A stretch of DNA of 64,000 nucleotides from Minisyncoccota bacterium. GTDB taxonomy: Bacteria; Patescibacteriota; Minisyncoccia; UBA6257; 2-01-FULL-56-20. How positions within the stretch are numbered: the first letter of the stretch is position 1; each line of letters starts with the position of its first letter. The notes beneath the pieces are model-generated. The model had not been told where the DNA came from. It was given only the letters and a program-made list of their open reading frames with translations, and did no database searches. The stretch lies in assembly GCA_022843285.1 (NCBI GenBank), contig JALHNY010000001.1:15128-79127 (forward strand). Direction: 5' to 3'. The position numbers and the translations under genes were made by a program. Positions 1 to 64,000 of this stretch are shown piece after piece.

Positions 1-17
1 ACGCGACCCGCGCGCTC

Positions 18-5234
<5,217 letters not shown>

Positions 5235-5274
5235 AATTGCATTCAACCAACCTACCCGCTAAGCTACCCCAGCT

Positions 5275-5676
5275 ATGGAATCAGCAACCCGTCCCTACGA
5301 GATTTCCTTCCTCGTCCGCAGCGAGGGGGACGTCCCCGCCGTCGCCGCGCTCCTCGCCGAGCACGGCGCTCAGGTGACCGACGAGGGTCAGGTCCGCAAG
5401 CTCGCGCTCGCGTACCCGGTGAAGAAGGTAACCGAAGGCTACTTCGGCTACCTGGTTGCCACGATGGACGCCGAGTCTGCCAAGAAGCTCGAGAACTCGG
5501 CCCGCACCACACCCCAGGTGCTCCGCCTGCTCGTCCTCACCAGCAAGCCCGCCAAGGCTCCGAAGCCGGCAGCGGTGAAGCGCGCCGCCCGTCGCGAGCA
5601 GCGCGCCGCAGCTCCCGCGGCGGTCTCCAACGAGGATCTCGCCAAGGAGCTCGAGAAGCTCACGGCGGGGACCTAG
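5275..5676 (+). CDS. rpsF: 30S ribosomal protein S6
   Basis: N-terminal YEIxFLV pattern and length typical of S6; followed by ssb as in the conserved rpsF-ssb arrangement. Confidence 0.75.
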   Translation: MESATRPYEISFLVRSEGDVPAVAALLAEHGAQVTDEGQVRKLALAYPVKKVTEGYFGYLVATMDAESAKKLENSARTTPQVLRLLVLTSKPAKAPKPAAVKRAARREQRAAAPAAVSNEDLAKELEKLTAGT

Positions 5677-5742
5677 TCCCTGTTCCCCCTGGGGAGCGGG
5701 TGCTAGGATACGCCCGTACCAACCGGTCCCACTCTCACACCC

Positions 5743-6219
5743 ATGAACCTCAACCGCGTCATCATTGCAGGCCGCCTCACCGCGGATCCCCAGCTCCGCT
5801 CCACCACCTCCGGGCAGTCCGTAGGCACGTTCGGCGTGGCTACCAGCCGCACCTGGACGGACAAGAACAGCCAGAAGCAGGAGCAGACCGAGTTCCACAA
5901 CGTGGTGGTTTGGGGTCGCCAGGCTGAGCTCTGCGCCCAGTTCCTGAAGAAGGGCGGCCTGGTGCTCATCGAGGGGCGCCTCCAGACTCGCGCCTGGGAG
6001 GACCAGCAGGGGGGCAAGCGCAAGACCACGGAAATCATCGCCGAGGCGGTCCAGTTCGGCCCCCGCCAGGACGGCGGCGCGGGCGGCTCGTGGTCCGGCG
6101 GCGCCAAGCCGGCGGCCGCAGCCACCGCCACCGCAGCGGCACCGTTCAGCGACCCCAACGACATCCCGATCATCAACCTGGACGAGGACGAGGCCATGAC
6201 CTCGGAAATCCCGTTCTAA
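5743..6219 (+). CDS. ssb: single-stranded DNA-binding protein
   Basis: OB-fold N-terminus (RVIIAGRLTADP), glycine-rich linker, and the acidic C-terminal tip ending DIPF. Confidence 0.85.
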   Translation: MNLNRVIIAGRLTADPQLRSTTSGQSVGTFGVATSRTWTDKNSQKQEQTEFHNVVVWGRQAELCAQFLKKGGLVLIEGRLQTRAWEDQQGGKRKTTEIIAEAVQFGPRQDGGAGGSWSGGAKPAAAATATAAAPFSDPNDIPIINLDEDEAMTSEIPF

Positions 6220-6259
6220 CGTTGCATTTCTGAGACCCCTCAGTTAGACTCCCTCGGCA

Positions 6260-6685
6260 ATGGCTAAACCCATCATGACCGTCGTGACCATCCAGGCAGA
6301 TGCCGGGAAGGCAAACCCCGCACCGCCCTGGGGTACCGTTTTTGGTCCTAAGGGCATCAACATCGCCGAGCTGTGCAAGCAGTACAACGAGGCGACCAAG
6401 GACAAGATGGGGCAGATCATCCCGGCTGTCGTGACCATCTACGAGGACCGCAGCTTCGACTTCGTCCTCAAGAGCGCCCCCGCCTCTGACATGCTCCGCA
6501 AGGCAGCTGGGGTGGAAAAGGGCTCGGGCGAGCCCCACAAGAAGAAGGTGGGCAAGGTTTCCAAGGAGGCGATCAACAAGATTGCCGAGGACAAGATGGC
6601 CGACCTCAACGCGTACGACGTTGACCAGGCTGCCCGCATCGTTGCCGGCACCGCCCGCTCCATGGGCATCACGGTAGAGGAGTAG
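6260..6685 (+). CDS. rplK: 50S ribosomal protein L11
   Basis: 141 aa with strong similarity to L11 (AGKANPAPP, GTARSMGI), and the C-terminus matches. Confidence 0.9.
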   Translation: MAKPIMTVVTIQADAGKANPAPPWGTVFGPKGINIAELCKQYNEATKDKMGQIIPAVVTIYEDRSFDFVLKSAPASDMLRKAAGVEKGSGEPHKKKVGKVSKEAINKIAEDKMADLNAYDVDQAARIVAGTARSMGITVEE

Positions 6686-6696
6686 CAGCAGCTCCG

Positions 6697-6725
6697 GGAG
6701 AGCCCCCAGTAGGGGGTTTTCTTCT
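6697..6725 (+). terminator. intrinsic terminator after rplK
   Basis: Hairpin CCCCC-agta-GGGGG followed by a T-tract. Confidence 0.6.
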
Positions 6726-6737
6726 GCCCGCCTAGAC

Positions 6738-6765
6738 TTGCCAAATAGCATGGAAGTGGTATAAT
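6738..6765 (+). promoter_or_regulatory. sigma70-like promoter with extended -10
   Basis: -35 TTGCCA, 16-nt spacer, TGgTATAAT. Confidence 0.5.
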
Positions 6766-6819
6766 GTTACCAGTTAAGAAATCGGGGTACGCCCCAGAAA
6801 ATCTAGGAGCATTTAAAAA

Positions 6820-7212
6820 ATGAAAATCGGAATCGTACTGTTCATCGCAATTGTCATTGGCTTCTTCGCCTACTCGTTCTACGTGTCAGCACCGGCAAAC
6901 CTTCAGGCTTCGCTCGAAGGCACGACCGAAACGGCAATCTTCCAGATGCTCGGCATCCCGGAAGACCACCGCGGCGCGTTCAATACGACGGTCGAGGTGA
7001 CGACGACCAAAGACGTTACCGAGGTGAAGGTTTGCTTTCAGCTCAACCAGATGAAGCAGTATCAGGTTCCCGCGAAGTATCGCGCGATTGTTCACAGAAT
7101 CTGCGACCTGGATCGTATCGGCGAGGTCAACCCCTCCGCCACGAAACAGTTCGGATCTGCGAACACCGCCGCGATTAAGATTGCGGATGTCCTGAAACCC
7201 TACTTCAAGTAA
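6820..7212 (+). CDS. hypothetical membrane-anchored protein (N-terminal TM helix), lower GC (~52%)
   Basis: ORF with SD AGGAG and a hydrophobic N-terminus; the GC drop relative to flanks suggests foreign origin. Confidence 0.55.
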   Translation: MKIGIVLFIAIVIGFFAYSFYVSAPANLQASLEGTTETAIFQMLGIPEDHRGAFNTTVEVTTTKDVTEVKVCFQLNQMKQYQVPAKYRAIVHRICDLDRIGEVNPSATKQFGSANTAAIKIADVLKPYFK

Positions 7213-7236
7213 CCGCCCCTCGTACCGAGGGCATGG

Positions 7237-7266
7237 GAACCGGCCAACTGGCCGGTTCTTTTCTAT
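7237..7266 (+). terminator. intrinsic terminator
   Basis: GAACCGGCC-aact-GGCCGGTTC followed by TTTTCT. Confidence 0.7.
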
Positions 7267-7294
7267 TTCCGCTTCTCCCGAAGACTCGGTACCA

Positions 7295-8722
7295 TTGGCG
7301 TACATGTCCCGCACCCCCACCATTGGCCTCGAGGTCCACGTCGGCCTCAAGACGGACCGCAAGATGTTCTGCTCCTGCCCGAACGATCCGGGTGCCGCGC
7401 CGAACGTGAACACCTGTGCCATCTGCCTCGGCCACCCGGGCACGCTGCCGGTCCCGAACCGCAGGGCCATCGAGCACGTCATCCGCGTGGGGCTCGCGCT
7501 CGGCGGCACCATTCCGGCCGAGACGAAGTTCGACCGGAAGAACTACTTCTACCCGGACCTCCCCAAGGGGTACCAGATCTCCCAGTACGACCAGCCGCTC
7601 GTTTCGGGTGGCGAGCTGCAGGGGGTCCGCATCACGCGCGTCCACCTCGAGGAGGACGTGGCGCGCTCGCTGCACGGCGCGGACACGTTCGCAGCCGGCG
7701 AGAGCACGCTGATCGACTTCAACCGCGCGAGCCTGCCGCTCATGGAGCTCGTCACTGAGCCGGACTTTCGGTCCGCAGAGCAGGTGGGGGAGTTCGCCCG
7801 CGAGCTCCAGCTCATTCTCCGCTACCTCGGCGCTTCAGACGCGGACATGGAGAAGGGGCAGATGCGCATCGAGGCGAACGTGAGCCTCGACATGGGCACC
7901 AAGACGGAGCTCAAGAACATCAACTCGTTCCGCGCCGTCCAGGATGCGGTGGCGTACGAGATCGTCCGCCAGGGCGAGGCGCTCGATCGGGGAGAGGTTA
8001 TCTCGCAGGAAACCCGTGGCTGGGACGAGGTGCGCCGCGTCACGGTGTCGCAGCGCAGCAAGGAGAACGCACACGACTACCGCTACTTCCCCGAGCCCGA
8101 CATCCCGGCTTTCACCACAGCCCCGTTTGACCCGGACGGCCTGCGCGCCGGGCTGCCCGAGCTCCCGGCCGCCAAGCGCTCCCGGCTGCAGCACGAGTAC
8201 CACCTCAGCGAAGCCCAGGCGAACCTCATTGCGGGAGACGAGGCGCTGGCAGGGTACTTCGAGTCCGCAGTCTCAGAGCTGCTCGGAGAGGACGCGGGCG
8301 CACCCGTCGCGTCCCTGTACAACTACCTGACCTCGGACCTCAAGGGCCTGGCGGTCGAGATGAAGCGTGAGGTCACCGAGCTCGTGCAGCCCGCGCACCT
8401 CGCCCACATCGTGGCGCTCGCGTCCACGGGCGAGCTCACCAGCCGCCAGGCCAAGGACCTCCTCCGCCGCGTCGCGGAGACGGGAGACGACCCCGACGAG
8501 GTCATGGCCGCCGAGGGCTTCGGCAGCGTGGACGACGGCGCGCTCGAGCTCACCGTGAAGAGCGTCATCGACGCGAACCCCCAGGCCGTCTCGGACTACC
8601 AGAAGGGGAAGACCAACAGCGCGCAGTTCCTGTTCGGCGTGGCCATGCGCGAGCTCCGCGGCCAGGCGGACCCGGCAAAGCTGCGCGCCGCGATTGAGGC
8701 CGAGCTAGTGGGGCGAGGCTAG
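7295..8722 (+). CDS. gatB: Asp-tRNA(Asn)/Glu-tRNA(Gln) amidotransferase subunit B
   Basis: N-terminal IGLEVHVGL..KMFCSCPN..NVNTCAICLGHPGTLP matches GatB. Confidence 0.9.
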   Translation: MAYMSRTPTIGLEVHVGLKTDRKMFCSCPNDPGAAPNVNTCAICLGHPGTLPVPNRRAIEHVIRVGLALGGTIPAETKFDRKNYFYPDLPKGYQISQYDQPLVSGGELQGVRITRVHLEEDVARSLHGADTFAAGESTLIDFNRASLPLMELVTEPDFRSAEQVGEFARELQLILRYLGASDADMEKGQMRIEANVSLDMGTKTELKNINSFRAVQDAVAYEIVRQGEALDRGEVISQETRGWDEVRRVTVSQRSKENAHDYRYFPEPDIPAFTTAPFDPDGLRAGLPELPAAKRSRLQHEYHLSEAQANLIAGDEALAGYFESAVSELLGEDAGAPVASLYNYLTSDLKGLAVEMKREVTELVQPAHLAHIVALASTGELTSRQAKDLLRRVAETGDDPDEVMAAEGFGSVDDGALELTVKSVIDANPQAVSDYQKGKTNSAQFLFGVAMRELRGQADPAKLRAAIEAELVGRG

Positions 8723-9603
8723 GAACTGCTTGGACAGCTTGATTGCCTCGTCCAGGCTCTTGATCCAGGTTATGTCCGGGTGCCTGCGCCACCAGGTGCG
8801 CTGCCGGCGCGCGTACTGGCAGATGGCGTCCGTGAGCTGCTTCACGTACTCGTCGCGACCCAGCCTGCCCTGCAGGTGGCGCGCCGTGTAGCGGTACTCG
8901 AGGCCGAGGTCCTCCATGCGCTCCCAGGACATGCCGCGGTCGTGGAGGAGCGTCACCTCGCGCACGAGGCCCTGCTGGATGCGCTCCTCGAGGCGCTTCC
9001 TGATCGTGGTGCGGAGCTCCTTGGGATCTGACTCCACGCCGAGCCAGAGCACGTCGAAGGGCTCCTTGGGCGCGGGTGCCAGCGTGGGCACCGGCTTGCC
9101 CGTGACGCGCACGATCTCGATCGCGCGAATGAGGCGCCGGCGGTTCTTCGGGTCTATGGTCTTCGCGCGCTCGGGGTCAATCTGCTGGAGCACGGCGAAG
9201 AGCTCCTCAGCTGACTTGGGCTCCAGCTCTGCGCGCAGCTCTGCCTGCGGGGGGACCGCCGGAATAGGGGAGCGGCGCAGGAGCGCGTCCACGTACTGCC
9301 CCGTGCCGCCGCACACAATCGGGACGTGGCTGCGCACGATCGTGTCACGGATTGCGTCCTCCGCCATGGGCACGTACTGCGCCACGCTGAACTGCTCCAG
9401 CGGCGACGCGATGTCGAGCATGTGGTGGGGGATGCCGAGCATCTCGCGCTTGGAGATCTTGCCGGTTCCGAGGTTGAGCCCGCGGTACACCTGGCGCGAG
9501 TCCGCCGAGATGACCTCCCCGCGAATAGCCTGCGCCAGCTCGACGGCCATCTTCGACTTGCCGCTCGCGGTTGGCCCGATGATGGCGATGACGGGGAGGA
9601 GCA
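8705..9603 (-). CDS. miaA: tRNA dimethylallyltransferase
   Basis: True start MLLPVIAIIGPTASGKSK carries the P-loop. The longer ORF N-terminus is Arg-rich antisense junk. The start abuts the thrS stop. Confidence 0.85.
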
Positions 9604-11346
9604 TTAGCTTCGCGTGGTGACGAGCGTGGCGAGCTTCGCGATGAGCTCGGCGGTGGGCAGGGTCTCCTGCTCGCCGGTGCGGTTGTTGCGGACGCTGACG
9701 GTGCCGTCCGCCTCTTCCTTCTCTCCCACCACAATGGTGTACGGCACCTTGTCCACCTCGGCCGCGCGGATGCGCTTGCCGAGCGTCTCGTCCGCGTCGG
9801 GGACCTCGACGCGGAGACCCACGCTGCGCCCGACGTCCGCGACCTTCTGCGCGTACTCCGCGAACTTTGCCGAGACGGGGAGGACGCGCAGCTGCACCGG
9901 CGAGAGCCACAGCGGGAACGCGCCCGAGACGTGCTCGATGAGCACGGTGGCGAAGCGCTCGATGGACCCCATGATGGCCGCGTGGATCATCACGATGCGC
10001 TCCGGCTCGCCGCTCTCGCCCACGCAGGTGAGGTCGAAGCGCTCCGGCTGGTTGAAGTCGAACTGGATGGTGGCCACCTGGTGCTCCCGCCCGATGGCGT
10101 CCTTGGCCATGAAGTCGAGCTTGGGCCCGTAGAAGGCGGCCTCTCCGGCGCCCGCCAGGGTGATGGCGCCGCGCTCACGCGCGAGCTCCGCGAGGGTGTT
10201 CTCCGCGGCCTCCCACTGGCTGGGCTCGCCCAGGTACCTCTCGGGGGTCGCGGGGTCGTGGGTGGAGAGGCGCACGCGCAGCTCGAAGCCGAAGGTGCCG
10301 TAGAACTCTTCGATGATGTCCCAGATCTTGTTTGCCTCCTCCTTGCTCTGGCTCATGCGGCAGAACACGTGCGCGTCGTCCTGGGTGATGGAGCGGACGC
10401 GGCTGAGGCCGCCCAGCTCTCCGGTCTGCTCGTCGCGGTACACCATGGTGGTGTTCGCGTACCGCTGCGGGAGCTCGCGGTAGCTCCACATCTTGCGCGC
10501 GTAGATCTGGGCGTGGTGCGGGCAGTTCATCGGCTTCATGGCGAACTCGTGCCCCTCGCGGGTCTTGATGCGGAACAGCTCGTCGCTGAACTTGGTCCAG
10601 TGGCCGCTTTTCTCGTACAGGTCCTTCTTGGTGATGTGCGGAATCTCCACGCGCTCGTACCCGCGCCTGGCGCGGAGCTCCCAGACGAACTGGTCCAGGA
10701 GGGTGCGCAGCCAGGTGCCCTTCGGGGTCCACAGGGGCAGGCCGGGTCCCACGAGCTCGGAGAACACGAAGAGGTCCAGCTGCTTGCCGAGGACGCGGTG
10801 GTCCCGCTTGGCGGCTTCCTCGAGCACCTGCAGGTGCGCCTCGAGCTCAGCTCTGGATGCGAAGGCGTACCCGTACACGCGGGTGAGCATCGGCCTGGAC
10901 TCGTCTCCACGCCAGTACGCGCCGGCGACGCGCGAGAGCTTGAAGGAGTCTGCGGGGATGCTGCCCATGTCCTCCACGTGTCCGCCGCGGCAGAGGTCCG
11001 TGAAGCTGCCCGAGGTGTACAGGGTCACCGGTTCGCCCTTCGCCTCGATCTCGGCGATGAGCTCGAGCTTGTACTCGTTCCCGGCGAAGCGCTCGCTCGC
11101 GTCAGCGGCTGAGATCTCCTCGCGGGTGAACCCCGCCCAGGAGGGGAGCAGCTCGCGCATCTTGGCCTCGATCTTCTCGAGGTCCGCGTCGCTGACCTTC
11201 ACCGGCACGTCGGCGTCGTAGTAGAAGCCGCCTTCGATGGCGGGGCCAATGGTCAGCTTGGTGCCGGGGTACAGCTCGAGGAGAGCGGCGCCGAGCAGGT
11301 GGGCCAGCGAGTGGCGCGCGTGCTCCAGGTTGTGGGGTTCGGGCAT
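9604..11346 (-). CDS. thrS: threonyl-tRNA synthetase (lacks N-terminal TGS domain)
   Basis: Editing domain (HSLAHLLG..IGPAIEGGFYYD), class II catalytic core and anticodon-binding domain are present, in 580 aa. Confidence 0.9.
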   Translation of the reverse strand: MPEPHNLEHARHSLAHLLGAALLELYPGTKLTIGPAIEGGFYYDADVPVKVSDADLEKIEAKMRELLPSWAGFTREEISAADASERFAGNEYKLELIAEIEAKGEPVTLYTSGSFTDLCRGGHVEDMGSIPADSFKLSRVAGAYWRGDESRPMLTRVYGYAFASRAELEAHLQVLEEAAKRDHRVLGKQLDLFVFSELVGPGLPLWTPKGTWLRTLLDQFVWELRARRGYERVEIPHITKKDLYEKSGHWTKFSDELFRIKTREGHEFAMKPMNCPHHAQIYARKMWSYRELPQRYANTTMVYRDEQTGELGGLSRVRSITQDDAHVFCRMSQSKEEANKIWDIIEEFYGTFGFELRVRLSTHDPATPERYLGEPSQWEAAENTLAELARERGAITLAGAGEAAFYGPKLDFMAKDAIGREHQVATIQFDFNQPERFDLTCVGESGEPERIVMIHAAIMGSIERFATVLIEHVSGAFPLWLSPVQLRVLPVSAKFAEYAQKVADVGRSVGLRVEVPDADETLGKRIRAAEVDKVPYTIVVGEKEEADGTVSVRNNRTGEQETLPTAELIAKLATLVTTRS

Positions 11347-11386
11347 GGGGGTAGTGGTAAAAGTATGGTGGCTACAGGGGCGTAAG

Positions 11387-11418
11387 AAAACCCCTCGGGT
11401 TTCCCGAGGGGTTTTCCG
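11387..11418. other. perfect GC hairpin flanked by A- and T-tracts in the divergent thrS/serS promoter region
   Basis: AAAACCCCTCGGG-tttc-CCGAGGGGTTTT. Confidence 0.5.
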
Positions 11419-11566
11419 TGTGCGATGGCGCTACGCGGAAAGCCGCCCCGGGAGGGCGCTGGTCGTCGTAGTCGTGGTGCGGTTTTCCATCGGTAGGGGA
11501 ATGGTAGCTTGCTCCCCGGTCCATTCCAAGCTTCAGAATGCCCCGGAAAGTCGCTATGATGCCCCC

Positions 11567-12850
11567 ATGCTCGACGCAGCACTGATTCGCACCTCCCCGG
11601 ACCTCGTCCGGGAGAAGGTCGCCACCAAGAACGTCGATCCGGCGCTCGTGGACCGCTTCCTGGAGCTGGACGGCGCGTGGCGCGCCGCGACCGCCGAGGT
11701 GGAGGGGCTGCGCTCCAAGCAGAAGGAGCTCTCCGCCGCCCGCGACATCGAAGGTGGCAAGAAGGTGCGCGACGAGGTGCAGAAGGTAGAGGAGCGGTTG
11801 CGCGAGCTCGAGGCAGAGCGCGAGGTGGTCTGGCGCCAGATTCCCAACCTGCCGTCCGATGACACCCCGGTCGGCAGAGGCGAGGAGGACAACCAGGTGG
11901 TTCGCACCTGGGGCGAGGTGCCGGTCTTCGCTTTCGAGGTGAAGGACCACATTGAGCTGGGTGAGGCGCTCGGCATGATCAACGTCGAGAAGGCGGCTGA
12001 AGTTTCCGGCGCGCGCTTCGCGTACCTGATGGGTGACGCCGTGCGCCTCGAGTTTGCGCTCGTGCAGTTCGTCCTCTCTGAGCTCGCCAACCCCGACGTC
12101 CTCCGCGGGATCGCGGACTCCGTAGCCCCGGGCTACTCGGCGAAGCCCTTCGTTCCGGTCGTGCCGCCGATCATGATTCGCCCGCAGGTGTTCGACGAGA
12201 TGGCGCGCCTCGAGCCGCGCGACGAGCGGTACTACATCCCGAGCGACGACCTGTACCTCGTCGGCAGCGCGGAGCACACGCTCGGTCCCCTGCACCGCGG
12301 CGAGACGATTCCCGAGGCAGAACTGCCGGTTCGCTACCTGGGTTTCTCGACGTCCTTCCGCCGCGAGGCTGGCAGCTACGGCAAGGACACGCGCGGCATC
12401 CTGCGCGTGCACCAGTTCGACAAGCTCGAGCTGGAGAGCTTCACCGCTCCCGAGGACGGCATCCGCGAGCAGGACTTCATGGTCGCCATCCAGGAGCACC
12501 TCATGAGGAAGCTGCGGCTCCCGCACCGCATCGTCATGTGCTGCACCGGAGACCAGGGAGACCCGGACGCGCGCCACCTCGACGTCGAGGCGTGGGTTCC
12601 CTCCCAGGGCACGTACCGCGAGACGCACTCGGCGGACTACATGGCGGACTTCCAGACGCGCCGCCTCAAGACGAAGGTGAAGCGCGCGGACGGCACGACG
12701 GTGCTCGCGCACACGAACGACGCCACGGCGTTCGCGATTGGCAGGACGCTGATTGCCATCATGGAGAACAACCAGCAGGAGGATGGATCGATCGTGGTGC
12801 CCGAGGCTCTGCAGGCGTGGGTGGGCAAGCAGGTCATCACCCGCAGCTAG
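11567..12850 (+). CDS. serS: seryl-tRNA synthetase
   Basis: True start is MLDAALIRTSPDLVREK. N-terminal coiled-coil arm plus class II motifs. The ORF-track N-terminal extension was rejected. Confidence 0.9.
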   Translation: MLDAALIRTSPDLVREKVATKNVDPALVDRFLELDGAWRAATAEVEGLRSKQKELSAARDIEGGKKVRDEVQKVEERLRELEAEREVVWRQIPNLPSDDTPVGRGEEDNQVVRTWGEVPVFAFEVKDHIELGEALGMINVEKAAEVSGARFAYLMGDAVRLEFALVQFVLSELANPDVLRGIADSVAPGYSAKPFVPVVPPIMIRPQVFDEMARLEPRDERYYIPSDDLYLVGSAEHTLGPLHRGETIPEAELPVRYLGFSTSFRREAGSYGKDTRGILRVHQFDKLELESFTAPEDGIREQDFMVAIQEHLMRKLRLPHRIVMCCTGDQGDPDARHLDVEAWVPSQGTYRETHSADYMADFQTRRLKTKVKRADGTTVLAHTNDATAFAIGRTLIAIMENNQQEDGSIVVPEALQAWVGKQVITRS

Positions 12851-12856
12851 CGCGAC

Positions 12857-13663
12857 GTGGCCCGGTACGACACCTCCTGGCAGAACAGCGCGAAGAAGAA
12901 GCGGGTGGCGCGCGTCCGCTGGGCGCGCGTGCTCGCCGCGCCCGCCGCGGCGCTCGGGCTGCTGCTGGTCGGGTGGGCGCTGATCCACTCGCCGCTCCTG
13001 CGCGTCCGTGAGGTCGTGGTGGCAAACGCCGCCCGCGTCGAGAAAGAGGCAGTCTCGGACGCCGCGAAAGCCGCCCGCACCGGTTTCATTCGCCGCGCCA
13101 TTTCCCCGGCGAACCTCCTGGGGTGGCCGGGTGCGCTCCCGCCCGAAGCCGTGGCGCTCGTGCCGGGCGCCGAGGCAATCGAGGTGGATCGGAGCTTCTT
13201 CACGGGCACCGTGACGCTGGTCGTGCGGGAGCGCGAGCCGGTGGGCATCTGGTGCTTCGAGGGAGACCCGTCCGCTCCCGTCTGCCAGTGGTTCGACGAG
13301 CGCGGCGTCGTGTACAGCCGCACCACGCCGGGCGAGGGGAGCCTCATTGCCGTGGCGCACGACCTCGACCAGGCGCGCGCGGGGTCAGGTCGCCGCGTGC
13401 TGCAGGACGAGCAGCTCGCGCACTTCCTCGCAATCCTCGCGATTCTCAGGGAGCGCGGCATCTCGCCGCGCGTGATGGAGGTGCGCTCCGGCAGCCGGGC
13501 GGAGCTCTCCATGACGACGTACGGCGGTCCGCGCCTCATATTCACGCTGCGCACGCCGCCGGACCAGGTAGAGCCGGTTCTCGATGACTTCATCAAGCGC
13601 GGCGCGCTGGGCGGCCTGACGTACATCGATTTCAGGTCTGCGAAGCGCGCGTTCTACCAGTAG
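12857..13663 (+). CDS. FtsQ/DivIB-like cell-division protein (TM anchor + POTRA-like region)
   Basis: GTG start, an N-terminal basic stretch and a TM helix, 268 aa. The assignment is tentative. Confidence 0.5.
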   Translation: MARYDTSWQNSAKKKRVARVRWARVLAAPAAALGLLLVGWALIHSPLLRVREVVVANAARVEKEAVSDAAKAARTGFIRRAISPANLLGWPGALPPEAVALVPGAEAIEVDRSFFTGTVTLVVREREPVGIWCFEGDPSAPVCQWFDERGVVYSRTTPGEGSLIAVAHDLDQARAGSGRRVLQDEQLAHFLAILAILRERGISPRVMEVRSGSRAELSMTTYGGPRLIFTLRTPPDQVEPVLDDFIKRGALGGLTYIDFRSAKRAFYQ

Positions 13664-13666
13664 CAA

Positions 13667-13702
13667 AAAGCCCGCCGGTACAGCCGGCGGGCTTCTCTGT
13701 GT
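13667..13702. terminator. bidirectional intrinsic terminator
   Basis: GCCCGCCGG-tacag-CCGGCGGGC with an A-tract on one side and a T-rich run on the other. Confidence 0.6.
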
Positions 13703-13719
13703 TCACCTGACGCTACGGG

Positions 13720-13826
13720 CTAGTAGCTGACCCCGCGCTTCTTCTGCTTTCTACCCTTCTTCTTGTTGAAGGACTTCCGCTCACGCTTGTTGCTCGAACC
13801 CATGCCGATGAAATACTGACCGTTCA
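13720..13826 (-). CDS. hypothetical 35-aa highly basic peptide (MNGQYFIGMGSSNKRERKSFNKKKGRKQKKRGVSY)
   Basis: Good SD (AGGAGC) 7 nt upstream of ATG, immediately downstream of rnpB. Ribosomal-protein-like composition but no family was recognised. Confidence 0.25.
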
Positions 13827-13954
13827 TTTTTAAGTAGCTCCTGAATTTGAAATTTGTCGCCGGGGCGACAGCCCGCCGAAGATACGGCACCCGCGATTTT
13901 CGCGCAAGACCCCGGCACGCAGAGAGGGCCACCGATTGTTCGGTGGCCCTCTCT

Positions 13955-14277
13955 GGGCGGCGTCCTGGTAAGCGGGATTCTGTCGCCAGTGGCGGACAGC
14001 AATCTATCTGGGATCGCGGTCACCCGCGACCTCTAGCGGCACTCCAGCACGAGGCTGGCTCGGCCTTGCACCCGGTAAGGGTTTAGCCGTTTCACCCCGG
14101 CGGTCTCCCGCCGGACTACCCCCGAGGGGGTCCGGTCCATTTCTGGACGCGGCGTCTCTGCTCGCACCTCTCGCGTTGCCGCGGCGGGCCGTTAGCCCGT
14201 ACCTTTTTGACTTAGAAACTAAGTGGGTGTCCCGACTTTCCTCTGGGCAAGCCCAGCTGCTGTCTCGGACGCCGCAG
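13955..14277 (-). ncRNA. rnpB: RNase P RNA (bacterial type, reduced ~320 nt)
   Basis: On the minus strand: P4 5' strand AGAGGAAAGTCGGGAC, GGGGTGAAACGG, and the 3' P4 strand CGACAGAATCCCGCTTAC. P1 pairs GCGGCGTCC with GGACGCCGC. Confidence 0.8.
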
Positions 14278-14291
14278 GGGCAGTGTGCCAG

Positions 14292-14795
14292 CTAGTTATC
14301 CGTATCGCCAGCCTTGTCGTCCCGGAGCGCGTGGTTGCTGAGCCCGGTCGCGCGGAGGAGGTATATGGCGAGCGCCATGACGACCGCCGAGACCGTGGCG
14401 AGCTGCCACATGCCCAGTCCCGCGAGGATGCCGACCGCTGCCGTCGCCCAGATGAGCGCCGCGCTCGTGAGGCCGAGGACGTGGTGATTGTTCTTGAGGA
14501 TGATGCCTCCGCCGATGAAGCCGATGCCCACGATGATGTTGGCGATAATGTTGAAGAGCGCGCCGCTGTCACGGAGGATCGGCTCGGCGTACCCGCCGCC
14601 GGCTACGAAGGTAAAGGGGACCGCGAGCGCGATCAGGGTGAAGAGGCAGGCGCCTCCCGCCACGAGCATCGACGTCTTCACGCCGGCGTCCTTGTGGATG
14701 ATTTCTCGCTCCAGGCCCATCACGATGCCCAGCGCGAGGGCCACGAAGAACCGGGCGAGCATTTGCGAGAGGGGGAGCATTTCCATAGACTGCAT
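14292..14795 (-). CDS. mgtC: MgtC/SapB family membrane protein
   Basis: Only the C-terminal 167 aa of the long minus ORF are real: ALALGIVMGLEREIIHK..AGVKT motif with 4-5 TM helices. The upstream part is antisense to aspS. Confidence 0.7.
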   Translation of the reverse strand: MQSMEMLPLSQMLARFFVALALGIVMGLEREIIHKDAGVKTSMLVAGGACLFTLIALAVPFTFVAGGGYAEPILRDSGALFNIIANIIVGIGFIGGGIILKNNHHVLGLTSAALIWATAAVGILAGLGMWQLATVSAVVMALAIYLLRATGLSNHALRDDKAGDTDN

Positions 14796-14807
14796 TGTAC
14801 CAGAGCC

Positions 14808-16193
14808 ATGCGCACCTACGTAAACGAAGCCCCGAAGAAGGTCGGCGAGACGGTCACCCTGATGGGCTGGGTGGACTCCCGCCGCGACCACGGCAAGGTC
14901 ACCTTCATCGACCTCCGCGACGTGAGCGGAACGGTGCAGGCGGTCGTGACCCCCGAGATCCCCGGTGCCGATGACCTGCGTGCCGAGTGCGCGGTCGAGG
15001 TGGAGGGTCTCGTGAAAGCCCGCCCCGAGAAGCTCGTCAACGACAAGATGCCCGACGGGCTCGGCACGATTGAGATCGAGGTTCGGGGTGCGAAGCTCCT
15101 GGGCGCCGCCGAGGTGCTCCCGATCGCCGTCACGACCGACGGCACGGAGATCGGCGAGGAGGTTCGCATGAAGTACCGATACCTCGACCTGCGCCGCCCG
15201 CGGCTGCAGCGCAACCTGCGCGTGCGGCACCGCGTCATTGCCGCCATTCGCCGCTACCTCGACGAGCGCGGCTTCGTGGAGGTCGAGACCCCGAACCTCA
15301 CGAACCCGACGCCCGAGGGCGCCCGCGACTACCTCGTGCCGAGCCGGCTGCAGCCGGGCTCCTTCTACGCGCTCCCGCAGTCTCCCCAGCAGTTCAAGCA
15401 GCTGCTGATGGTCGCGGGCGTCGAGAAGTACTTCCAGATTGCGCGCTGCTTCCGCGACGAGGACACGCGCGGTGACCGCCAGGCTGAGTTCACGCAGCTG
15501 GACCTCGAGATGAGTTTCGTGGAGCAGGAGGACGTGATTGCGCTCAACGAGGCGCTCCTCATCGACCTCGTGGAGAAGAACTTCCCGGAGAAGAAAATTC
15601 AGGAGATTCCGTTCCCGCGCATCACGTACGCCGATGCCGTGGCGCAGTACGGCTCGGACCGCCCGGACCTCAGGAAAGACACCTCCGACCCGAACCTGCT
15701 CGCGTTCTGCTGGGTCATCGACTTCCCGTTCTTCGAGAAGAACAGGGAGGGTGGGTGGACCTTCACGCACAACCCGTTCTCGGCGGCGCAGCCGCAGCAC
15801 GAGCAGAACCTGATGAACGGCTCCGACGTTGCGGACATTCTCGCCGCACAGTACGACATCGTGCTCAACGGGTACGAGATTGGCGGCGGCAGCATCCGCA
15901 ACCACAAGCCGGAGGCGCTCCGCGCGGCTCTGAAGATCATGGGCTACGACGAGGAGCGCACCGAGCGCGGCTTCGGCCACATGCTCGAGGCGCTCAGCTA
16001 CGGCGCACCCCCGCACGGCGGCATCGCCTGGGGTCTGGATCGCCTCGTGATGCTCCTGCTGGGCGAGCCGAACATCCGCGAGGTCATGGCGTTCCCGAAG
16101 ACGGGGGACGGCCGCGACCTGATGGCGGGCGCCCCGGTGCCGGTCTCGAAGGAGCAGCTCGACGAGCTGCGGATCAAGATCATCGAGAAGTAG
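14808..16193 (+). CDS. aspS: aspartyl-tRNA synthetase, short archaeal/Thermus-AspRS2 type (461 aa, no GAD insertion), likely non-discriminating
   Basis: Start MRTYVNE..VTLMGWV. Motifs FYALPQSPQQFKQLLMV and QIARCFRDED are present. The length excludes the bacterial-type insertion domain. Confidence 0.9.
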   Translation: MRTYVNEAPKKVGETVTLMGWVDSRRDHGKVTFIDLRDVSGTVQAVVTPEIPGADDLRAECAVEVEGLVKARPEKLVNDKMPDGLGTIEIEVRGAKLLGAAEVLPIAVTTDGTEIGEEVRMKYRYLDLRRPRLQRNLRVRHRVIAAIRRYLDERGFVEVETPNLTNPTPEGARDYLVPSRLQPGSFYALPQSPQQFKQLLMVAGVEKYFQIARCFRDEDTRGDRQAEFTQLDLEMSFVEQEDVIALNEALLIDLVEKNFPEKKIQEIPFPRITYADAVAQYGSDRPDLRKDTSDPNLLAFCWVIDFPFFEKNREGGWTFTHNPFSAAQPQHEQNLMNGSDVADILAAQYDIVLNGYEIGGGSIRNHKPEALRAALKIMGYDEERTERGFGHMLEALSYGAPPHGGIAWGLDRLVMLLLGEPNIREVMAFPKTGDGRDLMAGAPVPVSKEQLDELRIKIIEK

Positions 16194-16231
16194 CTGGCGC
16201 AACCTTACCCACCCTGTACAATCTCAACCCT

Positions 16232-16747
16232 ATGACTACGAAACCTCAGCGCACGCTCATTCTCCTCAAGCCCGACGCGCTCCAGCGCGGCATCGTCGGC
16301 GAAATCCTCACCCGCTTCGAGCGGGTGGGTGCCGCCATGGTCGGCATGAAGCTCCTCGTTTCGGACAAGGACACCGCCATGCAGCACTACACCGAGGACG
16401 TTGCGATTCGTCGCGGCGAGCACATCCGCGAGCTCATGGTGAAGATGCTCACCTCCGATCCGGTCGTGGCCGTCGTCCTCGAGGGCGTGGACATGGTGGA
16501 GCTCGCCCGCAAGATGGTCGGCGCGACCGAGCCGAAGAGCGCGGCGCCCGGCACGATTCGCGGAGACTACTCGCACGTCTCGTACGCGCAGTCCGATGCC
16601 AGCGGCAAGGGAATCTTCAACCTCATCCACGCGTCCGGCTCCGCGGAAGAAGCGGAGGCTGAAATCGCGGTCTGGTTCAAGCCGGAAGAGCTCGTCGAGT
16701 TCAAGCCGGGGTACGCGAACTACACGATCCACCAGTACTACGAGTAA
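16232..16747 (+). CDS. ndk: nucleoside diphosphate kinase
   Basis: RTLILLKPDALQRGIVGEI and the C-terminal SGSAEEAEAEIAVWF match NDK. Confidence 0.9.
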   Translation: MTTKPQRTLILLKPDALQRGIVGEILTRFERVGAAMVGMKLLVSDKDTAMQHYTEDVAIRRGEHIRELMVKMLTSDPVVAVVLEGVDMVELARKMVGATEPKSAAPGTIRGDYSHVSYAQSDASGKGIFNLIHASGSAEEAEAEIAVWFKPEELVEFKPGYANYTIHQYYE

Positions 16748-17211
16748 TGGAGCTCGACCCGCGCCTCCACTTCGTCGTCACCACGGCCATTGTGGTGAGG
16801 GACGGGAAGTTTCTCATCGCCAAGCGCTCCGAGTCTGAGAAGGCGTTCCCGGGCAAGTGGACGGTGCCGGGCGGCAAGCTCGTGCTCACCGAGTACCAGG
16901 ACCTGCCCCGCACCTCGGACACGCACCCGCAGTGGTACAACGTCGTGGAGTGGGCGCTCCGCAAGGAGGTGCGCGAGGAGGTTGGCCTCGAGATTGGCAC
17001 GCCGAAGTACCTGTGCGATTTGGTCTTCGTGCGCCCGGACGGCTACCCGGTGGTGACGCTGTCCTACTGGGCTGAGTACGAGAGTGGGGAGGTGCAGCTC
17101 TGCAAAGACCTCACGGAGTACGCCTGGGTCACCGCCGAAGAGGCGAAGGGCTACGACATGATCGAGGGCATCGCCGAGGAGATTGCCGACGTGGCAAAGC
17201 TGATTGCGTGA
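16747..17211 (+). CDS. Nudix hydrolase
   Basis: Nudix box ALRKEVREEVGLEI. The start overlaps the ndk stop (TAATG). Confidence 0.8.
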   Translation: MELDPRLHFVVTTAIVVRDGKFLIAKRSESEKAFPGKWTVPGGKLVLTEYQDLPRTSDTHPQWYNVVEWALRKEVREEVGLEIGTPKYLCDLVFVRPDGYPVVTLSYWAEYESGEVQLCKDLTEYAWVTAEEAKGYDMIEGIAEEIADVAKLIA

Positions 17212-17217
17212 ACGAGA

Positions 17218-17250
17218 AGAAAAGGGCGACCGCAGCGGTCGCCCTTTTCG
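17218..17250. terminator. bidirectional intrinsic terminator between Nudix gene (+) and release-factor gene (-)
   Basis: AAAGGGCGACCG-cagc-GGTCGCCCTTTT. Confidence 0.7.
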
Positions 17251-17982
17251 TTACTCCTTGAAGCTCTCGCGCATCACCGCGCCAATCTTCTCGAAGTCTC
17301 CCCCGAGAATCTTTTCGAGGTTGCTCCACTTCTTGCCGATGCGGTGGTCCGTGATGCGGTCATCGGGGAAGTTGTACGTGCGGATTTTCTCGGAGCGATC
17401 TCCGGTGCCCACCTTGGACTTGCGCTCCGCGCCGATTGCCGCCGCCTCTTTTGCAATTTGCTCCTCGTAGAGCTTCGCGCGGAGGACGTCCATGGCGCGC
17501 TCGCGGTTGGCAGCCTGGCTGCGCTCGACGCGCGATGCCACGACGGTGCCGCTGGGCTTGTGGAGAATGCGCACGGCCGTCTCCACCTTGTTCACGTTCT
17601 GCCCGCCGGGTCCGCCCGCGCGCGAGAAGGTGACCTCGAGGTCGCGGTCGTTGATGACCACCTCCTGCGGTGGCACGACCGGCATGACCGCCACGGTCGC
17701 GGTGGAGGTGTGGATGCGGCCGGAGCGCTCCGTCTTGGGGACGCGCTGCACGCGGTGCACGCCGCTCTCGTGCTGGAGCGAGTCCCACGCACCCTCGCCG
17801 CTGATCTCAATGACGATGCTCTTGTACCCGCCGAGGTCGTTCTCCGAGGCATCGACGACGGTGAAGCGCCAGTTTTTTGCCACCGCGTACTGGCGGTACA
17901 TCTCGGTGAGGTTCGCCGCGAAGAGGGCGGCCTCGTCGCCACCCACGCCCGCCCGGATTTCCATGATCAGCTTCTTTCCCAT
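17251..17982 (-). CDS. prfA: class-I peptide chain release factor, RF1-like (PKT tripeptide, GGQ), lacking N-terminal domain 1 (~244 aa)
   Basis: Aligns to E. coli RF1 from about residue 107 onward ([14 protein letters not shown].., [35 protein letters not shown]). There is no room or coding signal for domain 1 upstream. Confidence 0.8.
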
Positions 17983-18054
17983 AGGGCTACATCGTACGGG
18001 GAGCCTGGCTCCTGGACAAGCTTTACAGGAGAAAATCGTGTACAATAGGTAATC

Positions 18055-18486
18055 ATGTCCAAGCGAATTCTCGTTGTGGATGACGAGCCGGACTTCCGGG
18101 AGATATTTTCTACCCATTTGAGAATGAAGGGCTTTGACGTGGATACCGCGGACGGGGCTGAGAACGCGCTAGCGAAGATCAGAGCTTCTGCCCCCGACCT
18201 GGTGCTCATGGACGTGCAAATGCCTCCCGGGAAGACCGGCATCGAGGCATTTTTTGAGCTCAAAAACGATCCGCAGACCGCGAACGTCCCCGTAATGTTT
18301 CTCACTAACCTCGGCGCCACCGAGGTGGAGGCCCAGCAGATCAACGTGCAGTACGCGCAGGAGCTCGGGGCGGTCGGCGTGCTCAAGAAGACGGACGACC
18401 TCAAGAGCCTGAGTGAGGCAATAGCTAAGCAGTTCGGCGGGGGAGTCGCACCGGCTACCTCAGTGGAGGTACCCCCAGCGCCGTAG
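18055..18486 (+). CDS. single-domain response regulator receiver (CheY-like)
   Basis: [13 protein letters not shown] .. LVLMDVQMP .. K box; no output domain. Confidence 0.8.
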
Positions 18487-19782
18487 CAGCTTTTCGTCTC
18501 GTTCAATAAAGGAGCGTCCGATGTCATCCCGGTAGAACATCTTCGGGATGACAATTTTCTCCACGAGCCTGTACGCCCGCCGGCGCGCCTCCTCAACAGT
18601 CTTGCCCATCTCGGTCACGTACAGGACGTAGCCGCACCAGTCTGAGATGTACAGGCGGTCCTTCTTGCGGCCGGGGCGCGCGGATACCTCCTCGAAGTGG
18701 ATGTGCGCCATGTCGCTGTCCTTCATGTCCTCGCGGAAGTAGATGCTCACGCCGTCCGATGAGACGCCGCGCAGCTTGCGCGTGTAGGGGAACGGCGGCA
18801 CCGCCACGAGAACCACGACCCCGAAGCCCTTTCGCCATTTCAGCTTGTACTGCTCGCCCAGCGCGACCGCGCGGAGGAACTCGGACCACGGGGAGCTATT
18901 GAACTCGGTGTGCAGCTGGACGATGGGGGAGCCGAAGCGCGGCGTCGCCTCGAGCGGGTACGCCCCGGTCTCGTTGACGATGCAGTTGATGTCGATGTCG
19001 CCACGGAAATCGATTGCCTGGAGGTAGGGCTTGAGCTTCGCGAGCGTCTCCCCGAACAGCTTGTTACTCTCGTCATCGTCGTACCAGGCGAGGGTGCCCA
19101 TTTCGCTCGTGGTGGGGCCGATGTTGCCGGGAAAGAAGCGCTTGTACTCGACGTTCATCTCGATGGGGCCGACCCAGTCCGTGCCGTTGAAGTAGCGGGC
19201 CACGCCGATTTCCACACCCTCAATCTTCTCCTGCAGGTCGAGCGGCTCAGCCTGCTTCCTGCTGTTTAGAGCGTAACCCTCGAGCGTGCTGATCACGTCA
19301 CGGCCGTCCGGCAGCTGCCCGACGTAGTTGAGGCTCCTCGGCGCCTTCGCGTTCTGCTTGATGACCCACGCTCGCGGGTTACGCCTCACGAAGGCGATGG
19401 CGTCCTCAATTTTTTGGAAGGTCTTGTAGGGGACGGTCTTGATGCCGTGCTGTTTGAAAATTTCCTGGGCGTGCGCGCGATCTACCTCGAGCTTGTCGCC
19501 GAGGGCAGATCCTCCAAAGACCGCGTACCCCTGCTTGCGTAGCCGATCCTGGACGGATCCAAAGCCAATGCCGTCGAACACGATGAGGCCGGCTTTGCCG
19601 ACCCACTCGAGCTCTCGCTTCCAGTCCTCCGTTTGCTCGAGCAGCCCGATGAAGTTGCTCCGCCGCTCCTTGTCCTGGACAAAGATTTTCACATCGTGAC
19701 CCTCCTGCTTCAGCAGGTAGGCGATGTTGCCGGAGACGAGCTCGTCCGAGACGAACAGGATTCGCACACCCCCATGATACAA
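18460..19782 (-). CDS. phosphoribosylamine-glycine ligase-like ATP-grasp protein (divergent PurD homolog)
   Basis: Collinear similarity to GARS including the C-terminus DIGRSFIERDEK, but several PurD signature motifs have diverged. Confidence 0.65.
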   Translation of the reverse strand: MYHGGVRILFVSDELVSGNIAYLLKQEGHDVKIFVQDKERRSNFIGLLEQTEDWKRELEWVGKAGLIVFDGIGFGSVQDRLRKQGYAVFGGSALGDKLEVDRAHAQEIFKQHGIKTVPYKTFQKIEDAIAFVRRNPRAWVIKQNAKAPRSLNYVGQLPDGRDVISTLEGYALNSRKQAEPLDLQEKIEGVEIGVARYFNGTDWVGPIEMNVEYKRFFPGNIGPTTSEMGTLAWYDDDESNKLFGETLAKLKPYLQAIDFRGDIDINCIVNETGAYPLEATPRFGSPIVQLHTEFNSSPWSEFLRAVALGEQYKLKWRKGFGVVVLVAVPPFPYTRKLRGVSSDGVSIYFREDMKDSDMAHIHFEEVSARPGRKKDRLYISDWCGYVLYVTEMGKTVEEARRRAYRLVEKIVIPKMFYRDDIGRSFIERDEKLLRRWGYLH

Positions 19783-19818
19783 TGAAAACCATCAGGGGTC
19801 TCAGGCCCACCTTGCAAA

Positions 19819-20736
19819 ATGCACTGGCTCCCCATCGCCCTCATCCCGTCCGCGCTCTTCGCGGTCTGTAACTACTTGGATAAGTACCTGATCGAGGAGT
19901 ACTTCAAGGAGCAGGGGAACGGGGCGCTCATTATCTTCTCCTCGCTCATTGGGGTCGTCGTGCTCCCGTTCATCGTGCTCTTCATAGGGAGTTCGTTCCT
20001 CATCGCGCCCCTGCTGGCCCTGGCCATGGTGGGCAACGGCGTGCTGTACGTGCTCGCACTCCTGCCCTACCTCTCGGCGCTGCATGACGATGAGGCTTCG
20101 GTGGTGGTGCCGCTCTGGCAGCTCATCCCCGTCTTCGGGTACCTGCTCGGGTACCTCACGCTCGGCGAGTCCCTGAGCGCCACGCAGCTCATAGCTGGAG
20201 CCATCATCGTCGCGGGCGCGTTCACGCTCTCACTCGGCGTGCGCCCGGGTGAGTTCCACGTGAAGTGGAAGACATTCGCGCTCATGGCTTTCTCCTCGCT
20301 CCTCATGGCACTCAACGGGGTGCTCTTCAAGCTCTTTGCCCTGGACGCCTCGTACGGCGTGACGCTTTTCTGGGACAGCGTGGGACTCATCGTCATCGGC
20401 GTCGCGTACCTCGTGTTCTCCCCGTCCTCACGGCACAGCTTCATCGAAGTGTTCCGACAGAACAGCCGCGGGGTGCTCACGCTCAACGGCGCCAACGAGG
20501 TCATCAACATTGTTGCCATGTTCATCCTGAACTACGCCCTGCTCCTCGCGCCGGTGACCTTCGTGTTCCTCGCGAACGCGTCCCAGCCGTTGTGGGTGCT
20601 CCTCTTCGGCGTGATTCTCACGCTGCTCTTCCCGCACGTCATTGCCGAGAACCTCGATCGCAGGACCATCGCGCAGAAACTGTTCGCGATCCTGCTCTTG
20701 GGCATTGGCGTGTTTCTCATGGATGCTGCCGCCTGA
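19819..20736 (+). CDS. DMT/EamA-like 10-TM transporter
   Basis: Hydrophobic throughout with two repeated 5-TM halves. Confidence 0.65.
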   Translation: MHWLPIALIPSALFAVCNYLDKYLIEEYFKEQGNGALIIFSSLIGVVVLPFIVLFIGSSFLIAPLLALAMVGNGVLYVLALLPYLSALHDDEASVVVPLWQLIPVFGYLLGYLTLGESLSATQLIAGAIIVAGAFTLSLGVRPGEFHVKWKTFALMAFSSLLMALNGVLFKLFALDASYGVTLFWDSVGLIVIGVAYLVFSPSSRHSFIEVFRQNSRGVLTLNGANEVINIVAMFILNYALLLAPVTFVFLANASQPLWVLLFGVILTLLFPHVIAENLDRRTIAQKLFAILLLGIGVFLMDAAA

Positions 20737-20757
20737 CCTCGGTGCTACAATGGCCGC

Positions 20758-21207
20758 ATGATCGGCAGGCGCCCCTGGTTCTTTGCACTTCTGGCGGTAG
20801 CGGTGGTAGCCGCGGGTTCGCTGACGTGGGGGTACCAGCGCACGTACGTGCGCGGAGACTACCGCATCTCTCTCGAGGTGCCGTGCGATGGCGAAGCCAG
20901 CTGCTTCGCGCCGTACGAGGAGGGCGGAGACCCGTTCGCCGTTCTCATCACATCCGCATCCTCGCTCCGAGCTCGCTGTGGTACCGACGTCGCGTCCTGC
21001 ACCCCGACGTGCGACTCGCTCGGCCCCTCCTGCTCTTACCTGCACTGCGGCACCGACGAGGGCGCCCAGTACGGAGACTGCCTCGGAGCGGAGGAGCCGG
21101 AACCCGCGGAGGGCGAAGCGGCGGGGGAGGGGGTGACCGAGGAAGTCACGGAAGGAACCGGGGAAGAGGCTCCTTCCGAGGTCGCCAATCCTGAACTGGC
21201 ATCATGA
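20758..21207 (+). CDS. hypothetical Cys-rich protein with N-terminal TM anchor and acidic E/G/A-rich tail
   Basis: Clean ORF in a coding-dense region; no family recognised. Confidence 0.45.
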   Translation: MIGRRPWFFALLAVAVVAAGSLTWGYQRTYVRGDYRISLEVPCDGEASCFAPYEEGGDPFAVLITSASSLRARCGTDVASCTPTCDSLGPSCSYLHCGTDEGAQYGDCLGAEEPEPAEGEAAGEGVTEEVTEGTGEEAPSEVANPELAS

Positions 21208-22865
21208 TCTGCCCCGGATTTGAAACCCCCGCGTACCTCTTCTTTGCCCAGGACGTACCGGCACTCCTGTACTACTCGCACCTGCCCGCGGCGTTCATGG
21301 CGCTCCTGGTCGGCTTTTTCGTTTTCACGCAGGACACGTCCTCGCGCGCGAGCCAGCTGCTCCTCGGCATTGCCGGCAGCTTCGTGGCGTGGATCGCCCT
21401 CAACCTCATTGCCTGGACCAACAACTCCAGCGACCTGATTTTCTTCACGTGGTCCTTCTTTGGCGTGCTGTTCACCACCATCGCGCTGCTCTCTTTCTAC
21501 CTCGCGTACGTCTTCGTCCGGCAGGAGGACCTCCCGTCCTGGGCTAAGTGGATTCTGCTTGGCCTCGGCCTGCCCGTCCTGGCTCTCGCGCCGTCTGCTC
21601 TCAACCTCTCGCAGTTCGACCTGACCGGGTGCAGCGTGTACGCAGAGGGCTTCGCGTACACGACCTACTACTACGGCCTCGGCCTGGCGTCCTTCATCGC
21701 CACCTTCGCCCTCGCGGTTCACCAGGCGCGGCAGCTCGCGGGCCGGGACCGCCGCAAGGTCGCGCTCTTCACGTTCGGTATCGAGGCGTTCCTCCTCATG
21801 TTCTTCATGTCGAGCTACATCGCGAGCTACCTGTACGAGCACGGCATCGTCTCGGACTACTCGCTGGAGCAGTACGGGCTCTTCGGCATGGCCATTTTCA
21901 TGGCATTCCTCGCGTACCTTATCGTCCAGTACCGTGCGTTCAACGCGAAGCTGCTCGCGACGTCTGCACTGGTGTGGGCCCTGTGCATCCTCATTGCCTC
22001 GCAGTTCCTCTTCGTGAAGGAGCCTACGAACTTCGTGCTCGTGGGCATCACGCTGGCGCTCGCCATCGTCTTCGGCAACGTGCTCGTCCGCAGCGTCCGC
22101 CGCGAGGTGGAGCAGCGCGAGAAGCTGCAGGTGCTCACCGAGCAGCTTCAGAAGGCAAACACGCAGCTGCAGGACCTCAGCCGCTTCAAGACGCAGCTCC
22201 TCAGCCTCGCCTCGCACCAGATCAAGGCGCCCCTCGCCGCCATCAAGGGGTACATCTCGCTCATGCTCGAGGGCGGGTACGGCGCCGTGCCCGAGAACCT
22301 CCAGAAGCCGCTGAACGCGATGCAGCACTCGGCGAACGGCCTCGTGGACCTCGTCACGTCGCTCCTCGACCTCAGGAAGATTGACGAGGGGAAAATGGAG
22401 TACGCCTTCGAGCGCACCGACCTCGCGGAAATGGTGCGCGACGTGGTCGAGGAGCTGGGCATGCTCGCGCGGGAGAAGAAACTCGCCCTCACGCTCTCGG
22501 GAGCCGACGCCCCGATCTTCGTGCGGGCGGACCGCACCAAGCTCCGCCAGGTCGCGCAGAACCTCGTGGACAACGCCATCAAGTACACGCCGAGCGGCTC
22601 GGTGAGCGTGGCCGTAACCCGCGAGGGGCGCTTCGTGACGTGCACGGTCTCAGACTCGGGTCTCGGCATGGCGCCCGCGCTCCTGCCGCGCCTCTTCGAT
22701 GAGTTCACCCGCGACCAGCGCGTGCAGCACACGATTCGCGGCACCGGCCTCGGCCTCTACATTGCGAAGCGCATCATCGAGGCGCACGGCGGGGACATCA
22801 GGGCGGACAGCACCGGCGAGGGGCAGGGTTCCAGGTTCTGGTTCACGCTCCCAACCGCGCCATGA
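21204..22865 (+). CDS. sensor histidine kinase with N-terminal multi-TM sensor domain
   Basis: HisKA H-box (LASHQIKAPLAAI) plus HATPase N, G1 and G2 boxes (DNAIKYT, DSGLGM, GTGLGL). Confidence 0.85.
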   Translation: MICPGFETPAYLFFAQDVPALLYYSHLPAAFMALLVGFFVFTQDTSSRASQLLLGIAGSFVAWIALNLIAWTNNSSDLIFFTWSFFGVLFTTIALLSFYLAYVFVRQEDLPSWAKWILLGLGLPVLALAPSALNLSQFDLTGCSVYAEGFAYTTYYYGLGLASFIATFALAVHQARQLAGRDRRKVALFTFGIEAFLLMFFMSSYIASYLYEHGIVSDYSLEQYGLFGMAIFMAFLAYLIVQYRAFNAKLLATSALVWALCILIASQFLFVKEPTNFVLVGITLALAIVFGNVLVRSVRREVEQREKLQVLTEQLQKANTQLQDLSRFKTQLLSLASHQIKAPLAAIKGYISLMLEGGYGAVPENLQKPLNAMQHSANGLVDLVTSLLDLRKIDEGKMEYAFERTDLAEMVRDVVEELGMLAREKKLALTLSGADAPIFVRADRTKLRQVAQNLVDNAIKYTPSGSVSVAVTREGRFVTCTVSDSGLGMAPALLPRLFDEFTRDQRVQHTIRGTGLGLYIAKRIIEAHGGDIRADSTGEGQGSRFWFTLPTAP

Positions 22866-24154
22866 AGCTCATCCCGACCAGCCACCGGGGCCTCCGGTCC
22901 CGGCACGACACCGCCGTCTTCGAGCGGCACGCGCTCGCGAACGGCGTCACCGTCTGGCTGCAGCGTTCCCCGGTGCTCCTGACGGAAGAGGGCGTGCTCG
23001 TGGCGTACTTCAGGAACGTCGGCAACGTGCTCGACCCTAAGGGCAAGGAGGGACTCGCGCACTTCCTGGAGCACATGCCGTTCAAGGGGACGGAGCGGTA
23101 CCCCAGCACCGAGGACATCGAGGCGGCCATCCGTAACGTGGGCGGCGGCAAGAACGCCACGACCTCCCGCTACTGGACGAGCTACTTCACCGCCGCGCCG
23201 GCTTCCGACTTTCCCGTGGCGCTCGACGTGCTCTCCCAGATCCTCACGCGCCCGCTCATGCGCGCGGAGGACCTCGAGGTGGAGCGAGGCGTCATCCAGA
23301 GCGAGCGTCGCCGCAAGTTCGAGCACGGCGCGACCCTGGCCGCGCACGACGTCGACGAGCTGCTCTTCGGGGACCACCCGGCCTTCTCGTGGGGGATAGG
23401 CAGCGAAGCATCGATTGACGCCATCACGCTCGAGGACGTGCTCGCGTTCTGGGACGCGCACTACCACGCGGGCAACATGCACCTGGTCGTCGGGGGAACG
23501 TTCTCGGAGGTTCCGGACGTCCTCGCCCGCCTCCAGGAGGCGTTCGGGGGCGTGCCCGCGAAACCCGCACTGGAGCTCCAGCTTCCCGCCATGCCCGTGC
23601 CCGCGACCTTGCGGCACCGCCTCACCAACCCCCGGTACAGCCGGGACCGCTTCTTCGTCGAGTGGGTCCTCTCCGAGAACGTTCCCGATGCAGACCGGGA
23701 TGCGCTGGGCCTCCTGACCTCTGCCTTCAGCAGCGGCATGGACTCGCCGCTCGCGGTCGAGCTCCGCGACAAGCGCGGCCTCGTGTACGAGAGCGGGCTC
23801 ATGGGGGCGTCTTTCGTGCGCAACATCGGGGGCATGATCTCGCTCGAGCTCCCGGTCACGGGAGCGCAGTACGACGAGGTGCAGCCGGTGGCCATGGAGC
23901 TGTTCCGCAACCTGCCCGACGAGCGCCTGTCCACCACGCTGGATCGCTGGCAGCTGGGGCGCCTCACGGGCTTCCACTACCCGACGCAGCTGTGCCTGCG
24001 CCTCGGGGGTGACCTCGTGCGCTACGGCGAGCCGCGCTCCATCCACCAGGACCAGGCGGAGGCCGACGACACGGACCTGGAGCTCGTCCACAAGTGGAGG
24101 GACTACGTCTCCAGGACCCCGCCCGTGGTGGTGGAGACCACGTCGCACGAATGA
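22862..24154 (+). CDS. M16-family (pitrilysin/insulinase-like) zinc peptidase
   Basis: HxxEH motif (HFLEH) in the N-terminal domain; two-domain length. Confidence 0.8.
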   Translation: MKLIPTSHRGLRSRHDTAVFERHALANGVTVWLQRSPVLLTEEGVLVAYFRNVGNVLDPKGKEGLAHFLEHMPFKGTERYPSTEDIEAAIRNVGGGKNATTSRYWTSYFTAAPASDFPVALDVLSQILTRPLMRAEDLEVERGVIQSERRRKFEHGATLAAHDVDELLFGDHPAFSWGIGSEASIDAITLEDVLAFWDAHYHAGNMHLVVGGTFSEVPDVLARLQEAFGGVPAKPALELQLPAMPVPATLRHRLTNPRYSRDRFFVEWVLSENVPDADRDALGLLTSAFSSGMDSPLAVELRDKRGLVYESGLMGASFVRNIGGMISLELPVTGAQYDEVQPVAMELFRNLPDERLSTTLDRWQLGRLTGFHYPTQLCLRLGGDLVRYGEPRSIHQDQAEADDTDLELVHKWRDYVSRTPPVVVETTSHE

Positions 24155-24181
24155 GAGAACCCGGCAATTGCCGGGTTCTCT
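24154..24181. terminator. bidirectional terminator between M16 peptidase (+) and rpmE (-)
   Basis: GAGAACCCGGC-aatt-GCCGGGTTCTC. Confidence 0.65.
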
Positions 24182-24200
24182 CACCAACAGCCCAGGAGAC

Positions 24201-24452
24201 TTACTCCTCGGTCTTCTTGGCGCGTGCCTTCTTTTCCTTCTTCTCAGCCGGTGCCGCAGCCTGGCGGGAGCGGAAGCGCTCCACGCGGCCTGCCGTGTCG
24301 ATGAGCTTCTGCTCACCGGTGAAGTACGGGTGGCACTTCGAGCAGATTTCGACGTTGTACGACTCCTGGGTTCCGCCCACGACGAAGGTGGCGCCGCAGC
24401 CGCAGGTGACGGTCGCCGAGGGGTGGTACGTGGGGTGGATTTCTGCCTTCAT
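24201..24452 (-). CDS. rpmE: 50S ribosomal protein L31
   Basis: MKAEIHPTY..CGCG..CSKCHPYFTGEQK; Lys/Ala-rich tail. Confidence 0.9.
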   Translation of the reverse strand: MKAEIHPTYHPSATVTCGCGATFVVGGTQESYNVEICSKCHPYFTGEQKLIDTAGRVERFRSRQAAAPAEKKEKKARAKKTEE

Positions 24453-24483
24453 AACGGGCGGATACTAACAGTGGTCTCTAGGT

Positions 24484-24511
24484 TTGACAAGGCTTTATCG
24501 CCACGTATACT
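24484..24511 (+). promoter_or_regulatory. rRNA promoter (-35 TTGACA, 16-nt spacer, -10 TATACT)
   Basis: Consensus hexamers about 300 nt upstream of the 16S 5' end. A possible BoxA-like CGTTAAACAA lies near 24688. Confidence 0.6.
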
Positions 24512-24818
24512 CCGTTCTGCACTCTGCCTGCAAGTGAATCCGGCCCCTGGCTGGCACGGACTGGCGGAGCGGTCCTTGAAAGTGCGACATAAGATAGTAA
24601 TCCACCGGAGCACACTGATAGTGCTCCAAACAAAAAAGCTTAGTAGTTGTCTCAATAGCGTCTGACTCCCTGTAACGGGGCGTACGGCGTTAAACAAAAA
24701 CAACTACTCAAAATAAACCTGTTTATTTGAGTGACCCAACGGAGGATGAGCTCTACGCGTACGAACCTCGACCGCGCAAGCGGAGACAAGTACCACGCGA
24801 TACCTTATTTTTCTTTTA

Positions 24819-26412
<1,594 letters not shown>

Positions 26413-26611
26413 TCTTGTAATGAGACCAGGCGTGAGAGAGGTCGGTCACTCCAGAGCACTTCAGTGTGCAACACCAATGGGGGTTCAATAGGCCCCTGCG
26501 GACTGTCTGGTGTGGATCGCTACAGTCGTAGCACCTATTGAGGCAACTACTAAGCTTTTTTACTGGATTGCTATCGGGAAACGCCGTAAAATGTGGTACC
26601 CTTTGCCACGA

Positions 26612-27028
26612 ATGGTCGAATCCCCGAACCTTGCACTCATCGTTGAGGACCAGAAATTTCTGTCCTCAATTTTGAAAGCCCGCCTCGAGCGGGAGGGTGT
26701 TGAAGTGGCCCAAGCTTTTGACGGAGAGGAAGCGATTCGCGTCCTCACCACCACCAAGCCGGGCGTCGTGGTCCTGGATCTCGTCATGCCGAAAACTTCG
26801 GGATTCGAGGTGCTGGAAGCCATCGCGCTCAACCCCCAGCTGAAGGCCATGCCCGTCCTGGTGCTGAGCAACCTCGCCCAGGACGAGGACATCGCCAAGG
26901 TGAAGCAGCTCGGCGCGAAGGAGTACTTCGTGAAAGTGCAAAACCCCGTCGAGACGCTCGTCGCACGCATCAAGAACTACCTGCCCACGCAGGCGCAGGC
27001 ACCCCAACCCGTACCCCTACCCCAATGA
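26612..27028 (+). CDS. single-domain response regulator receiver (CheY-like)
   Basis: Start MVESPNLALIVEDQ; D-box VVLDLVMP; no output domain. Lies about 200 nt downstream of 16S. Confidence 0.75.
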   Translation: MVESPNLALIVEDQKFLSSILKARLEREGVEVAQAFDGEEAIRVLTTTKPGVVVLDLVMPKTSGFEVLEAIALNPQLKAMPVLVLSNLAQDEDIAKVKQLGAKEYFVKVQNPVETLVARIKNYLPTQAQAPQPVPLPQ

Positions 27029-27336
27029 TCTCAGAAGACCTCCGCTCGCAGATCGTAACCGGCGCCAAAGTGCGCGTCTTTGAGGGCAAGGCGAAGAGCC
27101 CCTTCACGGGCCTCGTCATCGCCACCAAGCACGGGAAGGAGGCGGGCGGCACCTTCACGGTGCGCTCCATCGTGGGTGGCGTCGGCGTCGAGAAGGTGCT
27201 CCCGTTCAACTCTCCGAACATCACGAAGGTTGAGGTCGTCAACGCGCCCAAGAACGTGCACAAGTCCAAGCTGTACTACGTGCGAGACATGAGCGGATCC
27301 ACCATCCGCAAGCGCCTCGGGGCATCGCTCTCGTAG
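27025..27336 (+). CDS. rplS: 50S ribosomal protein L19
   Basis: FTVRSIVGGVGVEKVLPFNSP..KLYYVRD matches L19. Confidence 0.9.
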   Translation: MISEDLRSQIVTGAKVRVFEGKAKSPFTGLVIATKHGKEAGGTFTVRSIVGGVGVEKVLPFNSPNITKVEVVNAPKNVHKSKLYYVRDMSGSTIRKRLGASLS

Positions 27337-27353
27337 CCATTGCACCGCTGACA

Positions 27354-27380
27354 AAGGGCTCGTACACTGTGCGAGCCCTT
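27354..27380 (+). terminator. hairpin after rplS
   Basis: AAAGGGCTCG-tacactgtg-CGAGCCCTTT. Confidence 0.5.
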
Positions 27381-27382
27381 TG

Positions 27383-27468
27383 CGCAGGTGGTGAAACTGG
27401 TAGACACGCCATCTTGAGGGGGTGGTCCCGATTTCGGGGTGGAGGTTCAAGTCCTCTCCTGCGCACCA
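27383..27468 (+). tRNA. tRNA-Leu (anticodon GAG), encoded CCA
   Basis: Cloverleaf with a long variable arm, anticodon loop TTGAGGG, T-loop GGTTCAAGTCC, and acceptor GCGCAGG/CTGCGC followed by ACCA. Confidence 0.9.
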
Positions 27469-27516
27469 GACCGGAAGAGGCAGCCCAGCGGCTGCCTCTT
27501 CCTACGCCCGTGGTAC

Positions 27517-27544
27517 TTGCAAAAATAATGAAAAGTGGTATAAT
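27517..27544 (+). promoter_or_regulatory. sigma70-like promoter with extended -10 (TTGCAA, 16-nt spacer, TGgTATAAT)
   Basis: Same AAGTGGTATAATG core as the promoter at 6738-6765. Confidence 0.5.
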
Positions 27545-27607
27545 GGGGGCAAGTGCGAGAGCACCGAAAGTTTAAAAACTAAATAAATCTTTGGGAGAAG
27601 AAAAAAA

Positions 27608-28861
27608 GTGATCAAAAACTTTATTTTTACGGTTGCCATCGGCATGGCAATCACGGCAATCAACGTCTTCGGACAATCGGACCCGTTTACGGGATGGAAC
27701 TGCACTTCGGTAGCGACCAACGGCGGGTACTGCACCCGCACGCTCGCCGCCAACGACATCGGCTGGAACTTCGCCGGCACGCTCTTCAACGACAACCGTC
27801 TCTGGACGCGATTCGTTGACGACAACCCGGACAAGGTGAAGGTCTTTGAGCGCAACGGCAAGACCATTCTGCAGTGGCGCGAGGGTGAAGAAATTCGCAT
27901 CCGCCGCACGGATCTGGCTGCCATAGCAAACGGAACGGCGACGATGCCCGCGGCACCGGCAACGGTCGGCGTGGAAATTGTCGCAGCAGAGTCGTGGTGG
28001 CAATCGCCGTGGTCTCTCGTTTACTACCTCGTCGGTCTTCTGACCCTGAGCGCGCTGGCGATCCTCGCCATGCTCGCCCTGGCAGCACTCGAGCGGTTCC
28101 GGCGCAGCAGCGCGAACAGACCTGCGGACATCGGACCGGGATTCCGTCCCACCGATGCGCGCACCATGTTCAACATGCCGCCCCGGACGCGCGAGGTCGT
28201 GAACCACTACGGTTCCACCCTGATGCCCGGCGGGTTCGACGTGATCTACCAGGTCACCGTCGAAAACGGCACGTTCCCGACGCGATACAGCGACGGGCGC
28301 GACCGGACCGCGTTCGCAAACGGTGACAACCTGCTCTTCGGGGTCAAACTCGACGAGCAGGGGAACATCGAGCAGGTCGTCCCGGCATGGCAGATGTGCT
28401 TCAACCCGCTCGCGCGCCTCACGGCGGAATCGGCTCAGCAGCTGCTGCAGTCCAACCCGACGTTCGCCAACCCGACGGTGCTGCACACCCGCAAGGGCAA
28501 GACGGCACCGGCGTGGGAAGCGGTTGAAGCCTTCTGGCGCAACACCGTCCAGGTCGTTGCACAGCCGGCAACCGAGGAAGTCGCAGCGGATCAGACCGCA
28601 GCGGCGAACCCGGTGGCAGCCGACTCTCTCAATTCGGTGGTGAACCTGACGGAGCAGGGGCTCATGCTGAAGGGCAGAATCAATTTGCCCGACGGAATGA
28701 CCCTGGACACGGGTGACCAGTTCGTCAGCATGACGGGACTCGGCACCCTCCAGAAGGACGGCACCACCATCACCGTCTCGGCTCACAGCATCACGGATCC
28801 GGTCCACGAGACCCCCGGCGGTGAGACCGAAGACAAGACGAACGCAGCCAATGCGTCCTAA
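27608..28861 (+). CDS. hypothetical secreted/membrane protein (signal peptide, one internal TM helix)
   Basis: GTG start after GGGAGA; N-terminal signal peptide MIKNFIFTVAIGMAITAINVFGQ; moderately lower GC. Confidence 0.55.
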   Translation: MIKNFIFTVAIGMAITAINVFGQSDPFTGWNCTSVATNGGYCTRTLAANDIGWNFAGTLFNDNRLWTRFVDDNPDKVKVFERNGKTILQWREGEEIRIRRTDLAAIANGTATMPAAPATVGVEIVAAESWWQSPWSLVYYLVGLLTLSALAILAMLALAALERFRRSSANRPADIGPGFRPTDARTMFNMPPRTREVVNHYGSTLMPGGFDVIYQVTVENGTFPTRYSDGRDRTAFANGDNLLFGVKLDEQGNIEQVVPAWQMCFNPLARLTAESAQQLLQSNPTFANPTVLHTRKGKTAPAWEAVEAFWRNTVQVVAQPATEEVAADQTAAANPVAADSLNSVVNLTEQGLMLKGRINLPDGMTLDTGDQFVSMTGLGTLQKDGTTITVSAHSITDPVHETPGGETEDKTNAANAS

Positions 28862-28885
28862 CAGGAAAGTTTGGCAAAAGAAATT

Positions 28886-28910
28886 GGGACCCTCCGGGGT
28901 CCCGTTTTTT
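28886..28910. terminator. bidirectional terminator between convergent genes
   Basis: GGGACCC-tccg-GGGTCCC followed by TTTTTT. Confidence 0.7.
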
Positions 28911-29748
28911 ACTTCTGCACCATGCGCACGTCCATGCGGGCGTACGCCAGCTGGATGTCCTCCTCCTGGCGGATGGCGTCCAGGATGCCCTCGCTGATTT
29001 CGCTCGCCACGCGGTTCGCCGCGCGCACCTTCACGTCGTAGCGGATCTCCATGAGCACGCCATTGTCCGTGAGCTTCACGCGGGTGTGCGCCCTCGAGTC
29101 CGCACCGGACACGCTGCTCGCGACCTCCTCGGCAATTTCGCGGGCGCGCTTCACGTTGCTGTCGTACGTGACCGTGAGCTCCACCTCGCCGAGCACCGTG
29201 TCCTCGCCGTCGCCGTAGCGGGTGACGGGCAGCTCGAAGATGACGTTGTTCGGGACGAGAATCGTGCGCCCGGAGACGTCCTCGGCTCCGTACCTGCCGA
29301 CCTCCGCGAGCGAGATGTGCGTGAGGGTCACGTCCAAGACGTCGCCGCGGGCGATGGTGCCGATCACGATGCGGTCTCCGATGCCGAACGGGCGCTTCAC
29401 GAGGATGGTGAACCAGGCTGCGACGGACGCGGCGGGTCGCTGCAGGGCGAAACCGGCTGCCGCGGCCATGACGCCGAGCGAGACGCCGAGTCCGGTCCAG
29501 GAGCCGCTGTAGCTGAAGGCTCCCACGAGAATGACGAGAGCAATGAAGATGTAGCGAAAGATGCGAATTGCCTGGCGCACGTGCACGGCGCTCCGGCGCT
29601 TGCTGGACTGGGCGCCAGCCGTGCGTTCCACCAGCGACAGGACCAGGTTGCCCAGCACGAGCACGAAGATGAGCGGCATCACGACCGCGGTGATCCTGAG
29701 CAGGGACTCGACGGGGATGCGGTCCAGGTAGCTCGTGAAGCTCTCCAT
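28909..29748 (-). CDS. mscS: small-conductance mechanosensitive channel (MscS family)
   Basis: Three N-terminal TM helices followed by the MscS beta-domain (GDRIVIGTIARGDVLDVTLTHISL). Confidence 0.85.
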   Translation of the reverse strand: MESFTSYLDRIPVESLLRITAVVMPLIFVLVLGNLVLSLVERTAGAQSSKRRSAVHVRQAIRIFRYIFIALVILVGAFSYSGSWTGLGVSLGVMAAAAGFALQRPAASVAAWFTILVKRPFGIGDRIVIGTIARGDVLDVTLTHISLAEVGRYGAEDVSGRTILVPNNVIFELPVTRYGDGEDTVLGEVELTVTYDSNVKRAREIAEEVASSVSGADSRAHTRVKLTDNGVLMEIRYDVKVRAANRVASEISEGILDAIRQEEDIQLAYARMDVRMVQK

Positions 29749-29791
29749 GCGGCCTAGTGTACCACCGCTGGGGCACTGCTACACTCTCCGC

Positions 29792-30391
29792 GTGCACCGC
29801 ATCGGCATAGACGAGGTGGGCCGCGGGCCGCTCGCGGGTCCCGTGGTGGTCGCCGCGGTTGCCGTTCCGCGCGGCTTCCGCCTCCCGAAAGACCTGGGCC
29901 CGCTCCGCGACTCGAAGAGGCTCACGAAGCTCGCGCGAGAGCGCTGGGCGCGGTGGATCCGCGCCAACCTGCCCCACGCCATCTCGCGCAGCTCTGCCGC
30001 CACGATCGACGCGCGGGGGATTGCCCGCTGCGCGAACGCGTGCGCGCTGCGCGCGTACCGCAAGCTCGCGGATGAGGTGGGGGAGGCACCGGTGCGCCTG
30101 GACGGCGGTCTGTACCTGGGATCCAGGGCCAAGCAGCTCGCCGATTTCCCGCGCGCCTCGACCTTCCCGCGCGCCGATGAGGACCACGCCGAGGTGGCGC
30201 TCGCGTCCATCATTGCCAAGGTGACGCGAGACCGAATCCTCGCCCGCTACGACCGCGAGCACCCCGGGTACGGGTTCTCGGAGCACGCCGGGTACGGGAC
30301 GAAGGCGCACTACGCAGCCCTGAAAAAGCTGGGCCCGAGCCCGGTTCACCGGTTGACCTTTCTGGGGTCCCTCGGTACTATGGGCCGGTAA
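29792..30391 (+). CDS. rnhB: ribonuclease HII
   Basis: GIDEVGRGPLAGPVVVAAV catalytic motif. Probable GTG start at about 29792; the ORF-track ATG at 29735 would overlap mscS. Confidence 0.8.
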   Translation: MHRIGIDEVGRGPLAGPVVVAAVAVPRGFRLPKDLGPLRDSKRLTKLARERWARWIRANLPHAISRSSAATIDARGIARCANACALRAYRKLADEVGEAPVRLDGGLYLGSRAKQLADFPRASTFPRADEDHAEVALASIIAKVTRDRILARYDREHPGYGFSEHAGYGTKAHYAALKKLGPSPVHRLTFLGSLGTMGR

Positions 30392-30400
30392 TTCACTGCC

Positions 30401-30784
30401 ATGGGAGGAGTACCAGTCAAACACCACACGAAGGGCAAGGTTGGCCGCCGGCGTTCTCACCACGCCCTGAAGCCGACGAACCTGCTCGCCTGCACCGAGT
30501 GCAAGGCGCCGGTTCTGGCGCACCGCGTGTGCGGCAACTGCGGCACGCTCCAGACCCGCTCCACCCGCGCCGCTGCACCTCAGGTGAAGCACGAGAAGGT
30601 GGCAAAGGCTGCGCCCGCTGCTGCCCCCGTAGAGGAGGCGAGCGAGGCTCCGGCCGAAGAGGTTGAGGCAGCTGAGCCCGAGGCCGCAGGGGAAGAGGCA
30701 GCAGCTCCTGAGGCCGAGGAGGCCGCCGGCGCAGAGGATTCTGCCGAGCCCGAGGCCGAGAAGGAAGGCGAGGAGCGCACGTAG
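30401..30784 (+). CDS. rpmF: 50S ribosomal protein L32 with long Ala/Glu-rich C-terminal extension
   Basis: N-terminus KGKVGRRRSHHALK plus a CxxC..CxxC zinc ribbon, then about 65 aa of A/E/P low-complexity sequence. Confidence 0.8.
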   Translation: MGGVPVKHHTKGKVGRRRSHHALKPTNLLACTECKAPVLAHRVCGNCGTLQTRSTRAAAPQVKHEKVAKAAPAAAPVEEASEAPAEEVEAAEPEAAGEEAAAPEAEEAAGAEDSAEPEAEKEGEERT

Positions 30785-30829
30785 CGCCCGCCGCTCCGCG
30801 GAGCACAGACCAGCACCTTCCCTCAACTC

Positions 30830-31294
30830 ATGGCAACCCGACACCTCATCCGCAGTGTCATCCTCCAGTCCCTCTACGAGTGGGACTTCTACGGCCGCTC
30901 CGGCGATCTCGCGAAGATTCTGGATCGCAACCTCGAGGAGTTCGCGCCGGGCATCGATGAGCCCGAGTTCGCGTGGAAGATTCTCCAGCGCATCGTCGAG
31001 CACCTCGCCGAGCTGGACCAGATGATCACCGAGCTCGCACCCGAGTGGCCGCTGGACAAGATTGCGATCATAGACCGCAACATTCTGCGCATCGGGCTCT
31101 CCGAGCTGCTGTACGCGGACCACAACGAGGTGCCCCCGAAGGTTGCCATTAACGAGTCCATCGAGATGGCGAAGGGCTTCGGCGGCCAGAGCTCGCCCCG
31201 CTTCATCAACGGCGTCCTCGGCACGGTGTACCGGGACCGCATCGCGCCCCACGAGGCAGCACCCGCCGCCGCAGACACCCACCAGTCCGCCTAG
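30830..31294 (+). CDS. nusB: transcription antitermination factor NusB
   Basis: RSVILQSLYEWDF.. and the length match the NusB fold. Confidence 0.85.
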   Translation: MATRHLIRSVILQSLYEWDFYGRSGDLAKILDRNLEEFAPGIDEPEFAWKILQRIVEHLAELDQMITELAPEWPLDKIAIIDRNILRIGLSELLYADHNEVPPKVAINESIEMAKGFGGQSSPRFINGVLGTVYRDRIAPHEAAPAAADTHQSA

Positions 31295-31297
31295 CGC

Positions 31298-31996
31298 ATG
31301 GCGGACTCTGCGAGCCTCGACAAACTCGAAGCGGCGCTGGGCGTCTCCTTCAGGGACCGCGCGCTCCTCAGGGAGGCCCTCACGCACCGCTCGTACCTCA
31401 ACGAGAACCCCACGTGGTCCGCGCGCCACAACGAGCGCCTCGAGTACCTCGGCGACGCCGTCCTCGAGCTCGCCATCTCCGAGGCCCTGTACCGCGACCA
31501 CCCGGACGCGGACGAGGGCGAGCTGACCGCCGTGCGCGCCGCGCTGGTGAACTACCAGTCCCTCGCGAGGCTCGCCGAGCAGCTCGGGCTCGGCTCGCAC
31601 ATCCGCATGAGCCGCGGCGAGGCGCGGGACAAGGGCCGCGCGCGGGAGGTCATCATGGCCAACGCCATGGAGGCGGTCATCGGCGCGATGTACCTCGATG
31701 CCGGCATCGAGCCGGTAGCCGAGCTCGCCGGGGTACACCTCGTCTCGCGCGCTGGAGACATTCTCGCCACGAAGTCGTACAAGGATCCCAAGAGCGCGCT
31801 CCAGGAGATCGTGCAGGAGCGAGACCGCGTCACACCGACGTACCGGGTCATCAGTGAGGAGGGACCCGCCCACCAGCGCACCTTCACGGTAGGCGTGTAC
31901 GTGGGCCCCAAGCAGGTTGCCGAGGGCACGGGCCCGAGCAAGCAGGAGGCAGAGGTCGAGGCGGCGTCGCGCGCGCTAGCCGCGCACCAGGGCTGA
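31298..31996 (+). CDS. rnc: ribonuclease III
   Basis: RNase III signature ERLEYLGDAVLELAISEALY plus a C-terminal dsRBD. Confidence 0.9.
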   Translation: MADSASLDKLEAALGVSFRDRALLREALTHRSYLNENPTWSARHNERLEYLGDAVLELAISEALYRDHPDADEGELTAVRAALVNYQSLARLAEQLGLGSHIRMSRGEARDKGRAREVIMANAMEAVIGAMYLDAGIEPVAELAGVHLVSRAGDILATKSYKDPKSALQEIVQERDRVTPTYRVISEEGPAHQRTFTVGVYVGPKQVAEGTGPSKQEAEVEAASRALAAHQG

Positions 31997-34119
31997 TGCC
32001 GCACCTGCTGCGCCGCATCGAGCTGTCCGGCTTCAAGTCCTTCGCGAGCAGGACGGTCATCGACCTGCCGCGCGGCATCACGGCCATCGTCGGCCCCAAC
32101 GGCTCGGGCAAGAGCAACGTGGTGGACGCCGTCCGCTGGCTCCTCGGCGAGCGCGACGCCAAGCACCTCCGCGGCGGCACCGTGGACGACCTGATCTTCG
32201 CGGGCACGCCCAAGCGCGCGCGCGTGGGGCAGGCGAGCGCCAGCTTCACCTTCGACAACTCGTCCGGCGTCCTCGCCGTCGACGCACCCGAGGTCGTCCT
32301 CAGCCGCCAGGTGAGCCGGGACGGCACGAGCCGCTACTTCATCAACAAGCAGGAGGTGCTCCTCCGCGACCTCGTGGACGTCATGGCCAGGGCACGCCTC
32401 GGCGCGAGGGGGCTGACCGTCGTGAGCCAGGGCAACAGCGACGTCTTCGTGCAGGCACCGCCGGCGAAGCGCCGCGAGATGGTGGAGGAGCTCCTCGGGC
32501 TGCGCGAGTTCCAGCTCAAGAAGCGCGACGCGGAGCGCCGGCTGAAAGCTGCCGAGGCCAACCTCGCGCAGGTGCACGCGCTCACCGCCGAGCTCGAGCC
32601 GCAGCTGCGCATGCTCCGCCGGCAGGTCGGCCGCTTCGAGCGCCGCGATGGCATCGCCGCCGAGCTCCGCGCCGCCGAGGACGAGCTGTACGGCTCGCAG
32701 CTGTCCGCAGCCAGGCGCGAGCTCTCCTCCGCCACCGCCGAGCTCGCGGACCTCGAGGCGCAGCGCCCGGGCTTGGAGCGCGCGCGCGACGGGGCCATTG
32801 CCGCGCGCCAAGAGGTGGAAGATCGATCGCCGGTAGAGCGCGAGGAGCTGGCCCGCGTGCAGTCCGAGCTCGTCCGCGCGCTCTCCGCGGAGAGCGAGGT
32901 GCAGAAGCTCGCGGGCCGCACGGAAGCCCGCCTCGAGATGCTCGTGGCGCGCGCGGCAGCCCCCGAAGAGCTGGACCGCGCCGCCCTCTTCGACCTGCTC
33001 CGCGCGGCGCAGGACGAGATAGACAGCCTCGTCGCGTCGCGGGACTCGAGCTCCGTGTTCGATCGCCTGCGCGGCTTGGCTGAGCGCATCAGAGTCGCGT
33101 TCACCGGAAAAGCCGCGGGCGAAGACCCCGAGGCGGCCGGGCTGCGCGAGGAGCTCGTGGGGCACCGCGCGAAGCTAGCCGATCTCGCGGAGCAGGCCCG
33201 CGCGCTGCGCACCAGGGCCGACGAGCTCGAGGCGAGCCAGGCCACGTTCTACGAGGCGTTCCGCGCCGCATCGCTGGCGCTCGACCAGGCGCACCTCGCG
33301 CTCGAGTCCTGGCGCGGCAAGGTAGCCGCTGCGGAGTCCAGGCGCGAGCGCGCCGAGCTCGCCCGCGCGAACGTGCTCCAGGCGCTGGAGCACGCCACCC
33401 GTGACGAGGCGTCCCTGCCGGATGTGGCGCACGCCCTCTCGCACGAGGACGTCACGCGGCTCGAGCGGCAGGTGTTCCGCCTCCGCGGCGAGCTCGCGGC
33501 AATCGGCGACGTCGACGAGCAGATGATCGCGGACGCGCGCTCCACGGAGGAGCGGTACCAGCAGCTCACGGCGGAAGCCGCCGAGCTCGAGTCCGCACGT
33601 GCGGACCTGGTCGAGCTCGCAGCCGACCTGGACCGCCGCATCACCCGCGAATTCTCCGACGCCATCTCGTCCATCTCCGATGAGTTCAGCAAGCTGTTCG
33701 CCTCGATGTTCGGCGGGGGAGCGGCGCGCCTCGTGCCCGTCTCCGCGAAGGGCACCAGCGATGACGGGGACGAGGAGGCGGACGCGACCGGCATCGAGAT
33801 CGAGGTGCAGCTCCCGAAGAAGCGCGCGAGCAGCCTCGAGGTGCTCTCCGGCGGGGAGCGCAGCCTCGTGGGTCTCGCCGCGCTGTTCGCGCTCGTGTCC
33901 GTATCGCCGCCGCCGTTTCTGGTGCTCGACGAGGTGGACGCCCCACTCGACGAGCGGAACGCGCGCCGGTTCGGCGAGCTGCTGCGCAGCTTCGCGCACG
34001 AGACGCAGTTCGTGATCGTGACGCACAACCGCGCGACGATGGAGGCAGCCGACGTGCTCTACGGGGTGACGCTCGAGGCGGACGGGGGATCGAAGGTGGT
34101 GAGCCTCAAGATTGCGTAG
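31996..34119 (+). CDS. smc: SMC-like chromosome-partition ATPase, shortened (707 aa), no recognisable hinge
   Basis: Walker A GPNGSGKSN, long coiled-coil, signature LSGGERSLVGLA, Walker B LVLDEVDAPLD. Position rnc-smc is conserved. Confidence 0.75.
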   Translation: MPHLLRRIELSGFKSFASRTVIDLPRGITAIVGPNGSGKSNVVDAVRWLLGERDAKHLRGGTVDDLIFAGTPKRARVGQASASFTFDNSSGVLAVDAPEVVLSRQVSRDGTSRYFINKQEVLLRDLVDVMARARLGARGLTVVSQGNSDVFVQAPPAKRREMVEELLGLREFQLKKRDAERRLKAAEANLAQVHALTAELEPQLRMLRRQVGRFERRDGIAAELRAAEDELYGSQLSAARRELSSATAELADLEAQRPGLERARDGAIAARQEVEDRSPVEREELARVQSELVRALSAESEVQKLAGRTEARLEMLVARAAAPEELDRAALFDLLRAAQDEIDSLVASRDSSSVFDRLRGLAERIRVAFTGKAAGEDPEAAGLREELVGHRAKLADLAEQARALRTRADELEASQATFYEAFRAASLALDQAHLALESWRGKVAAAESRRERAELARANVLQALEHATRDEASLPDVAHALSHEDVTRLERQVFRLRGELAAIGDVDEQMIADARSTEERYQQLTAEAAELESARADLVELAADLDRRITREFSDAISSISDEFSKLFASMFGGGAARLVPVSAKGTSDDGDEEADATGIEIEVQLPKKRASSLEVLSGGERSLVGLAALFALVSVSPPPFLVLDEVDAPLDERNARRFGELLRSFAHETQFVIVTHNRATMEAADVLYGVTLEADGGSKVVSLKIA

Positions 34120-34197
34120 CGCTTGACGAGCCTGCCCTGGCTGCGCCTTAATGAGCGCAGTGCTTCGGCATTAAAACTAAAAACAGGGAGGAGACGT

Positions 34198-34698
34198 ATG
34201 AACAAGATACTTCTCGTGATTGCCGTGGCGCTCTGCGCCGCGTGTGGCGTGAGCCACGAGCCGCCTGCTCAGGCGCACTACCTCGTGGAGACGGAGCCGG
34301 CGGTGGTCATGCCCGATCCGGAAACCTTCTACGAGCTTTTACCCGTCACCGATCTCCCGGAGAACGACTTCGTCATTCTCTGCGGCGATTACTTCCAGGA
34401 GGCGACCGATGGAAGGAACACGCTCGTCGGGTTCATCTACGCCCTCAGTCCTTCGCAGACCGGGCAGCTGGTGTTCCTGCCGCGCTCGATGCGCCTCGTC
34501 CGCGACGACTCGCTCGCCGTTCCGCGGGCTCGGATAGACATGCTCAGCTCTCCCATGGTGGAGGTAAAAATGAGCAAGCAGTCGTACGATGCCGCGCCCT
34601 GCCTGAGGAAGACCGTGCTCGAGTCTCCCAAGGGCAAGCCCATCCCCCCGAAAGCCCCGGATCTCGAGGCTATCAAGAAACTCGCCCAGGACGCCTAG
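34198..34698 (+). CDS. putative lipoprotein
   Basis: SD GGAGG; signal peptide with a lipobox (VALCAAC G). Confidence 0.6.
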   Translation: MNKILLVIAVALCAACGVSHEPPAQAHYLVETEPAVVMPDPETFYELLPVTDLPENDFVILCGDYFQEATDGRNTLVGFIYALSPSQTGQLVFLPRSMRLVRDDSLAVPRARIDMLSSPMVEVKMSKQSYDAAPCLRKTVLESPKGKPIPPKAPDLEAIKKLAQDA

Positions 34699-34768
34699 AT
34701 TTCCTAGGCTTCTGACACCGGAAGCCCTTGCAATAGCAGGGGCTTTCTTGTACTGTTGCCCGGCAAAC

Positions 34769-35272
34769 ATGCTGTCCATCAAGCTCCAGCGCATCGGACG
34801 TCGGCACCAGCCCAGCTACCGGGTCGTGGTCGCCGAGTCTCGCTCCAAGCTCATCGCTCCTCCCGTTGAGGACCTCGGCTCGTACAACCCCTTCACGAAG
34901 GCTTTCGCCGTGAAGGGTGACCGCGTCACGTACTGGATCAGCAAGGGCGCACAGGCGACCGATTCGGTTCACAACCTGCTCGCCAAGAACGGCATCGTCT
35001 CGGAGAAGCCCCGCAAGCTCGCCATGCCGCCGAAGGACCTCGAGAAGATTGCTGCAGCCGAAGCTGCAGCAGCCGAGAAGGCCGCAGCGGCAGCTGCGCG
35101 CGCAGCAGAGGCAGAGGCTGCAGCCGCAGCTCCTGCGGAAGAGGCTGCCGAGGCTCCCGTAGAGGAGGCAGCCGCAGAGGATCCTGCCGAAGCCCCCGCC
35201 GAGGAACAGGCGGCAGCTGCCGAGGAGCCCACGGAAGAGGCTCCCGCAGAGGAGGAAAAGACCGAGGCCTAG
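34769..35272 (+). CDS. rpsP: 30S ribosomal protein S16 with Ala/Glu-rich C-terminal extension
   Basis: MLSIKLQRIGRRHQPSYRVVVAESRSK matches the S16 N-terminus, followed by about 80 aa of A/E-rich tail. Confidence 0.85.
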   Translation: MLSIKLQRIGRRHQPSYRVVVAESRSKLIAPPVEDLGSYNPFTKAFAVKGDRVTYWISKGAQATDSVHNLLAKNGIVSEKPRKLAMPPKDLEKIAAAEAAAAEKAAAAAARAAEAEAAAAAPAEEAAEAPVEEAAAEDPAEAPAEEQAAAAEEPTEEAPAEEEKTEA

Positions 35273-35288
35273 AGCCTCGGCTTTTTTA
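35262..35288 (+). terminator. intrinsic terminator overlapping rpsP stop
   Basis: CCGAGGC-ctaga-GCCTCGG followed by CTTTTTT. Confidence 0.65.
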
Positions 35289-35363
35289 ACCTCCTTCTGC
35301 TACACTGTCCGCGCAGCGGCAGCAGCCGCAAAGGTCCTCACAGAAAGAACAGACAGATTTGCA

Positions 35364-35657
35364 ATGAACAATCACGCAGACGTTGCCTTCCTGGAGTTCG
35401 TGGTGCAGTCCCTCGTGGATCACCCGGACGAGGTGAAGGTAGAGAGAAAGGTGGATGAGCGGGGAGTCCTGCTCACGCTCCACGTGAACCAGCAGGACAT
35501 GGGGTACATCGTCGGCCGCGGCGGCACGACCGCGAAGGCGATTCGCACGCTCCTGCGCATCGTGGGCATTCGCAACAACGCGCGGGTAAACCTCAAGGTT
35601 GAAGAGCCGGAGGGATCGAACCGCCGCCGCACGTTCAGCGAGCCCTCGGAGAGCTAG
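35364..35657 (+). CDS. khpA: KH-domain RNA-binding protein (KhpA/YlqC-like)
   Basis: GYIVGRGGTTAKAIRTLL is a KH GXXG loop; the position after rpsP is conserved. Confidence 0.75.
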   Translation: MNNHADVAFLEFVVQSLVDHPDEVKVERKVDERGVLLTLHVNQQDMGYIVGRGGTTAKAIRTLLRIVGIRNNARVNLKVEEPEGSNRRRTFSEPSES

Positions 35658-35667
35658 CGCGTTACTG

Positions 35668-35705
35668 AAAAGGTAAAGGCGGGTAGGTGCCCGCCTTTAC
35701 CTTTT
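35668..35705. terminator. long hairpin terminator
   Basis: AAAAGGTAAAGGCGGG-tagg-TGCCCGCCTTTACCTTTT. Confidence 0.7.
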
Positions 35706-35717
35706 CTTAATGTCCGG

Positions 35718-37673
35718 GTGCTAGCATCATCACTGATGCAGTACTGGCAGGGCCTTAGCGTGAGCGCCGTCGCCTTCCTCCTGGGTGCGTTCATCCTGGC
35801 GCGCTGGCAGCGGGGGACCCGCCTGTTCGGACTCGTCGCGATCTCCTCTGGCGCGTACGTCCTGTCACTGACTCTGCTGCTTGCGACGCACCGCATGGTC
35901 TTCAGTCCGGCGGTCATTGCCAGCGGCGCGGCGCTCCTCGGGTTCGCGACACTGTTCGCCGTCAGCTACCTGCGTGGGCTGACCTGGCGCCACGCCCTCG
36001 CCGTGCTCCCGCTCCTCGCCGTGGCCGTGCTCGCGCCCACCGACCTCTTCGTCGCGGGCAGCTACGTGGACGAAGCTTCCGGGCGCCTCATGCCCGTTCA
36101 CGGAGTGGGCGCGCCAGCCATGGTGGCGCTGGTCTTCGGGTACTGCGTGGCAATATGGTCTTCTCTCTGGCGCGCGATTGGCCGCGCCAAGCGCGCCACG
36201 AGGGTGCAGGCGCGCATCGTCTTCCTGGCGTTCTCACTGCTCATCCTCAGCGTCCTCATCTGCAACGTGGCGCTCCCCGTCATCGGCTTGCCCGCGCTCA
36301 ACATGGTCACGGGCTTCGCCCTGCTCACGTTCCTCGGCCTCGTCGCCTACGCGCTCACCGCCGAGAACCTCTTTGACGTCCAGATGATCATGTACCGGAG
36401 CCTCAGCTACGGCTTCGTGCCAGTCTCGACGCTCCTCGCGGGCATCGCGGGGGTTGCCACCCTCAACTTCGCCGGGGCCGCTCCCAGCGCCGCTTCTGCC
36501 GTGGCTGCCGCGCTCGCCGGCGGGGTGCTGGGCGCCGCTTTCTCCCAGGCCGCGCTCCCGTCCAGCCGCACGTACTTCAAGAAGGTCCTGCACCCAGACC
36601 TGGTTTCCCCGGACCGCGTGCGCGAGCTCGTGGCCGACACGGTGGAGCCGCTCCGCGGCCTCGCCGAGCTCCACGCGGGCACCCGCTCCCTGCTCGTCCA
36701 CCTGTTCCGCCCCGAGCGCATCGAACTCCGCGCGGATCACGCCTCCGCGGCCAGAACGTGGACGCGCGCCGACGAGATGCACATCGAGGTCCCGGGTGCG
36801 GGTTCGTACGTGCTCCACGTCCGCAGGTCTGGCGAGCCGTACACGCGGGCGGACGCGCAGCTCGCCGAGGCGATCCTGCCACACCTCACCGCCGCCACGC
36901 AGCGCGCCCTCGAGCACGACCTGGTGGCAGGGCGCGCGAGGGAGCTGGCGCGCGAGGTCGCATCGCAGAGCGGGGAGATCCGCACCTTGCGGGAGGGGGA
37001 GCGGCGCCTGGTCGCCGACATCGCGCACGGACTCCAGACGCCGCTCGCGATTCTGCGCGCCGAGGTGGAGTCCACCTCTGACGTTCCCGAGGGGGTGCGG
37101 CGCCGCGTGACGCGCGCCGTTGACGACCTCGCCGAGCGGGTGCGGAGCCTGATCACGTACGCGCGGGCCGGCGTCCCCCTGCACGCGGAGCACCGCGAGC
37201 CCGTTCGCCTGGACCTGCTCCTCAGGAACTTGAGCGGCTACGTCAGCACCGTTGCCGCGGAGCGCGGGGTGGAGCTCGTGGTGGAGCAGATGGACGGCGC
37301 GGTGGTGGACGGCAGGCGGGCGGACTTGGAGACCATGCTCACGAACGTCCTCAGCAACGCGCTCGAGCACGCGGAGCGCGGGCAGGCTCCTCACAGAGTT
37401 TTCATCTCGCTCTCGCGCACCCTTGAGGGCTCGTACCTTACCGTTGCTGATACCGGGCCGGGCATGTCTGACCGTGACCGCGCCCGGGCGTTCGAGCCGC
37501 TGTACCGCGGGCGCACCACGCGCGCCGGATCTGGCATGGGTCTCGGTTTGGCAATTGCCAAGCAGGTTGCCACCGCGCACGGCGGCACGATCTCGCTCGG
37601 CACGGCGCCGGGCGGGGGACTGCTCGTAGAGATACTCCTGCCCGCACCCAACCACCAGCCACTCACACCATGA
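35718..37673 (+). CDS. sensor histidine kinase with large polytopic N-terminal membrane domain
   Basis: C-terminal HATPase (VADTGPGM..GSGMGLGLAI) plus an H-box region; about 8 TM helices. Confidence 0.8.
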   Translation: MLASSLMQYWQGLSVSAVAFLLGAFILARWQRGTRLFGLVAISSGAYVLSLTLLLATHRMVFSPAVIASGAALLGFATLFAVSYLRGLTWRHALAVLPLLAVAVLAPTDLFVAGSYVDEASGRLMPVHGVGAPAMVALVFGYCVAIWSSLWRAIGRAKRATRVQARIVFLAFSLLILSVLICNVALPVIGLPALNMVTGFALLTFLGLVAYALTAENLFDVQMIMYRSLSYGFVPVSTLLAGIAGVATLNFAGAAPSAASAVAAALAGGVLGAAFSQAALPSSRTYFKKVLHPDLVSPDRVRELVADTVEPLRGLAELHAGTRSLLVHLFRPERIELRADHASAARTWTRADEMHIEVPGAGSYVLHVRRSGEPYTRADAQLAEAILPHLTAATQRALEHDLVAGRARELAREVASQSGEIRTLREGERRLVADIAHGLQTPLAILRAEVESTSDVPEGVRRRVTRAVDDLAERVRSLITYARAGVPLHAEHREPVRLDLLLRNLSGYVSTVAAERGVELVVEQMDGAVVDGRRADLETMLTNVLSNALEHAERGQAPHRVFISLSRTLEGSYLTVADTGPGMSDRDRARAFEPLYRGRTTRAGSGMGLGLAIAKQVATAHGGTISLGTAPGGGLLVEILLPAPNHQPLTP

Positions 37674-38443
37674 CCCGAACGTACGCAACGTCACCCAGCG
37701 ATTTGATGCTCAACCACGCCCCGCAGCCGTACCGCATCGCGGTGCGAGACCTTCCGGCCGAGGAGCGCCCCCGGGAGAAGCTCATCGGGCGCGGACCGGA
37801 GACGCTCTCGATGGCGGAGCTGCTCGCCGTCATCTTCGGCGTGGGCACCCGCACGGAGGAGGTGCTCGCCATGAGCCACCGCCTGCTGCGCGAGTACGGC
37901 GAGCGCGCCGTAGCAGAGCAGCGTGACGCGCGCGTGCTCGCCGCAGCGGTGGGCGTGCCGCTGGGCAAGGCCGCGCAGCTCGTCGCCTGCTTCGAGATTG
38001 GCCGGCGGCTGTTCCAGGAGCCGGTGCGCGGGAGGCAGCAGGTGTTCCTCCGGACGGTGGAGCAGGTGGTGCAGTACGTCACCGAGATGCGCGACCTGCC
38101 CAAGGAGCAGCTGCGTGGCCTCTACCTGAACGCGCACTACGGCATCATCCACGAGGAGGTCATCTCCGTCGGGACGCTCACGGGCAGCCTCATCCACCCG
38201 CGCGAGGTGTTCCAGCCCGCGCTCGCGTACGGAGCTTCGGGCGTCATTCTCGTGCACAACCACCCCTCCGGCGTCGCCGTGCCGAGCGACGCGGACGTGT
38301 CCGTCACGGAGCAGCTCGTCGCCGCGGGCAAAATTCTCGGCGTGTCGCTGCTCGATCACGTCGTCGTGACGAAAACCTCATTCACCAGCATTCCAGCACC
38401 ATACGATGAACAATCAAAACAGGGAGTACACCCTGCCGGCTAG
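37670..38443 (+). CDS. radC: RadC/UPF0758 JAB-domain protein
   Basis: An HhH region is followed by the JAMM motif HNHPSG. Confidence 0.85.
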   Translation: MTRTYATSPSDLMLNHAPQPYRIAVRDLPAEERPREKLIGRGPETLSMAELLAVIFGVGTRTEEVLAMSHRLLREYGERAVAEQRDARVLAAAVGVPLGKAAQLVACFEIGRRLFQEPVRGRQQVFLRTVEQVVQYVTEMRDLPKEQLRGLYLNAHYGIIHEEVISVGTLTGSLIHPREVFQPALAYGASGVILVHNHPSGVAVPSDADVSVTEQLVAAGKILGVSLLDHVVVTKTSFTSIPAPYDEQSKQGVHPAG

Positions 38444-38690
38444 CGCCGCGCAGACCGCCGACGGCTTCTTTGCACACTCGCTCTTCGTGCGGGACCACGC
38501 GTCGCCGCTCTCAGAGCAGCGGCTCCGGGAGCACCTCGACGCCGTCCGGGCCCGCCTCGTGGATCGCCTCGGCAGCCTCGTGGCCCGCCGCGCCGCGCCG
38601 ACCAGGCGCGAGGAGCGGGAGCTCCGCTTCATGCTCGACGAGCTCGTCGAGGCGCTCCACCGGCTCCAGGCGTTCGGTGGAGGGGAGTAG
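38406..38690 (+). CDS. hypothetical protein
   Basis: ORF overlapping the radC 3' end by 38 nt in another frame; no family recognised. Confidence 0.3.
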   Translation: MNNQNREYTLPASAAQTADGFFAHSLFVRDHASPLSEQRLREHLDAVRARLVDRLGSLVARRAAPTRREERELRFMLDELVEALHRLQAFGGGE

Positions 38691-38713
38691 CCATCCCGTG
38701 CTACCCTTACGCC

Positions 38714-39787
38714 ATGCCACAGGCGCACCGTGAAGCCCGGTTCCTGATTGCGGCGGTCGTCGCGGCCGGTATTCTCGCCGCCTTCGTCGCACTCCCGTAC
38801 CTCAACACGATCACCCTGGCGGTGGTCATTGGCATTATCTTCACGCCCGTGTACCACTGGTTCAAGCGGTACGTTCGCCGCGAGGGCCTCGCCGCGCTCG
38901 CCACGCTGACGCTGGCCGTCGTGGTGGTGGTCACGCCGCTCGCCTTCTTCACGTACCAGGCCGCGGGGGAAGCTGCCGGCCTGTACAACCGCGTGACCGC
39001 GGACCACACGGTGGGAGAGCTCGCCGCGTCGTCCGTTCCGCTCGCGGCCATCGCCAGGTACCTGCCGCCCTCCCTGCAGGATGCGATTCCCGCGAGCATT
39101 GACCTGAACCCCATCCTCCGGTCTGCCGGCGCGTGGATCGTCGACCGCATCGGATCCTTCTTCGGCGTGGTCACGAGCTTCACGCTGCACATATTCCTCC
39201 TGCTCGTCGGCATCTACTACGTCATCAAGGACGGCGGCCGCTTCGCCGACTACCTCATCAAGCTCGCGCCCATCGAGCCCGAGTACGAGGAGACGCTCTT
39301 CAAGAAGGTGCACGCCAGCGTGATTTCCGTGGTGCGCGGCTCGCTCATGCTCGCGGTCATACAGGGCGTGGTGGCCGGCCTCGGCTTCTTCGCGCTGGGC
39401 GTGCCGAACTCGGCGCTGTGGGGCGCCGCGACTGCCGTGGCGTCGCTCGTGCCCATCGTGGGCACCTCGCTCGTCATCGTCCCCGCCATTTTGTACCTGC
39501 TCGCGACGGGCTCGGTTCTGAACGCCGGCCTGCTCACGCTCTGGGGGCTCCTCATCGTCGGCACCGTGGACAACGTGCTGCGCGGCCAGCTCATGAAGAA
39601 GGGGATGGACATTCACCCGTTCCTCATCCTGCTCTCCGTCCTGGGCGGCCTCGAGTTCTTCGGCCCCATCGGGTTCATTTCCGGCCCGCTCCTCCTGGCC
39701 ATCCTCGTGGCTCTCCTGGACATCTACATGTCGTACCGGGACCGCTACGACCAGGCACTTGACGCCCCTGGTACACTGAAGCCATGA
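38714..39787 (+). CDS. AI-2E family transporter (PerM/YhhT-like)
   Basis: 8-TM topology and the motifs of UPF0118 proteins. Confidence 0.8.
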   Translation: MPQAHREARFLIAAVVAAGILAAFVALPYLNTITLAVVIGIIFTPVYHWFKRYVRREGLAALATLTLAVVVVVTPLAFFTYQAAGEAAGLYNRVTADHTVGELAASSVPLAAIARYLPPSLQDAIPASIDLNPILRSAGAWIVDRIGSFFGVVTSFTLHIFLLLVGIYYVIKDGGRFADYLIKLAPIEPEYEETLFKKVHASVISVVRGSLMLAVIQGVVAGLGFFALGVPNSALWGAATAVASLVPIVGTSLVIVPAILYLLATGSVLNAGLLTLWGLLIVGTVDNVLRGQLMKKGMDIHPFLILLSVLGGLEFFGPIGFISGPLLLAILVALLDIYMSYRDRYDQALDAPGTLKP

Positions 39788-40038
39788 AGAACGTCACCAT
39801 CTACACCACCAACACCTGCCACTTCTGCCACCTCGCCAAAGAGTTCTTCAAGGAGAAGGGGGTGACGTACACGGAGAAGAACGTCGAGAACGATCTCAAC
39901 GCGCAGCGCGAGATGATCGAGAAGACGGGCCAGTTCGGCGTGCCGGTGATTGAGCTCGACGAGCCCGGGCAGCAGCCCGTCTTCCTCATCGGCTTCGACC
40001 GCGAGGGCCTCACGACCCACCTCGGCATCCCCGCGTAA
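39784..40038 (+). CDS. glutaredoxin/NrdH-like thiol-disulfide oxidoreductase
   Basis: CHFC active site near the N-terminus; 84 aa. Confidence 0.8.
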   Translation: MKNVTIYTTNTCHFCHLAKEFFKEKGVTYTEKNVENDLNAQREMIEKTGQFGVPVIELDEPGQQPVFLIGFDREGLTTHLGIPA

Positions 40039-40041
40039 ATC

Positions 40042-40374
40042 GTGGGCACGCTCCCCAGGGCGCGCGCTCTCACCTGGACCGCGCACAGCCGCGACAAGAT
40101 GCGCCAGTACCGCCTCTCCGAGGGGCGGGTTCGGCGCATCTTGCACTCGCCCCACCGCGTGGAAGAGGGCATCGCCGAGGGCACCGTCGCCATGATGCAG
40201 CAGAGCACGGGCAAGCACCCGTACGAGCTCTGGGTCATGGTCGTCGACAGCCCGAAGGAGCGGAAGGTCATTTCCGCGTGGCGCTACCCGGGCGTCACCA
40301 AGCCGCGGTCTCCGCTGCCGAGGGCCGTGCGCAGCGCCCTCGAGGACCTCATCGCCGAGGCCGGCCTCGCTTGA
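40042..40374 (+). CDS. hypothetical protein, possibly DUF4258-like (toxin-like small protein)
   Basis: T-x-H-S-x-D-K-M-x-x-Y-x-L-S-E-x-x-V-x-x-I-L pattern; weak assignment. Confidence 0.45.
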   Translation: MGTLPRARALTWTAHSRDKMRQYRLSEGRVRRILHSPHRVEEGIAEGTVAMMQQSTGKHPYELWVMVVDSPKERKVISAWRYPGVTKPRSPLPRAVRSALEDLIAEAGLA

Positions 40375-40526
40375 CGTTCGCGCCGCCCACCACGGATAAT
40401 TTGCGGGCAATGCTGCACAGCACGTACCGCTCCTGCCCGAAGCACCAGGCGATCGCCATCGCCTCCTTTGCCGTTCTCACGGTGCCCCGGGCAGGAGTTC
40501 TGTAGTTCACGTACGACGCACACAGA

Positions 40527-40558
40527 AACCCCCTGCCCAGCGCGGGGGGTTTCGTTTC
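40527..40558 (+). terminator. intrinsic terminator
   Basis: AAACCCCC-tgcccagcgcg-GGGGGTTT followed by CGTTTCG. Confidence 0.55.
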
Positions 40559-40641
40559 GTGGACTGGGGTCGCGCGCCGCGCTGCCCAGTCCGGGAAACC
40601 GGCTGGTCACCACCTTTGACAACTAAACACAGGAGCACGCG

Positions 40642-40854
40642 ATGAACGAAACGACAGACAACACGGCAGCTGCAACCGCGCAGCAGCCCACGACCGAGCA
40701 GATTGGCATTACCGAGGAAGAGGGAGACTTCGAATCTACGTTCGATGACCTCCACGACTCTGCCGCCAGTAACAAGAAGTTCCGCTTCAGCAGTGAGCGC
40801 AAAAAGCATTCCCGCCGCGGCGGGGACAGCTGGCACGCGCTCAGCAGGATGTAG
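40642..40854 (+). CDS. hypothetical small acidic protein (70 aa)
   Basis: Strong SD ACAGGAG 7 nt upstream of ATG; a terminator-like hairpin and T-tract follow. Confidence 0.4.
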   Translation: MNETTDNTAAATAQQPTTEQIGITEEEGDFESTFDDLHDSAASNKKFRFSSERKKHSRRGGDSWHALSRM

Positions 40855-40929
40855 CGGAACGGAGCCAAAAGAGGCGCGCCCCCGGCACGCCTTTTTTGTT
40901 ACCCGGTGCCCTGCTACCATACCCCGGCT

Positions 40930-41925
40930 ATGAAACTCAGCATTGGCATCGTGGGCCTCCCGAACGTCGGCAAGTCGACGCTCTTCAAGCATCTCACCGA
41001 GCAGGACATCGTCGTCGCCAACTACCCGTTCGCGACGATCGACCCGAACGTCGGCATCGTGTCCGTCCCCGACGAGCGCCTCGGTGCACTCGCGGCTGTC
41101 TCGAACTCCAAGAAGGTGGTGCCGGCAATCGTCGAGTTCTACGACATCGCGGGGCTCGTGAAGGGCGCGAGCGCGGGCGAGGGCCTCGGCAACCAGTTTC
41201 TGACCCACATCCGCGAGACCAACGCCATTGCCATGGTGCTGCGCGTGTTCTCGGACCCCAACGTCCTGCACGTCGAGGGAGACATCGACCCGGTGCGCGA
41301 CCTGGAGGTCATCGAAACGGAGCTCCTCCTCAAGGACCTCGAGACGGTGGCGAAGCGGCTCGGCTCCCTCGAGAAGGAGGCGAAGACCAACCTGCCTGGC
41401 GCGCGCGAGCAGCTGGCGGTGCTCGAGAAGGTGCACGCCGCGCTCGAGGCGGGGAACTGGACCGCCGAGTTCGCCGACGAGGAGGTCGTCCGCAACCTGC
41501 AGCTCCTGACCGCGAAGCCGCGCCTCTTCGTCATCAACGGCAGGGAGGAGGACGTGCCCGCTGAGCTCACCGCCGCGCTCGACGCGCGCGGGGGAGAGCG
41601 CACCGTGCTCGACCTCTCCGGCGCCCCCGACCTCGGCGCGCTCATCCGCTCCGCCTACAGGCTGCTCGGCCTCGCGAGCTTCTTCACCACCGGAGAAGAC
41701 GAGACGCGCGCCTGGACCATCCCGGGCGGCGCGAAGGCTCCCGAGGCTGCGGGCGCGATCCACTCCGACTTCGAGAAGAAGTTCATCCGCGCCGAGGTGG
41801 TCTCCGCCGCGGACCTGCTGGAGCAGGGGAGCTGGAGCAAGGCGAAGGCCAAGGGGCTGGTCCGCCTCGAGGGCAAGGACTACGTGGTGCAGGACGGGGA
41901 CGTGCTGGTGGTCCGCCACGGGTAG
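40930..41925 (+). CDS. ychF: ribosome-binding ATPase YchF (Obg-family)
   Basis: MKLSIGIVGLPNVGKSTLF, a coiled-coil insert and a TGS-like C-terminus. Confidence 0.9.
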   Translation: MKLSIGIVGLPNVGKSTLFKHLTEQDIVVANYPFATIDPNVGIVSVPDERLGALAAVSNSKKVVPAIVEFYDIAGLVKGASAGEGLGNQFLTHIRETNAIAMVLRVFSDPNVLHVEGDIDPVRDLEVIETELLLKDLETVAKRLGSLEKEAKTNLPGAREQLAVLEKVHAALEAGNWTAEFADEEVVRNLQLLTAKPRLFVINGREEDVPAELTAALDARGGERTVLDLSGAPDLGALIRSAYRLLGLASFFTTGEDETRAWTIPGGAKAPEAAGAIHSDFEKKFIRAEVVSAADLLEQGSWSKAKAKGLVRLEGKDYVVQDGDVLVVRHG

Positions 41926-41954
41926 TTGACTTTTCTCTTAAAATCAGGTAGTAT
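41926..41954 (+). promoter_or_regulatory. sigma70-like promoter (TTGACT, 17-nt spacer, TAGTAT) with no downstream ORF
   Basis: Consensus hexamers immediately after the ychF stop. Confidence 0.55.
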
Positions 41955-41960
41955 GGGCAC

Positions 41961-42048
41961 CAGATGAGTTGCAGTTCAACGTTATTAATGTAGAACTACT
42001 CCATCTGCTTGGCACGACTGCCCCCGCAAGGGGGCAGTCGTGTTTTTA
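41961..42048 (+). ncRNA. candidate small RNA (~88 nt), promoter-to-terminator unit
   Basis: Internal hairpin CAGATGAGT/ACTCCATCTG, then a strong terminator GACTGCCCCC-gcaa-GGGGGCAGTC followed by GTGTTTTT. No ORF and lower GC. Confidence 0.45.
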
Positions 42049-42283
42049 TGGTTCCCTGGGTACCGGTTTGGTACACTGGGAGCAGCTCGAAATCAGGAAC
42101 GTTCGGTGCGGGTGCGATCGCGAGCACTCATCTACTCCAAGCAGACGGAGGTCCACCCGTCGCACTCGCACCGAGGGTTTCTGCGGAGAGAGGCGCCACT
42201 TTGGCGCCTCTCTTTGACTTAGCAGCAATTTATGACATAAGGTGGTCCTGCTCTTTAGTAATTTAATTTGCGAGGAAAACACT

Positions 42284-43324
42284 ATGAAACATGCAGCGTC
42301 GCCGGCACTCGCCAGCGACACCACGGCCTCCGTGCACCCCCTGGTGCTCGAGGCGATTGCACGGGAGAACGGCACCCGCCGCTCTTACGGAAATGACGAG
42401 GTCAGCGAGCGGACCCGCAAGAAGCTCGAGCAACTCTTCAACCGCTTCGCCCACGTGCTGTTCGTCCCGAGCGGCACCGGAGCGAACGTCCTGTCCGTCG
42501 GCACGCTCCTGCAGCGCACCGACTCTCTCCTGATTGCCCGCACGGGGCACATGCACGTGGACGAGTGCGCGACCGTCGAGGCTAACCTCGGCAACCGCCT
42601 CGTTGCGATCGCCACCCCCGACGGCAAGCTCACCCCCGAGCTACTCGACCTCGGGCTCGGCGACCCCACCATGCTGAACCGCCCGAAGCCGAGCGTCGTG
42701 TCCGTGACGCAGCCAACCGAGCTCGGCACCGTTTACACGAACACCGAACTCAGGGCGATCTCCGCGTGGTGCGAAGACCACGGGTGCGCGCTGCACGTCG
42801 ACGGCGCACGGTTCGCCAACGCGCTCGCGCACCTCGGCACCACACCCGAGCTCATGCTCGAGGGCGTGGACGTCAGCGCGCTGTCGCTCGGCTTCACCAA
42901 GAACGGGGGACTCAACGGCGACGTCGTGATGCTTCCGGGTCACGGGCGCACCGGGCACGATGAGGAGCGCATCAAGCGGACCCAGCTGCAGCTCATGCAG
43001 CTCCCCGCGAAAGCGTGGGCAATTGCCGCTGCGGTGGAGGCGCTGCTCGAGGACAACCTCTGGCTGGACCTCGCCGAGACCGCAAACCAGCGGGCGCGGG
43101 AGCTCAGGGCTGTCCTGTACGCGGGAGCCCGAGACCAGATCGGCGAGGTGCTGCCGGTCGAGACCAACGGCGTGTTCTTCACGGCATCGCCGAAGCTCGC
43201 CGCCGCCATTCGCAGCCACTACGACTGCTACTCGTGGCGCACGGAAGGTGAGCTCCGGCTCATGACTGCGCACGACACCCGAGCCGAGACCATTCAACAC
43301 CTCGGCAGCATCGTGCGCGCGTGA
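42284..43324 (+). CDS. ltaE: low-specificity L-threonine aldolase-like PLP enzyme
   Basis: Beta-eliminating lyase fold; start at MKHAASP. Confidence 0.7.
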   Translation: MKHAASPALASDTTASVHPLVLEAIARENGTRRSYGNDEVSERTRKKLEQLFNRFAHVLFVPSGTGANVLSVGTLLQRTDSLLIARTGHMHVDECATVEANLGNRLVAIATPDGKLTPELLDLGLGDPTMLNRPKPSVVSVTQPTELGTVYTNTELRAISAWCEDHGCALHVDGARFANALAHLGTTPELMLEGVDVSALSLGFTKNGGLNGDVVMLPGHGRTGHDEERIKRTQLQLMQLPAKAWAIAAAVEALLEDNLWLDLAETANQRARELRAVLYAGARDQIGEVLPVETNGVFFTASPKLAAAIRSHYDCYSWRTEGELRLMTAHDTRAETIQHLGSIVRA

Positions 43325-43349
43325 CGTGCGAACTCGCGCAACAAACTAG

Positions 43350-43380
43350 AGCAGCTGCATTCGTGCGGCTGCTTCTTTTT
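43350..43380 (+). terminator. intrinsic terminator
   Basis: AGCAGC-tgcattcgtgcg-GCTGCT followed by TCTTTTT. Confidence 0.6.
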
Positions 43381-43412
43381 GCAAAAACTTTTTTACTCGC
43401 GACGTTATCCAC

Positions 43413-43428
43413 AACGTTGCGCAACGTT
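43413..43428. promoter_or_regulatory. perfect 16-bp palindrome AACGTTGCGCAACGTT (candidate operator) upstream of the H1-like gene
   Basis: It is its own reverse complement; additional AACGT(T) half-sites lie at about 43403, 43452, 43459 and 43480. Confidence 0.5.
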
Positions 43429-43512
43429 CGTTTACTATACTTACTTACAAGAACGTACAACGTTCTCGTTAAGGTAAGTCGATTACTTAACGTCATTCAT
43501 TTAGTACTTCAC

Positions 43513-43716
43513 ATGGCAGCAAAGAGAGCTCGCAAGGCAGCCAAGAAGACGACCAAGAAGGTTGTCCGCAAGGCGGCAAAGAAGACGACGCGCAAGGTAG
43601 CCAAGAAGGCCACCAAGAAGGTTGCTCGTAAGAAGGTTGCTAAGAAGGCCACCAAGAAGGTAGCCAAGAAAGCAGCAAAGAAGACGACCAAGAAGGCAGC
43701 ACGCCGTCGCCGCTAG
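43513..43716 (+). CDS. lysine/alanine-rich histone H1-like DNA-binding protein (AKKA/TKK repeats, 67 aa)
   Basis: Tandem KKxxKK(A/V)AKK repeats, as in Hc1/AlgP/H1-like proteins; the DNA is itself tandemly repetitive. Confidence 0.6.
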   Translation: MAAKRARKAAKKTTKKVVRKAAKKTTRKVAKKATKKVARKKVAKKATKKVAKKAAKKTTKKAARRRR

Positions 43717-43738
43717 GCTTCACAGTACTCCACTTACA

Positions 43739-43768
43739 CAAAACCCCCGAGAAATCGGGGGTTTTGTG
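43739..43768 (+). terminator. intrinsic terminator
   Basis: AAAACCCCCG-agaaat-CGGGGGTTTT. Confidence 0.7.
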
Positions 43769-43806
43769 TACTGCCCGGGGAAGCGGGCTTCTGGTAGCAT
43801 AGGGGC

Positions 43807-44142
43807 ATGCAGACGACCTTCCGCTACACGCACATTGACCACTCCGACGCCCTCGAGGAGCACGCCACCAGTAAGCTCGCCTCGGTGGCCCACCTCATTC
43901 CCGCCTACGAGAGAGACGGCGAGGCTCGCGCGGAGGTCGAGTTCGAGCGGACCACCGAGCACCACAAGAGCGGCGACATCTTCAAGGTGCGGGTCCGCCT
44001 CCACCTGCCGGTGGCCACGCTCGAGGCGGACGCGGTGGGGGACGACATCTACGCCACGGTGGATCGGGCGCGGGACACCCTCCACGGCAACGTCCAGCGC
44101 TTCAAGGAGCAGGACGTTGCGCGCCGCCACGCCGAGGAATAA
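43807..44142 (+). CDS. hpf: ribosome hibernation promoting factor (short HPF/RaiA)
   Basis: 111 aa with sigma-54 modulation-protein family spacing; the conserved hpf-secA neighbourhood. Confidence 0.8.
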   Translation: MQTTFRYTHIDHSDALEEHATSKLASVAHLIPAYERDGEARAEVEFERTTEHHKSGDIFKVRVRLHLPVATLEADAVGDDIYATVDRARDTLHGNVQRFKEQDVARRHAEE

Positions 44143-44178
44143 GCTCACCCGGCTACCCAGCCGGAAACAACCAACCAC

Positions 44179-46761
44179 GTGATTTCACTATTCAAGAACT
44201 TTTTTGACCGCCGCGCCCTGAGCGAGTACCAGAGGCGCCTCTCCGCCATCGCCGACTTTGAGCCCGAGCTCATGGAGCTCCCGGACGAGAAGCTCACCGA
44301 GTGGAGCCTCGCCCTCCAGGCGAAGATTCAGGGGGGTGAGCTGGACCTCGACGGGGCCATGCCCGAAGCCTTCGCCCTGGCCCGCGAGGCTGCGCGCCGC
44401 ACCCTCGGCCAGCGCCCCTACGACGTCCAGCTGATCGGCGGGCAGGTGCTCCACCGGGGCGCCATTGCCGAGATGGGCACCGGAGAGGGCAAGACCCTCG
44501 CCGGCGTCGCCCCCGCGTACCTCAACGCCCTCACCGGCAAGGGCGTGCACATCGTCACCGTCAACGAGTACCTGGCCCGCCGTGACGCGGTCTGGATGGG
44601 GCAGGTGTACAAGCTGCTCGGGCTGAGCGTCGCCGTGCTCGTCCCGAACGCCGCCTTCCAGTACGACGCCGACTTCAAGGGAGAGGAGGAGGTGGACGAG
44701 GAGCGCGACGCGACTGGGGCCTTCAAGGTGAAGCAGGAGTTCCTCCGCCCGGTCTCGCGTCGTGAAGCCTACGCCGCTGACGTCACCTACGGCACGAACC
44801 ACGAGTTCGGCTTCGACTACCTGCGGGACAACCTCACGTACGATCCGGCGCAGCAGGCCCAGCGCCCGCACTACTTCGCCATCATCGACGAGGCGGACAG
44901 CATCCTCATCGACGAGGCGAGGACGCCGCTCATCATCTCGGCTCCGGATCGCGAGAGCAGCGACCTGTACAAGTCCTTCGCGGTTCTCGCGCGCCGCCTC
45001 GAGGTGGAGCGCCACTACACCTTCGACGAGAAGCACCACTCCGTCACCGTGCTGCCGGAGGGCATAGAGGAGGTGGAGCGCAGCCTCGGCATCGCGAACC
45101 TGTACGCTCCCGAGAACATTCGCCTGGTCCGCTTCCTCGACGAGGCGCTCAAGGCCGAGTCCCTCTTCAGGAAGGACAAGGAGTACGTCGTCCGCGACGG
45201 CGAGATCATCATCGTGGACCAGTTCACGGGGCGCATGCTCCACGGGCGCCGCTACAACGGCGGGCTGCACCAGGCCATCGAGGCGAAGGAGGGCGTGAAC
45301 GTCCGCGAGGAGAACCGCACGTACGCGAAGGTCTCCGTGCAGAACTACTTCCGCCTGTACGAGAAAATCTCCGGCATGACCGGCACCGCCGAGACCTCAG
45401 CGGAGGAGTTCCACAAGGTGTACCAGCTGCCGGTGGTGAGCATCCCGCCGCACCGCCCGCTCCGGCGCGTTGACATGCCCGACGTCATCTACAAGGACTC
45501 TGAGGCCAAGTACCGCGCCATCGTGAAGGCGGTGCGCGAGCGCCACGAGGCGGGCCAGCCGGTCCTCATCGGCACGACCTCCATTGAGAAGAACGAGGTG
45601 CTCGCCGACTACCTCAAGCGCGCCGGCGTCCCGCACCAGGTCCTCAACGCGAAGAACAACGAGAAGGAGGGCGGCATCATCGCCCAGGCCGGGCGCCCGG
45701 GCGGCGTCACCGTCGCGACCAACATGGCCGGCCGCGGCGTCGACATCATCCTCGGCGGCAACCCGCCGGCCAAGGAGGACGCGGACGCCGTCCGCGCCGC
45801 GGGTGGCCTGCACGTCATCGGCACCGAGCGCCACGAGGCGCGCCGCATCGACAACCAGCTCCGCGGGCGCGCCGGCCGCCAGGGCGACCCGGGCTCCTCG
45901 CAGTTCTTCCTCAGCCTCGACGACGACCTCATGCGCATCTTCGGCGGGGACCGCCTCAAGAGCATCATGGGGACCCTCATGGCGCAGCTCCCGGAGGACG
46001 AGCCCATCCAGATGAAGATGGTCTCCCGATCCATCGCCGAGGCCCAGGCCAAGGTGGAGGGGAACTACTTCGACACCCGCAAGCACCTGCTCGAGTACGA
46101 CGACGTGCTCAACAAGCAGCGCACCGCCGTGTACAGGAAGCGCCAGCAGCTCCTCGAGGCTGTCACCCCGGAGCTCGTGGCCGCCGAGGTCTCCTCGGCA
46201 GCGCGCGAGTACCTGGACGGCGTCCTCGGCAAGAACGGCGTCGTGCCGGACGGCGGCGAGCCCCTCGAGGAGCTCCGGCAGCTGTTCGCCGAGGCGGGCA
46301 TCACCGACGCGGCGCACCCGTGGCCCGGCGACCACCCGAGCGCCGGCGACCTCGCCGAGCTCCTCGAGCACCGCGCGAAGGATGCGGCCCTGGATCCGGA
46401 CACGCGCCGCCGCCTGCTCTCCATCCTGGACCAGCTCTGGATGGCGCACCTCGAGGACCTCGAGGACCTCAACGACTCCGTGCGGCTCCGCGGCTACGCG
46501 CAGCGCGACCCGCTCATCGAGTACCGCCGCGAGGCGAGCGAGTTCTACGAGCGCCTCTGGGTCGCGTACGCCGAGTGGGTGTTCATGAACGCCGTGAAGG
46601 CGGCGCGCCCGGCAGACGGCACCCGGCCGGTCGCCACCCCGGTGATGCCGGCGCAGCCCGTAGCCGCGACGCCGCGCGACGCGCGCTTCGAGAACGTCGG
46701 GCGCAACGATCCCTGCCCGTGCGGCAGCGGGAAGAAGTTCAAGAAGTGCCACGGGAAGTAG
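44179..46761 (+). CDS. secA: preprotein translocase ATPase SecA
   Basis: DEAD-like motor motifs, and the C-terminal zinc finger CPCGSGKKFKKCHG. Confidence 0.95.
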   Translation: MISLFKNFFDRRALSEYQRRLSAIADFEPELMELPDEKLTEWSLALQAKIQGGELDLDGAMPEAFALAREAARRTLGQRPYDVQLIGGQVLHRGAIAEMGTGEGKTLAGVAPAYLNALTGKGVHIVTVNEYLARRDAVWMGQVYKLLGLSVAVLVPNAAFQYDADFKGEEEVDEERDATGAFKVKQEFLRPVSRREAYAADVTYGTNHEFGFDYLRDNLTYDPAQQAQRPHYFAIIDEADSILIDEARTPLIISAPDRESSDLYKSFAVLARRLEVERHYTFDEKHHSVTVLPEGIEEVERSLGIANLYAPENIRLVRFLDEALKAESLFRKDKEYVVRDGEIIIVDQFTGRMLHGRRYNGGLHQAIEAKEGVNVREENRTYAKVSVQNYFRLYEKISGMTGTAETSAEEFHKVYQLPVVSIPPHRPLRRVDMPDVIYKDSEAKYRAIVKAVRERHEAGQPVLIGTTSIEKNEVLADYLKRAGVPHQVLNAKNNEKEGGIIAQAGRPGGVTVATNMAGRGVDIILGGNPPAKEDADAVRAAGGLHVIGTERHEARRIDNQLRGRAGRQGDPGSSQFFLSLDDDLMRIFGGDRLKSIMGTLMAQLPEDEPIQMKMVSRSIAEAQAKVEGNYFDTRKHLLEYDDVLNKQRTAVYRKRQQLLEAVTPELVAAEVSSAAREYLDGVLGKNGVVPDGGEPLEELRQLFAEAGITDAAHPWPGDHPSAGDLAELLEHRAKDAALDPDTRRRLLSILDQLWMAHLEDLEDLNDSVRLRGYAQRDPLIEYRREASEFYERLWVAYAEWVFMNAVKAARPADGTRPVATPVMPAQPVAATPRDARFENVGRNDPCPCGSGKKFKKCHGK

Positions 46762-46775
46762 GGGAGAGCTCGCGC

Positions 46776-47276
46776 GTGTTCGTGGCGCTCGAGGCGCCCG
46801 CCGAGCTGGTGGCCCTCGCGGTTGAGGCGCAGCGGCAGCTCGCGGGCGTTCCCGGCGTGGAGCTGGTCGACCCCGAGAACCTGCACCTGACCATCATCCC
46901 GCCCTGGGACGAGCGCAACGTTTCCGCGGTGCTCCGCGACTTCTCCGCCATCGCCCCCGGCCCCGTGGCACTCAGGGTGACGGGCATCGGGTACGGGCCG
47001 CACGGGATGATCCCGGGGCTCGCCTGGCTCACCTGCGACGTGACGCCCGAGGTCGAGCGGCTCTGGCTGCAGACCTGGCGGGCTCTCTGGAGCCAGGACC
47101 CCACGCGCGAGACGTTCCCGCACCTGACCATCGCGTACGTCCCCGAGGGGGTGACGCTCCCCGAGCTCGCGCTCCCGCGTGAGGCGTCCGCGCCGGCTGC
47201 CCGGGTCTCGCTCTTCGAGGCCCTCGGCGCCGCTCCCTGGTACCGCGTGATCGGCGGCCGCGACCTCTCGGCCTAG
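46776..47276 (+). CDS. thpR: RNA 2',3'-cyclic phosphodiesterase / 2'-5' RNA ligase (2H family)
   Basis: Two H-x-T-x motifs (HLTII, HLTIA); GTG start. Confidence 0.7.
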   Translation: MFVALEAPAELVALAVEAQRQLAGVPGVELVDPENLHLTIIPPWDERNVSAVLRDFSAIAPGPVALRVTGIGYGPHGMIPGLAWLTCDVTPEVERLWLQTWRALWSQDPTRETFPHLTIAYVPEGVTLPELALPREASAPAARVSLFEALGAAPWYRVIGGRDLSA

Positions 47277-47315
47277 CTTTATGCTGGCTTAATCTTCGCC
47301 CGCTACCATTTGCAC

Positions 47316-47984
47316 ATGCGCATCCTGCTCGTCGAAGACGAACCGACCATCGCCGAGTTTCTGAAGCGGCACCTCGAGGAGAAGTGCTTCGTGGTCGACC
47401 ACGCAGCCGATGGCGAGGTCGGCTCTTTCGCCGCCCGGACGAACGAGTACGACCTGGTGCTGCTGGATAACCTCTTGCCCAAGAAGTCCGGATTGGACGT
47501 GATCGGCGAGATTCGCTCGCGGGGCAGGCACGTCCCGATTCTGGTGATCAGCGTCAGGGGAGACATCGAGGCGAAGGTGGAGCTCCTGAACGCGGGCGCC
47601 GACGACTACCTCGCGAAGCCCTTCTCCTTTGACGAGCTCCTCGCGCGCATGGGTGCGCTGCTGCGCCGCCCGAACCACGTGGCGAAGACGGTGCAGCAGG
47701 TGGGAGACCTCACGCTGAACGAGGCGACGTACGAGGTGAAGCGGCAGAAGCGGGACATCGCGCTGACGCGCAAAGAGTTCGCCCTGCTCCGCTACCTCAT
47801 GCGCAACGAGTCCATCGTGCTGAGCCGCGCGATGCTCCTCGAGCACGTCTGGGACATGGACACGGACCCGTTCTCCAACACGGTGGAGGCGCACATCGCG
47901 AGCCTGCGCAAAAAGGTGGACGCCCCGTTCTCGAGGAAACTCATCCAGACCGTGCAGGGCAGGGGCTACAAGATTACGGGCTAG
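47316..47984 (+). CDS. OmpR/PhoB-family two-component response regulator
   Basis: Receiver (ILLVEDEP..LVLLD) plus a winged-helix output domain (TRKEFALLRYL). Confidence 0.85.
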   Translation: MRILLVEDEPTIAEFLKRHLEEKCFVVDHAADGEVGSFAARTNEYDLVLLDNLLPKKSGLDVIGEIRSRGRHVPILVISVRGDIEAKVELLNAGADDYLAKPFSFDELLARMGALLRRPNHVAKTVQQVGDLTLNEATYEVKRQKRDIALTRKEFALLRYLMRNESIVLSRAMLLEHVWDMDTDPFSNTVEAHIASLRKKVDAPFSRKLIQTVQGRGYKITG

Positions 47985-48009
47985 TAATATCACAACACTA
48001 TTTATTTTT

Positions 48010-48243
48010 ATGTACAGATTCCAGCCTGATTTCTATGCTTCGGACGTGAAGAATACCACGCGCGCCCCAAAGGGCATGAAGCTTGCCCTCAGCGCTCCTG
48101 AGAAGAAGGAGTTCTTTAAGCTCGTCGCGAAGAAGCAGGATCGTTCAATGACTCCGGCTGAGCAGAAGCGATTCCTCGAGCTGGGTGCAAAAGATTTCTC
48201 CGCGCGCTTCCTGCAGGACATGAAGGCGCTATCTCGTGGATAG
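48010..48243 (+). CDS. hypothetical small protein in AT-rich patch
   Basis: 77-aa ORF; local GC is about 50% against a roughly 65% background. Confidence 0.35.
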   Translation: MYRFQPDFYASDVKNTTRAPKGMKLALSAPEKKEFFKLVAKKQDRSMTPAEQKRFLELGAKDFSARFLQDMKALSRG

Positions 48244-48347
48244 TCGGCAGACTGAATATTTCAGTGAGGCGGCGTTCCGGCTTTGGGTGGAAATACTCGA
48301 GAGACCGGGTCACTAACCCTGGCAGCATTAGTAGCTCCTCTCGAGGA

Positions 48348-48944
48348 CTAGTGCCGGCTATCCAGCGAGTATCCCAGGGTGTCCTCGTCCGCGAACTCAA
48401 TCTCGCCGCCCCGCGGGAGGCCGCGCCCCAGCTTGGTGACTTTTCTCGCGGCGCCACCCATGGCTGCCGTCACGGCTCCAGCCAGGTGCTCGCCAGCTAC
48501 CGTGGCTGAGACCGCGAGGATGAGCTCGTCGAGCCCGCCCGCGTCCTGCGCCATCTTCGCGCGCCGCGCGAGAACCTGCTGCTGCTCTGGCGAGAGCGTC
48601 CCGCCGCGCGGCAGGGAGCCGATGACGAGGTAGCGCCCCGCGTACCGCCCCACCTTCTCCAGCGAGAGCAGGTCCGTCTCCTTTTCCACGACCATGACGG
48701 TTCGCGCGGAGCGGTTCGGGTCCGCGCAGATTTCGCAGCGGTCTCCCGAGACCTCGTGCGGGAACCCGCACTCCACGCAGCGCGAGACCCTGGACAGCTC
48801 GCCGAGTGCTCCGAGCAGTGCCTGCTGCTTCTCGCGCGGCAGCGAGCTCACGTGCAGCGCGAGGCGAATGGCCTGGCGCGGGCCAATGGAGGGGAGCTTC
48901 GCGAGGGACTCCGCGAGCGCGCGGAGCGAGGAGGGGAGGCGCAT
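48348..48944 (-). CDS. recR: recombination protein RecR
   Basis: HhH (LAKLPSIGPRQAIRLALH), C4 zinc finger and Toprim domain. The true start is MRLPSS; upstream ORF residues are antisense/overlap. Confidence 0.85.
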   Translation of the reverse strand: MRLPSSLRALAESLAKLPSIGPRQAIRLALHVSSLPREKQQALLGALGELSRVSRCVECGFPHEVSGDRCEICADPNRSARTVMVVEKETDLLSLEKVGRYAGRYLVIGSLPRGGTLSPEQQQVLARRAKMAQDAGGLDELILAVSATVAGEHLAGAVTAAMGGAARKVTKLGRGLPRGGEIEFADEDTLGYSLDSRH

Positions 48945-50353
48945 CAGAAGAAGTCCGAGGGAGCCTCGTGCGACTTGTCGAGGTCGCGGAAGCTCGCGCT
49001 CTCGGGGTTCCACATGAGCGGCACCGTCCTGGTGGGGCCGTTGCGGTGCTTGGCGATGACGATGTCCGCCTTGTTGCGCACGTCATCCGGAATCTCCTCG
49101 TCCTTCTTACCCTGGATCTTCATGTCGCGCTCCTTGCGGTATATGAACATGACCACGTCCGCGTCTTGCTCGATGGAGCCGGACTCGCGGAGGTCGTGGA
49201 GCTGCGGCGTGCGGTTCTCGCGCTGGTCCACGCCGCGGCTCAGCTGCGAGAGCGCGAGGACGGGAATCTCGAGCTCGCGCGCGATGAGCTTGAGCCCGCG
49301 GCTGATCTCCGTGACCTGCTGCACCATGTTGTCGCTCGAGCGGCGCGGGCTGATGAGCTGGAGGTAGTCCACGACGAGGAGGCCGAGGCCGTGCTGCATC
49401 TGGAGGCGGCGGGCCATGGCGCGCATCTGGAGGATCGTCGGCGCGGGGGTGTCGTCGATGTAGATGGGCGCGTTGGCGAGCTTCGCGAGACCCGCCTTGA
49501 CCATGTCGAGCTCGTACTCGTCGCGGATGTTGCCGGTGCGGAGCTGCCAGAGGGAGGCGTCGCCCGCCGCGGCGACGAGGCGGTCCACGACCTCCTCGCG
49601 GCTCATCTCGAGGGAGAAGATGCCGACCGGCGTGCCGGCGAGCGCGGCGTGTCGTGCGATGTCCAGGGCGAGCGACGTCTTACCCATGGACGGGCGGGCG
49701 CCCAGGATGACGAGGTTGGACTTCTGGAGGCCCGAGAGCGCCCTGTTCATCTCGGAGAACCCGGTGGTGACGCCGCGCAGCTCGCCCTTGTGCTCGCGGA
49801 GGTACTCGATGCGCTCGAACGCGGAGGTGAGCTCCGAGCCGATCGGGACGAAGTTCTGTGTCACCGAGTGCTGCGCGATGTTCATGATGCGGCGCTCGAT
49901 TTCCACCATGAGCTCGTCCACGTCCTCGGCGCCCTCGCCGAGCGCGTCCTCGGTGATCTGCGCGGACACGGAGAGGAGTGAGCGCAGCACCTTCTTCTGA
50001 CGCACGATCTCCGCGTAGTGCGCGACGTGGCTCGCGGTCGCGACGTAGTTGGTGAGCTCGGCCAGGTACGTGGCGCCCCCGACGCTCTCGAGCTCCTTGC
50101 GGTCCTTGAGCACGCCGCTGACCGACACGACGTCGATGGGCTGGTTGCGGTTCAGGAGCTCCTCGATGGCCGAGAAGATGGTGGCGTGCGCGGGCACGTA
50201 GAAGTCCTCGGCGTTCACCACGTCGATGACCTTGTAGATTGCCTGCGGGTCGATGAGGAGCGAGCCGATGGTGGCGCGCTCGGCGTCGACGCTGTGCGGC
50301 ACGACGCGGGCGTCACCGAGGTCGTGACGCTCTCTGGTTGGGGTTCTTGCCAT
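48944..50353 (-). CDS. dnaB: replicative DNA helicase DnaB
   Basis: N-terminal domain, Walker A GARPSMGKTS, and the remaining RecA-fold motifs. Confidence 0.9.
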   Translation of the reverse strand: MARTPTRERHDLGDARVVPHSVDAERATIGSLLIDPQAIYKVIDVVNAEDFYVPAHATIFSAIEELLNRNQPIDVVSVSGVLKDRKELESVGGATYLAELTNYVATASHVAHYAEIVRQKKVLRSLLSVSAQITEDALGEGAEDVDELMVEIERRIMNIAQHSVTQNFVPIGSELTSAFERIEYLREHKGELRGVTTGFSEMNRALSGLQKSNLVILGARPSMGKTSLALDIARHAALAGTPVGIFSLEMSREEVVDRLVAAAGDASLWQLRTGNIRDEYELDMVKAGLAKLANAPIYIDDTPAPTILQMRAMARRLQMQHGLGLLVVDYLQLISPRRSSDNMVQQVTEISRGLKLIARELEIPVLALSQLSRGVDQRENRTPQLHDLRESGSIEQDADVVMFIYRKERDMKIQGKKDEEIPDDVRNKADIVIAKHRNGPTRTVPLMWNPESASFRDLDKSHEAPSDFF

Positions 50354-51723
50354 TACGTGGTGGGGTAGATTCTCGGACCCGCGGGGGAGTCCTCTACCTC
50401 GTATCCTAGCTTCTGGATCTGGTCGCGGAAAGCGTCAGACTGGACAAACTGTTTATTGCTGCGGGCGTCCTCCCTCCGGGCCACGAGCTCCACGACCTCG
50501 GCCGGAATTTCGGGCTTCGGGGACAGGATGCCGAGCACCGCGTCCATGGCTCCCAGGGTGGCCGCGCGGCTCGCCGGCTCGAGCCTCGCCGCCTCGTGGG
50601 CGAGCGAGAGCGCGCGCGGCGACGCCAGGTCGTCCGCGAGCGCCTCCCAGAAGCGCGCCATGAGGTCCGCATCGGGGGAGCCGCCCGGCTCGCCGTCCCA
50701 GGACGCGACGAGCAGCGTGCGGCGCCCCGCGCGCGCAGCCGCGAGCGCGTCCCACGTGAAGTTGATGCGCGTGCTGTAGTGCACGGACAGCGCGAGGTAC
50801 CGGAGGTCTAGCGGGGAGAAGCCGCGCTCCACGAGGTCGCGGATGAGGAACACGTTGCCGACGGACTTCGCCATCTTCTCGCCGTCCACGAGCATGTGCT
50901 CCGCGTGCACCCACGCGCGCGAAAACGGCGCGCCGTACGCGCCCTCGCTCTGCGCGATCTCGTTGGTGTGGTGGGGGAACAGGTGGTCTATGCCGCCCGT
51001 GTGCACGTCGACGGGGTGCCCGAGGAAGTGGTGCGCGAGCGCGGAGCACTCCAGGTGCCAGCCCGGGAACCCGTATCCCCACGGGGAGGACCAGCGCTGG
51101 ATGTGGTGCTCGTACTTGCCGACCGCCTTCAGCCATATGGCGAAGTCCGCGGGGTTCCGCTTACTGGTCTCCGTCTCCACCTCCTCGCGCGCGCCCACGA
51201 CGCGCTCCCCGGCGATCTGGCCGGTCAGCGCGCCGTACCCCGGGAACGTCGAGACCTCGAAGTAGACCGCCTCCGGCGTGTCGTACGCGTGCCCCTTCCC
51301 GATGAGCAGCTCGACGAGCTCGATCTGCTGCTCCACGTAGCGGCTCGCGCGCGGCTGCTCGTCGGGCCTGGTGAGGCGCAGCGCGTCCCAGTCCTGGAGG
51401 AAGACGTCCGTGTACTTCTGGATGATGGCCTCCACGTCGACGTTCTCCCTGCGGCTCGCCGCCTCGACCTTGTCCTCGCCCTCGTCGCCGTCCCCGACGA
51501 GGTGGCCGACGTCCGTGATGTTCATGACGAAGGTCACGTCGTACCCGAGGCCGCGCATGGTGCGCACGAGCAGGTCATCGAACAGGAACTTCCTGAAGTT
51601 CCCGATGTGCTGGAAGTTGTACACCGTGGGCCCGCACGCGTACATCGCGACGGGGGAACCCCGCCGCTCGATGGCCACCCTGCCGCGAGACAGGCTATCC
51701 CGGAGGCTCAGCGTCAGATCCAT
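50353..51723 (-). CDS. cysS: cysteinyl-tRNA synthetase
   Basis: HIGN (HIGH-like) and KMAKSVGN (KMSKS) class I motifs, plus a C-terminal DALR-like domain. Confidence 0.9.
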   Translation of the reverse strand: MDLTLSLRDSLSRGRVAIERRGSPVAMYACGPTVYNFQHIGNFRKFLFDDLLVRTMRGLGYDVTFVMNITDVGHLVGDGDEGEDKVEAASRRENVDVEAIIQKYTDVFLQDWDALRLTRPDEQPRASRYVEQQIELVELLIGKGHAYDTPEAVYFEVSTFPGYGALTGQIAGERVVGAREEVETETSKRNPADFAIWLKAVGKYEHHIQRWSSPWGYGFPGWHLECSALAHHFLGHPVDVHTGGIDHLFPHHTNEIAQSEGAYGAPFSRAWVHAEHMLVDGEKMAKSVGNVFLIRDLVERGFSPLDLRYLALSVHYSTRINFTWDALAAARAGRRTLLVASWDGEPGGSPDADLMARFWEALADDLASPRALSLAHEAARLEPASRAATLGAMDAVLGILSPKPEIPAEVVELVARREDARSNKQFVQSDAFRDQIQKLGYEVEDSPAGPRIYPTT

Positions 51724-52634
51724 TTCTTTGCTTTGAAGAGCGCGATGAGCGCGATGACGGTGGCGAGCACCATGCCGCCGAGCACCCAGAACCCCTGCGG
51801 GTGCCCCATGAACGGGATGCCCTCGAGGCGGACGGCGAAGAGCGTCGCGAAGAGCGTGAGCGGGTACGTGATGAGGCTGACCACGGTGAGGACGCGGATG
51901 ACCTGGCCGCTCCGCATGCTCATGAGCTGGTTGTTGGTCTGCTCGAAGTCCGCGACGGCGGTGCGGTAGTCATCGATCTGCTGGCTGATGCGCAGGAAGT
52001 CGCCGTGGATGTCCTCGATGTACGGCGCCGTGCCCTCGCCGAAGAAGCTCGCACCCACGCCCTGCAGCGAGGTGAGCACCTGCCCCATGGGGTTGAAGAT
52101 GATCTTGTACTCGGAGATGTCCCGCTTGAGGTACGCGATGCGCACGAGCAGGTCCTGGTTGCTGCCCGTGAAGAGGTCCGAGCCGACCGCCTCCACCTTC
52201 TCCTGGATGTGGCGCAGCTGGCGCTGGTTGTACGCGAGGACGTGCGAGAGGATGCCGTACGTGATCTCGAGCCCGGGCGGCACGGGGAGCTGGCGCTCCT
52301 TGCCGGCGAGCCCCTGGTTCGCCGCGAACTCGAGCGCGTGCAGGTGCTCGTAGTGGACGGTGATGACGACGTCGCGGCGGATGATGAAGTCTATCTCCGC
52401 GCGGCGCGACACGAAGTTCTTGGCGTCGTATATGGGGAACTGCACCGCGAGGAACAGGTACGAGCCGAAGTTCTCCACGTGGGCGCGCGGGGAGGGGGAG
52501 GTGAGTTCCTTGAGGATCACCGGGTGTAGGTCCAGCTTCTGGCTGAGCTGCTTGAGCGCCGGGTGGTCCACGGTCGCGCCCTCCTCCAGCTGGATGTCGA
52601 TCCAGGGTTGCAGGTCTTTTGAACGCGACGTCAT
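51714..52634 (-). CDS. corA: CorA-family Mg2+/Co2+ transporter (variant GMN-region)
   Basis: Cytoplasmic domain plus two C-terminal TM helices; GIPFMGHP sits where the YGMNF motif would be. Confidence 0.75.
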   Translation of the reverse strand: MTSRSKDLQPWIDIQLEEGATVDHPALKQLSQKLDLHPVILKELTSPSPRAHVENFGSYLFLAVQFPIYDAKNFVSRRAEIDFIIRRDVVITVHYEHLHALEFAANQGLAGKERQLPVPPGLEITYGILSHVLAYNQRQLRHIQEKVEAVGSDLFTGSNQDLLVRIAYLKRDISEYKIIFNPMGQVLTSLQGVGASFFGEGTAPYIEDIHGDFLRISQQIDDYRTAVADFEQTNNQLMSMRSGQVIRVLTVVSLITYPLTLFATLFAVRLEGIPFMGHPQGFWVLGGMVLATVIALIALFKAKKWI

Positions 52635-52691
52635 GGGAGCAATTGTACCAAAAATTTCTGCCACTCTGTTCGCGCTACTCACAAATTGTGG

Positions 52692-52720
52692 TTGTCAATT
52701 TGTGTACACCCTGGTATAAT
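52692..52720 (+). promoter_or_regulatory. near-consensus promoter (TTGTCA, 17-nt spacer, TGgTATAAT) with no downstream plus-strand ORF
   Basis: The reverse complement also offers a TG-extended TACAAT for corA on the minus strand about 45 nt away. Confidence 0.5.
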
Positions 52721-52819
52721 AGTTCCACAGGTAAGAATCCTAGACTCCTGTGGACCTGAAATGCAGAAAGGCTCTACTGCGGGATCCCAGTAGGCCAGCG
52801 CGAGCTGGAATCCAACGGA

Positions 52820-53284
52820 TTACGATGAGGGAATGTCGCCCCTCCAGGTCCACAGAAGTCTGTGATTCTCTAGATACCCTGTTTTTCTGACACGGAATGC
52901 GGTGACAACAGAAAAGTAAATTTCGCCTGAGGTCGTCGCTTGCTTTTCGAGAATGACCACATACTGGGCTCCCTGAATTTGCTTAACAAAAATGAAGTCA
53001 CCTCTTTTGCCGTCTTTATTTTCGTAAATTGCGTTTGGCAATCTCACAATGAGGTGCGCACATTTCAAGATCACCTCAAATTCCTGCGCGGTTCGCTTGT
53101 CATACAGATGCTTGATTACTCGTGAGCTGAGGTAAACCTTCGCCGCTCCATCTGCAGTTTTTAGAACCGCGCCTACCTTTTTAGTGAGGCGCGCAATGAG
53201 CTGTTCTGTTACCGCAACCAGGGCGCCGGGGAGAGTACCCTTGACGTTACGAATAAAAAGGTTTTCAGCTGCTTTTTTGAACAT
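52820..53284 (-). CDS. hypothetical protein in a low-GC (~47%) patch
   Basis: 154-aa ORF whose composition is clearly foreign relative to the flanks; no family recognised. Confidence 0.5.
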   Translation of the reverse strand: MFKKAAENLFIRNVKGTLPGALVAVTEQLIARLTKKVGAVLKTADGAAKVYLSSRVIKHLYDKRTAQEFEVILKCAHLIVRLPNAIYENKDGKRGDFIFVKQIQGAQYVVILEKQATTSGEIYFSVVTAFRVRKTGYLENHRLLWTWRGDIPSS

Positions 53285-53318
53285 TGACAGTGTGTCATTC
53301 TAGGCGTCGGACCACGCA

Positions 53319-53345
53319 TTAGCAATCTTGACCCAAGACTGCTAA
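53319..53345 (+). promoter_or_regulatory. CIRCE operator (HrcA binding site) TTAGCAaTC-N9-GAcTGCTAA
   Basis: An inverted repeat with 9-nt spacer matching TTAGCACTC-N9-GAGTGCTAA at 16 of 18 positions. It lies immediately upstream of hrcA, with -10 TAAAAT at about 53352. Confidence 0.75.
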
Positions 53346-53366
53346 CGGCGATAAAATGCCCGGGCA

Positions 53367-54053
53367 ATGCGAGATCGTTCAGCTGAGATTCTCGAGGCGA
53401 CCGTCCGGGAGTTCATCTCCTCGGGCGTTCCGGTCAGCTCGTCGCACCTGTACGAGCGCTACGACTTCGGAATCAAGCCGGCGACCATCCGCATTGAGCT
53501 GACGGACCTCACGGACCAGGGCTTCCTCGAACAGCCGCACCACGCGGCGGGCCGGGTGCCCAGCGACACCGGCTACGAGTTCTACGCGGCGCGCGCCCTC
53601 TCGGGGGCGCACCCGGCGAAGGCCGGCCACGGCATCACCGCAGCCATCCGCGAGAGCGCGTGGGACCACCTCGCCGACCTCATGGCCGAGCAGATGGGCG
53701 CGGTGGGCATCGTCGCGGACCTCACGGATGGGTACGCGTTCACGCGCGGCCTCCCGCAGCTGGTCGAGCGCCTGGACTGGGAGAGCCGCGACGAGCTCGC
53801 CGGCATCCTGCGCGACATCGAGGCCATCGACGAGCGCATCGGATCGTTCCGCTCCCGCCTCGGCGTGGACCCGCGCCTGTTCATCGGCAAGTCCAGCCCG
53901 TTCGGGCGCACGAGCGCCCTCGCCGCGGTTGCCGCGCAGTACTCGCTGCGCGGGCACCCGATAGCGATCATCGCGGTCGGGCCCAAGCGCATGGACTACG
54001 ACCGCGCCGCGCAGCTGTTCGCCACCGTCGACCACCTCATCAACAAAGACTGA
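53367..54053 (+). CDS. hrcA: heat-inducible transcription repressor HrcA (short, 228 aa)
   Basis: N-terminal winged helix ILEATVREFISSGVPVSSSHL..ATIRIELTDLTDQGFLEQPHHAAGRVP. Confidence 0.85.
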   Translation: MRDRSAEILEATVREFISSGVPVSSSHLYERYDFGIKPATIRIELTDLTDQGFLEQPHHAAGRVPSDTGYEFYAARALSGAHPAKAGHGITAAIRESAWDHLADLMAEQMGAVGIVADLTDGYAFTRGLPQLVERLDWESRDELAGILRDIEAIDERIGSFRSRLGVDPRLFIGKSSPFGRTSALAAVAAQYSLRGHPIAIIAVGPKRMDYDRAAQLFATVDHLINKD

Positions 54054-54057
54054 AGCC

Positions 54058-54558
54058 ATGGAAGAAGAACACAACAACCAGGGAGAGCAGGGGGGCGCCG
54101 CCCCAGAGCTGAGCCCCGTTGAAAAGGAGCGGGACGAGTACCGGGACGGGTGGCAGCGCGCCAAAGCCGACCTCATCAACTACAAGCGGCAGGAGGCGGA
54201 GCGCGTGACCCACGCCATCTCGGTCGGGATGAGCAACCTCATCGAGGACATGCTCCTCGTCCTGGACAGCTTCACCCTCGCGCGCACGACGCTCGAGCCC
54301 GGGTCTCCCGCGGAGCAGGGCATGGCGATGATTCGCTCCCAGCTCCTCGAGGTGCTCAAGCGGTACGGGCTGGAGCCCATCCCCGCAGCGGAGCTCACGG
54401 ACAAGCCGTTCGACCCCGCCACCTCGGAAGCCATCGGCACGATGCCCGCGGAGGGCAGGGAGGAGGGGACCGTCCTCTCCATCGCGCAGGACGGGTACCG
54501 CATGCACGGCAAAGTGCTCCGCCCCGCCCGCGTCTACGTATCAGGAAGCCAGCAGTAA
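54058..54558 (+). CDS. grpE: nucleotide exchange factor GrpE
   Basis: Coiled-coil N-terminus plus GrpE beta-domain; operon position. Confidence 0.9.
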
Positions 54559-54572
54559 CCAACACCACACCA

Positions 54573-56450
54573 ATGCCCAAAATTATCGGAATCGACCTCG
54601 GAACCACCAACTCGGCCATCGCCGTCACCGACGGCGGCGAGCCGCGCATCCTCGAGAACCACGAGGGCAACCGCACCACGCCGTCCATCGTCGCGGTGAA
54701 CAAGGCGGGGGAGCGCCTCGTGGGGCTGCTCGCCAAGCGCCAGGCCATCACGAACCCGCAGAACACCATCTTCTCCGTGAAGCGCCTCATCGGGCGCCCC
54801 TTCGACGACCCGGAGGTGCAGCGCGACAAGACCTGGCTCCCGTACGAGATCCGGAAGGCACCCAACGGCGGCGTGGAGGTGAAGCTCGGCGAGGAGTGGC
54901 ACACCCCTGAGGCGGTGTCGTCCTTCATCCTCGCGAAGCTCAAGGCGGACGCCGAGGCGAAGCTCGGCGAGAAGGTGACCGAGGCGGTCATCACGGTGCC
55001 GGCGTACTTCGACGACGCCCAGCGCCAGGCTACCAAGAACGCGGGTGAGATCGCCGGCCTCACCGTGCGCCGCATCATCAACGAGCCGACCGCAGCCGCG
55101 CTCGCGTACGGCCTGAACCGCAACAAGCACGAGAAGGTCGTGGTGTACGACTTCGGCGGCGGCACGTTCGACGTGTCCGTCCTCGACATTGCCGACGACA
55201 CCGTGGAGGTGGTCGCGACCGGCGGCGACACGCACCTCGGCGGCGACGACTTCGACAACAAGATTCACGAGTACCTCATGGGTGAGTACAAGAAGCAGGA
55301 GGGCATCGACCTCTCCAAGGACCCGCTCGCGCTGCAGCGCATCAAGGAGGCGGCGGAGCGCGCCAAGCACGAGCTCTCCTCGAGCACCGAGACGGAGATC
55401 AACATCCCGTACATCACGAGCGACGCGTCAGGGCCCAAGCACTTCATGCTGAAGATGACCCGCGCCAAGCTCGAGGAGCTCACCCGTGAGCTCGTGGAGC
55501 GCTCCGTTGAGATCACCAGGGAGGTGGTTACGGCAGCCGCGCCGAAGGGCGCCGGCTTCCAGCTCTCGGACATCGCCGAGATCATCCTCGTGGGCGGCCA
55601 GACGCGCATGCCGAGCATCCAGGAGGCGGTGAAGAACCTCTTCGGCAAGGAGCCGCACCGCGGCATCAACCCGGACGAGGTCGTCTCGCTCGGCGCGGCC
55701 GTACAGGCGGGCATCCTGCAGGGCGACGTGAAGGACATCCTGCTCCTCGACGTCACCCCGCTGACGCTCTCCATCGAGACGATGGGTGGCGTCGCGACGC
55801 CGATGATCGAGAAGAACACGACCGTCCCGACGAACAAGACGCAGACCTTCTCCACCGCCGCGGACAACCAGCCTTCCGTCGAGGTGCACATCCTCCAGGG
55901 GGAGCGCCCCATGGCGGCGGACAACAAGACGCTCGCGCGCTTCATGCTGGACGGCATCCCGCCGGCGCCGCGCGGCGTGCCGCAGATTGAGGTCAGCTTC
56001 GACATCGACGCCAACGGCATTCTGAACGTCTCCGCCAAGGACAAGGCGAGCGGCAAGACGCAGTCCGTCCGCATCGAGGCATCCACCTCGCTCTCCAAGG
56101 AGGAGATCGAGAAGCTCAAGGCGGACGCGGAGGCGCACGCCGCCGAGGACGCCAAGCGCCGCGAGCTCGTGGATGCCAAGAACCACGCCGAGTCGCTCGC
56201 GTACTCCGCGGAGAAGGCGCTCGCCGACGCGGGGGACAAGGTCCCCGCGGACGTGAAGTCCGGCGTCGAGGAGAAGGTGAAGGCCGTGCGGGACGCGCTC
56301 GCCGGGGAGGACCTCGCCGCTATCAAATCCACCTCTGAGGCGCTAAACTCAGAGATGCAAAAGATCGGCGAAGCGGTCTACAAACAGAACGACAGTGCTG
56401 CTACTGAACCCGGAACACCTGAAGGCGACGCAGGACCCGCTGCTGCCTAG
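54573..56450 (+). CDS. dnaK: molecular chaperone DnaK (Hsp70)
   Basis: [18 protein letters not shown] and the usual Hsp70 signatures. The ORF-track start at 54150 is an upstream extension overlapping grpE and was rejected. Confidence 0.95.
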
Positions 56451-57414
56451 GGAGCACCTCGCGCCCACGTACGCGGCCATCGTCCGGCTGACCGCCGCCG
56501 CCGTCACGGGCATCGTGGGCCTGACCATCGGGTACGGCGTGAACGCGTACCTCGCCGGTGCCTGGCCCTTCTGGGGCACCGTGATCCCCATCGCGGCGTT
56601 CTGCTTCGCGGCGACCCTCACCACCGTCATCGTGGACGACACGCGGTGGCACCTGCTCTTCAGCGCGTTCTGGGGCGTGTGCGTCACGCTCGCGCTCCCG
56701 TGGCGCACCGCCTCCGAGGCCGCGCTCCTGGCGCTCATCGTCGCGGCCTTCGCCATGGGCGCGTACTGGGCGTACCGCACCACGAGCAGCACGTACACGA
56801 CGCTCCACCTCTTCACCCTGACGCGCAAGTACACGTCCACGCTCGCGACGGGCGTCATCATCGCGCTCATCGTGCTGTACGGCGCGGCGGTCTCGCGCGG
56901 CTCCGCGCTCCTGCCGCAGGGCGTGCTCGCGAACCTCACGGACCAGGCGGTGCGCATCGTGCCGACGCTCATCCCGGGTGCACAGCCGTCCTCGCCGACC
57001 TCGACGCTCTCCGTGGGCGACCTCGCCATGGCGTCCGCCCGCGCGCAGCTCGAGGCGGACCCGCGCTTCCGCGCGCTCGGCCCCGAGGACCAGGCGCGCG
57101 TGCTGGCGGAGGCGGCCCGCGCGGCTGCTGACGGCGTCATCAAGCAGCTCGGCACCGGCGGCAGCGCGAGCTCCAGCGTCGGCCACGTGGCGCAGGGCGC
57201 CTTCTCCAACATCCTGCAGGGGTTCCAGGATCGCTACGGCTGGTACTTCACCATCGCGTGGCTGCTCGGCGCGTTCTTCATCGCGCGCTCCGCGGCGGTG
57301 CTCCTGACCATCGCGGTCGCCGTGCTGGTCTGGATGGTGGTCCTCGTCGCGGTCTCCGCCGGTCTCCTCCGCATAGAGGCCATCCCGTCCCTCCACGAGC
57401 GCGTCACACTCTGA
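56395..57414 (+). CDS. hypothetical polytopic membrane protein inserted between dnaK and dnaJ
   Basis: 339-aa ORF with at least 6 hydrophobic helices; probable GTG start overlapping the dnaK 3' end. Confidence 0.55.
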
Positions 57415-57417
57415 GGC

Positions 57418-58476
57418 ATGGCTAAGGACTACTACTCAGTACTGGGCGTCTCCCGCACCGCCTCCCAAGACGACATCAAAAAGGCGTACCGGAAGGCCGC
57501 GCACCAGCACCACCCCGACAAGGAGGGCGGCGACGAGGCGCGCTTCAAGGAGATCAACGAGGCGTACCAGGTGCTCGGCAACGCCGAGAAGCGCGCCCGC
57601 TACGACCGCACGGGTTCCGCCGAGGACATTCCCGGGTACGGGGGGTTCGGCGGCTTCGGCGCGGAGGGCTTCAACGTGAACATCGAGGACCTGGGAGACC
57701 TGTTCTCGTCTGTCTTCTCCGGCGGCTTCGGGGGAACCGCGCGCCGCGAGGAGCGCGGGCGCGATCTGCACGTCGAGGTGATGGTCACGCTCGAGGACGC
57801 GTTCCGCGGCGGCACGCACCAGTTCACGATTCCGGCGCTCGTGCAATGCGGGAAGTGCAAGGGTGAGGGTACCGCCGATGGGTCCAAGCTGCACACCTGC
57901 GCGAAGTGCGCGGGCAAGGGGCAGGTGACGCAGACCCGCCGCGTGCTTTTTGGGCAGTTCCAGCAGGTGGTCTCGTGCGACGCGTGCGACGGTACGGGCA
58001 AGGTTCCGGAGAAGCCCTGCCCGGACTGCTCCGGCGCCGGGCGCAAGAAGGGGGAGCGGCACGTCTCCGTGCAGTTCGAGCCTGGCATCGGGGACGGCCA
58101 GGTGCTCGCCGTCGCCGGCATGGGGGACGCGGGGCGCCGCGGGCAGCCGAGTGGGAACCTCGGCGTGCGCATCCGCGTGGCGCGGCACGCGGCGTTCTCA
58201 CGCGACGGGGACGACCTCATCACGCGCGTGAAGGTGAGTCCGCTCCAGCTGCTGCGCCATGACCCGATTCCCGTGCCCGTGATTGATGGGGCGAAGGTGA
58301 ACGTGGATCTGGGTAGTGGCGTGGATCTCGCCGAGCGGTACCGCGTGAAGGGACAGGGCATGCCGCGGTACCGGAGCCGTGGCAGGGGAGACCTGTACGT
58401 GGAGTTCCACGTGGTGACCGGGAAGAAGCCCAACAAAAAGGAGATGGAAGGACTGGGGGAGTTGTTCGAGTCCTAG
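57418..58476 (+). CDS. dnaJ: molecular chaperone DnaJ
   Basis: J-domain with HPD, G/F region, four CxxCxGxG zinc repeats, and a C-terminal domain. Confidence 0.9.
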
Positions 58477-58513
58477 TCCCGCAGCAGCCACTTTTATGGT
58501 CTAAAATTGAATT

Positions 58514-59410
58514 ATGGAGCGAATCAAAACACCCACGTTTGAGTTGGCAGTTCTCATGCGTGGTGATGAGAAGGCAGAGCAATTAGCCCTGCTCCTTCCA
58601 GGGCGCCTTGATACGAAAGACTACGTGAGCTTTACAAGCCTTGCAGATGAGCTTGCCGAACGGGGATGGCTTGCTGTGGCTTTTGATCCGCCAGGCACGT
58701 GGGAGAGCGGTGGTGAGATAAGCGATTTCACGACAACTAACTACCTGCAGGCCGTACGCGAACTTGTAGAGTACTTTGGCAATCGACCCACTGTGTTGAT
58801 CGGTCACAGCAGGGGAGGCGCCGTTGCCATGTTGCTCGGGCAATCTTTGCCTGCGGTAATTGGCATCGCGATGCTCATGCCAAGCTTCAATGATCCGACT
58901 CCGCCAGATGAGAATGCGGTACAGGCTGGCTTCAAGGTCTCACGCAGAGATTTGCCGCCTGGCTCGCAGAAGACGGACGCGCAGAAAGAATTCGCTTTGC
59001 CTGTGAGCTATTGGGAAGATGGCAAGAAGTATCATCCAGTAGAAGTTTTATTAGAAACAATGAAGCCTAAGCTGATTGTTTACGCCACTGAGGATGAATT
59101 CATGCAGGTCGAGGAAGCCAAGGAGGTATGCGACAAGCTACCTGAGCCAAAGAGGATTTATGAGGTAGAGGCGGTACATGACTATCGCTACCACCCCGCA
59201 GCAATCAAAGAAGTGAATGGGATCATCAAGGAATTTCTCACAAGCCTAGTTAGGAAATGCCAATGTGAGGAGCCGAATTGTGGAAAGTGTTTATCCATCA
59301 ATTGTCAAGATCATGATTGCCTCGTTCATACAAGAGAGGCGAAGGCGCGCTGGCGAAGAAACTGGGAGATGGCTAGCCGGAAGGAGTTTCCACACCCTAA
59401 GAATTACTAG
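58514..59410 (+). CDS. alpha/beta-fold hydrolase with Cys-rich C-terminal tail (first gene of low-GC island)
   Basis: Nucleophile elbow GHSRGG; C-terminal CQCEEPNCGKCLSINCQDHDC; GC about 50%. Confidence 0.7.
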   Translation: MERIKTPTFELAVLMRGDEKAEQLALLLPGRLDTKDYVSFTSLADELAERGWLAVAFDPPGTWESGGEISDFTTTNYLQAVRELVEYFGNRPTVLIGHSRGGAVAMLLGQSLPAVIGIAMLMPSFNDPTPPDENAVQAGFKVSRRDLPPGSQKTDAQKEFALPVSYWEDGKKYHPVEVLLETMKPKLIVYATEDEFMQVEEAKEVCDKLPEPKRIYEVEAVHDYRYHPAAIKEVNGIIKEFLTSLVRKCQCEEPNCGKCLSINCQDHDCLVHTREAKARWRRNWEMASRKEFPHPKNY

Positions 59411-59706
59411 AAATAGGTTCCAAGTTCGTCTAGCTTGGCCAGCTCGGAAGGTCTGATGAATCAGACCATGACACGTAAGGGAAAATAAGGGTTTTTAAGC
59501 GACTGTTTCGAGACCACGACCCTCGACCGATTTGAGACTCGAACCCGACCATGACGGGTGAGTATCTCAGAGGGTCAGCAGTCATAAACACCCCGTCTAA
59601 TGACCTAGATGGGTGAGATGTTTGAAGTCTGGTTGAAATACCTTGACTTTAGTTTTATATCGTCGCCTGACCTTTCGTTCGAGAGTATACTTAAGGTTAG
59701 TGCTTC

Positions 59707-62700
59707 ATGAAGAGAGCACAATCTATGGACGTTCTAAAACCTTCCATTCAAATAAAACCTCTAAGGTTCTCCGAGAACCCAGCTGATTACGCTCTCTATC
59801 GGGCGGCTTTGGAGTGGGATTTGATCGATCCTATTGTTATCGAGAGTCCGGAAGATCTGAAATCCACGCGGTCATGGGCCGACAAGGTTCAACCTTATCA
59901 GCATCAAGTATCAAACCTCATAAGTTTTTGTCGCCGCTTGCCTGTAACGCTTCTCGCAGATGATGTTGGTCTAGGCAAGACCATTAGTGCAGGATTGGTT
60001 GCCAGTGAATTAATTTCTCGGGGTCGTCTGTCAAAAATCCTCATAGTTGCGCCAAAGATACTCGGTCCTCAATGGCAGGAAGAGTTGGAAACGAAATTCG
60101 GAATACCTTCAATCATTGCGACTGGAAAGGGTCTACTGGATGCAGAACCGCCTGGTGATATAGGTGCCGTCATAACTACCTATAATTCCGCGCGAATGTA
60201 TCTGACTCGACTCCGAGATGCGGGGTTCGACATGTTGATACTCGACGAAGCCCACAAGCTCAGAAACTTGTATGGTACTGATACTGCGCCCCAAGTAGCT
60301 TTGCGTTTCAAAGAGATTTTGGCCGATCGAGTTTTTAAGTACGTTCTTCTTCTTACTGCTACCCCGATTCAAAATAGACTTTGGGATTTATATTCGCTTG
60401 TTGAACTTCTTACGGTTGCACGTGGCCACGAGAATCCGTTCGGCAATCCAGGCACGTTTTCAAGAAAGTTTATCGCCGACAATCGGACAGATGCGCGCAA
60501 GCTCAATACGGAAGCGCAAGAAGAGTTTCGTTCGATTATTTATGGCTACATGTCTCGAGTGCGACGTGGAGACGCAGATCTGCATTTCCCAGGAAGAGAA
60601 GTTCAACTTCACTCAGTAAATCCTTCCCCGGGTGAATTGGAGTTGATTAAGGTTGTTGCCACGTATATTGGAGATTTGGATAGGCTTACTCAGATAAATA
60701 TCCTGAAGACTTTGGTCAGTAGCCCTGAGGCACTCACTATCATGCTTAAAGGGATGGCCGAACGGGGAACGGTAAAGAAGGAATTTGCCGTTGCAGTAAA
60801 GGAGGTTGCCAAGACGATCTCGCTCACATCAAAGTTGCAGGGCCTGGAAACGTTAGTCGACAAACTAAGGGCAGAAAAACCGACCCAGTGGCGCATGGTC
60901 GTTTTTACGACACGGATTGAGACACAAACTTCAATTCAGAATTTCTTGGAAGAACGAGGCATTAGTTGTGGACTCATAAACGGCACGACCGGCTCCACGA
61001 ATAAAGATACTCTTGAGAAGTTCCGGAAAGATGACCCAGAAATCAACGTAATGATATCTACGGAAGCCGGAGCAGAAGGCGTCAACTTGCAGGTTGCAAA
61101 TGTCTTGGTCAACTACGACTTGCCTTGGAATCCGATGATTGTTGAGCAACGTATTGGTCGCGTACAACGTCTCGGCTCGGTTCATGAAAAAGTGTGCATC
61201 TTCAATATCGTCCTCAAGGATACATTTGAGGACTATATCGTTGGTCGCTTGATGGAGAAATTGCAAATGGCTTCGCATGCTATCGGCGATATCGAGTCGT
61301 TGCTTGAGGCCTCGGGACTTGGAGAAGGTGAAGATAGTTCGGAAGTATTTGAGCAAAAGGTACTCAAGCTTGTTCTCGCCTCATTGCAGGGCAAAGACAT
61401 TGGGGAAGCAGCCAAAAGAGCGGAGCGGAGCATTGAGAATGCAAAAATCCAACTGGAGAAGGAAGAGGAAAATATCAATTCCATGCTCGGGAGCATGGAT
61501 GAATCCTATGACACAGGTCCCCAAAGTCCGATACTTCCAAAGGTTATCCGATCTATGGATGTTAAGGATTTCGTATTGTCTGGACTCAAGAGTTTGGGTG
61601 CAACACTGACACAAAAAACGCCTGAATTTTACCTCTCGGAACTCAACAAAAAGCAGGAGCTAATACGCTTCGACAATAATCTCAGCATTCCCGTCGCAGA
61701 TGGTCCTTTACTTAGAAACGTTCTGTATGCGCCGGGCAGCCCAGCTTTTGAGAGATTGGTAAGTAAGGTAACGAACGTTGGTCTGCACCGTGTTGAGGAC
61801 GCTGATGCTAATCCGAAAGACAAGCTTGAGGCAATAGTGAAAGAATGGGTGGATAAAACAGGAGCGTCTTATCTTGGCTCAAAGATAACAGGTGTTCGAC
61901 GCACGTTCAGCGGCGCGGCACTAGTAAGGGTACGAGTGACTGTGGCTCATGATAGTTATGAACGCCTCGTTGAAATTCCCTGCTCCCACTCGGAGCATAT
62001 AGGGGAATCAACAAAACTGGCCTTGGATCCTCTCGATAACACGATACTTAATGAGCCATCGCTTATCGGCATATCTCCCGAGTTGCTGATCGACAGAGCT
62101 CTCCTTGATGCTGGCGTGTCGGAATTCTGTCGCTTTTACAGAGAGCGATTGTCTCAGGAGTTGAAGAATGCTGGGTTGGATCCTGCAAAAAAGAAGAAGA
62201 TAGAAGACGACTTTACTCCTCGTCTTGAGTGCGCGTTGGTTGGTCTGGAGGGATTCGTCCGGCGTCAGTTTGAAACGAATGCATCTTACCGATTTGGCGA
62301 GAGCGATGAAAATAGCAGTGCTCTAGAAGTATTGCCTTCTCTAGGGGAGACAGTTTCTGCTCCTAAGTTGGCAAAATGTGAGGAGACTGGGAAATCGGTG
62401 CCTGTTGATTGCCTCGATCGCTGCGATATTAGTCGTAAGAGAGTTCTGCGTTATCTGCTTGTGAAATCGGATACCAGCGACCGGAAAGCGTTGCAGAAAT
62501 ACATAGTCAAGTGCGAATACACTGGAAAGCATGTACTGAATGATGAAGTGGAGAAATCCGATGTTACTGGCCATATGGTTCTGGCCATGATGCTAAAAGA
62601 GTCTGCTCTTAGTGGCAAGAAGGGCGAACCCGATGCGTTTGGAAAATGCGATTTCACAGGCGCGGAACTCCTGTTGAGTGAGCTGGGCGTTAGCCAAGTA

Positions 62701-63444
62701 TCAGGGAAAACGTATCGTCTGGACGAAGCGGGTACTTCTTCGGTGTCAGGGAAGACTGGACATCGCACAGAGTTTGTTAAGTGCGTGGAGACAAATTCTC
62801 TCATCTTGCCGGAAGAATCGGAAATATGCGAAGTAACTGGAAAGGTAGTTACTAAGGGACTGCTGGAAGAGTGTGAAATATCTGGCAAGAAGGTATTGCC
62901 TTCAAAGCTGGAAACAAGTTCTCTGAGCGGAAAGAAGGCGCTCAAAAAGTACTTCGTTTCCAGTAGCATCTCTGACGCAAGACTACTGAAGGAAGAAGCA
63001 ATCAAATCTGCAGCTGGAAAGTTCTGCTTGCCTGTCGAGGCAAAGGAATGCGCATGGAGTCACAGACTTTGCCATATCGATGATTTGAAGTTTTGTTCTC
63101 TCACCAATCTAGCCTTTTACTTTCAGTTTATAAAAGAGAAAGATGCCCAATCTCGGCTAGAGGTTTTGTCTGATCTTTTGGATGAAGTCCAGAGGGGTCT
63201 TGAGATCGAGGTGACTGAGAATATGCGCACTAACCTTGCATTCGCTATAAAGCATAAGACCTGTGAAGTTGAATCAAACAAATCTAATCCGGACAAGAAA
63301 ATCATCGCTATCTGCTTCTCTGGCAAGTCGTTCCTCGGATTGAGGACTAGACATTTTGGCGCGCTTTACTCGCTTGATGCGGAGACTGTCGTAGGCAAGA
63401 TTGCCGAAGGCAGCAGAAACACTAACGGCTGGACGCCGAACTAA
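59707..63444 (+). CDS. SNF2-family (SWI2/SNF2) helicase/ATPase with ~600-aa C-terminal extension containing ~10 tandem 15-aa repeats
   Basis: Motif I LADDVGLGKT, motif II DMLILDEAHKLRN, motif III LLLTATPIQNRL, motif VI QRIGRVQRLGS. GC about 46%. Confidence 0.85.
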   Translation: MKRAQSMDVLKPSIQIKPLRFSENPADYALYRAALEWDLIDPIVIESPEDLKSTRSWADKVQPYQHQVSNLISFCRRLPVTLLADDVGLGKTISAGLVASELISRGRLSKILIVAPKILGPQWQEELETKFGIPSIIATGKGLLDAEPPGDIGAVITTYNSARMYLTRLRDAGFDMLILDEAHKLRNLYGTDTAPQVALRFKEILADRVFKYVLLLTATPIQNRLWDLYSLVELLTVARGHENPFGNPGTFSRKFIADNRTDARKLNTEAQEEFRSIIYGYMSRVRRGDADLHFPGREVQLHSVNPSPGELELIKVVATYIGDLDRLTQINILKTLVSSPEALTIMLKGMAERGTVKKEFAVAVKEVAKTISLTSKLQGLETLVDKLRAEKPTQWRMVVFTTRIETQTSIQNFLEERGISCGLINGTTGSTNKDTLEKFRKDDPEINVMISTEAGAEGVNLQVANVLVNYDLPWNPMIVEQRIGRVQRLGSVHEKVCIFNIVLKDTFEDYIVGRLMEKLQMASHAIGDIESLLEASGLGEGEDSSEVFEQKVLKLVLASLQGKDIGEAAKRAERSIENAKIQLEKEEENINSMLGSMDESYDTGPQSPILPKVIRSMDVKDFVLSGLKSLGATLTQKTPEFYLSELNKKQELIRFDNNLSIPVADGPLLRNVLYAPGSPAFERLVSKVTNVGLHRVEDADANPKDKLEAIVKEWVDKTGASYLGSKITGVRRTFSGAALVRVRVTVAHDSYERLVEIPCSHSEHIGESTKLALDPLDNTILNEPSLIGISPELLIDRALLDAGVSEFCRFYRERLSQELKNAGLDPAKKKKIEDDFTPRLECALVGLEGFVRRQFETNASYRFGESDENSSALEVLPSLGETVSAPKLAKCEETGKSVPVDCLDRCDISRKRVLRYLLVKSDTSDRKALQKYIVKCEYTGKHVLNDEVEKSDVTGHMVLAMMLKESALSGKKGEPDAFGKCDFTGAELLLSELGVSQVSGKTYRLDEAGTSSVSGKTGHRTEFVKCVETNSLILPEESEICEVTGKVVTKGLLEECEISGKKVLPSKLETSSLSGKKALKKYFVSSSISDARLLKEEAIKSAAGKFCLPVEAKECAWSHRLCHIDDLKFCSLTNLAFYFQFIKEKDAQSRLEVLSDLLDEVQRGLEIEVTENMRTNLAFAIKHKTCEVESNKSNPDKKIIAICFSGKSFLGLRTRHFGALYSLDAETVVGKIAEGSRNTNGWTPN
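62371..63090 (+). repeat. in-frame tandem 45-nt (15-aa) repeat region inside the SNF2 gene; consensus [KS][CS][DE].[TS]GK.VL
   Basis: Units are KCEETGKSV, KCEYTGKHV, SDVTGHMV, ALSGKKG, KCDFTGAEL, QVSGKTY, SVSGKTG, KCVETNSLI, ICEVTGKVV, CEISGKKV, SLSGKKA, at about 45-nt spacing. Confidence 0.6.
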
Positions 63445-63446
63445 AT

Positions 63447-64000
63447 ATGACTCCAATATCCAAGACAACCTTTCTGTCTTTCCTCGAATGCCCTCGAAAT
63501 GTGTGGCTACAGCTTCATCGTCCTGATGAGGTTGGGAAGTGTGTGCCTTCAGACTTCGAACTCCATCTGATGGAACAGGGCAATGAAGTAGAAGCCGAGG
63601 CTCGAAAGCTTTTCCCCGGTGCCGTACAGATAACTTCTACTGGAGACGACGCGATTGAAGATACGAGACGTCTGATGGCGGCAAAAAGTCCCACGATCTT
63701 CCAAGCCACCTTTCTCGTAGATGGGTTTATCGCAAAAAACGACATGCTTTCGTACGACGTGGAGCATGATTGCTGGAATCTCTACGAAGTAAAGGGTACC
63801 AACTCTGTAAAGGAGGACGGTGCAGGCAATCGTGACCATATAGACGATCTTGCTTTCCAGCTAAGAGTACTCCGGCGTGATGGCGTGAAAGTCGGCAAGT
63901 GTTTTCTCGTACACCTGAATAAAGAGTACATACGCAACGGCGATCTTGACCTCAATGCGTTGTTTGAAATGGAGGATGTAACCGAGAAAATAGAGGCACG
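63447..64000 (+). CDS. DUF2779-like PD-(D/E)xK family nuclease, 3'-truncated by window end
   Basis: N-terminal SK(T)TFLSFLECPRNVWLQLHRPDE matches the DUF2779 signature (S-K-S-x-F..G..C-P-[KR]..W), with a downstream YEVKG (E-x-K) motif. The ATG lies 3 nt after the SNF2 stop. Confidence 0.55.
   Translation, partial: MTPISKTTFLSFLECPRNVWLQLHRPDEVGKCVPSDFELHLMEQGNEVEAEARKLFPGAVQITSTGDDAIEDTRRLMAAKSPTIFQATFLVDGFIAKNDMLSYDVEHDCWNLYEVKGTNSVKEDGAGNRDHIDDLAFQLRVLRRDGVKVGKCFLVHLNKEYIRNGDLDLNALFEMEDVTEKIEA

Follow-up and report, generated by a model that had tools for sequence, protein, structure and literature searches.

Parcubacteria with a release factor 1 that lacks domain 1: a putative minimal termination factor

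The release factor gene and its surroundings

Within the 64-kb stretch of DNA analysed here (the window), an open reading frame on the minus strand (17251..17982, -) encodes a protein of 243 aa that corresponds to domains 2, 3 and 4 of bacterial release factor 1 (RF1) according to ORF, Pfam, NCBIfam and PDB alignments. It starts with ATG (17982..17980, -), ends with TAA (17253..17251, -) and has a response regulator, a NUDIX gene and rpmE as its neighbours. Two bases past the stop codon, between the convergent NUDIX and RF1 genes, the terminator scan placed a candidate hairpin (17219..17249, -) with a 14-bp stem and 9 G-C pairs, which is a match to the terminator consensus only. On the other side the upstream space is bounded by a divergently transcribed single-domain response regulator (18055..18486, +; Pfam Response_reg, residues 5-123). 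The coordinates of the two divergent starts leave an intergenic stretch of 72 bp (17983..18054) as all the space upstream of the RF1 gene, and a consensus scan of these bases found no sigma-70-like promoter.

The first-pass annotation of this DNA, made from the sequence alone, had described an RF1-like protein alignable from about residue 107 of RF1 onward, with the PKT and GGQ motifs and domain 4 in place. The alignments bear this out, as residues 5-232 of the protein correspond to residues 111-339 of E. coli RF1 and residues 3-235 to residues 86-318 of T. maritima RF1, with 46-48% identity to the solved RF1 structures. Both motifs can be read directly in the DNA: the RF1-type PxT 'peptide anticodon' P-K-T (residues 82-84; 17731..17739, -) as CCC AAG ACG and the catalytic GGQ (residues 126-128; 17599..17607, -) as GGC GGG CAG. 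The Pfam PCRF profile is matched in its C-terminal half (positions 100-194 of 194, on residues 3-97) and the RF-1/GGQ domain practically throughout (positions 4-116 of 116, on residues 107-214). The RVQRVP and IHTST segments are identical to those of T. thermophilus and E. coli RF1. An AF2 model of the protein has a mean pLDDT of 83.8 and a complete predicted fold, and superposes on domains 2-4 of ribosome-bound T. thermophilus and E. coli RF1 with a TM score of 0.93-0.94 and an rmsd of 1.8 A over 241 residues. Many deposited ribosome-bound RF1 chains themselves hold just ~250 residues, and several contain domains 2-4 only.

In order to assign the protein to a family we compared it with the NCBIfam models. 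Its top matches were the two RF1 equivalogs, which between them cover everything but domain 1: NF001859 (model positions 104-336 of 347) at 355.6 bits against a cut-off of 400 and TIGR00019 (model positions 112-342 of 361) at 339.7 bits against a cut-off of 423.25. Both cut-offs are missed because the first ~105 model positions, those of domain 1, have no counterpart in the protein; nothing in it matches positions 1-99 of the PCRF profile or positions 1-103 of the RF1 models. The scores against other class-I families fall well below their cut-offs, with 215 bits against 370 for RF2, 78.7 against 166.65 for PrfH and 48.8 against 100 for ArfB, the last confined to residues 106-140. The earlier exclusion of RF2, argued from a missing SPF motif and frameshift site, therefore stands (PKT where RF2 has SPF, RF2 model 215 bits versus 356 for RF1, and no CTT TGA site), as does that of ArfB, since the codon-recognition domain is present, and the comparison with PrfH that had been proposed also came out negative.

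The absence of domain 1 had likewise been claimed, together with a lack of room for it upstream, and both points hold: a domain-1 HMM finds no match, and 72 bp separate the gene from the response-regulator start. The maximal ORF does continue for a further 45 codons (17983..18117, -), which we regard as a non-coding 5' extension lying outside the gene. As had been noted at the outset, these codons are non-homologous and run into the 5' end of the response-regulator gene, whose coding sequence occupies 18055..18486 (+) and whose Response_reg match begins at residue 5. They match no release factor and have no counterpart in relatives. The first-pass annotation also had them overlap the promoter of the response-regulator gene, but the consensus scan turned up no sigma-70-like site in that place. 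Homologues of the RF1 gene begin 3-10 residues before a conserved I-x-E-I-R-A-G motif, in agreement with the start in the window, and the in-frame, stop-to-stop space upstream of this motif amounts to just 1-32 codons in nine of ten related loci. The product of 17251..17982 (-) is confirmed as RF1 domains 2-4 without domain 1, with PKT and GGQ intact.

Relatives and apparent graded loss of domain 1

Relatives were taken as the best 120 matches, in clusters at 90% identity, among 5.8 billion proteins. At 64-100% identity to the window protein, 118 of these 120 are 238-256 aa long, the two exceptions having 270 and 290 aa. They stem from NCBI, JGI, ENA and Logan assemblies, some on contigs of 0.15-0.7 Mb. 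The named ones, from Patescibacteria, Liptonbacteria, Brennerbacteria and Paceibacterota, go under one of two labels, 'peptide chain release factor 1' and 'PCRF domain-containing protein'. A search of representative proteins gave no information on architecture, since its matches mixed fragments and mis-assembled duplicates (P0123, P0124) with full-length proteins.

Among 57 aligned clade members residues P82, T84, G126, G127 and Q128 are invariant, as are the PxT loop, the GGQ loop, the RIHTST segment and a further segment of 12 residues, and of the columns conserved among full-length RF1s just three differ in the truncated clade. Judging from these alignments the truncated RF1 is under purifying selection, and is neither an artefact nor a pseudogene. 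We also considered whether extra positive charge might compensate for the lost domain. The charge of the core is +4.6 in the truncated RF1s and -1.2 in RF1s from outside the candidate phyla radiation (CPR), yet it is +5.4 in CPR RF1s that retain half of domain 1. Because these are equally basic, a basic core is a CPR trait and no correlate of the truncation, and the idea was rejected.

With a view to placing the truncation in a phylogeny we scanned one genome per GTDB species and retained the 80 best RF1 loci, a pattern-limited set reaching down to ~52% identity. At each locus the gene was rebuilt and its upstream translation scored with a domain-1 HMM made from full-length genes, and the common RF1 core was used for a single neighbour-joining tree without support values. 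In this tree the window gene and ten loci (L001-L010) group as a single clade within the CPR RF1s, no member of which gives a domain-1 match, so that the truncation is common to the relatives, a point the first-pass annotation had left to be checked. The clade carries the public-record labels Liptonbacteria, Jorgensenbacteria or Brennerbacteria (Parcubacteria). Its sister group comprises 17 further Parcubacteria loci, 13 of which match only positions ~52-117 of the 117 in the profile and have N-terminal extensions of ~73-80 residues. The domain-1 HMM finds no match in the remaining four (L024, with ~48 residues, L048, with ~20, L042 and L049). Deeper CPR branches (L011, L013, L046) and the 50 non-CPR loci match positions 4-117, a complete domain 1.

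Across these lineages the size of domain 1 thus takes values of about 105, 75, 48, 20 and 0 residues. With none of the domain in the truncated clade, its C-terminal half in the sisters and the whole in deeper CPR branches, domain 1 appears, from the sequences compared, to have been eroded in steps. The closest full relatives, the half-domain Parcubacteria RF1s (for example RAAC4_OD1_1, locus L021, ~322 aa), share the rpmE-prfA gene order and the basic core with the truncated proteins and differ in keeping ~73-80 N-terminal residues that match the domain-1 profile at ~52-117 of 117.

Two loci labelled Nomurabacteria (L024 and L048) lie inside the half-domain Parcubacteria group and have an N-terminus shortened further, to ~48 and ~20 residues respectively. 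This suggests that domain 1 may have been lost more than once.

Orthology, stop codons and competing explanations

In the window the gene for ribosomal protein L31, rpmE (24201..24452, -; Pfam Ribosomal_L31), is found on the same strand 6.2 kb upstream of the RF1 gene, the two being separated by a block of genes for signalling and transport. Elsewhere this linkage is tighter: rpmE is immediately upstream of RF1 and in the same orientation in 18 of the 23 CPR loci examined, among them four truncated loci (L004, L007, L008 and L010) as well as half- and full-domain CPR loci, and in L007 and L008 the gap between rpmE and the RF1 core is just ~100-140 bp. One truncated locus (L001) shares the aspS-ndk-NUDIX neighbours with the window. 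The linkage of prfA with prmC was not seen, as no methyltransferase was evident just downstream of RF1 in 12 CPR loci by NPPY motif and N-terminal sequence. As the truncated gene occupies the ancestral rpmE-prfA position, it is most likely, on its sequence and setting, the prfA orthologue rather than PrfH, ArfB or RF2. We put the probability that the window gene is the housekeeping prfA and encodes a functional RF1 from which evolution has removed domain 1 at roughly 80%.

The alternative that survives best, although we consider it improbable, is that the truncated protein is an extra, PrfH-like or rescue-type paralogue, with a full-length RF1 encoded elsewhere carrying out routine termination. 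The known class-I release factor relatives that lack domain 1, namely PrfH, ArfB and the mitochondrial mtRF-R, are all specialised paralogues, and the DNA in view amounts to 64 kb of a genome of roughly 0.8 Mb. PrfH (RF-H), which is linked to RtcB2 and is described in PMC1586002, resembles the window protein in lacking domain 1, in keeping GGQ and in its similar size (~200 aa). It is, in contrast, an additional paralogue with altered decoding motifs and invariably has an RtcB-family gene upstream as its partner, whereas the window protein has the RF1 decoding residues, and no RtcB-type partner adjoins the RF1 gene in the window or in the loci examined. ArfB (YaeJ)/ICT1 and mtRF-R (C12orf65) also combine a GGQ domain with the absence of domain 1, but they have no codon-recognition domain 2/4, reach into the empty mRNA channel with a C-terminal tail and match only residues ~103-180 of the window protein. 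The bit scores (356 for RF1, 79 for PrfH, 49 for ArfB) follow the same division. Against a paralogue stand also the ancestral rpmE-prfA position and the place of the gene among the CPR RF1s, where it is sister to half-domain RF1s, as would be expected of an orthologue in progressive loss. As weak evidence in the same direction, the assemblies of L001-L010 contributed no second locus to the 80 best pattern-limited genome matches.

Domain 1 might instead persist as a separate small protein, encoded elsewhere and joining the 243-aa core in trans. According to PMC1586002 the domain forms a helical bundle of its own, structurally independent and flexible in solution. Since the sequence of domain 1 is poorly conserved, similarity searches could miss a copy standing by itself. 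We therefore searched all six frames with eight domain-1 queries, seven from CPR loci and one from E. coli. The 64-kb window returned noise only (best E-value 0.036), as did the surroundings, up to 10 kb on each side, of the truncated RF1 genes of 11 loci (L001-L010 and L048; best E-value 0.22). There is no conserved small ORF adjoining the gene, and the sister lineages show a domain that shrinks (about 105, 75, 48, 20 residues) and no fission. Such a split of RF1 we regard as quite unlikely.

Stop codons bear on what the truncated protein has to do. A count by hand from the window gene list, with four antisense-looking ORFs dropped, gave 17 TAG, 11 TAA and 14 TGA for ~42 credible genes. TAG can be read by RF1 alone and ends ~40% of these genes, which is difficult to square with a defective RF1, and as TGA is plainly a stop there must be an RF2 elsewhere in the genome. 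In genomes of the 64% G+C type TGA normally dominates among stops, and the TAG-rich usage seen here is unusual for such a genome.

The RF2 gene was not encountered in the regions searched. In the window a tblastn search with RF1 and 104 RF2 cores matched the 17251..17982 gene only, and no second release factor occurred in the 80 loci, which cover up to 10 kb on each side of RF1. In many other phyla prfB follows secA, hpf-secA-prfB being a common arrangement, and prfB follows secA in 13 of the 104 sampled RF2 loci. The hpf-secA pair (window 43807..46761, +) is kept in the lineage, and prfB does not follow secA in the window or in three relatives (L224, L225, L226), where it was also absent within 10 kb of hpf-secA.

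Searched with the RF2 motif SPFD-x4-RHTSF as a DNA pattern, metagenome contigs yielded 120 RF2 loci, none assignable to CPR, and viral contigs phage RF2s only. Domain 1 is complete in all ~100 of the metagenome RF2 genes with a 5' end within the contig, but as none is assignable to CPR they carry little weight for the lineage. One locus whose SecA is closest to that of the window (L120) was rejected as the RF2 of the lineage, as it belongs to Dormibacterota. Four others (L130, L166, L147 and L158) were rejected as CPR RF2 loci; from translated N-termini they lie with genes resembling those of amino-acid and cofactor biosynthesis and were judged non-CPR.

Three IMG/VR viral contigs of 57% G+C (L081, L091 and L102) carry a short RF2-like ORF, 221 codons from stop to stop, with SPFD..RRHTSF. 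It aligns with the release factor core over residues 3-101 only, and the GGQ domain is therefore possibly missing; these contigs may encode a class-I release factor relative without it.

That no RF2 was found in the window, at the 80 RF1 loci or at the three secA loci of relatives, while TGA is clearly in use, would also fit a truncated protein that serves as the sole class-I factor, broadened to UGA in an organism without RF2. We think this very unlikely because the decoding elements (PKT, RVQRVP, IHTST) are those of canonical RF1; the searches moreover covered a small part of any genome, and a missing RF2 hence means little. Finally, missed NCBIfam equivalog cut-offs and NCBI names of relatives that read just 'PCRF domain-containing protein' could point to a decaying, mis-assembled or mis-called prfA fragment, but the conservation data effectively refute this, with the same architecture in at least 118 of the best 120 90%-identity clusters from four assembly sources, catalytic and decoding residues all invariant, an intact ORF that begins at a conserved position and is followed by a terminator-like hairpin, and a complete predicted fold. 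Synteny, phylogeny and conservation are thus what disfavour a paralogue, a split RF1 and an artefact, and the canonical RF1 decoding residues what disfavour an omnipotent factor.

Predicted termination without domain 1, and other features of the window

Nearly all RF1 and RF2 proteins of bacteria and organelles have domain 1, and ideas about its role derive mainly from deletions in E. coli and from ribosome structures. Compared with canonical bacterial RF1 (PrfA; TIGR00019/NF001859), the window protein shares domains 2, 3 and 4, PxT, GGQ, the rpmE-prfA linkage seen in its relatives and a predicted reading of UAA and UAG; it differs in having none of domain 1, which measures ~105 residues in E. 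coli and ~85 in T. maritima. Taking the gene as prfA, the best reading of the sequence is that this putative minimal RF1 would terminate at UAA/UAG while touching neither the L11 stalk nor RF3. In the decoding centre domains 2/4 would recognise UAA and UAG by means of the canonical PxT loop (PKT) and the residues that partner it, domain 3 would position GGQ in the peptidyl-transferase centre so that peptidyl-tRNA is hydrolysed, and the factor would then leave the ribosome without the contacts that domain 1 makes to the L11 stalk and RF3. Peptide release at UAA/UAG is predicted from the intact motifs, the signs of purifying selection and the use of TAG. The loss is lineage-wide, complete in one Parcubacteria clade, with sisters lacking the N-terminal ~50 residues and deeper CPR branches unaffected.

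Engineered E. coli release factors offer the nearest comparison. RF1 and RF2 constructs without domain 1 (Mora, Zavialov, Ehrenberg & Buckingham 2003, related in PMC1586002) have the same deletion boundary as the window protein and keep codon specificity and release, the behaviour that we predict for it. By that account E. coli RF1 without domain 1 retained its codon specificity and in-vitro release and was functional in vivo, and lost only its response to and stimulation by RF3 (Mora et al. 2003 via PMC1586002). The constructs were made in the laboratory and lost RF3 stimulation in a host that has RF3, whereas the deletion in the window protein is natural, fixed in a clade and under purifying selection. 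RF3 itself is described in PMC1586002 as non-essential and absent from small genomes. By analogy, the deletion of the E. coli construct may have become fixed in this lineage, which would fit a streamlined termination apparatus without RF3-driven recycling. We infer that the truncated protein is active and is the only RF1 present, that organisms of the truncated clade lack RF3 or have no need of it and that recycling in them is spontaneous. On the whole it is likely that a species-rich Parcubacteria lineage terminates at UAA/UAG with a domain-1-free RF1 of two-thirds the usual size, as the end point of stepwise erosion.

L11 is the usual ribosomal contact of release factor domain 1. In the window its gene, rplK (6260..6685, +), is full length, with Pfam Ribosomal_L11_N matched at 1-58 of 58 and Ribosomal_L11 at 1-69 of 69, and as the N-terminal domain of L11 is kept there is no sign of co-degeneration of the stalk. 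A referee comment in PMC1586002 states that RF1 is inactive on E. coli ribosomes lacking L11, so that loss of the domain contacting L11 is not obviously neutral.

A full-text literature search turned up no account of an RF1 without domain 1 in CPR/Patescibacteria, and a review of release-factor evolution mentions CPR in a figure legend only. We are dealing with a known kind of protein, RF1, in a new natural form, and with a natural clade that repeats a domain-1 deletion previously known from experiments in E. coli alone. If the proposed reading is true, termination in these organisms runs without any class-I factor contacting the L11 stalk or RF3, and the clade is a natural system in which to ask what purpose domain 1 and RF3-driven recycling serve; should the RF2 of the clade also prove truncated, bacterial termination in the lineage would be entirely domain-1-free. 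The clade and its relatives at intermediate stages would offer comparative data on RF3 coupling, stalk docking and dissociation rate, and a further example of simplified translation machinery in the ultra-small CPR bacteria. More practically, genes falling below the RF1 equivalog cut-offs and now labelled just 'PCRF domain-containing protein' could be annotated correctly, and a compact, naturally optimised RF1 could serve in vitro translation and genetic-code engineering.

Several other features of the window deserve mention. A protein of the SNF2/helicase family with 1245 aa (59707..63444, +), which has no Pfam match in its C-terminal ~750 residues, was missed by the high-GC3 filter (>0.70) that caught other genes. 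This suggests a different codon composition, and the gene may be an acquired island. A class A RNase P RNA (112 bits; 13953..14275, -) is situated immediately upstream of aspS; it is overlapped by the mechanically called ORF 14223..16193, and the real start of aspS therefore lies further downstream. A complete 16S rRNA gene (1364 bits; 24814..26390, +) is isolated, with rpmE on one side and a response-regulator gene on the other, and with no 23S or 5S rRNA gene in the 64-kb window the rRNA genes are unlinked.

The rplK gene follows rpsF and ssb (5275..6685, +), a position usually held by rpsR, and lies outside any nusG-rplK-rplA cluster. At the edge of the window an ORF of 1738 aa (18..5234, +), which runs off the window start, holds rpoB and rpoC fused, with Pfam Rpb2 domains 6-7 ending at residue 496 and Rpb1 domain 1 beginning at residue 508. 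Fusions of beta and beta' are known from Helicobacter and Wolbachia, and the ORF is a candidate for a fusion of that kind or else the product of a sequencing frameshift.

What the first reader, a model, noticed from the sequence alone, without database searches (positions are those of the whole stretch)
58480..64000. Low-GC island after dnaJ encoding hydrolase + SNF2 helicase + DUF2779 nuclease: candidate novel defence/conflict module
GC falls from about 65% to about 46-50% exactly at the dnaJ stop and stays low to the window end. The island carries an alpha/beta hydrolase with a Cys-rich tail, a 296-nt noncoding spacer, and a 1,245-aa SNF2-family ATPase. A PD-(D/E)xK (DUF2779-type) nuclease starts 3 nt after the helicase stop, so the two are translationally coupled. 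A helicase tightly coupled to a nuclease in a compositionally foreign island next to core genes is the architecture of many anti-phage systems (DISARM, Hachiman, Nhi and others). This particular combination with the repeat-bearing C-terminal domain does not correspond to any system I can name. The right boundary lies outside the window.
Basis: partly seen in the sequence, partly recalled or inferred. Interest (0 to 1): 0.8.

Follow-up and report, generated by a model that had tools for sequence, protein, structure and literature searches.

The report
Strain-variable SNF2 translocase–nuclease island
A 6.7-kb piece of foreign DNA in a tiny Patescibacteria genome carries an operon for an undescribed kind of SNF2 DNA motor and a two-headed nuclease; it looks like a candidate anti-invader module, but nobody has tested what it does.

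Summary
GC drops from 0.655 to 0.477 seven bases after the dnaJ stop.

Identical public contigs extend the window. They complete the last gene as a 521-aa DUF2779 protein: a Cas4-like PD-(D/E)xK nuclease fused to a DEDDy exonuclease. They also fix the island at 58484..~65164 (6,681 bp). A sibling strain with 99.6%-identical flanks lacks the island, so the gain or loss is recent. No integrase or target-site duplication was found.

The 1,245-aa SNF2 protein is the core. Its family has about 555 clusters at 50% identity across many phyla and no copies in the phage or plasmid collections searched. Its C-terminal half has no Pfam or PDB relative and contains about 17 tandem 15-residue beta-hairpin units whose number varies between homologues.

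A dual nuclease lies within 600 nt of the SNF2 gene in 14 of 49 loci. The partner is either DUF2779 or a PDDEXK+RNase_H_2 protein. Where they are paired, the two proteins co-evolve (Mantel r 0.92).

The hydrolase is a common Patescibacteria gene and is not part of the module. Its Cys-rich tail is unique to this copy.

A defence role is plausible but untested. It rests on mobility, on integrase, OLD-family and methyltransferase neighbours, and on helicase–nuclease logic. DNA repair or nucleotide salvage remains a real rival.

Verdict: partly supported; a new variant of a known kind.

The parts
58484..64000 (+). Low-GC island, in-window part. The full island runs from 58484 to window-equivalent ~65164 (6,681 bp).
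   Evidence: The left junction is 58483/58484. Empty-site contig L086 matches the window at 98.0% up to 58483 and then diverges. Homology resumes at L001 position 6627, which is window-equivalent 65165. GC is 0.477 against 0.655.
58514..59410 (+). alpha/beta-hydrolase passenger gene (298 aa). The hydrolase proper is aa 1-245. Aa 246-298 form a Cys-rich extension unique to this copy.
   Evidence: Pfam Abhydrolase_1 E=2e-14. There are 711 homologues, mostly ~247 aa and from Patescibacteria, at 52-58% identity over aa 1-247. The nearest (82% identity) ends at aa 245. The hydrolase is absent from all other SNF2 and DUF2779 loci.
59411..59706 (+). 296-nt non-coding spacer upstream of the SNF2 gene; presumably holds its promoter or 5' leader.
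   Evidence: No Rfam match at E<=1. No sigma-70-like promoter or intrinsic terminator. It folds better than shuffles, z=-3.4. No similarity to the upstream regions of homologues.
59707..63444 (+). SNF2-family ATPase/translocase, 1,245 aa (probable true start is Met7 at 59725).
   Evidence: more than 100 full-length homologues at 55-84% identity. All helicase motifs are invariant (GLGKT, DEAHKLRN, TATP, QRIGRxQRLG).
59941..61176 (+). SNF2 ATPase core (SNF2-rel_dom aa 79-315; Helicase_C aa 383-490).
   Evidence: Pfam 87.1 and 72.1 bits. The closest solved relative is the RapA core, E=5e-28.
61564..62346 (+). Family-specific middle region (aa ~620-880): alpha+beta modules with long curved sheets.
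62377..63141 (+). Array of about 17 tandem 15-residue units, consensus [CS]-x-[VI]-[ST]-G-K-x-V-L-x-x-E-L-x-x (aa 891-1145).
   Evidence: The units are in exact 15-aa register. Cys is invariant at 891, 906, 936, 981, 1026, 1041, 1056, 1107, 1115 and 1130. Each unit is predicted as a beta-hairpin plus turn, pLDDT ~90. Copy number varies, with proteins of 1,225-2,100 aa. The DNA shows 45-nt periodic repeats at 64-73% identity. No PDB match.
63142..63441 (+). C-terminal beta-rich cap domain of the SNF2 protein (aa 1146-1245).
   Evidence: Predicted antiparallel sheet with pLDDT 85-92. Conserved G1218, G1230, R1237 and W1242.
63447..64000 (+). 5' part (184 of 521 codons) of the DUF2779 dual nuclease. 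It contains the PD-(D/E)xK triad D99 (63741-63743), E114 (63786-63788) and K116 (63792-63794). The gene ends at window-equivalent 65012.
   Evidence: Translation. The full gene is L001:4909-6474, PF11074 E=1e-35 at aa 302-427. Invariant residues are D99, E114, K116; C210, C212 and C221 are invariant and C15 nearly so; and D305, E307, D407, Y479, D483.
57418..58476 (+). dnaJ, the host flank and not part of the island. It is the last gene of an hrcA-grpE-dnaK-(membrane protein)-dnaJ cluster.
   Evidence: Pfam DnaJ, DnaJ_C and DnaJ_CXXCXGXG. Neighbouring genes. DnaK homologues place the host in Patescibacteria/Paceibacterota.

Best explanation
**Shown**
- The region is a 6.7-kb horizontally acquired island that differs between strains. 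It replaces about 207 bp at a variable spot between dnaJ and a pilin-like gene in a high-GC Patescibacteria (Paceibacterota) genome.
- Its functional cargo is a two-gene operon.
- Gene 1 is an SNF2-family ATPase with intact motor motifs. Its family-specific C-terminal half is two NTF2/cystatin-like modules, an array of 15-residue beta-hairpin repeats whose number varies between homologues, and a beta cap.
- Gene 2 starts 2 nt after gene 1. It is a DUF2779 protein combining a Cas4-like PD-(D/E)xK nuclease with four conserved Cys and a DEDDy 3'-5' exonuclease. Both catalytic sets are intact.

**Inferred**
- The SNF2 protein is a dsDNA translocase, and its C-terminal repeat array selects the substrate or partner.
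- It loads on or tracks along non-self or abnormal DNA, such as phage, plasmid or incoming linear DNA.
- It then delivers or licenses the two-polarity nuclease, which degrades that DNA from ends or nicks. This is the same helicase-plus-nuclease logic as Hachiman, ZorD, Cas3 or AddAB.
- The SNF2 is the constant element. The nuclease is an exchangeable accessory, either DUF2779 or a PDDEXK+RNase_H_2 protein, and is absent in about 70% of family members.
- The hydrolase is a hitch-hiking passenger.
- The island probably moves by homologous recombination of its flanks rather than by its own recombinase.
For: **Island and its mobility**
- GC and GC3 both break at the junction.
- Junctions are reproduced in independent assemblies.
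- The empty-site contig L086 comes from the same sample. The flanks of the occupied (L085) and empty (L086) strains are 99.6% identical.
- The island is 99.8-100% identical between strains whose flanks differ by 2%.

**Operon**
- The gap is 2 nt here. The median gap is about 13 nt, same strand, in 13 of the 14 genome loci with an adjacent DUF2779 (one is convergent) and in all 15 paired metagenome loci.
- Pairwise identities of the two proteins correlate across 20 paired loci: Mantel r=0.92, with 0 of 5,000 permutations as high.
- The partner can swap. An 83%-identical SNF2 is followed by a PF13482 protein; at L007, L009 and L010 the downstream partner belongs to the same ~500-aa PF13482-type cluster, with PDDEXK_1+RNase_H_2 shown on the L007 member.

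**Active sites**
- SNF2 motifs are invariant.
- The PD-(D/E)xK triad (D99/E114/K116), the DEDDy residues and C210/C212/C221 are invariant and C15 is nearly invariant. This fits published predictions for DUF2779 (PMC13621843, PMC3985635).

**Accessory, conflict-type behaviour**
- The family is patchy across Patescibacteria, Alphaproteobacteria, Nitrospira, Acidobacteria, Elusimicrobia and Planctomycetes, at 50-60% identity.
- No synteny is conserved apart from the nuclease.
- Among the 115 nearest neighbours, the commonest families are phage integrases (6), OLD/GajA-like ATPases (3-4), DUF2130 and resolvases.
- A Type ISP-like MTase+TRD gene (L021) and an N6/N4 MTase gene (L054) lie directly upstream in two loci.
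- No copy with the C-terminal half was found in 2.9 M viral contigs, 50,697 phage records or 72,556 plasmids.
- The repeat array expands and contracts, giving proteins of 1,225-2,100 aa.
Against: - No experiment exists for any member of this family.
- No PADLOC model covers the family-specific parts.
- About 70% of SNF2 family members have no adjacent nuclease and no conserved partner at all, so nuclease delivery cannot be the family's general mechanism.
- Close DUF2779 relatives, including the closest at 84% identity (L140), occur without the SNF2. They often sit beside housekeeping genes such as rpoD, dnaG and hisS.
- In mycoplasmas DUF2779 is quasi-essential or needed for growth in cell culture (PMC13621843, PMC7373297). 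That points to a DNA-metabolism role rather than immunity.
- The defence-gene signal among neighbours is modest, and I had no background rate to test enrichment against.
- No methyltransferase or other self/non-self marker is present in this island.
- The role assigned to the repeat array is pure inference.
Confidence: 0.5

Rival explanations
1. This is a DNA repair, recombination or nucleotide-salvage module, not immunity. DUF2779 would be a general end-processing nuclease with 5'-3' and 3'-5' activities. The SNF2 would remodel or clear protein-bound or damaged DNA for it, by analogy with MrfA/MrfB or AddAB. In nucleotide-auxotrophic Patescibacteria the pair could also help turn imported DNA into nucleotides.
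For: - DUF2779 relatives frequently stand alone beside housekeeping genes such as rpoD, dnaG, hisS and a DsbA-like gene.
- DUF2779 is quasi-essential in JCVI-syn3.0, and its exonuclease domain best matches the repair nuclease MrfB (PMC13621843).
- A DUF2779 transposon mutant of M. bovis is growth-deficient in cell culture, together with RecD, HolA and NrnA mutants (PMC7373297).
- SbcD-like and UvrD-like genes occur near some SNF2 copies.
- The host is a Patescibacterium.
Against: - The module is present or absent between strains whose flanks are 99.6% identical. It is compositionally foreign and scattered across phyla without synteny. That is unusual for a repair function a cell depends on.
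- Integrases, resolvases, OLD-family ATPases and R-M methyltransferases recur next to it.
- The pair also occurs in metabolically complete Acidobacteria and Alphaproteobacteria.
Confidence: 0.25
2. The SNF2 protein works essentially on its own as a RapA-like remodeller of RNA polymerase or nucleoprotein complexes. On this reading, adjacency to DUF2779 in this island is a lineage-specific association with no mechanistic coupling.
For: - The best solved relative is RapA, E=5e-28 over the core, and there is a faint Foldseek hit to RapA, probability 0.47.
- 35 of 49 loci have no nuclease partner.
- No nuclease fold was detected in the SNF2 C-terminal half.
Against: - The NCBIfam RapA score is 127 bits against a cut-off of 576.
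- RapA's N-terminal domains are absent, and the C-terminal 650 aa are unrelated to RapA.
- Pairing with a dual nuclease recurs in at least 29 loci, with gaps of about 13 nt, two gene orders and strong co-evolution. This is far beyond chance for a family of about 555 clusters.
Confidence: 0.12
3. The composition break is an assembly or binning chimera that joins a high-GC genome to unrelated low-GC DNA.
For: The GC step is sharp. Public short contigs tend to break near both island ends.
Against: - Independent Logan assemblies from SRR28154521, -22 and -29 contain the dnaJ 3' end joined to the hydrolase.
- Assemblies from SRR28154521 and -23 contain DUF2779 joined to the high-GC pilin-like gene.
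- The overlap with the window is 100% identical.
- The contig breaks are explained by co-existing occupied and empty alleles in the same sample.
Confidence: 0.02

Closest known systems
Hachiman (HamA nuclease + HamB SF2 helicase)
   Same: A two-gene operon pairing an SF2 motor with a PD-(D/E)xK-superfamily nuclease. The nuclease is thought to be held or licensed by the helicase. Both occur in variable islands.
   Different: HamB is a Ski2/DExH-like helicase and HamA a DUF1837 (Cap4-like) nuclease. Neither PADLOC model hits these proteins. Here the motor is SNF2 with a 650-aa novel C-terminal half. The nuclease carries a second, DEDDy, active site and is dispensable in most family members.
Zorya ZorD, DISARM DrmD, BREX BrxHI and Dpd DpdE (defence-associated SNF2 ATPases)
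   Same: They share the SNF2 ATPase core. The best PADLOC hits are BrxHI (207 bits), DrmD (188 bits) and HmaA (169 bits).
   Different: - Matches cover only the helicase lobes.
- NCBIfam equivalog scores are far below the cut-offs: DrmD 204 against 610, DpdE 172 against 500, ZorD 53 against 1500.
- None of the obligatory partner genes (ZorABC, DrmABC/MTase, PglX/PglZ/BrxC, Dpd cluster) is in the island.
- ZorD's fused Mrr nuclease is replaced here by a separate Cas4-like+DEDD protein.
DUF2779 / PF11074 proteins (e.g. MMSYN1_0389 of JCVI-syn3.0) and TM0106/PF13482 RecB-like nucleases
   Same: Gene 2 is a bona fide PF11074 member (123 bits against a cut-off of 23.3). It has the published architecture of a Cas4-like N-terminal half and a DEDD exonuclease C-terminal half (PMC13621843, PMC3985635).
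   Different: - The published members are stand-alone genes of unknown function. Association with an SNF2 motor, or with a 1,524-aa SF1 helicase, is not described in the literature I could search.
- Unlike the mycoplasma protein, this clade keeps all four Cas4-type cysteines.
RapA/HepA (bacterial SNF2 that recycles RNA polymerase)
   Same: It is the closest solved structure by sequence (E=5e-28) and is a bacterial stand-alone SNF2.
   Different: Only the ATPase core aligns (aa 63-242 plus the second lobe). The score is 127 bits against an equivalog cut-off of 576. The N- and C-terminal domains are unrelated.
AddAB/RecBCD and Cas3 (motor-plus-nuclease DNA degraders)
   Same: The functional logic is an ATP-driven DNA motor coupled to a RecB-family nuclease with an Fe-S-type Cys cluster, as in AddB and Cas4.
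   Different: - Those motors are SF1 or Cas3-type SF2 helicases that unwind DNA, whereas SNF2 enzymes translocate on duplex DNA without unwinding it.
- No Chi-recognition or CRISPR components are present.
- The Pfam Cas_Cas4 score of 12.4 bits is below the 22.7 cut-off.

Membership tests
SNF2 family ATPase (Pfam PF00176 + PF00271) | SNF2-related N-lobe and Helicase_C lobe above the Pfam gathering scores, with intact Walker A and DExH motifs. | tested here: met
   87.1 bits against 24.9 and 72.1 bits against 23.5. GLGKT and DEAH are invariant in 21 homologues.
DISARM (DrmD) | DrmD equivalog score, plus DrmA/DrmB (and DrmC or a methyltransferase) in the same locus. | tested here: not met
   NF038317 scores 204 bits against a cut-off of 610, on partial stretches only. 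The island has only three genes, none of them DrmA/B/C or a methyltransferase.
Zorya (ZorD) | ZorD equivalog (SNF2 fused to an Mrr-like nuclease) with ZorA, ZorB and ZorC neighbours. | tested here: not met
   NF041790 scores 53 bits against 1500. No nuclease fold in the SNF2 C-terminal half. No ZorABC genes.
BREX (BrxHI/BrxHII) | A helicase within a PglX/PglZ/BrxC/BrxL cluster. | tested here: not met
   PADLOC BrxHI scores 207 bits but only over core stretches, best at aa 352-577. No BREX genes are in the island or its flanks.
Hachiman | A HamA (DUF1837) nuclease adjacent to a HamB helicase. | tested here: not met
   No HamA or HamB model is among the PADLOC hits for either protein.
DUF2779 (PF11074) | PF11074 domain above the gathering score, with a Cas4-like N-terminal half and DEDD catalytic residues. 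| tested here: met
   On the extension L001:4909-6471 the score is 123.1 bits against 23.3, at aa 302-427. D305, E307, D407, Y479 and D483 are invariant. The domain itself lies outside the 64-kb window, so the in-window fragment alone gives no PF11074 hit.
Cas4 (CRISPR adaptation nuclease) | Cas_Cas4 (PF01930) above its cut-off, a 4-Cys cluster, a D..ExK triad, and a cas/CRISPR context. | tested here: not met
   PF01930 scores 12.4 bits against 22.7. PADLOC Cas4 gives E=5e-4 to 8e-5. The triad and four Cys are conserved. No cas genes are adjacent in the island; a CRISPR array was not specifically searched for. It resembles Cas4 mechanistically but is not a member.
RapA | RapA equivalog score and RapA N-terminal domains. 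| tested here: not met
   NF003426 scores 127 bits against 576. The PDB alignment is limited to the core.
Integrative mobile element (genomic island with its own recombinase) | An integrase or recombinase gene, flanking direct repeats (att/TSD), and often a tRNA target. | tested here: not met
   The three genes are a hydrolase, an SNF2 and a DUF2779. The longest direct repeat between the ends is 11 nt and does not lie at the junctions. The only tRNA in the window is 31 kb away. The empty site shows replacement of 207 bp rather than a clean insertion.
Strain-variable accessory island (operational definition) | Present or absent between near-identical strains, compositionally deviant, with near-identical copies in diverged backgrounds. 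| tested here: met
   L085 (occupied) and L086 (empty) flanks are 99.6% identical. The island is 99.8-100% identical across strains whose flanks differ by 2%. GC is 0.477 against 0.655.

The most novel reading that the evidence does not exclude
This SNF2 family would be the core of a previously undescribed, widespread immune system, spanning Patescibacteria, soil Proteobacteria, Acidobacteria, Nitrospira and Planctomycetes. An expandable array of 15-residue beta-hairpin repeats, with no known structural relative, would act as the invader sensor on a DNA translocase. The motor would then recruit interchangeable two-headed nucleases (DUF2779 or PDDEXK+RNase_H_2), or act without any nuclease by stripping or stalling invader replication or transcription complexes. 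If so, DUF2779 gets its first functional context, and genome-reduced CPR bacteria gain a dedicated DNA-targeting defence that moves between strains by flank recombination.
Probability: 0.35. Interest if true: 0.7.

Novelty: new variant of a known kind. Interest (0 to 1): 0.55.

Why it matters
**If the defence reading is right**
- It adds a helicase-nuclease system whose motor carries a new repeat fold.
- It would show that nuclease effectors can be swapped within one motor family.
- It would give the uncharacterised DUF2779 and PF13482 "Cas4-plus-exonuclease" proteins a testable role. These are quasi-essential in minimal mycoplasmas.

**Independent of function**
- The occupied and empty alleles co-exist in one groundwater-type population.
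- They show gain or loss of a 6.7-kb island in a roughly 1-Mb-class Patescibacteria genome without any recombinase.
- This bears on how these reduced, probably naturally competent organisms exchange accessory genes.

**If the repair or salvage reading is right**
The locus is ordinary accessory DNA-metabolism cargo.

Tried and rejected
1. Exact look-ups of the window's own SNF2 and DnaJ proteins found nothing. The source NCBI contig (164,811 nt) could not be retrieved. Extension came from identical Logan contigs found via P0001.
2. An assembly chimera was rejected because of the junction-spanning contigs.
3. An integrase- or att-mediated island was rejected: no recombinase, no terminal repeats longer than 11 nt, no nearby tRNA.
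4. The hydrolase as a module component was rejected.
5. The spacer as a known RNA or promoter was not supported. There was no Rfam hit, no sigma-70 or terminator match, and no conservation. Only a better-than-shuffle fold (z=-3.4) remains unexplained.
7. Phage or plasmid carriage was not found.
8. The afdb50 fold library was unavailable.
9. Literature searches for DUF2779, PF11074, COG2251, TM0106 and SNF2+Cas4-like turned up no description of this pairing.
10. PADLOC and Pfam scans of 115 neighbour proteins gave only a modest mobile-element and defence signal. I had no background rate, so I do not claim statistical enrichment.

Full report
**1. Observation**

Windows of 500 nt read 0.65-0.73 GC up to 58,250 and 0.44-0.54 from 58,500 to the end.

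The ORF map is as described:
- dnaJ at 57418-58476.
- A 298-aa alpha/beta hydrolase at 58514-59410.
- A 296-nt gap.
- A 1,245-aa ORF at 59707-63444.
- A further ORF whose ATG (63447) lies two bases after the preceding stop and which runs off the window.

Pfam puts SNF2-rel_dom and Helicase_C on the large protein and Abhydrolase_1 on the small one.

The last ORF's 184 in-window codons give no Pfam hit at E<=0.01 (one sub-threshold Cas_Cas4 match, E=0.17) and only a weak PADLOC Cas4 hit.

**2. Extension and island borders**

A homology search found a 100%-identical protein, P0001, on three Logan contigs. L001 and L002 are base-for-base identical to the window over the 700-nt overlap and extend it by 1.45 kb.

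The last gene is a 521-aa protein with PF11074/DUF2779 at aa 302-427 (E=1e-35). It ends at window-equivalent 65012. After 168 nt a high-GC gene starts, encoding a pilin-like N-terminus (MNSKKGFSTLSVLLVIAG...).

Contigs carrying 90%-cluster relatives of DnaJ gave both alleles of the locus:
- L085 is occupied.
- L086 comes from the same sample as L001 and is empty. There the dnaJ stop plus "tcccgca" is followed by 207 bp of unrelated low-GC DNA holding a 65-aa ORF, and then by the same pilin-like gene.

The junctions are therefore 58483/58484 on the left and window-equivalent 65164/65165 on the right. The island is 6,681 bp with GC 0.477 against 0.655. GC3 is 0.47-0.55 in the island against 0.89 in dnaJ.

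The flanks of L085 and L086 are 99.6% identical to each other and 98% identical to the window. The island part of L085 is 589/590 identical to the window. The island is thus younger than the divergence of its hosts and is currently polymorphic.

No integrase was found. No terminal repeat longer than 11 nt was found, and none sits at the junctions. There is no nearby tRNA.

DnaK homologues place the host in Patescibacteria/Paceibacterota.

**3. The SNF2 protein**

More than 100 full-length homologues at 55-84% identity were returned. They are either ~1,235 aa or ~1,350 aa long. The whole length is conserved (mean 57% identity) and all motor motifs are invariant.

PADLOC and NCBIfam hits (BrxHI, DrmD, HmaA, DpdE, ZorD, RapA) cover only the ATPase lobes. 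They fall far below the equivalog cut-offs. The closest solved relative is the RapA core.

Residues 600-1245 have no Pfam hit. From aa 891 the sequence is about 17 tandem 15-residue units, [CS]x[VI][ST]GKxVLxxELxx, in exact register. Ten Cys are invariant. The longer homologues carry an extra ~116-aa block of these units.

AlphaFold2 with 55 homologues models aa 590-1245 at mean pLDDT 87.8. Each unit is a beta-hairpin plus a turn. Two alpha+beta modules precede the array and a beta cap follows it.

An exhaustive HMMER scan of 1.84 billion representatives with this half found 555 proteins. In the full-length hits the match begins around residue 580-600 of proteins 1,225-2,100 aa long; shorter hits look like fragments cut by contig ends. 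That means the half always sits behind the same SNF2 core, with up to nine matched stretches. The half is therefore specific to this SNF2 family, and the array expands and contracts.

**4. The nuclease**

An alignment of 12 SNF2-linked DUF2779 proteins shows these conserved residues:
- D99, E114 and K116, invariant: the PD-(D/E)xK triad, which lies inside the window.
- C210, C212 and C221 invariant and C15 nearly so: a Cas4/AddB-type cluster.
- D305, E307, D407, Y479 and D483, invariant: the DEDDy set.

This matches published predictions that DUF2779 fuses a Cas4-like nuclease with a DEDD 3'-5' exonuclease (PMC13621843, PMC3985635).

**5. Is the pair a unit?**

*Genome-collection scan.* The scan returned 80 loci. 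The only recurrent immediate neighbour of the SNF2 gene is DUF2779, in 14 loci:
- 8 downstream and 5 upstream on the same strand, and 1 convergent.
- The median gap is 13 nt.

*A second partner type.* A homologous ~500-aa PDDEXK_1+RNase_H_2 (PF13482) protein takes the same place in L007, L009, L010 and L020, and in larger fusions in L033 and L047. The SNF2 that is 83% identical to ours (P0002) has the PF13482-type partner rather than DUF2779.

*Frequency.* Among 49 full-length loci with at least 2 kb on both sides, 14 have such a nuclease within 600 nt.

*Reverse test.* Of the 80 closest DUF2779 loci in metagenomes:
- 15 have this SNF2 adjacent.
- 9 have instead a 1,524-aa SF1 helicase (AAA_11/AAA_12).
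- The rest are solo, often beside rpoD, dnaG or hisS.
- The closest one (84% identity) has no SNF2.

*Co-evolution.* Where the two are paired, their pairwise identities correlate strongly (Mantel r=0.92, 0 of 5,000 permutations). The two gene orders form two clades.

The pair is real and co-inherited but facultative. Its spirit applies in part to DUF2779.

**6. The hydrolase and the spacer**

The hydrolase never accompanies the SNF2 or DUF2779 gene elsewhere. It belongs to a very common ~247-aa Patescibacteria family. Its nearest relative ends at residue 245, so the 53-aa Cys-rich tail is private to this copy.

The spacer has no Rfam match, no sigma-70-like promoter or terminator, and no conservation. 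It does fold better than shuffled sequences (z=-3.4).

**7. Context elsewhere**

The family occurs in Patescibacteria, Alphaproteobacteria (Bradyrhizobium, Rhodopseudomonas, Hyphomicrobium), Nitrospira, Acidobacteria, Elusimicrobia and Gammaproteobacteria. More distant members occur in Planctomycetes. There is no synteny.

Among the 115 nearest neighbours from 34 loci, the commonest Pfam families are:
- Phage_integrase (6).
- OLD/GajA-like ATPases (3-4).
- DUF2130 (3).
- Resolvase (2).
- SbcD (2).

Directly upstream on the same strand lie a Type ISP-like MTase+TRD gene (L021) and an N6/N4 MTase (L054).

No copy carrying the C-terminal half exists in IMG/VR, in 50,697 phage records or in 72,556 plasmids.

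**8. Interpretation**

*Shown:*
- A recent, recombinase-less island.
- An operon of an intact SNF2 motor and an intact dual nuclease.
- A family-specific repeat domain without known relatives.
- Facultative, swappable nuclease partners.
- Accessory, horizontally spread behaviour.

*Inferred:*
- The motor tracks duplex DNA.
- The repeat array provides target or partner recognition.
- The nuclease degrades the selected DNA.

I favour a defence or conflict role (about 0.5). The main rival is a repair or nucleotide-salvage role (about 0.25). That rival is supported by DUF2779's housekeeping neighbourhoods and by the mycoplasma phenotypes (PMC13621843, PMC7373297).

The locus is not a member of DISARM, Zorya, BREX, Hachiman, Cas4 or RapA by the tests listed. 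It works most like helicase-nuclease systems such as Hachiman or ZorD.

I found no publication describing this SNF2 family or its pairing with DUF2779.

**9. Verdict**

This is a new variant of a known kind: a helicase/translocase-plus-nuclease module with a novel sensor-like domain. Interest is moderate to fairly high pending experiment.

Noticed in passing
window 52500-53500; ORF 52820-53284 (-): There is a second low-GC patch (0.50-0.52) between corA and hrcA. It holds a 154-aa ORF matching PBECR3, a phage Barnase-EndoU-ColicinE5/D-RelE-like nuclease (E=2e-8, 34.4 bits against a cut-off of 30). It looks like another small foreign insertion carrying a toxin-type domain.
   Followed up: partly
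L086:2476-2682 (empty-site allele of the dnaJ hotspot): The strain lacking the island has 207 bp of different low-GC DNA (GC 0.42) at the same spot. It holds a 65-aa ORF (MKEAQKATRYLAELLSKQKGLL...). The dnaJ/pilin-like intergenic site therefore behaves as a hotspot with alternative cargos.
   Followed up: partly
L156:1409-5983 and 8 further metagenome loci: In 9 of 80 DUF2779 loci the nuclease is preceded, by about 34 nt on the same strand, by a ~1,524-aa SF1 helicase. That protein has AAA_11/AAA_12 domains, a weak MTES_1575 REase-like match and a Top1-type zinc ribbon. This is a second, different motor partner for DUF2779.
   Followed up: partly
L021:6841-9978 (+), 23 nt upstream of the SNF2-DUF2779 pair: A 1,045-aa gene encodes HSDR_N, an N6 methylase and a Type ISP C-terminal specificity domain (E=2e-69). 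It looks like a Type ISP enzyme lacking its own motor, placed next to the SNF2 and nuclease. This may be a split restriction-modification-like arrangement.
   Followed up: no
window 59255-59410 (hydrolase codons 248-298): The Cys-rich tail CQCEEPNCGKCLSINCQDHDCLVH... is absent from all 700+ homologues, which end at about aa 245-250. It may result from stop-codon loss or from capture of a fragment.
   Followed up: partly
window 59411-59706: The spacer upstream of the SNF2 gene folds markedly better than shuffled sequences (-96.4 kcal/mol, z=-3.4). It has a perfect hairpin (GGTCTGATGAATCAGACC) right after the hydrolase stop. There is no Rfam hit and no conservation in other loci.
   Followed up: partly
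window 24814-26390 (+), 27382-27468 (+), 13953-14275 (-): A 16S rRNA gene has no 23S or 5S rRNA gene anywhere in the 64-kb window, so the rRNA genes are unlinked. tRNA-Leu(GAG) lies 1 kb downstream of it, and RNase P RNA lies on the other strand.
   Followed up: no
window 56395-57414 (+): A 339-aa multi-pass membrane protein with no obvious family sits between dnaK and dnaJ in the hrcA-grpE-dnaK-dnaJ cluster. The same arrangement is present in the sibling strains L085 and L086.
   Followed up: no
L001:6642-6911 and L086:2699-2967: The pilin-like gene to the right of the island is only 91% identical between strains whose left flank is 98-99.6% identical. It is a fast-evolving surface protein next to the hotspot.
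   Followed up: no

What the first reader, a model, noticed from the sequence alone, without database searches (positions are those of the whole stretch)
62371..63090. About ten tandem 15-residue repeats ([K/S][C/S][D/E]x[T/S]GKxVL) in the C-terminal extension of the SNF2 helicase
Repeats appear in frame about every 45 nt: KCEETGKSV, KCEYTGKHV, SDVTGHMV, ALSGKKG, KCDFTGAEL, QVSGKTY, SVSGKTG, KCVETNSLI, ICEVTGKVV, CEISGKKV, SLSGKKA. The periodicity suggests a solenoid or beta-roll-like array fused to a chromatin-remodeller-type motor. I do not recognise this repeat as a described family. It is too short and too divergent for MORN or hexapeptide repeats. It could be a target-recognition or partner-binding module.
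Basis: seen in the sequence. Interest (0 to 1): 0.6.

Follow-up and report, generated by a model that had tools for sequence, protein, structure and literature searches.

The report
Length-quantised hairpin-repeat stalk on SNF2 helicase
The tail of this bacterial SNF2 DNA motor holds 17 copies of an undescribed 15-residue beta-hairpin repeat, predicted to form an elongated array that relatives lengthen from 13 to about 73 copies, almost always four copies at a time.

Summary
ORF 59707-63444 (+, 1245 aa) has an intact SNF2 motor. Residues 891-1100 hold 14 units of exactly 15 residues with no indel, followed by 3 degenerate units. The consensus is [C/S]-[D/E]-h-[S/T]-G-K-x-V-L-P-x-E-L-x-K (offset-15 self-score z=11.4).

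AlphaFold2 (pLDDT 92-93) predicts each unit as a 6-residue loop, a strand, a 3-10 turn and a strand. I read this as tandem zinc-knuckle-like hairpins that lack the zinc ligands. There was no beta-helix among the structural matches, and nothing matches in Pfam, NCBIfam or the PDB.

The family has 487 representative clusters across many phyla. Arrays run from 13 to about 73 units and account for almost all of the length variation between proteins. 55 of 67 length differences are multiples of 4 units (60 aa).

Long-array relatives sit in defence islands (DISARM drmABC, BREX-like genes, type III R-M plus GmrSD). In the window, and in about 17% of short-array loci, the neighbouring gene is a Cas4-like/DUF2779 nuclease.

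My best reading is a rigid, length-tunable stalk that keeps its angular register and holds a small C-terminal beta domain away from a defence-related DNA translocase. The sequence and family results are shown. The structure is predicted, and the function is inferred.

The parts
59707..63444 (+). Complete gene for the SNF2 helicase with the repeat-bearing C-terminal extension (1245 aa)
   Evidence: ORF list. The exact protein is on record from a 164.8-kb NCBI contig. 188 close homologs and 487 representative clusters match the repeat profile.
59941..61176 (+). SNF2 ATPase motor (N-lobe residues 79-315, C-lobe residues 383-490) with motifs GLGKT, DEAH, TATP and QRIGRxQR intact
   Evidence: Pfam SNF2-rel_dom 1.5e-24 and Helicase_C 5.5e-20. 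Motifs read from the translation. The closest curated families, DrmD, DpdE and RapA, all score below their cut-offs; BrxHI and DrmD are the best PADLOC models.
61474..62373 (+). Post-motor alpha/beta region (residues 590-889) with long beta-hairpins and helices; weakly RapA-like (which part of the model aligned to RapA was not reported)
   Evidence: AF2 model mf24e6428d962, pLDDT 92.1. Foldseek PDB best hits are E. coli RapA 8spg and 6bog (E 6.6e-3, prob 0.98, ~297 columns). No Pfam match.
62377..63006 (+). Fourteen canonical 15-residue hairpin units (residues 891-1100) in perfect register
   Evidence: unit PSSM scores 10-32 bits, against a 99.9th-percentile null of 3.4. DSSP of both AF2 models is strictly periodic.
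63007..63138 (+). Three degenerate terminal units forming the C-terminal cap of the array (residues 1101-1144), with C1107, C1115, H1123 and C1130 nearly invariant in the close subfamily
   Evidence: nearly invariant C518, C526, H534, C541 in alignment numbering. The periodic DSSP pattern continues through them. These residues are not kept in distant long-array members such as P0121.
63139..63441 (+). C-terminal domain (~100 aa): two helices and a five-strand beta-meander containing a WD40-blade-like 'SPDxxxLA' motif
   Evidence: AF2 DSSP. Alignment A3. The profile hits WD40 proteins only by summing many weak single-blade matches, each non-significant on its own.
63447..64000 (+). Downstream gene, cut by the window end: Cas4-like PD-(D/E)XK plus DUF2779 nuclease. 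It starts 2 nt after the helicase stop codon and is a probable partner.
   Evidence: NCBIfam TM0106 RecB-like nuclease, 1.4e-4 for the 184-aa fragment. Full-length orthologs of 503-521 aa carry PF11074 DUF2779 in the near-identical loci L085 and L086. Homologs in other loci match DUF2779 at 1e-32 to 1e-39, and one also passes Pfam's Cas_Cas4 cut-off. It is adjacent to the helicase in 14/80 genome loci and 3/12 family-member metagenome loci.
58514..59410 (+). Upstream alpha/beta-hydrolase gene at the start of the low-GC island; conserved only in near-identical contigs, so probably not part of the system
   Evidence: Pfam Abhydrolase_1 2.1e-14. Present in L086 and L087. Not among the conserved neighbour clusters. 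GC drops from 0.68 to 0.47 here.

Best explanation
The repeat is a previously undescribed 15-residue beta-hairpin unit. Each unit is a zinc-knuckle-like turn (C/S-x-x-S/T-G-K) between two 3-residue strands, linked to the next unit by a 3-10 turn, and it lacks the metal ligands. Seventeen units in tandem are predicted to form an elongated array, which I infer to be a rigid stalk that separates the SNF2 DNA-translocating motor (with its RapA-like post-motor region) from a small C-terminal beta domain. Stalk length is evolvable, from 13 to about 73 units, but it changes almost only in blocks of four units. I infer that four hairpins make one structural turn, so only 4n changes keep the C-terminal domain in the same angular register with the motor. 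The protein is most likely a defence-island DNA translocase. In this reading the stalk presents the C-terminal domain to a partner at a set distance from the DNA-bound motor, or uses it for self-association. The partner would be the adjacent Cas4/DUF2779 nuclease here, and DISARM or BREX-like components in relatives. Status of the steps: the periodicity, family, length variation, quantisation and gene neighbours are shown. The secondary structure of the array is predicted. Its three-dimensional shape is judged only from weak fold matches. Rigidity, four units per turn, partner docking and defence activity are inferred.
For: Periodicity: 14 units in perfect register, z=11.4.

Structure: two independent AF2 runs (pLDDT 92.1 and 93.1) give the same loop6-strand3-turn3-strand3 pattern for every unit. 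The nearest PDB folds are tandem LIM, CHY and RBR zinc-finger hairpin rods, with no beta-helix. BFVD hits include phage 'LIM domain' and 'metallothionein' proteins and fibre shafts.

Spacer-like behaviour: the information-rich positions are 1, 4, 5, 6, 8, 9, 12 and 13 (turn and core), while 7, 11, 14 and 15 vary. Net charge per unit averages -0.01. Unit spacing is exactly 15 in 4849 of about 5400 cases. In 77 complete proteins the array spans 13-72 units, protein length tracks array span (r=0.95), and the non-array part is 1014 +/- 84 aa.

Quantisation: among close homologs the region is 261 aa in 98/115, otherwise +120 (x3), +60 or -60. With anchor HMMs, 55/67 non-zero differences lie within 0.35 unit of a multiple of 4, where 17.5% is expected. 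The events are independent: P0100 lacks units 5-8, P0083 lacks units 10-13, P0062 has four extra copies of one unit type, and P0002/P0069 duplicated units 5-12. Long arrays have super-repeats at about 60, 120 and 180 aa.

Selection: the same unit in different proteins is 53% identical, against 23% between units of one protein.

Context: drmA-drmB-drmC-88 aa-P0122. P0121 lies between an MmeI-like methyltransferase plus RES protein and GmrSD-drmABC. P0125 follows PglZ, a BrxD-like ATPase and an Lhr-like helicase. P0132 lies between a type III R-M system and GmrSD. The nuclease is adjacent on the same strand, with gaps of -12 to 50 bp in most cases (up to 480 bp in three loci), in the window and in 14/80 genome loci. 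The gene sits in a low-GC island, and integrases or recombinases lie near several homologs.
Against: No experimental or structural data exist for any family member. The AF2 coordinates could not be read, so rise, twist and straightness were not measured. 'Rod' and 'four units per turn' therefore rest on secondary structure, weak fold matches (no PDB hit below E=0.2) and the length statistics. A pTM of 0.64-0.66 is compatible with a rod, but also with a superhelix whose turns touch. The quantisation statistic is not corrected for phylogeny, and 12 of 67 differences are not multiples of 4. Most short-array loci (about 83%) have no conserved neighbour, so the partner idea does not generalise. None of the short-array loci carries drmABC. 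Many homolog genes are split or truncated. Each unit is individually conserved among orthologs, including surface residues (units 6, 8 and 9: RAEP, YRxD, GHxxEF). That is more than a pure spacer would need.
Confidence: 0.45

Rival explanations
1. The array is a modular binding surface. Each unit, or each small group of units, contacts a periodic ligand such as the DNA backbone, RNA or a filamentous protein, in the manner of TALE or PUF repeats, and copy number sets the footprint.
For: Orthologous units are well conserved (53% identity) and carry unit-specific motifs: SGKRAEP, YRxD and GHxxEF are invariant or nearly so. K/R is frequent at positions 6, 7 and 15. These unit types recur periodically in long arrays.
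Against: Net charge per unit is about 0, ranging from -0.7 to +0.7. The most conserved positions are turn and core residues. Copy number varies more than five-fold between relatives with the same motor and end domains. No similarity to known nucleic-acid-binding repeats was found.
Confidence: 0.2
2. The array is a cysteine-based metal-binding domain (zinc-ribbon, LIM or metallothionein-like), and metal binding holds it together or senses redox state.
For: Cys occupies position 1 in 37-88% of units. The turn C-x-x-S/T-G mimics the C-x-x-C-G zinc knuckle. The nearest folds are LIM, CHY and RBR zinc fingers and a phage 'metallothionein'. P0181-type relatives carry genuine CxxC/CxxH modules before the array and a CxxC unit at its end. 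C1107, C1115, H1123 and C1130 are nearly invariant in the close subfamily.
Against: Each unit has at most one Cys. It exchanges freely with Ser, and whole arrays can be Ser-rich (P0129) or nearly all Cys (P0132). The second knuckle position is always S/T and never C or H. The end-cap Cys and His are replaced in distant members such as P0121. The deletions in P0100 and P0083 remove different subsets of the conserved Cys.
Confidence: 0.1
3. The chains assemble into a multimeric fibre. One form would be a triple beta-spiral like the adenovirus fibre shaft, which also has a 15-residue repeat. Another would be oligomerisation through the single WD40-like blade at the C-terminus.
For: The period is 15 residues with a strand-turn-strand unit. 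Adenovirus fibre proteins appear among BFVD hits at E 1e-4 to 1e-2. The C-terminal domain carries one WD40-blade-like motif.
Against: The fibre hits have probability 0.14-0.35 and TM about 0.1. The hydrophobic pattern (positions 3, 8, 9, 13) differs from my recollection of the shaft consensus. The monomer is predicted with pLDDT 93. No multimer prediction could be run. The individual WD40 matches are non-significant.
Confidence: 0.07
4. The array is a pentapeptide-repeat-like beta-helix (three pentapeptides per 15-residue coil) that acts as a DNA mimic.
For: The array profile hits the pentapeptide protein MfpA in the PDB sequence search (E 1.9e-4). Positions 1-5, [C/S][D/E][VIL][S/T]G, resemble the A(D/N)LSG consensus. 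A pentapeptide-repeat protein is encoded directly after P0125.
Against: The domain-level E-value of the MfpA match is only 0.024, and the alignment is gapped. Pfam Pentapeptide models do not match the protein. By my recollection, known pentapeptide helices use 20 residues per coil. The AF2 models draw no beta-helix matches in the PDB or BFVD. The array is not acidic.
Confidence: 0.03
5. Array length is functionally neutral. Expansions are a by-product of unequal recombination between repeat blocks, and the 4n pattern only reflects which blocks happen to be homologous.
For: Large recent block duplications exist, with 8- and 12-unit super-repeats. Many family genes look degraded.
Against: The sequence 'flavour' period inside arrays is 3 units (45 aa). 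That would favour 3n steps, yet 4, 8, 16 and 20-unit steps dominate. P0062 has exactly four extra copies of a single unit type. Units are under purifying selection.
Confidence: 0.1

Closest known systems
DrmD (SNF2-like helicase of class 1 DISARM) and BrxHI (BREX-associated SNF2-like helicase)
   Same: The best-scoring curated families for the motor: NCBIfam DrmD 3.6e-60, PADLOC BrxHI 1.4e-61 and DrmD 4.9e-56. A long-array relative (P0122) sits where a DrmD would, directly after drmA-drmB-drmC. Another (P0125) lies at the end of a BREX-like locus.
   Different: Scores are far below the equivalog cut-offs (204 vs 610 bits). The matches cover only the helicase core, up to profile position ~705-720 of 1021-1040, so the curated DrmD models do not contain the array. 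The window locus has no drmABC, no methyltransferase and no BREX genes; its neighbour is a Cas4/DUF2779 nuclease.
RapA/HepA (RNA-polymerase-associated bacterial SNF2 ATPase)
   Same: A bacterial SNF2 motor followed by extra C-terminal domains. RapA gives the only PDB fold match with high probability for residues 590-1245 (8spg/6bog, prob 0.98). The NCBIfam RapA model hits the motor at 5.8e-37.
   Different: Below the family cut-off (127 vs 576 bits). There is no room for RapA's N-terminal domains (as I recall them): only ~60 aa precede the motor. RapA has no hairpin array. TM-score is only 0.18.
Zinc-ribbon / LIM-type tandem zinc-finger hairpins (rubredoxin-knuckle C-x-x-C-G turns)
   Same: Beta-hairpins closed by a knuckle turn of the same spacing, C-x-x-[S/T]-G. 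Tandem LIM domains are the top PDB matches, though not significant. Some relatives carry genuine CxxC modules next to the array.
   Different: The second ligand is always S/T and the first is C or S, so there is no four-ligand site. The unit is 15 residues and repeats up to ~73 times in strict register. No significant sequence or fold match (E >= 0.2).
Adenovirus fibre shaft (triple beta-spiral, 15-residue pseudo-repeat)
   Same: The same repeat length, a strand-turn-strand unit, a variable number of repeats that sets the length of a stalk carrying a terminal domain, and weak BFVD matches.
   Different: The shaft is an obligate trimer with a different hydrophobic pattern (from my recollection). 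The matches have low probability and TM about 0.1. Oligomeric state here is unknown.
Pentapeptide repeat proteins (MfpA, Qnr)
   Same: The first five residues of the unit resemble A(D/N)LSG. A weak profile match to MfpA.
   Different: The period is 15, not 5 or 20. The predicted fold is hairpins rather than a quadrilateral beta-helix. No Pfam match. The array is not acidic.

Membership tests
SNF2 (Swi2/Snf2) ATPases | SNF2-type N-lobe and helicase C-lobe with motifs I (GxGKT), II (DEAH), III (TATP) and VI (QRxGRxxR) | tested here: met
   Pfam SNF2-rel_dom 87 bits (cut-off 24.9) and Helicase_C 72 bits (cut-off 23.5). GLGKT, DEAH, TATP and QRIGRVQR are visible in the translation.
DISARM DrmD | Score above the NCBIfam equivalog cut-off over the full-length model | tested here: not met
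   NF038317 204 bits vs cut-off 610; NF038318 184 vs 950. Only the helicase core aligns.
DISARM DrmD | Encoded with drmA (helicase), drmB (DUF1998/MZB), drmC (PLD) and a methyltransferase | tested here: not met
   Window neighbours are an alpha/beta-hydrolase and a DUF2779 nuclease. No DrmA, DrmB or DrmC homolog was found in the short-array loci searched. The feature is met only for the long-array relatives P0122 and P0121.
RapA | Score above the NCBIfam equivalog cut-off, plus N-terminal RNA-polymerase-binding domains | tested here: not met
   NF003426 127 bits vs cut-off 576. Only ~60 residues precede the motor. The fold match is weak (E 6.6e-3, TM 0.18).
Pentapeptide repeat family (PF00805 and relatives) | Tandem A(D/N)LXX pentapeptides recognised by the Pfam models; right-handed quadrilateral beta-helix | tested here: not met
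   No Pfam hit at E<=1 for the window protein or for arrays longer than 1000 aa. The PDB profile match to MfpA has a domain E-value of 0.024. No beta-helix among fold matches.
Zinc ribbon / LIM zinc fingers | Four Cys/His ligands per metal site, supplied by two knuckles (CxxC...CxxC) | tested here: not met
   One C/S and one S/T per unit. Cys fraction at position 1 is 0.37-0.88 across arrays. Metal content itself was not measurable.
Hexapeptide (LbH), MORN and RTX beta-roll repeats | Recognition by the corresponding Pfam repeat models; periods of 6 (18 per coil), ~23 and 9 (18 per turn) residues respectively | tested here: not met
   No Pfam match. The period is exactly 15 in 4849 spacings.
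Triple beta-spiral fibre shafts | Homotrimeric intertwined chains | not testable with these tools
   Only monomer prediction was available. BFVD fibre matches have probability <=0.35.
Anti-phage defence system (generic) | Enrichment next to known defence genes; experimental protection | tested here: inconclusive
   All four informative long-array loci contain DISARM, BREX, R-M or GmrSD genes. No PADLOC model covers the C-terminal extension, and the neighbouring nuclease matches only Cas4 models. No statistical enrichment test or experiment was possible.

The most novel reading that the evidence does not exclude
The unit is a new repeat fold: a zinc-free knuckle hairpin that stacks with about four units per turn. 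It forms a phase-locked molecular ruler up to tens of nanometres long, whose length evolves in whole turns. The ruler sets the distance and orientation between a DNA-translocating SNF2 motor and a C-terminal docking domain. Together with a Cas4/DUF2779 nuclease it makes a previously unrecognised two-gene anti-mobile-element system, and a DrmD-like accessory of DISARM or BREX in its long forms.
Probability: 0.25. Interest if true: 0.8.

Novelty: new variant of a known kind. Interest (0 to 1): 0.65.

Why it matters
SNF2 motors are common in bacterial defence systems (DISARM, BREX, Zorya, Dpd), yet how the motor connects to the rest of each system is poorly understood. This family attaches to the motor a stalk of strictly 15-residue hairpins. 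Its length differs more than five-fold between relatives, but it changes almost only in four-unit steps. Such a pattern points to selection on geometry (distance and angular phase) rather than on sequence. Engineered variants with +/-1 to 4 units would test this directly. The repeat is also absent from Pfam, NCBIfam and the PDB, so it is a candidate new repeat family, and possibly a designable zinc-free rod module. The recurrent pairing with a Cas4/DUF2779 nuclease suggests an uncharacterised defence cassette.

Tried and rejected
- **DNA-level repeat:** Tandem Repeats Finder on 62000-63444 gave 0 rows. The repeat is old and exists only at protein level.
- **Family libraries:** Pfam, NCBIfam and PADLOC match only the helicase core.
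- **PDB by sequence:** the array profile gave only a weak MfpA match. The C-terminal domain gave only summed single-blade WD40 matches.
- **Phage and plasmid collections:** tblastn found no match.
- **Literature:** searches for 'SNF2' with '15-residue repeat', for zinc-ribbon repeats, DUF2779 and DrmD, plus the YprA/ARMADA preprint, found no description of this repeat.
- **Exact look-up of the window protein's contig** failed. A 90%-identity cluster mate supplied the full nuclease gene instead.
- **Zinc sites:** I considered three sites (C891/902/906/936, C981/1026/1041/1056, C1107/1115/H1123/C1130). I rejected them as a general feature, because P0121 replaces several of these residues and P0100/P0083 delete different subsets.
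- **Alpha/beta-hydrolase as a system component:** rejected, because it is conserved only in near-identical contigs.
- **Coevolution analysis for contacts between unit n and n+4:** not attempted. It would be confounded by the periodic order of unit types.

Full report
**1. Observation**

The finding lies in ORF 59707..63444 (+ strand, 1245 aa). There are 14 units with no insertion or deletion (residues 891-1100, nt 62377-63006). Three degenerate units follow, one of them a residue short (to residue 1144, nt 63138).

- Column content is C/S at position 1 (7/7), S/T at position 4 (8/6), G at 5 (10/14), K at 6 (9/14) and L at 9 (9/14).
- The consensus is [C/S]-[D/E]-h-[S/T]-G-K-x-V-L-P-x-E-L-x-K.
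- The BLOSUM62 self-score at offset 15 is 151, against -195 +/- 30 for shuffles (z=11.4; 0 of 2000 shuffles reach it). The next best offsets are 45, 30, 75 and 60.
- A sliding offset-15 score is positive only between residues ~870 and ~1100.
- Tandem Repeats Finder sees nothing in the DNA, so this is an old, diverged protein repeat.

The true count is 17 units rather than about ten.

**2. The protein**

Residues 79-315 and 383-490 form an SNF2 motor (Pfam SNF2-rel_dom 1.5e-24, Helicase_C 5.5e-20). The motifs GLGKT, DEAH, TATP and QRIGRVQR are intact. Nothing in Pfam, NCBIfam or PADLOC matches residues 590-1245. The closest curated families match the motor only and fall far below their cut-offs:

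| Family | Score (bits) | Cut-off (bits) |
|---|---|---|
| DrmD | 204 | 610 |
| DpdE | 172 | 500 |
| RapA | 127 | 576 |

PADLOC's best models are BrxHI (1.4e-61) and DrmD (4.9e-56).

**3. Predicted structure**

An AlphaFold2 model of residues 590-1245, built on 121 sequences, has mean pLDDT 92.1. A second model of residues 876-1140, built on a separate trimmed alignment, has pLDDT 93.1.

In both models every unit has the same DSSP pattern: a six-residue loop (C-x-x-S/T-G-K), a three-residue strand, a three-residue 3-10 turn and another three-residue strand. I read this as a chain of beta-hairpins. Each is closed by a turn with the spacing of a zinc knuckle (C-x-x-C-G), but the second ligand is replaced by S/T and the first is C or S.

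Fold searches gave the following.

- Foldseek against the PDB finds no significant match for the array. The top, non-significant hits are rods of tandem zinc-finger hairpins (LMO2, PINCH, Isl1 and LMO4 LIM domains, the CHY finger, PZP, RBR). No beta-helix appears.
- Against predicted viral structures there are 23 hits below 1e-3. They are uncharacterised phage proteins, a phage 'LIM domain' protein, a 'metallothionein' just above that threshold (3.7e-3) and, with low probability, adenovirus fibre shafts, which also have a 15-residue repeat.
- For the larger model the only high-probability PDB hit is E. coli RapA (E 6.6e-3, prob 0.98, TM 0.18). Which region aligned was not reported; I presume it is the post-motor region.
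- A profile of the array hits only the pentapeptide protein MfpA in PDB sequences, weakly (E 1.9e-4; domain E 0.024).
- The last ~100 residues are two helices plus a five-strand meander with a WD40-blade-like 'SPDxxxLA' motif. The individual matches are not significant.

**4. The family and its length variation**

Residues 590-1245 have 188 homologs at 40-60% identity, nearly all without names. A profile of the array finds 487 representative clusters (240 below 1e-30) among 1.84 billion proteins. Many are 1350-2098 aa long, with arrays beginning near residue 870-900. The three long relatives scanned carry the SNF2 motor and still match no Pfam repeat model.

- A 15-position PSSM places successive units exactly 15 residues apart in 4849 cases. 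Spacings of 29-31 (one unit missed) occur about 410 times, 14 occurs 52 times and 16 occurs 6 times.
- In 77 complete proteins the array spans 13 to 72 detected units. Protein length tracks array span (r=0.95), and the rest of the protein is 1014 +/- 84 aa.
- Position 1 can be nearly all Cys (P0132) or Ser-rich (P0129).
- Net charge per unit averages -0.01.
- The same unit in different proteins is 53% identical, against 23% between units of one protein. Some units carry their own invariant motifs: SGKRAEP, YRxD, GHxxEF.

**5. Quantised length**

Among close homologs the array region is 261 aa in 98 of 115. The variants are +120 aa (three proteins), +60 aa and -60 aa.

I then measured the distance between HMM anchors placed before and after the array in 196 proteins. 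129 have the same distance as the window. The non-zero differences, in units, are: -4 (x2), +4 (x7), +8 (x21), +12 (x3), +16 (x3), +20 (x8), +24, +28 (x2), +32 (x4), +40 (x3), +44 (x4) and +56, plus a few off-values. In total 55 of 67 lie within 0.35 unit of a multiple of four, where 17.5% would be expected (binomial p about 1e-30, not corrected for phylogeny).

The events are independent:

- P0100 lacks units 5-8.
- P0083 lacks units 10-13.
- P0062 has exactly four extra copies of one unit type.
- P0002, P0037 and P0069 duplicated units 5-12.

Long arrays show super-repeats at about 60, 120 and 180 aa, together with a 45-aa (three-unit) 'flavour' period. A three-unit flavour would favour 3n recombination steps. 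I therefore take the dominance of 4n steps, and of 12-unit blocks (the least common multiple of 3 and 4), as evidence for a structural period of four units. This is an inference.

**6. Genomic context**

The gene lies in a low-GC island (0.47, against 0.68 for the flanking DNA) that begins just after dnaJ. Two bases after its stop codon begins a gene cut by the window end. Its product matches the TM0106 RecB-like nuclease family. In near-identical contigs it is a 503-521 aa DUF2779 protein. Homologs in other loci combine a Cas4-like PD-(D/E)XK region with DUF2779.

Among 80 genome loci from many phyla (candidate phyla radiation bacteria, Nitrospirota, Acidobacteriota, Alpha- and Gammaproteobacteria, Planctomycetota, Cyanobacteria and others), this nuclease is the only recurrent neighbour. 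It is adjacent in 14 of them, mostly on the same strand and on either side, and in most cases the gap is -12 to 50 bp. It is also adjacent in 3 of the 12 family-member loci from metagenomes. Serine recombinases, integrases and ParB-methyltransferases occur nearby in some loci.

Long-array relatives sit among known defence genes:

- drmA-drmB-drmC-88 aa-P0122.
- MmeI-like methyltransferase-RES-P0121-GmrSD-drmA-drmB-drmC.
- PglZ-BrxD-like ATPase-Lhr-like helicase-P0125-pentapeptide-repeat protein.
- Type III R-M ... P0132 ... GmrSD in a complete chromosome.

No member was found in the phage or plasmid collections. Many short-array gene calls are split or truncated.

**7. How it most likely works (confidence 0.45)**

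The motor is a dsDNA translocase; this follows from what is known of SNF2 enzymes. The array is a rigid stalk of knuckle-type hairpins with no metal. Its conserved positions are fold determinants, it is electrically neutral, and its copy number is free to change, but only in whole four-unit blocks. That pattern fits a helical rod with about four units per turn, in which 4n changes keep the C-terminal domain in angular register with the motor.

In this reading the C-terminal domain is the working end. It would dock a partner, or self-associate, at a set distance from the DNA-bound motor. The partner would be the adjacent nuclease here, and DISARM or BREX-like proteins elsewhere.

The periodicity, family, length statistics and neighbours are shown. 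The secondary structure is predicted. Rigidity, twist, docking and defence activity are inferred.

**8. Rivals**

- **Modular binding surface (0.2).** Unit-specific conservation supports it. Neutrality and copy-number freedom argue against it.
- **Neutral expansion (0.1).** The 4n rule and purifying selection argue against it.
- **Cys-based metal domain (0.1).** There is only one C/S per unit, S/T is always at the second knuckle position, and the end-cap Cys/His are lost in distant members.
- **Multimeric fibre of the triple beta-spiral kind (0.07).** The matches are weak and the oligomeric state could not be tested.
- **Pentapeptide-like beta-helix (0.03).** There is no Pfam match, the period is wrong and no beta-helix appears among fold matches.

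**9. Comparison and novelty**

The motor is an ordinary member of the bacterial SNF2 group nearest DrmD, BrxHI and RapA, but it fails each family's membership test. The repeat uses a familiar element, the knuckle hairpin. As a 15-residue, zinc-free, strictly registered array of 13 to about 73 units, it is not in Pfam, NCBIfam or the PDB, and I found no description in the searchable literature.

I rate it a new variant of a known kind: a defence-island SNF2 helicase with a new stalk module. The four-unit quantisation is the most surprising and most testable feature.

The main caveats are these:

- There are no coordinates and no experimental data.
- The statistics are not corrected for phylogeny.
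- Most short-array loci, although not the window's, lack a conserved partner.

Noticed in passing
window 58400-64000: GC content falls from ~0.68 to ~0.47 just after dnaJ (57418-58476). The alpha/beta-hydrolase, SNF2 and nuclease genes form a low-GC island in a high-GC contig. No tRNA lies in 45-64 kb. The same three genes recur in near-identical metagenome contigs (L085-L087). The closest other homolog (60% identity) is in a Saccharibacteria MAG (L005), which points to recent horizontal transfer, or possibly a chimeric assembly.
   Followed up: partly
window 58514-59410: The alpha/beta-hydrolase (298 aa) ends in a Cys/His-rich tail (CQCEEPNCGKCLSINCQDHDCLVH) that no Pfam model covers. It may be a small zinc-binding appendage.
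   Followed up: no
window 52500-53500: A second local GC dip (0.51, against ~0.66-0.72 around it) was seen in the composition profile and was not examined.
   Followed up: no
L173:13598-15010: Directly after the long-array homolog P0125, with stop and start overlapping, lies a 470-aa pentapeptide-repeat protein (PF00805 1.1e-34). The locus begins with PglZ_C, a BrxD-like ATPase and an Lhr-like helicase.
   Followed up: partly
window 63139-63441 (residues 1145-1245): The C-terminal domain carries a single WD40-blade-like motif ('SPDxxxLA' followed by a beta-meander). One blade cannot close a propeller alone, so oligomerisation is conceivable. The individual HMM matches are not significant.
   Followed up: partly
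P0181 (1827 aa), residues ~880-1010 and ~1715-1760: One subfamily has about 130 aa of genuine CxxC/CxxH cysteine-rich modules between the post-motor region and the array, and a CxxC-containing last unit. This hints that the 15-residue unit descends from a zinc-knuckle hairpin.
   Followed up: partly
L002:6437-10163, L003:7438-11120, L004:7395-11192, L001:8001-11366: Many 17-unit homologs are called as split or 5'-truncated genes. One example is a SNF2 N-terminal fragment followed by a separate 720-aa product. This is either gene decay or frameshift errors in the assemblies.
   Followed up: no
L001:11391-15957 (Bradyrhizobium sp. STM 3562): A PDDEXK_1 gene and an RNase_H_2 gene lie convergent to the helicase, with two transposase genes between them. 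They look like one TM0106/DUF2779-type nuclease gene broken by insertion sequences.
   Followed up: no
L089:7698-7964 and L088:14337-14570: Small ORFs of 88 and 77 aa with no Pfam match lie directly next to the long-array genes P0122 and P0121. I did not compare them with each other.
   Followed up: no
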